Shown: positions 1-64,000 of the stretch, one piece after another
Numbering within the stretch: the stretch's first letter is position 1
Layout: every line of letters begins with the position of its first letter
Source of the DNA: Octopus sinensis
Taxonomy: Eukaryota
Length of the DNA stretch: 64,000 nucleotides
NCBI RefSeq assembly: GCF_006345805.1
Contig: NC_043011.1
Span: 45,520,464 to 45,584,463, forward strand
Reading direction: 5' to 3'
Program-made: the position numbers and the translations under genes
The notes under the pieces: model-generated
The model's input: only the letters and a program-made list of their open reading frames with translations
What the model was told of the DNA's origin: nothing
Databases searched by the model: none

Positions 1-38149: not shown

Positions 38150-39680
38150 ATAGATCAAGACGGGGCGGTTGGTATCTATCTAATATATCGTCCATCACTC
38201 ACAGCCCTCTGCTAACCGTTGCAACGCTGTCGGTGAAAGTTCCACACCGGCGTTCAACAGAAGCTTAGTAACGAGCAAGAGCGACAACGTTCTCGAGGAA
38301 ACTGTGCGTCGATTAAAATCGGCTATCAGGTCTGTCCTAGAGGACTTTCGGGTCGGAGCCAAGGATAATTTCCAGAAACGCTTGACCCGACAGTGCTACC
38401 GGGTGGATGTTGTTAGTTCGAGATAAACTGCACAAGCACGGAAGTACCGTTTTCCAGACCTGGACGAAACGAACATAAGACTACGAAACTGTTCTGCTCG
38501 CAGTCATTCAGTGCCAGAGCATTGCTGATTGGTAGAATTGTGTCAAACACTTGCTATCACGTGTTCGATGGATTCGGCTATCAGCTGAGTTCATTATGAA
38601 GATCGTTCAAATGTCTCGTTTTGGTCGGAAGAGTCAGGCAGCGTGTATCTATCTGTATGGTAGCTTTGGCAAAAGCGGTTGTGTTGTAGACCAGATTGAA
38701 AGGACTGAAGACTCTGTGGCCAAGCCCTCATCAAGTCTTTCAAGATTCACCGAAAAGAAAGTCAGAGCAGTGAGTAAAGTGCTGCCTTTCAGGAAATTTG
38801 TTGAAAGGCAGATGAAAGCGGTCAGCATGGCCCAAGTTGGGCCTACTTTGCGGATGTTCCTGTAGACTGGAGATGGACAACTGCGAGATGCTGCTTTGTT
38901 TAGTGATCAGGGTGCGTGGCTTAGTTGTTAGGGTGTGAAGGCGGCAAGCTGTCAGGAACGTTAACACGCCGGGCGAAATGCTTAGTGGTATTTCGTCTGC
39001 CGCTACGTTCTGAGTTCAAATTCCGCCGAGGTCGACTTTGCCTTTCATCCTTTCGGGGTCGATAAATTAAGTACCAGTTCCGCACTGGGGTCGATGTAAT
39101 CGACTTAATACCTATGTCTGTCCTTGTTTGTCCCTTCTGTGTTTAGCCCCTTGTGGGCAATAAAGAAATATAGTTCTTAGGGTGTTCAGTTCACAGTCGT
39201 AACGTAGCAAGTTCGATACCAAGCGGCACGTTGTGTCCTTGAGCAAGACACTTTATTTCACGTTGCTCCAGTCCACTCAGCTGGCAAAAAAAATGAGTAG
39301 TACCTGTATTTCATAAAGGGCTAGCCTTGTCACATTCTGTGTCACGCTGAATATCCTTGAGAATTACATTAAGGGTATGCGTGTCACTTAACTACGTTGA
39401 GGTATACGCTTAGCCACTTGCACATAATTTCACGATTAGGCTGTTCTGGTGATCGAATCAACAGGAACCCGCATCGTCGTAACTGACCGAGTGCCGATTT
39501 TAAGGATGATTGTGATTTTGTGGAGGTTTCCACGAGCGGCCCTCACAAGTCTCCCTTTTTTTAGGGAATTATATCTTGTCTGGTGCGGTACTTTTTGCTT
39601 CCTTGTTACAGCTATTTTTTTACACGCTCTGTCGTGTATCATCCTCTACCGTCCCCTAATATTTTCGCCAACAAATAATG
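38150..39680 (+). mobile_element. Old Tx1-clade LINE remnant interrupted by SINEs B and F
   Basis: LSRVRWIRLSAEFIMKIV parallels LLSRIGRIRLSAESIVRI of the 19781-20776 ORF. 3' UTR-like ggtttccacgagcggccctc at ~39525. Confidence 0.7.
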
Positions 39681-40312
39681 GTAAGTAAAAAAGAAAATGC
39701 GTAAGGAGGCTGACTCGCTTGCGCTCGTAGGTTTGACAGAACAGATGGAAGAAGAGAACCTCTCTGTGGTTTCGTTCGGAGTGGAGATGACCCGGGATTG
39801 ATGCGGTTCCATGTTTGCTTCTAGGTGGCGACCTGGAAAAATAGTTAGCACGCCGGGCAAAATGCTTAGCGGTATTTCATCTGCCGCTACGTTCTGAGTT
39901 CAAATTCCGCCAAGGTCGACTTTGCTTTCATCCTTTTGGGGTCGATAAATTAAGTACCAATGACGCATTGGGGTCGATGTAATCGACTTAATCCGTTTGT
40001 CTGTACTTGTTTGTCCCCTCTGTGTTTAGCGCATTGTAAAGAAATAGGTATTTCGTCTGTTTTTACGTTCTGAGTTCAAATTCTGCCAAAGTCGATTTTG
40101 TCTTTCATCTTTTCAGGGTCGTACTTGGGCCGATGTAATCGACTATTCCCCTTCCTCCAGAAGTTTTCAAGCCCTTGTGCATAGAGTAGAAACAAAAATA
40201 AGAATTATTATTAAGGCGACGAGCTGGCAGAATACCAGTAATGCACGGGAGCCAATGTAATTCGACTAGTCCTCTCGCCAAATATTTCAGGCCTTGTGCC
40301 TATAGCAGAAAG

Positions 40313-40357
<45 letters not shown>

Positions 40358-40433
40358 CAATTATTATTATTAATTATTATTATTAATTATTAATTATTAT
40401 TATTATCATTATTATTATTATTATTATTATTAT

Positions 40434-40828
40434 TGAGTGAGAGAGCAGTGCATGCCATCAAAGTGACACTGGGGTAAAATATACGAAGCCCAGTATACCC
40501 ATCATGACTACCCGTCTGATAAGGGTACACCAGGCACATGCATCACAACCATATGTGTGCGACATGGTGATCTCATATCAAGATAAACAGCACATGACCT
40601 TGCAGGTGGGGCCCAGTTAGAATTTTCTTCAGGTCGAGTAGCCCATCCTGCTCAAAAGGTCCCTGAATAAGGGTTGCTTTAGGATGATGAACGAAACACC
40701 CATGTTTCCAAAGGTGAATTATTCAAACCCCAAAGAATCCCTCTCAACACATGGCTATGATGCTCCTCCACTACTTCTGCTCATGATCAGAGATGCACAT
40801 ATCGTCAGCCACTAAGGGACATGCTCTA
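40434..40828 (-). mobile_element. Family C retroposon in (TTA)n
   Basis: Homologous to 18981-19385, with (TTA)n on both sides. Confidence 0.8.
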
Positions 40829-40854
40829 TTATTATTATTATCATTATTATTATT

Positions 40855-41905
40855 TTTTTTCTTCTTTCAAATTTGCTTCCATTTCTTGCCGAGTGTCTTC
40901 CCGACTCCTAGGGCAAAGAAACTCATAGCATACATTGGTAGGCCATTAAACCAAACTTAGTAGTTCGTTCATTTTTTTTTTTTTTTTTTTTAAAGTTAAA
41001 TTAAAATACATGAGCAGCAACAGTTCTCACATCGACAATGCTCTTCTCAATACGTGTGATGTACCAGTTAAGACAATCTTTTGCACTTCTTGCAGGGATG
41101 GTAAGCCAGGGATCATTCTCATATAATTTTCGGTCCCTTCTTGATCATTCCTAGTGCTCCTACGATCACTGGTATTGTAACCGCCTTGAGATGCCACATT
41201 TTCTCAATTTCAATGAGTAGGTCTTTGTATTTTCTGAGCTTGTCAAACTCTTTCGCTGAGATATTATGATCACAGGGGATGCTCATGTCGATCAATAAGC
41301 AAACTTTATTGTTTTGGTCTTTCACAACAATATCTGGTTTATTGGCCTTGATGGTTCGGTCTGTATGTACTGGAAAGTCCCACAGAATGGTTACATTTTC
41401 TCCTTCAGTTACAGCCTCAGGGTGGTGATTATACCACTTGTCGGCAGTTTTGATATTGTAATGCCGACTTATTAGCCAGTGGAGATATTGGCCAACTCTG
41501 TCATGTCTTAATTTATACTCCACTGGTGCTAAGACTTTACATCCAGAGATTAGGTGGTCCACTGTTTCAATCATGTCGTTGCAGAATCGGCATTTTGGGT
41601 CTGCTCCATTTTTCATCATATTGGCCTGGTAGTTCCGGGTTAATAGGCTTTGATCTTGAGCAGCCAGGATGAAACCTTCGCTCTCTGCTTTTAGCCCTGA
41701 GCGCCGTAGCCACTGATGGGTTTGCTTCTGGTCAACATCAGCTTGTTTGCTGCGGGTCACATATTTGCCGTGCAGAGGTTTCTCCTCCCACCTATCAGCC
41801 AATTGCTCGTGCGCTTCTTCATTGCCATCATTTTCACCTTCTTTGCAACAATAGTTGCCGTACTTCCCTCGGGTTGTTCAGTTTGGGTATCCTGCACGAG
41901 ATCAC
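40855..41905 (-). mobile_element. R4/Dong-clade LINE 3' fragment (CCHC + RLE)
   Basis: ORF 41119-41802: LHGKY, AAQDQSLLTRNY, CRFC...ETVDHLISGC, RHD, WDFPVHTD...KPDIV...ID...K...KY and PVIVGALG. Both ends lie in (TTA)n. Confidence 0.93.
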
Positions 41906-41918
41906 ATTATTATTATTA

Positions 41919-41976
<58 letters not shown>

Positions 41977-42175
41977 CATCAATACGGCGAGCTGGCAGAA
42001 TCGTTAGCGTTTCTTCCATCTTTACGTTCTGAGTTCAAATTCCGCCAAGGCAGAATTTACCTTCCATCCTCTGCGGTCGATAAAATAAGTACGAGATGAT
42101 TATTGGAGTCGATGTAATCGATATAGCTACCCGCCCCCACAAAAAAATTCAGGTTTTGCGTCTATAGTAGAAAGG

Positions 42176-42212
<37 letters not shown>

Positions 42213-43406
42213 GCAGCAGCAACAGCAACAGCAGTTGTGGTTCTTGTTACTGTTGTTTATGGTTTATTTTTCCCGCCAAACTTAAAATAAAGGGAATTCT
42301 TCTTTTCTATTCTTCACACACACACACACACACACACCACACACACGCAGACACACACACACACATACATATATACACACACACAAGTACAAACTCATGC
42401 ACATACACTTAATTACCAACCACGCATCTAGCAAATCACTCGACATCACCCCTCCACCCCAAACTACCACCAACACCATCACCATCACCAAAAGCACCAC
42501 CACCCTTCCGCTATCCCATCATCATCACCATCTCCGCCACCACTACAACCTCCCCCCATACCACCACCATCAACGTCACCACAACCATCCTCGCTACATT
42601 ACTCCCACACCATCATCGTTACCGCCACCACACCACCGCTACCACCCCCACCGCCGCCGCCGTTACCACCACCACCACCACCACTACCACCGCAAGAAAA
42701 CCTCTCACCATCACCACCACAACCATCCTCACTACATTCCCCCCCACACCATCACCGTTACCACCACCACCACACCACCGCTACCACCCCCATCGCCGCC
42801 GCCGTTACCACCACCACCACTACCACCGCAAAAAAACCTCTCACCACCACCAGCACCGCAAACCTCGTACCATCTGGGCTAACCATGACTGTGACGCGAG
42901 AAGTGATGGGGTGGATGGTGAGAAAAGCCCCCCTCCTATCCTTAACATCTGTCATCTCTACTGGTGTTATTGTAATACTCTCTCATTGGTTGTATATGGG
43001 AGTAGACATCTGTAGAACATTAGCGGTGAAGGGGGTGTGGGATGAGGTGGGGGTGGGGGGTTAGTTAATAGGGGTCCGGTTCTTGACCTTAAAACCCCCT
43101 TATACTCTCTGTGGAGTAAGGGACCAGAAGGAGAGGCTGAAGGAACTTATTTGGCTGGGATCTTCCGCTTCCGATTAACTTGTAAACACATTAAATAGAC
43201 TTGGATTTGAAATGCACGCGCACACACTCACACACACATTCACACACACAGACACACACACACATAGACATACACTCATGCACACAGACACACTCACACA
43301 CGCAGACAGCTCCACAAACGTTTGTATGTATATACGTTTATACGCGAACGTATACATTCACACGTATATATAATGTGTGTGTGTGTTGTGTGTGTGTGTA
43401 TGTGTG

Positions 43407-43470
<64 letters not shown>

Positions 43471-44390
43471 TTTATGTATGTATGTATGTATGTGTATATA
43501 CAGTGTATCCCAGAAGTCGCGCACCATTCTGGTTTTCATTTAAAATAATTAAAGCAAAATATTTTATTATATTTTTTTATTATATATAAATATATGCATA
43601 TATACATACCTACATATATATGTATATATACATGCATATATGGGTACAGGACATCAAAAAAAAAAAACGTTGAACACAATGAGAAACGAAAACAAAAACA
43701 AAAAATGGAAACGAACTTTTTTTCAAACGAAAAAAAAACAGAGTACAAGACATACAACACAAGGAATATTCCCCTTCTTCAGTTATCCCTGTTTCATCTA
43801 CTCCGCATATACACACACATATATACATATACATAAGTGGTAGCGGGGTGGTGCGTATATTATACTCTCTTCAAGCCAATTAAGAAGTTTTTCACTTCTT
43901 ACAGATCTTTAATGGCAGATAAAATACTAACACAAGAAATGACAAAAAAACATACTGTCATTTTTGTTCTAGAAACTACCGGAGTGGCTGTGTGATAAGA
44001 AGCTTCCTTCCCAAACACATGGTTCCGGGTTCAGTCCCAGTGCGTCGCACATTGGATAAGTGTCTTCTACTATAGCCTCGTGTCGACCAAAGCCTTGTGA
44101 GGGGATTAGGTAGACGGAAACTGAAAAACTGAAAGAAGCCCGTCGTATATCTTTTACTCTTTTACTTGTTTCAGTCATTTGACTGCGGCCATGCTGGGGC
44201 ACCGCCTTTAGTCGAGCAACTCGACCCCGGGACTTACTCTTTTTCTAAGCCCAGTACTTATTCTATCGGTCTCTTTTTGTCGAACCGCTAAGTGACGGCG
44301 ACATAAACACACCAGCATCGGTTTGTCAAGCAATGCTAGGGGGACAAACACAGACACACAAACATACATGCACACACACACCACACACAC

Positions 44391-44430
<40 letters not shown>

Positions 44431-45584
44431 TAGGACGGGCTTCTTTCAATTTCCGTCTACCAAATCCACTCACAAGGCTTTGGTCGGCCCGAGGCTATAG
44501 TAGAAGACACTTACCCAAGGTGCCACGCAGTGGGACTGAACCCGGAACCATGTGGTTGGTAAACAAGCTACTTACCACACAGCCACTCCTGCGCCTATAT
44601 ATATATATATACACATACATACACACACACATATATGTATACATGTATGTATTTGTGTGTCTGTATTTGTCTCTCTACCATCGCTTGACAACCAATGTTT
44701 GTGTATTTACGTCCCCCATAACTTAGCGGTTCGCAAAAAAGTGACCGATAGAGTAAGTACTAGGCTTGCAAAGAACAAGTCCTGGGATACCTATGCTCTG
44801 ACTGAGATTAGTGATATTGCATGTACCCATTGAGATATGCAAAGAGAGCACAATACGACATAACGCCATATTGATTACGATGTTTCCAGATCAGCACCAA
44901 CATTTAAAATTAGGAATGTACAAAATCAGTCGAAAAATTAGGAAACTACACTCATTTACATTTTCTAGTAAATTACGCAAATTGGCAACACTTATGGTAT
45001 CATCGGTGCGCAGCTCTCCATTCACTTTATACACTAAATTTCACATTTGTCGCTCCTATTAACCCGTTTAGAACAATTAGATTTTGCTATAACGCATATT
45101 TTCCATTGAACTCAAACAGGAGTGACTGTGTGGTAAGTAGCTTGTTTAGCAACCACATGGTTCTGGGTTCAGTGCCACTGCGTGACACCTTGGGCAAGTG
45201 TCTTCTACTATAGCAGCGGATCGACCAAAGCCTTGCGAGCGGATTTTGTGGACGGAAACTGAAAGAAGCCCGTCGTATATATGTATATGTGTGTGTGTGT
45301 GTGTTTGTTCGTGTGTCTGCCCCCCCCCCCAACATCGCTTGAGAACCGACGCTGGTGTGTTTACATCCCCGTAACTTAAAGGTTCGACAAAAGAGACCGA
45401 TAGAATAAGTACTAGGCTTACAAAGAATAAGTCCTGCGGTCGATTTGCTCGACTAAAAGCGATGCTCCAGCATGGCCACAGTCAAATGACTGAAACAAGT
45501 AAAAAAGTAAAAGAGAGTATTTTCGTGACTAAGTGGACACTAGTTTGATAGCTGAGCTCTGATTGGCTGTATGCAAATAAGTTC

Positions 45585-46800
45585 ATAACTGGTGTCCGGA
45601 ACTCTCTTGGGAAAATAATTTCGCATCCGGTACACTGTTGTTAAGTTGTGAATAGAAGAAGAACGCAGTGGAAAGCCATAGATGTTTCAATAAGATTCAG
45701 TAGCTACTCACAATGGATGTCAGACAATCTTTACGATCATGTGAAACCAAACTTGTCGCCTCCAAATTTGCCAGATTTTAATCCCATGAACTACGTTTGG
45801 AGAGTTGTTAAAGGGAGACAAATCGACGTCCTCTCAATACCACACTCACTGAAGGCTTCCATTGCCCAGATAATGTCCAAAATGAATAACGACAATCTAA
45901 TGCAGGAGTATTAAATTCCCGAAGTTGAAGGTGGATTAATCGAAACAAGACTCAGCTTACTCAAGGAATGAAGAGGCCTGCTGTTATTGTGGCCTTAAAC
46001 ACTGAACACAGCGATTTAGAGATAGCAGATTTTAAAAGCCACCAGATCTTTCGTCTACAAAGTTTGAAGAAGTTGAAACATGAGATATCGAAACGCAAGA
46101 AACATCACCCAACACTCCGATACCATAAGAACATCCGAATTTATTCAATAAGTTCAGCAGATTTTAATGGAATTCCAAAAAAATCCAAGAGGTCAAATGC
46201 AAAAGATCCCCGTGTGTCTGAAGGGATAACCAAAAATGTTGTCCACGAAGACATCCGATACAAGTCTTAATGTGATAAGGAGAGATCAATTAATGTTAGA
46301 AAAGAAAAAAACAAAAACAAAACAAAACAAAGGAAAATCGTTTGATTAAATTTAAAAGGCTATCAAGCAAAGTTAAACACCCTGAACATGAAACGATTTG
46401 GTTTTTCTCAGATGAAAAAAAAAAAGAAGAAAAATCTTTGAACAGGACCAGAAGATTAGCAGAAAAAATGATAGATGGCTATGTTCAGATGCCTCTGAAG
46501 TTTCAACAGTCATGCGCACAAGATTTTTTACAACTGTTATGGCTGTCAGTAATGAAGGACATGTGATACCTCCTCATTTTTTTCTACAAAGCCTTAGAGT
46601 TAACTTTGCTGGCTACATTGAGGCCCTTAAAACATTTGTTAAATCCTAGATAGATTACGCAATGGAAGGCTGTACATGTCTTATCAGGACTCTGCGCCAT
46701 CACATAAGGCTCAAGTAACCCACGAATGAATCTCTGACAATTTTCAGGACTACATAAGCCCTAACATTTGGTCCCTAACATAATTTTCCAACTGTAAATA
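45585..46800 (+). mobile_element. Tc1/mariner-superfamily remnants, rearranged
   Basis: WFFSDEK, PPNLPDFNPMNYVW, QDSAPSH and ISPNIW motifs; related to 12158-12943. Confidence 0.7.
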
Positions 46801-47510
46801 AATCATAGTTTACATTAATATGTCCTAATATTAGAAATACATTTTAAGGTGACATGCTGGCAGAATTGTTGTTAGCAAGCATGGTAAAAATCTTAGTGGC
46901 ATTTCACCCGTCTTTACGCTCTGAGTGCAAATTCCATTGAGGTCGACTTTACCTTTTATCCTTTCAGGGACGATAAGATAAGTACCAGTTGAACACTGGG
47001 GTCGATGTAATCAATTAATCATTTCCCCCAAATTGCTGGCCTTGTGTCAAAATTTAAAACCAATACTACTAATTCAATTTACATTCATATTTATGAAATA
47101 TATCCATGTACTATGGAGGCACAATGGCCCAGTGGTTAGGGCAGCGGACTCGCGGTCGTAGGATCGCGGTTTCGATTTCCAGACAGGGCGTTGTGAGTGT
47201 TTATTGAACGAAAACACCTAAAGCTCCACGAGGCTCCGGCAGGGGGTGGTGGCGATCCCTGCTGTACTCTTTCACCACAACTTTCTCTCACTCTTTCTTC
47301 TGTTGGCCTGCTCGCTTAGCCAGCGGAGTGGCGTCATTTGAAGGCTAAAACAGTGCGATGCGCATTGTGACCAGCGATGTGTAGCAACATCTGATAGCCT
47401 GGTCGGTCACGTGACGTGATATCCATGTACTATCGAAACGCACGTAACTAAAGAATTAAATGTAATATAATAAATTCCAGTCTTCCATTTAATGTATTAT
47501 GCACTGCACT

Positions 47511-47655
47511 CACTAGCGTAGCTAAGGAGGTAGTGCGGTAGGGGTGGTCCGCCCCGGGCGGCACTTTTGAAGGAGTGGCACTTTTGGGTCTGCTGTAGGC
47601 AATATATGTTTTTTCGTGGGGTCCGGGCGCGGCACACACTCTAGCTACACTAATG
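47511..47655. mobile_element. hAT-like MITE
   Basis: TIR cactagcgtagcta / tagctacactaatg; TSD actgcact / tctgcact. Confidence 0.7.
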
Positions 47656-47869
47656 TCTGCACTCACATACTCATATATACATACACACATACGCATATGC
47701 GCGTGTGTGTGTGTCTATATACGCGTATGTGAGTGCTTGTATGTGTATGTATGTAGGTGAGTGTGTTATTGTGTTTGTGATCCCACCACTTCACAATCGG
47801 TTTTGATTTGCTTACGCTCCCGTAACTTAGCGGTTCGACAAAAGTAGGATATGCAATATATATATATAT

Positions 47870-48917
47870 AGAGGATGGGATCATAGAGGATGGGATCAGA
47901 CGTGCAACAGAAATCAACATAGAAACTTTAAGAAAAGTTCAACACAACAACACACCTTCCCCGAAAATACTACCTTACATATCTACATACAACCCCAGAA
48001 ACAAAGAAGCCTTCACCATCATCACCCAGAATTTACCAATACTTCATAAAAACCCAAAATTAAAGGAAATTCTAAACATACACCAAATCATTAAAAGCTA
48101 CAAACAGCCTAAATCACTTAAAAGATTCTCACAAAGCAAAATGTCTTCTAAAATTACGGATGCAAAAGTAAAAAAATGTGGTAGATCGAACTGTGCAACA
48201 TGTCCTAACCTATTGGAAGGATCAGAATTCTTCTTTAAAGAGGGACAGAAATTTAAGATCAAATCTAACTTTACTTGTGCCTCTGAAAACATAATTTATG
48301 TTATTAAATGCTCGGGCTGCCACCAAGACTACGTGGTTCCACGGGACTATCACTCAGGCGCAGATGCACACTGCATCGACAACAGATTGCATTCCCAGAA
48401 TATAGAATGATACCTTTTAGTGAGCACATTGAGAAATGCGCAAAGCAACTACTGCCACAATTTTTAATCTTCCCATTTTACCAATGTGCTTTCGGATCAT
48501 CAACACAAATGAGACTGAACAAGGAAACATTCTTCATTGAAAAGTACAAACCCAGACTCAACCATCCGAACATACTGACACAGAAAAATTAACAAGGAAA
48601 AGGGAAAAAAAATTTTTAAGCGATTATCTCCCCTACACCGGAAAAAATCACTCACTACCTCCCCTTATTTAGAAATCTCCTGGAAATAAAAACAACGATA
48701 ATTCCATGCAATATAAACATAACGTCACAAGAAATTTGAAAAGCTACACGCGAAACCGGTAATTTCTTAAAAAATTTTTTAAATTATGTCATTTTAAGGA
48801 AAGGAAAAAAAAAAAAAAAAAAAAATTTTTTTCCAATATTCTCCAGACATTTTGACACAAATATATATATTTTTTAACATTTAAGCCTTCTGTCGTTTTT
48901 TCACACTTTACTATTTT

Positions 48918-48920
<3 letters not shown>
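47870..48920 (+). mobile_element. Penelope-like element (Neptune type), 3' fragment with GIY-YIG endonuclease and pseudo-LTR
   Basis: LPYISTYNP, linker CGRSNCATC, NIIYVIKC-x2-C...Y-VGST...R...H and E..FI.KY.P.LN; one frameshift. Flanked by (TA)n. Confidence 0.88.
48729..48768 (+). ncRNA. Minimal hammerhead ribozyme, U3-A8 variant, in the PLE 3' end
   Basis: AAGAAAT-TTGAAAA-GC-tacac-GC-GAAA-C-cg-GTA-ATTTCTT, with a perfect 7-bp helix I. Confidence 0.8.
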
Positions 48921-48950
<30 letters not shown>

Positions 48951-49112
48951 TGACGTATATTTGCCATTTGAATATGGCTAACCCCTAAGGGTGGATGCTA
49001 CTGTAGTTTGTAGCCCCAGGAGGACACCTCCTCCAGCTGGCTATAGACACACTTTCTATGCCTATCAGTATTTGCAAAGGGAAGCCATCCTTCCCGTCTT
49101 CAACTTATGATA

Positions 49113-49157
49113 CACACGGACTCGAGTTTCAGGGTATTGACCCGTCATCGGCGTGTG
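49113..49157 (-). ncRNA. Hammerhead ribozyme (U4C variant) in a (TA)n-flanked island
   Basis: CACACG-CCGATGA-cGGG-tcaata-CCCt-GAAA-C-tcga-GTC-CGTGTG. Confidence 0.7.
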
Positions 49158-49521
49158 ACAATCATAGTTGTCGATGAGAAGTAGGTTCCCTTCACAAATA
49201 CATATACTTTTTCCAGTATCGATTGACACTGATATTGAAAAAGTGTAATCAAACATTATCATTATATATATATATATATATACCAGACTAAAATAACTAC
49301 TGATGTCAATTTGTTCGATTAGTTGTTCAAGCCAGTGCTCCAGTATGGCCGCTGTCCCAATGACCGAGTAACGGAGCTACGCTTCGATTTAACGAAAAGG
49401 CGAAATCAAACAAAACACAGCACGTCGGAATAAAACAGTTCAGCAGTGAAGGTCTTTTGACTTAAGTGAGAAGAGTAAAGACGATCAAAACGCCACCTAG
49501 TGGTTATACCACTGTTTAGGC

Positions 49522-50144
49522 CAGTGTTTCTCAACCATTTCGTTTTTTACCTGTAGTTTTCTTTGGTTCTTGTTTTACTCTGGCTATTCGATGCTTTTTT
49601 TTTTTAAATCTTATTACATTTTCATATCATTTTATTTATGCGCCCTTTTCAAACCTAGCCAGGCTCATGGGCCCGGTTTCCCGGTTTCTGTGTTCCTCCC
49701 AGCTGGACGGGACGCCAGTCCATCGCAGCGTTACTCAAGAAACAGGAAGAAAGAGTGAGAGAAAGTTGGGGCGAAAGAGTACAACAGGGGTCGTCACCAG
49801 CCCCTGCCAGAGCCTCGTGGAATTTTAAGTGTTTTCGCTCAATAAACACACAAAACGCCCGGTCTGGGAATCGAAACCGCGATCCTCCGACCGCGAGTCC
49901 GCTGCCCTAACCACTGGGTCATTGCGCCTCCACATTACATTTTTATAATTAAATATTATTAGGAATTAAATTTAAAAAATATATATTTTGTCGTGCTGAC
50001 AATCATGAGGTAGTGAGTTCAATTCTCGGCCCGGGCTGTGTGTTGTGCTCTTGTAGACATAACACCAATTTACTGCAGATAAATTTTAACATAAAATCTT
50101 ATACGGACCCCTAGAATCATATACACTCCGGTTGAGCACCACTG
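49522..50144. mobile_element. hAT MITE with nested SINE E
   Basis: TIR cagtgtttctcaacc / ggttgagcaccactg; TSD gtttaggc / gtttagga. Confidence 0.8.
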
Positions 50145-50439
50145 GTTTAGGATAAGAATTAATAGTTTAACCCCCAACAAATGGTAAAAATTATTTGTCC
50201 TTTGTATATAATCTATTTGTGGAGGCGCATGGCCTAGTGGTTTGGGTGATGGTGATGCGCACAAAATCGTGGTTTCGATTCCTAGACTGCCACTGTACTG
50301 TGTTGTTAAGCATCGCCGGTCTAGGAATCACGTTGCTCTAGTCCGCTCAGCTGTGAATGGGTAACCTTGCGACAGACTGGTGTTTCGTATAGAGGGAATG
50401 TTGGTCGCTCCGCCCGACCGGTTGACTGGCATTATTCGA

Positions 50440-50716
50440 AAGCTTGCCCAAGGTTCCCGTGGTCTTTTCCGTAGGCTTTTCTATCCACGGACAAACCTAA
50501 TCTGTTTTCCCTTTTTACATTGACATTTCTGTGTTACACAATCCATATTGATCGCCCCCCCCCCCACTTTTTCCCTTTCTTTCTTTTCACGATCCCTTTT
50601 GATCGGAAATTCGCCCCCTTTTTTCTTTTTTTTTTCTCCTCTTCTTCCCAAAATGAAAAGCCCTGCTTTGTATTTTGTCCCTTCTGTGTTCAGCCCTGCG
50701 TGGCCAATAAAGAAAT
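50440..50716 (+). mobile_element. Tx1-like 3' UTR fragment
   Basis: Pyrimidine-rich UTR ending ttttgtcccttctgtgttcagccctgcgtggccaataaagaaat. Confidence 0.55.
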
Positions 50717-51384
50717 CTATTCGAAAGCTATAACGAAGAGAGTGAAGGCGCATGGCTCAGTGGTTAGAGCGTCGGGCTGACAATCATGGGGTGGTGAGTT
50801 CGATTCCCGGACCGGGTTGTGTGTTGTGTTCTTGAGCAAGACACTATTTCACGTTGCTTCAGTTCACTCAGCTCTAGAAAGGAGTTGCGACATCACTGGT
50901 GCCAAGTTGTATCGCCCCCTGTGCCTTTTCTTTGGATAATATTAGTGGCGCAGAGAGGGGAGGCTGGTATGCATGGGTGACTGTTGGCCTTCCATAAACA
51001 ACCTTGCCCGGACTTGTGCCTCGAAGGGTAACTTTCTACGTGCAATCCCATGGTCAGTTATGATGACCGAAGGGAGGGTCATTACTTTGTTTTATAACAA
51101 AGAGAAGAAGCGCATCGTGACCATCGGTGTATAGCAACCTTTGATTGTGTGGTCGATAAATGATATAATCTATTTGAAAAAAAAACAACGCAATGTTAAG
51201 TTGGATAGAATGGGTGGGGTGGATAGAGTCGTAAAACATCAATCAGTGATTTCATTGTAATTTAACCCTAGGTCAAATATGTTCCTGATCAGAAGCAATT
51301 CAACTATGTAGACCATCCCGTATTTTATTCACACAATGAATAAAAATCCCGATGGTTACCAGTCAGCTGAGAGTATTTTCTTTT

Positions 51385-51930
51385 CTACCCTAGGCACAAG
51401 GCCCGAAATTTTGGGGGAGGGGTCCAGTCGATAAGGTCGACCCCAGTACTTAATTTATCGATACCGAAAGGATGAAGGGCAAAGTCGACCTCGGCGGATT
51501 TGAACTCAGAACGTAAAGACAGACGAAATACCTATTTCTTTACTACCCACAGAGAGGACAAACAAGGACAGACAAACGGATTAAGTCGATTATATCGACC
51601 CCAGTGCGTAACTGGTACTTAATTAATCGACCCCGAAAAGATGAAAGGCAAAGTCGACCTCGGCGGAATTTGAACTCAGAACGTAGCGGCAGACGAAATA
51701 CCTATTTCTTTACTACCCACAAGGGGCTAAACACAGAGAGGACAAACAAGGACAGACAAACGGATTAAGTCGATTATATCGACCCCAGTGCGTAACTGGT
51801 ACTTATTTAATCGACCTCGAAAGGATGAAAGGCATAGTCGACCTCGGCGGAATTTGAACTCAGAACGTAACGGCAGACAAAATGCGGCTACGCATTTCGC
51901 CCGGCGTGCTAGCGTTTCTGGCAGCTCGAC
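51385..51930 (-). mobile_element. SINE family B tandem trimer
   Basis: Three core units with two identical junctions gacgaaatacc|tatttcttt. Confidence 0.9.
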
Positions 51931-52224
51931 GCTTTCAATAACTTATTTAATAAAATTGTCTTCTGTAAAGCACTTGATCGCCCCAATTACTAGACATAGC
52001 TAAATCTCTCTTTTAACTTACACTTTACTGATGTTAAAAAATAAAAGATACGTTATATAATGATGTCTTAGATATTACTGGCTGAATGAAAGAATAGATA
52101 GTCACCAATGGAACGCTTTTGATCATAGGCCGACTATATCTATGCTGACCTGGGGTTAAATAACAGTGACATGCACGTCAGTTATATACGCATACAATAT
52201 TATGCACAAATTATATACACACGG

Positions 52225-52930
52225 ATGGATGGATTCTTAGAACTTTTAGAACAAGAGACCAGGAAACATGATGGTCCTCTGGAAGACACTTGTCCTAAGC
52301 CACATTGACTATTGCTCTCAGCAATGGTCACCAGCCAGTGTCAAATTAATCTCAGAACTTGAGGCAATCCAACGAAGCTACACGAAGATAGCCTCTATGC
52401 AGCATATAAGCTATTGGGAAAGACTCAAGAGATTAAGACTCTATTCCTTAGAGCGTAGGCGAGAAAGATATGCCATAATATACATCTGGAAGATCCTGGA
52501 GGCACTTGTCCCAAACTTTGGCATCGAGGGTTACACAAATACTAGAACTGGGCGCCACTGCATAGTGCCAAGGACTCAAAATTTGCCATCAAGATGTACG
52601 ACAAGATACTACAATAGCCTGGGCTTCAGAGGTCCACAGCTCTTCAATATCCTCCCGAAGGACCTGAGAGACCTGCATGGGGTGGATGTAGGTGTCTTCA
52701 AAATAAAGCTGGACCTCTTCCTGTCAGGTGTCCCAGATGAACCAGCCTCGTGGCAGGAGGTGCGGATGAGGGCAGCTGCATCAAACTCTCTCATGCACCA
52801 AATGTAAATTCCTAAAAGGCATTCGTGAAGTAAAATTATGTAGCAACACCAAATAGCGGTGCCCCAGTATGGCCACAGCTCGTGAGCTGAAACTAGATAA
52901 AATATAATAAATAAATAAATAAATAAAATA
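52225..52930 (+). mobile_element. CR1/L2-group LINE 3' fragment
   Basis: ORF 52268-52807: LVLSHIDYCSQQWSP...ELEAIQRSYT...YWERLKRLRLYSLERRR; A-rich tail. Confidence 0.9.
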
Positions 52931-53619
52931 AAACACGCATTATCACATACATTATATACACAAGCATTATCGCGCATACATTATACACACGCACACACAC
53001 ACACATACGACGGGCTTCGTTCAGTTTCCGTCTACCAAATCCACTCACAAGGCTTTATTCGCCTCGTGGCTACAGTAGAAGACAGTTGCCCAAGATGCCA
53101 TGCAGCGGGACTGAACCCGAAATCATGTGGTTGGGAAGCAAACCTCTTACCACACAGCCACGGCTGCGGCGCCTATGTATACAAATTGATTACGCGTCAG
53201 CGAAGAAATTTCTTGCTAGTCAATGGATTAACTAGAAATAGCAACCAAATCTCGCTTGAATCGGACCCTAGTATCTTTAAAGACGAAGAACACAGATTCT
53301 ATCATCCAAGATGGACTGGTTAATGTCTTGAATAGAAGACAAAATTGGAGTTACGTCTGGATCAACTTTAAGCAATCTGATCGTTTAGGGCTGATCTGCA
53401 GTCTACAAACAACAACGGGATGAAGGAAGAACACATTGGATAATGTAATGCTAGATACAGTTGATGAAATAAAGACAGGTTAGGCAGGGCTGGAACGCAT
53501 TTGTTAAAATGTTTGGTCCATAAAAAGCAAACCAAGGTTTACGAAACATTCAAATAATAGGAAACTTCTATCTTCATAAGAATAATGCAAGGGAAATAAC
53601 CCTCAGCAACTAAGGAAGC

Positions 53620-54410
53620 GCGGTTATTTCCCTTGTCCCATAAACTCGATAAACGCTCGTTCGGACGTACTATGGCTTCTGATTATCATTAACGCCCACA
53701 AAGGGCGACACCATTGGAACAGCGTTGTCTGTGGCTGAACTGCCCGATGTGCGAATGGCAGTCTTTTCCATTCCACACAAGCCTCATTTATCCCGGCGTT
53801 GTTTAAGGCGAAGTGTTTTTGGCTATGGATCAGTCTTTCTTCTGATGTATTCGTAAGTCTCTCCTGCAAATGGCGTTCGATGAAGAACCAAAGTCCGAGC
53901 GGTTTGGTGAAGAAGGCAGGTTGATTGCCCCAGCAGCGTGTCTCCACTCTTCGCGTAACTGACGGAGCCAAAAGAACAAACGGTACCACTTAAGAACAGT
54001 GGTCCCTGTGCGCGCACTCGCTAGCTAGTCGATCCTTACTTTGAGTTTTTGTTTTATTTACTTTGAGTAAAAAACTTATTTTGTGTTTTATTTACTTTGC
54101 TAGGTAGTCGTTGTAAGATCGACTAGTCACGACTAGCTAACGCGGATGCGCGCACCGGGACCACTGTTCTTAAGTAGAACCAGAACAAACAGCATGGCCA
54201 TCACAATTTGGTACCAGCGCTGTCGCAGAAGCTGCCGCATCTAGACTATAGACAATAAAGGGCTCCGACTCTCGATTGTTCCTCTGAGTTTACTCCCAAA
54301 ACTTTCCCATGGATAAGATCGTAAGACAGCGGAGGTTTGGAATCCGGGTTTTCCTTCTCCTTGATGGCAACCCCCTTCCCCCGGCTATCGAACATCATCT
54401 GACTGACTGG
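53620..54410 (-). mobile_element. Very old RTE-like 5' UTR / endonuclease remnant
   Basis: Motif aggagaaggaaaaccc on the minus strand at ~54345-54362; only weak APE similarity downstream. Confidence 0.4.
53994..54169. mobile_element. TTAA-flanked MITE, Kolobok-like
   Basis: TTAA|gaacagtggtccc...gggaccactgttc|TTAA with ~50 bp imperfect TIRs and purine-purine termini. Confidence 0.7.
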
Positions 54411-54724
54411 TTTGCTAAATAACCCATTTGCTGGGACCCTGGCTGGTGCTTCTACTTCGGGTTAGAGTAACTCTGGAAATAATCCTATGCTCTCTTTTGA
54501 GCTAAAATCATTTGCTGCGTTTAAAACTGAAACAACATCCTGTAACTAACCCTAAACCTCCCCCCCCTAACCCTAACCCTAAAGAGCAAGGTGATCCAAG
54601 TAAGACATCTTGGTCATCCACTTCATCCATCTTACAATCCCTGGTCATCTTGACCTGGTTTTGCCACTGGATTGAAGAGGATCATATTTGAGAGAGTGAA
54701 GAGGATGATACATAACTCTTCTTA

Positions 54725-55087
54725 AGGCGGCGAGCTGGCAGAAACGTTAACACACCGGGTAAAATGCTTAGCGGTATTTCGTCTACCGTTACGTTGTGAG
54801 TTCAAATTCTGCCGAGGTCGACTTTGCCTTTCATCCTTTCGGGGTCGATAAATTAAGTACCAGCTACGCACTGGGGTCGATGTAATCGACTTAATACCTA
54901 TGTCTGTCCTTGTTTGTCCCCTCTGTGTTTAGCCCCTTGTGGGTAATAAAGAAATAGGTACTTAATATATCGACTCCGAAAGGATAAAAGGCAAAGTCAA
55001 CCTCGGCGGAATTCGAACTCACAACGGCAGACGAATTACGGCTACACATTTCGCCCGGCGTGCTAACGGTTCTGCCAGCTCGCCGCC
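54725..55087. mobile_element. Two SINE B copies fused in inverted orientation
   Basis: Plus copy at 54725-54956 joined at gaaata|ggtacttaat to a minus-strand 5' half. Confidence 0.85.
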
Positions 55088-55576
55088 TGTGCTATAACGC
55101 TGCACAATGTACGTTCGATTATTTTTACCTCAGTAATAATTTTTTTGTTTATTTATCTTTCCCAGAAGGATAAAAATCACAGTTGACTTCGGTGACATTT
55201 GAAATCAGAACATAAATACCCATAAGGAAATCCTACAGGAATTTCTCAGACGTTTTGTCAATTCTGCCAAGACTTGAAAAACAAAATGTAACCCATAATA
55301 GAAAAGTGTGTTGGACGGGAGATAACTCCATTGTTAGTTATTTCCCTTTGTATGTAAATGTTTCATTTTAGCGAATTCGCGTGGGTGCTTCTATGAAATC
55401 TTTCAAAATGCGAGACATGATCGTCAAATATCTGTCAAAGCATACTTTGCTGTAAGAAATATGTAAGGGCACTTTGGTTAATGTAGTCCAAGGTACATTA
55501 TTCTTAAATAGACAACGTTATAGTCACAGCTGTGAAAATATTATGAATCTATCATCAATGAGGATAGATTTAACGA

Positions 55577-55626
55577 TAGTGGTTAAGAGCGCGATCTACT
55601 AACCCCAAGACTCCGAGTTCGATTCC
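55577..55626 (+). promoter_or_regulatory. tRNA-like Pol III A/B boxes
   Basis: tagtggttaagagc...gagttcgattcc at tRNA spacing. Confidence 0.65.
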
Positions 55627-55635
55627 GGGCAGTGA

Positions 55636-55673
<38 letters not shown>

Positions 55674-55720
55674 TCGAAAAATACCTTGGGAATGAGAGCC
55701 CAGGTTCGAAATTTCCCCAA

Positions 55721-55766
55721 GACACCTGATGAAGGCTGGAGGGTATATCAGCCGAAATGTTGTGTT
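55721..55766 (+). ncRNA. Minimal type-I hammerhead ribozyme
   Basis: GACAC-CTGATGA-a-GGCTG-gagggtatat-CAGCC-GAAA-t-GTT-GTGTT. Confidence 0.75.
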
Positions 55767-58479
55767 AACAACAAACAAGATGAGGACAAATATCAGCCAA
55801 ATGTAAATAATGTAAAAAAAAATAGTGAATCCATTTCTCACTTTTGAAATATTTATGGAAAATGTGTTTGGCTAAAACCAATAGATCGATATTAGGTTTT
55901 GCTATTGATAATAATTATTTCAGTGACCCTAGTGTCCTATGTGGTTGGATGGTGAAGTCTCAAAGCAAAAAGAGATGTAGCTAAATTCCTATTGTATCAG
56001 AGAACCCTTGAATTATATAACGACTTCTAAAAGTGACCCAGAGGTTATTTAAGGTCGGTGGGGTCACAGAAGAAAAACAGAACCTCTGCAATTTTTTTTG
56101 ACCTCACTGCCCACAATGATGAATATCTAATTCACCTGTAGCAGGTCCCAGAACGTAAACAAAACGTAAATACTGCTAGGCATTTTGCTGTCGCTTGTTA
56201 ACAAAGGCGTTGTTGTGTGGGGAAGGAGTCTACTTCACTACTCCATTGTTTTGATTTCAATCCCAGTGTGAGGTACCCCAAGCAATTTTTTTTTCTTCTA
56301 TACCCAAAATCTTATCAGTGAAATTCGCTAAAGAGAAACTGTATGAAATCCCTTTTAGAGCGCTTTGTTCCTGTTGCTGACAGATGAACTTAAATCAATC
56401 ACCCTGTTTAACACCCCTATTTGGTCCCTTGGGTGCCAATAGTGGAATCAGCTCTACTGTAAGCATTCAGGTTCGAAGATTGTGACTGATGACAAATGAC
56501 TGATAACTATCCTCCTTTGCCTAACTTTTGTAAAAAAAAACAAAACAAAATGTATAAAATAATTCCATTAAATGCAACCTCCCCCATCCATATGACACTT
56601 CCTTCCCCAACATGATAACCAATTTTCTCATCATTGTCATCATCATCATCATCGTTGTCTTTTTCTTCTTCCAATCAGGACTCTCGCCATTAGCCACAAA
56701 GAATAATCTCTAATTTGAGCCCACTTTAAGCTACTAAGAATGCGTGTGGCAACTTGAAGATCCACCCACCACACGCAATAGACTGGCGGTGACATGACGC
56801 AAAGCTATATAGTTATCCTCATTCGGTAAACGGTGGCTTTTAACGGGTGGAGAGCTTAACCATCCTTGGGTACAGAGGATTCGCAATCTAGACTAGGGTC
56901 TGAAAGTTTACCACACCATAGTGGGTTACACTATGGTTCCTCTGCTTTGTGGCAGAAGTAGGAAGAAAGAGTGAGAGAAAGCTGTGGTGAAAGAGTACAG
57001 TGGGGTTCACCACTACACCCCGCTGGAGCCTCGTGGAGCTCAGGTGTTTTTGCTCAATAAACACTCACAATGCCCGGGCCGGGAATCGAAACCGCATTCT
57101 TACGACCGCGAGTCTGCTGCCCTAACCACTGGGCCATTGCGCCTCCACTTGTCATTGCTGTTGTCATTGTCGTCGTCGTTGACATCATTACCACATCATC
57201 ATCAACATGTCCTTCCTGTGACCTACCCTCACTGGATATTCCTTTCCTGGAAGATCGGAAATAAAGGACACCACACCACCAGCCTTATATGACAGTGGCG
57301 CACGTTTACAACTATTGTGCAATGTTAAAACAAAGGGGCAAAGAGAAACATCCACAAAAACCATACGTAAATTCATATACAAAATATGAAAGGCTTCTTT
57401 CAGTTTCCAAATCCATTCACAAAGCTTAGGTCAGCTCAAGATGCCATGCAGTGGGACTGAACCCAAAACCAAGTTGTTGGGAGGCAAACTTTTTAACCAT
57501 ACGGCTATACCTGTATTTGTGTGTGTGTACATACACATATATTTATGTCTCACTCTATATATATTATATATATGAGTGAGAGAGAGAGAGAGAAAGAGGT
57601 GGGGGTGAGAAATATATGTATAATTACACAAAAACATGTGAACCTAGTGTATAAAACAAAATCTTTTCTACAGGAGGCACAAGGCCCGGAATTTTGGGGG
57701 ATAGGGGCCAGTCAATAAGATTGGCTCCAGTACGCAACTGGTACTTAATTTATCGAACTTGAAAGGATGAAAGATCTCAGTGGAATTTGAACTCAGAATG
57801 TAAAGACACTCTTTTTACTTGTTTCAGTCATTTGACTGTGGCCATGCTGGAACACCACCTTTAGTCAAACAAATCGACCTCAGGACTTATTCTTTGTAAG
57901 CCTAGTACTTATTATATCAGTCTGTTTTGCTGAACCGCTAAGTTACGGGACGTAAACTCACCAACATTGGTTGTCAAGCGATGTTGTGGGGGGCAAAAAC
58001 AGACACACACACATATATATATATATATACGATGGGCTTCTTTCAGTTTCCGTCTACCAAATCCACTCACACGGCTTTGGTCGGCCTGAGGCTAGAGTAG
58101 AAGACACTTGCCCAAGGTACCACGCAGTGGGACTGAACCCAGAACCATGTGGTTGGTAAGCAAGCTACTCACCACACAGCCACTAAGCATTTCGCCCAGT
58201 TCACCAATGTTTCTGCCAGCACGCTGTCTTCAAGTGTATGACACAGAATGTGACAAGATCAGACTTTGAATTACATGTACAATTCACTTTGCCAACTGAG
58301 TGCACTGGAGTAATGTGAAATAAAGTGTCTTGCTCAAGGACACAACGTGCCGCCAAGAATCGACCTCATGACTTCATGATTGTGAACTAAATACCTTAAC
58401 CACCAAGCCATGCACCTTCACAATATATATATATATATTATATATAACCAAGAAGAAAGCAACAAGAATGGATCAGTAG

Positions 58480-58566
58480 TTTAGTACAATTGTTTCATAC
58501 TATAAACATTTTATTTCAAGCTGCAAATATTACAGCAAATATAATGTCAAGTATTCTTCAGCTAAA
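58480..58566 (-). ncRNA. Hammerhead ribozyme, intact core with long loop II
   Basis: TTTAG-CTGAAGA-ATACT-(48 nt)-AGTAT-GAAA-C-aatt-GTA-CTAAA, in a (TA)n-flanked island at ~58447-58792. Confidence 0.8.
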
Positions 58567-59860
58567 TTTCATATAGGTTTTCCAAACATCTTAGAGAGTG
58601 TGAATATCCTTATGAAGTTATAGGAGTGAGTTCCATGAATTTGAAGTAATATTCCAAGCAGACTATATATGTTTTCCAATAATACAAAGTTTTCAAATTA
58701 ATTATTGACATCCCAGAAAAGATAAATCTACTCATAAAGATGTGGATATAAGTTCCAAGAAACATGAGGAGAGATGCCGGTCAGACTACGGTTATATATA
58801 TTATATATATGTGTTATACAACAACAAAAGGAAAATAATTATACAATTACCCCCAAGAATAAAACAAAACACACAGGGTCTTTCGACTATCAGACAAGTG
58901 TATGTGTGTGTGTGTGCTCACGTCTGTATGTGTGTATACATTCATATGTATGCATGTTTGTGTTTGTGTGGGTGTGTGACAGAAAGAGAGATGACTTTGA
59001 TGGGCTTATTACAGCTCTAAAATTTTTTTATTTCTTTCCCTATTTTAAAACTAATTATATTAATGTTAAATTAACTTTTAATAAATTAACCCTTTCAAAA
59101 CTAACCTGACAGAAACCAATTTTATTAAAATGTTGTTCAAATCCAAATTCAAATCTTAGACTGGAATCTCATTAATACATGAAAGACTATATGAAATTCC
59201 AACAAATAAACATTTGACTTTCATTTAAGTAAATTATTACACTAAACATCTCGTTATCCTTCATTAACCTCCTTGGCATACTATTTTTTTTTTGTCATTA
59301 ATTATGTAAAATTGAGAGAAGATAAGTGATCCTGTCTCCATCAACATATTATGAGCAATCAACAAGACTCCCAGTGTCATTGTAACCTTGTGTTTTAATT
59401 ACACCAGGTTAATTAATCCCAGCAATCAAAGTTGACACCTTATACCATCAACTCCTCTTCCCACTTCTTTATATGGTGACCTTAACAATAACGATGTCCA
59501 TCTCATTATTTCCTTAATGTCATCGCAGTGACATAGATGTGATGTAATTCTCTTCGTTATATGACTTAATAAATTAAATCAATTTCAATTTTTTAAATAT
59601 CCTCCAATCAGAAACAGCTACCTAGTCTACTGAAACAGGCACAATGGATAACAAAGTAGCATAGAAACAGACTTGTCGTGTAACGCAACAACTTTGTAAT
59701 TATGTGGTTTTGGGTTCAATACCACTAGGTGATACCTTGGGCCAGTGGTTTCCGCAATAGCTTTGCACCAGCCCAATTTTGTGTTTGAAATTTGGCAGAA
59801 GGAAAACGTTTGGAATCTTGTTGGGATGAAACTCATGTTATTGTTGAGTGATGGACTTAA

Positions 59861-60080
59861 CCCTTTCGTTACCAACCCAGCTGAAACCAGCTCTGGCCCT
59901 GAGTACAAACATCTTGTTTTCATAAGTTTTGAATTAAAATCTTCCATCAAACCTTAGTCACAATTTACGTTTCTAACACTAACTGAATGATAACTAAGTT
60001 ATTTTACTAAATGCTTTGTCATATTTAAAGTAATTGAAAGAAACACAAAGCATCTCAAAATAAATACAGTAACGAAAGGG
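59861..60080. mobile_element. piggyBac-type MITE
   Basis: TTAA|ccctttcgttac...gtaacgaaaggg|TTAA. Confidence 0.92.
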
Positions 60081-60630
60081 TTAAATCCATCACCTAATTT
60101 AATCCTGCACTGCCACCCCAACCATTGATCCTTGGGTGCTCCTTAGTGGAGCCCACTGCATTGTGAGCATTCAGGACTTGTTTCTGTTTCAGAGATATTT
60201 TCCTCTCTTTTTTCTACCAGCCTTGGAGGCACAGAGGGTAGCATTGTCAATTTTGTCAATTTCAAAATTTTTGTCAATTTCGTCAATTTTGTCAACCCCT
60301 TTTGTCAATTTCGAAATCATTCAAAGGAAAAAAAAACTTTGTAACTCCAAATATCAGGTTTCACAATTTCTGATGATTTCTTGCTGTTCCCTCACAAGGT
60401 AACAAAAAAAAAAATTTTTTAAATAATAATTTCTTTTCTACTCTAGGCACAAGGGCCGACATTTTTGGGGAGGGTGTCAATCGATTAGATCGATCCCCAG
60501 AATGCAACTGATACTTAATTTATCGACCCTAAAGGGATGAAATGTAAAGTTGACCTCAGCGGAATTTGAACCCAGAACATAGCGGCAGACGAAATGCCAC
60601 GAAGCATTTCGCCTGGTACGCTAACATTTC

Positions 60631-60674
<44 letters not shown>

Positions 60675-61215
60675 TCTCCAAGATAAAGGATCCTCTTCAA
60701 CCTTAACTGCTAATGTTTGTCTGTAGATATCACCATTACAGTATTGCTTAAGGTGACAAACTGACTGAACAAAATGCTTAACAGTATTTCATCAATCTTT
60801 ATGTTCTGAGTTCAAATTCTGTCAAGGTCAAATATTTTCTTTCAGGGTCAATGAAATAAGTACCAGTCAAATACTGGTGTTGATGTAATCGACTATTCTC
60901 GCCCCGCCAAAATTGCTGGCCTTGTGCCTATTGTAGAAGAGATCATTAAAGTACTGCTTACATATCTGGGACAGTGCTGTATACACATACAGCTATGTAT
61001 ATATTATATTATATATATAAAAATTAGAAAAAAACCATCTTTTACCAATTCAATAATGAAAAATTAAATTATACCATTTAGAAAAATTACATATAGAAAG
61101 ATTAAATATAAGATAAAGCATATAACGATGATTAAGAAATGTGAAAAATAATAACTAAAACATATATTTATTATTATTATATTATTATACACAACACACA
61201 CCCACACACACACAT

Positions 61216-61248
<33 letters not shown>

Positions 61249-61691
61249 CTATACACTTTTACTTGTTTCAGTCATTTGACTGTGGCCATGCTGGAGCGCC
61301 GCCTTTAGTCGAGCAAACTGACCCCCGGACTTATTCTTTGGAAGCCTAGTACTTTTATTTCTAATCTATCGCTCTCTTTTGCCACACTGCTAAGCTATGG
61401 GGACAAACACAGACCACACAACACACACATCATAGATATATATAATTATATATATATATATTTCTTTACTGCCCAGAAGGGCTAAAACAGAGGGGACAAA
61501 CAAGGACAGACAAACGGATTAAGTCGATTATATCGACCCCAGTGTGTAACTGGTACTTATTTAATCGACCCCGAAAGGATGACAGGCAAAGTCGACCTTG
61601 CCGGAATTTGAACTCAGAGCGTAACGCGGCAGACGAAATACGGCTACGCATTTCCCCTGGTGTGCTAATGATTCTGCCAGCTCGCCGCCTT

Positions 61692-61771
<80 letters not shown>

Positions 61772-62136
61772 AATGCATACATATATACGATGACGGACTT
61801 CTTTCATTTCCGTCTACCAAATCCACTCACAAGGCTTTGGTTGGCCTGAGGTTATAGTAGAAGACATTTGCCCAAAGTGCCACGCAGTGGGAATGAACCC
61901 GGAACCATGTGGTTGGAAAGCAAGCTACTTACCACACAGCCACAATGAATTTAGGCAAAGATTAATACAAAGTATTTAATTTTATAAATATAATTATAAA
62001 ATTAAAATAAGGGCAACTAGTGAGTAATGCCACATGCTAGAAGAAGATGCCAAATGACTCTAAAACTAGCTTATCAATCACAGAGACATGGGCTGAAAGC
62101 AAGGGAATGAACAAAAAAGAATTTTTAGAAAGTTTA

Positions 62137-62194
62137 GCCATAGATCGATTTCTGGCTTAGGGATGTAATACCACTTTACCGTCCTTAGTATGAC
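62137..62194 (-). ncRNA. Degenerate hammerhead motif (G5A)
   Basis: GTCATA-CTAAGGA-cGGT...GCCa-GAAA-T-cg-ATC-TATGGC. Confidence 0.45.
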
Positions 62195-62776
62195 ATAACC
62201 AAAAGTACATGGTTATAAACATTTATATATACCATACGTACACAATGTAATCCACAGTGCATATACAAATGTTCACATATATACAAGTTAAATCTAGTTC
62301 TATCAATCTATCTGTCTGTCTATATATATGTATGTATGTAATTATGTATGAATGTATGTATCTATCTATATGTATATAATTAAGGGTTAAGCAACAAGTT
62401 GCTTCACCACATACCGAAAATTCAGAAATAGCAGCCAAAGACAGCTCATTCCTTTTTACTACAGATATGACTCCACAGATAACAATATTTGTAACTCACA
62501 CAGGCAAAAAGGAGAAAAAATAACGAAATCAAACAGTCTTCGATTAATTATGGATGCGTTTCTGGATTAGAATTATACAAATGATATATATGATATATAT
62601 ATATATATATATAGGCGCAGGAGTGGCTGTGTGGTAAGTAGCTTGCTTAACAACCACATGGTTCCGGATTCAGTCCCACTGCATGGCACTTTGGGCAAGT
62701 GTCTTCTACTATAGCCTTGGGCCGACCAAAGCCTTGTGAGTGGATTTGGTAGACAGAAACTGAAAGAAGCCCGTCA

Positions 62777-62807
<31 letters not shown>

Positions 62808-62984
62808 GTGTGTGTGATGCTGGTGTGTTTACGTCCCCGTAACTTAGCGGTTCGGCAAAGGGCCGATAGAATAAGTACTAGGCTTACAAAGAATAAGTCC
62901 TGGGGTCGATTTGTTCGACTAAAGGTGGTGCTCCAGCATGGCCACAGTCAAATGACTGAAACAAGTAAAAGAGTATGATATAAA

Positions 62985-63022
<38 letters not shown>

Positions 63023-63059
63023 GCACATATACACACACACAATCATATTCAAGCAAGTT

Positions 63060-63600
63060 TATATTTGTATGTGATATACCAAACATTATTCTTCAACACC
63101 ATGTTCTCAAAGAGTTGCTGCCATTCTCCATATTCTTTCAACATACCCATATCACACTCTCATCCAACGCAAGGAAGAATTACTAGTCTCATAGAATTGA
63201 ATATCTTAAACATTATATTGATTATGAAGAAAATTTATCAAATTTGTCCCAGTTCCCAGAATGTGCGCCAGGCTCACACTTTCACTAATTAACAGTCGAG
63301 ATCCCAAATATTGGAATTCATTGATCTTTTCTATTTTTTTTGCTATAAACTCCCAGGAAAATATTGGATTTCCGGTTGATGGAAATGTTCTGTCTTGACA
63401 CCATTAACAATAATAAGGCCAAGGTCTTTTACTGTGGAAGTAGTTCTTGCTAATGGAGGAACACATTCTCCTGTTGACTCTAGAAGACTGATGCCGTGGT
63501 TAAACTTGGCATCGTCTGGGTGTATTTCTGGATGTTGTTACGACAGCCTTGGATGGGATGATAAAGCCAAAGTCTGAACTATCCACTGTTTGCTCCAAGA
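63060..63600 (-). mobile_element. Degenerate RTE-like reverse transcriptase remnant
   Basis: VKDLGLII...KTE and IEKINEFQYLGS, with stops and frameshifts. Confidence 0.6.
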
Positions 63601-64000
63601 GTTAGTCAATGGTTACGAGGAAGCGGAATGGAGCAAAAGGATTAAGATTATGCTTGTGATTGTCTCTGGCCTACAAGTGAACAAAAATGATGATGATGAT
63701 GATGAAGGACACTGGTGGTGGTGTTGAAGTTCCTTCAAGATATTGCATTCAAATTTTGGTACAAGGCCATCAATTTCCGGAAATGGGATAAGTTGATTAT
63801 ATTGACCCCACCCAGGGATCAACTGGTACTTACTTTATTGACCCTGAAGGGATGAAAAGCAAAGTCGATCTCAGCAGCATTTAAATTCATGATGTACAGT
63901 TTGGAGAAATGCCACAAGCATTTTGTCTAATGCAATAACGATTCTTTTCTACTCTAGGCATAAAGCCCAAAATATTTGAGGATCGGGTGGTGGGGAGGGC

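What the first reader, a model, noticed from the sequence alone, without database searches (positions are those of the whole stretch)
55577..55820. Pol III (tRNA-box) head upstream of a hammerhead: candidate ribozyme-bearing SINE or retrozyme
Seen: A box and B box (55577-55626), an (AAT)n spacer, a second B-box-like ggttcgaaat, then a canonical CTGATGA...GAAA hammerhead (55721-55766) and a short repeated tail (aatgtaaat aatgtaaa). Established: a tRNA-promoter plus hammerhead architecture is known from schistosome Sm-alpha repeats. Inference: this could be a Pol III-transcribed, self-cleaving non-autonomous element using PLE machinery, possibly through circular RNA. I do not know whether it is described in this lineage. 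The tRNA 5' acceptor strand is not recognisable in this copy, and helix III reads AATGTT rather than the palindrome AACGTT.
Basis: partly seen in the sequence, partly recalled or inferred. Interest (0 to 1): 0.75.

Follow-up and report, generated by a model that had tools for sequence, protein, structure and literature searches.

The report
Penelope end-repeat with tRNA-like head
This is a short, broken copy of the end-repeat of an abundant protein-coding Penelope-type jumping gene; the repeat joins a tRNA-like head to a predicted self-cutting RNA motif, and because most copies that reach the head begin right at it, the head likely serves as the element's start signal for RNA polymerase III, a promoter type normally seen in non-coding parasites.

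Summary
The parts are real and linked: 2,021 exact copies of the hammerhead core and 3,189 of the head; 28 of 30 head copies run into the same body. But the stretch is the terminal repeat (pLTR) of a Penelope/Poseidon-type element, not a separate SINE or retrozyme. The head follows the GIY-YIG stop codon in 27 of 30 ORF copies, the tail runs into the ORF start, and insertions show inverted partners, two 3' ends and ~12-bp target duplications. The unusual part: 52 of 80 arms reaching the head stop within -18..+8 of its tRNA-like +1, none at -19..-108, and a full-length copy starts there. So the RNA likely starts just before an A/B-box head, probably by Pol III (inferred; no RNA support). This copy lacks the A box's 5' half and has CpG-decayed helix III. 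Hammerheads in pLTRs are published; a tRNA head in a coding PLE I did not find in print (7 searches; one 1994 paper unreadable). This scan found the same element earlier, here and in other genomes.

The parts
55577..55639 (+). tRNA-like head of the pLTR, 5'-truncated in this copy (starts at tRNA-like +13, inside the A box)
   Evidence: family majority passes the A+B pattern, this copy does not; 3,189 genomic hits
55577..55582 (+). 3' half of the A box (TAGTGG)
   Evidence: against family majority
55615..55626 (+). B box, intact
   Evidence: pattern (box consensus recalled)
55640..55671 (+). (AAT)n spacer, length variable between copies
55672..55720 (+). pLTR body; holds the predicted start codon and the B-box-like GGTTCGAAAT (55703-55712), which lies in the coding frame
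55692..55694 (+). Predicted start ATG of the PLE ORF; the frame runs through hammerhead and tail into the ORF in tandem or full copies
   Evidence: real copy L226 has a 391-codon open frame that begins one codon before it; use as start is inferred
55721..55766 (+). Minimal type I hammerhead (5-bp helix I, 6-bp helix II, extra A after A9, helix III only as a dimer); predicted cut after 55761; helix III decayed here
   Evidence: features as in PMC4209133; activity untested
55767..55814 (+). Tail, equal to the first codons of the ORF; this copy ends at the inner of the family's two 3' end clusters
   Evidence: loose ends at both clusters in reads

Best explanation
The stretch is a 5'-truncated solo copy of the terminal repeat of a Penelope/Poseidon-type retrotransposon, and the tRNA-like head at the front of that repeat likely acts as the element's RNA polymerase III promoter. 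Shown: the repeat lies 30 nt behind the GIY-YIG stop codon and its tail is the start of the ORF; copies end at two fixed 3' points, often have an inverted partner and are flanked by ~12-bp duplications; 5' ends pile up at the head. Inferred: the template RNA begins about 5-9 nt before the tRNA-like +1; the PLE reverse transcriptase starts inside the RNA at the tail (as shown for the anole element PAc), so starting at the first pLTR-ORF junction copies only head-to-tail and leaves thousands of solo repeats like this one, while starting at a downstream junction copies the ORF. Inferred too: two cDNAs, or one folding back, join through the palindrome that straddles +1 and give head-to-head pairs. 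The hammerhead would cut only as a dimer or with protein help and is predicted dead in this copy.
For: 27 of 30 loci picked by ORF DNA alone have the head behind the stop (one of them is the query's own locus). Tail joins ORF start; RT domain PF00078 E 3.5e-10; relatives at 38-62% identity with RT and C-terminal nuclease region. 66 of 90 hammerhead-picked loci show an inverted part upstream (counted). 3' ends cluster at about +85..96 and +117..125 from core C3. Non-simple direct repeats of 9 bp or more at 18 of 49 measurable insertions, mode 12, against 1.7% of 600 mismatched pairs. 5' ends of 80 arms from 62 loci: 20 inside the head, 52 at -18..+8, 0 at -19..-108, 8 run on into the ORF; rate per base 9 times that inside the head and 35 times that upstream; 28 of the 52 are not palindrome-type joints. 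Full-length copy L411 starts at -2. Head passes the A+B pattern met by 23 of 27 real tRNAs of this genome and by 0 of 20,000 shuffles. No T4 run in 2,333 nt of the coding strand. Solo and ORF-linked copies share variants; median non-CpG divergence 4.7% (n 48) and 4.0% (n 36).
Against: No RNA evidence for a start at the head, for cleavage or for Pol III: reads were unstranded, 65-71% ran on into unlike sequence, and no pile of molecule ends was found. ORF 5' part is barely covered by RNA reads (depth 2-14 per direction against 1,000 or more at the hammerhead). The lack of T4 runs is not significant (2.0 expected, P(0)=0.096). The head no longer folds as a tRNA, has no Rfam hit and no clear parent (best Arg-TCT, z 7.6, close to Ala and Cys; 6 isotypes sampled). 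A palindrome sits exactly at the pile-up and explains 24 of the 52 joints. The two arms of a pair are not independent, so the p-values (about 1e-17 to 1e-19) overstate; L134 and L135 look like one duplicated locus. The sample is 90 of 2,021 copies, all from contig C1 and all with an exact core. Known PLE promoters are in the pLTR but overlap an intron (PMC8557442 passages).
Confidence: 0.62

Rival explanations
1. The head is a passenger (an old tRNA or SINE insertion in the 3' UTR). The element is transcribed by Pol II from a pLTR promoter that happens to start here, or the pile-up of 5' ends comes from cDNA fold-back and annealing at the palindrome.
For: Palindrome-type joints at 24 of 52 ends; head plus (AAT)n looks like an inserted simple retrocopy; tRNA fold is lost; Penelope and Chlamys use an intron-linked internal promoter (PMC8557442 passages); Kojima argues autonomous partners must use Pol II (PMC10886601 passages).
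Against: 28 of 52 ends are joined to other sequence yet stop in the same window; none stops in the 90 nt upstream; both boxes are intact in the majority while the stems have decayed; no intron-like joint on the element's strand among the listed joints (only the best-supported rows shown).
Confidence: 0.2
2. One reading: solo copies are themselves transcribed by Pol III and re-copied by PLE enzymes, forming a self-amplifying SINE born from the pLTR.
For: Short copies far outnumber ORF-linked ones (8 of 80 arms reach the ORF); solo copies with a whole head keep both boxes; a T4 stop is usually near (55842 here).
Against: No solo-specific variant at 9 sites tested and similar divergence (small sample). 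In PAc the template needs ORF sequence beyond the start site of reverse transcription (PMC11167929), which solo copies lack: only 1 of 90 continues into the ORF (L059). This copy lacks half the A box.
Confidence: 0.14
3. A retrozyme: tandem units are cut by dimeric hammerheads into monomers that circularise and re-insert.
For: Palindromic helix III in the majority, dimer duplex -3.5 kcal/mol; the one core position that varies freely (N7) is the polymorphic one, though that change is also Asp to Glu in the ORF.
Against: Only 4 of 90 loci have a second same-strand hammerhead; copy ends map to the head and the tail, not to the cut site; no back-joint at the cut site in reads (weak).
Confidence: 0.04

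Closest known systems
Penelope/Poseidon PLEs, especially PAc of the green anole (PMC11167929; parts 1-2 of 4 read)
   Same: One ORF with RT and C-terminal GIY-YIG; hammerhead overlapping the ORF start; two 3' ends about 30 nt apart, 120-160 nt into the ORF; tandem junctions.
   Different: [quoted passage not shown]
Minimal hammerheads of metazoan pLTRs (PMC4209133; parts 1-2 of 4 read)
   Same: Short helix I, long helix II, extra base after A9, palindromic 15.2-16.2; mostly single copies and opposite-strand pairs 100-700 bp apart, read as truncated PLEs.
   Different: No A/B-box head mentioned in the parts read.
TRIMp3: Cassandra, Helenus, Ajax (PMC10886601; passages)
   Same: Small-RNA-derived Pol III promoter inside a terminal repeat, boxes kept while the tRNA is non-functional.
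   Different: Those are non-coding LTR elements; here the repeat belongs to a coding PLE of about 2.6 kb.
Schistosome Sm-alpha SINE-like repeats (as reviewed in PMC6765202; passages)
   Same: Pol III promoter followed by a hammerhead.
   Different: Non-coding, tandem, canonical hammerhead; not the end of a coding element.
Non-LTR retrozymes (bioRxiv 10.64898/2026.07.22.740005; part 1 of 5 and passages)
   Same: Type I hammerhead, derived from PLE pLTRs.
   Different: Defined by tandem units each with a hammerhead; the text has no occurrence of 'tRNA' or 'promoter'.

Membership tests
EN+ Penelope-like element (Penelope/Poseidon type) | Single ORF with RT followed by C-terminal GIY-YIG nuclease with CCHH | tested here: met
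   RT PF00078; nuclease motifs read by eye (motif recalled; Pfam gave no GIY-YIG hit); all copies seen are broken
EN+ Penelope-like element (Penelope/Poseidon type) | pLTR: same repeat behind the stop and in front of the ORF | tested here: met
EN+ Penelope-like element (Penelope/Poseidon type) | 5' truncation with adjacent inverted copy; optional 30-40 bp tail | tested here: met
   66 of 90 loci; two 3' clusters
EN+ Penelope-like element (Penelope/Poseidon type) | Placement in the Poseidon clade by RT phylogeny | not tested
   no named reference sequences were held; assignment rests on domain order and recalled motifs
PLE minimal hammerhead | Core, helices I and II, extra base, palindromic helix III | tested here: met
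   majority form; helix III palindrome lost in the window copy
PLE minimal hammerhead | Self-cleavage | not testable with these tools
   no cleavage ends in fragmented cDNA reads
tRNA-derived SINE | Head with A and B boxes at tRNA spacing | tested here: met
   family majority; not met by the window copy
tRNA-derived SINE | Copies begin at the head | tested here: met
   52 of 80 arms
tRNA-derived SINE | Non-autonomous family distinct from its partner, head absent from the partner | tested here: not met
   head is part of the coding element; no solo-specific variants
tRNA-derived SINE | Transcription by Pol III | not testable with these tools
   only indirect: boxes, position of 5' ends, no T4 (P 0.096)
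Non-LTR retrozyme | Tandem units each with a hammerhead | tested here: not met
   4 of 90 loci; window copy is single
Non-LTR retrozyme | Circular RNA | tested here: inconclusive
   no such joint listed, libraries unsuitable

The most novel reading that the evidence does not exclude
A protein-coding retrotransposon that captured a tRNA-derived promoter and has its whole 2.6-kb RNA made by Pol III (no T4 stop on the coding strand; full-length copy starts at the head), with internal priming throwing off SINE-like copies of its own 5' end: a built-in route from a PLE to a Penelope-dependent SINE.
Probability: 0.3. Interest if true: 0.85.

Novelty: new variant of a known kind. Interest (0 to 1): 0.6.

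Why it matters
How Penelope-like elements are transcribed and why they leave so many solo and inverted end-repeats is still open. Here the head marks the RNA 5' end in the genomic record, so thousands of copies map both ends of the cDNA and make the internal-priming model testable. If Pol III drives a coding element, it departs from the rule that coding retrotransposons use Pol II and raises the question of how an uncapped RNA is translated. It also shows how such repeats get filed as SINEs.

Tried and rejected
Rfam and ARAGORN: no tRNA or hammerhead call in the window or 10 loci; relaxed ARAGORN gave mostly noise. An independent SINE sharing the head: not seen, 30 of 30 heads are followed by the AAT/AAC tract and 28 of 30 by the body. 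Solo-only subfamily: none at 9 sites. RNase P cleavage at +1 as the source of the 5' ends: disfavoured, many ends keep 2-8 native bases upstream and the T stem has 2 of 5 mismatches. T4 depletion as proof of Pol III: not significant. Sister PLE families in the genome: the 30 best loci of a distant-protein search were all this family. Distant PLEs in metagenomes (23-45% identity): 0 of 80 loci pass the A+B pattern, 37 have a loose hammerhead core, but the pattern finds only 8 of 30 loci of this family and many contigs end early, so this is weak. Run search: no RNA holder listed. Contigs of three other organisms cover every part, but no listed piece reaches 31 letters into the head, so ORF-to-head linkage there is not shown. 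Target duplication for the window copy: only a 6-mer (55576-55581, 55822-55827), within chance. One search used a wrong stretch and gave nothing; its 30 loci were left out of all counts. Sequence look-up of earlier findings was blank. PDB search gave only weak RT hits.

Full report
Observation. The hammerhead has helix I at 55721-55725 with 55762-55766, the core from 55726, one extra A, a 6-bp helix II and a predicted cut after 55761. It is the minimal type described for Penelope-like elements (PMC4209133, parts 1-2 of 4 read), and Rfam and ARAGORN call nothing here. The A box is half missing: the copy joins the family at tRNA-like +13.

A repeat family. A DNA search gave 1,860 candidates, with many hits across head and hammerhead together. 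Exact counts are 2,021 for the 37-nt core and 3,189 for a CpG-tolerant 33-nt head pattern, with reversed controls at 0. Of 30 head-picked copies, all are followed by the AAT/AAC tract, 28 by the body and 26 by a hammerhead hit. The parts do not occur independently.

It is a pLTR. Two of the first 30 hammerhead-picked copies had coding sequence directly before the head, and a third had it on its inverted arm. A search with that coding DNA alone gave 3,010 candidates; in 27 of the 30 fetched loci the head follows the stop codon (one is the query's own locus; of the misses one has a decayed head visible by eye, one lacks it, one ends early). Walking upstream gave the RT (PF00078, E 3.5e-10) and the N-terminus, where the tail runs straight into the ORF. 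An ATG 34 nt before the core opens a frame through hammerhead and tail into the ORF; copy L226 keeps 391 open codons from there. The 'second B box' is therefore coding sequence. Four database relatives at 38-62% identity share the layout. I did not build a tree, so 'Poseidon type' rests on domain order and recalled motifs. All copies seen are broken; median non-CpG divergence of the repeat is 4-5%.

Insertion anatomy. I examined 90 of the 2,021 core matches, all on contig C1. 66 have an inverted part upstream; 4 have a second same-strand hammerhead. 3' ends fall in two clusters about 30 nt apart, matching the optional tail and the two internal start sites of reverse transcription reported for PAc (PMC11167929, parts 1-2 of 4). 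Of 49 insertions with definable limits, 18 have a non-simple direct repeat of 9 bp or more around the whole composite, most often 12 bp, against 1.7% in controls; a head-to-head pair is thus one event. Helix III is palindromic in the majority and CpG-decayed in this copy; the predicted dimer duplex goes from -3.5 to +0.8 kcal/mol and helix I from about 0.7 to 0.3 pairing probability.

The 5' ends. 93 alignments reached the head; I dropped 13 (short fold-back arms and two hits to another SINE) and kept 80 arms from 62 loci. 20 end inside the head, 52 at -18..+8, none at -19..-108, and 8 run into the ORF. Values near -17 are alignment overrun into fold-back joints; clean joints keep at most about 8 native bases upstream. 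A palindrome straddles +1 and accounts for 24 joints, but 28 are joined to other sequence. One full-length copy, L411, starts at -2. The simplest reading is an RNA 5' end about 5-9 nt before +1, 12-16 nt before the A box, which is where a type 2 Pol III promoter starts (recalled). The majority head passes an A+B pattern met by 23 of 27 real tRNAs of this genome and 0 of 20,000 shuffles; its stems are decayed and its parent is unclear. The coding strand has no T4 run in 2,333 nt, which permits Pol III read-through but is not significant (P 0.096).

Mechanism. Shown: structure, linkage, end positions, target duplications. Inferred: transcription from the head; internal priming at the first pLTR-ORF junction, giving solo repeats that start at the RNA 5' end; joining of cDNA ends at the palindrome. 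Solo copies lack the ORF sequence beyond the tail that PAc needs on its template, and share variants with ORF-linked copies, so they are more likely dead ends than a self-amplifying SINE. The test is small and does not exclude some re-copying.

RNA. No listed holder is on record as RNA. Three raw RNA runs of a coded organism that holds the repeat gave thousands of reads in both directions, 65-71% running on into unlike sequence, with no pile of ends and no joint at the cut site; the ORF 5' part is barely covered. This looks like read-through of host transcripts and neither supports nor refutes Pol III. The repeat is held by runs of five coded organisms.

Known and new. Hammerheads in pLTRs, solo copies and opposite-strand pairs are published (PMC4209133). 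Pol III promoters in terminal repeats are known for non-coding TRIMp3 elements (PMC10886601, passages), and promoter plus hammerhead for Sm-alpha (PMC6765202, passages). Retrozymes as PLE derivatives: bioRxiv 10.64898/2026.07.22.740005 (part 1 of 5 and passages). PLE structure and promoters: PMC8557442 (passages). Passages of PMC13282606, PMC8967140 and PMC3531059 do not describe this repeat; their supplements and libraries were not seen and could list it. Seven searches listed no tRNA-headed coding PLE, judged from listings. Ohshima and Okada 1994 on octopus SINEs could not be read and may describe the short form as a SINE.

Earlier scan notes. After my reading was written down (notes), one search showed that the scan had found this element before, in this genome and others. 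Most notes agree; two file it as a SINE-like parasite, which my searches do not support. They are not independent evidence.

Verdict. A new variant of a known kind: an ordinary dead solo pLTR at this locus, of a family with an unusual tRNA-like head that likely marks its transcription start. Interest 0.6.

Noticed in passing
window 30857-31050 (-): U2 snRNA match, 117.7 bits, full length, with a degenerate 3' stem; possibly a variant or pseudogene.
   Followed up: no
L043, L049 (upstream of the body); L050, L060, L078, L084, L269: The AAT tract of the pLTR is often hit by other elements: a 3' end that recalls R4/Dong elements in L043 and L049 (name recalled), and another AAT-ending repeat in the others.
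   Followed up: partly
window 54730-55090; also 33500-33864 and 51446-51883: A different, abundant SINE-like repeat: an apparent head-to-head inverted pair at 54730-55090 and 184-bp tandem units elsewhere.
   Followed up: no
family alignment, hammerhead position N7 (window 55730): T/A polymorphism (26 A among 107 copies not picked by the core), far above neighbouring sites; it is the free core position and also an Asp-to-Glu change, so ribozyme and protein constraint cannot be separated.
   Followed up: partly
L400, L401, L402, L398; L194 and L200; L134 and L135: Near-identical loci with shared flanks on different contigs or positions: segmental duplicates or uncollapsed haplotypes.
   Followed up: partly
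L385 1493-3305: Longest stop-free stretch reported for the family, 551 codons; all other copies examined have stops or frameshifts.
   Followed up: no
L311, L331, L332, L342 and other metagenome loci: Distant PLE relatives share one longer hammerhead-like motif; 37 of 80 loci have a loose core on the coding strand.
   Followed up: no
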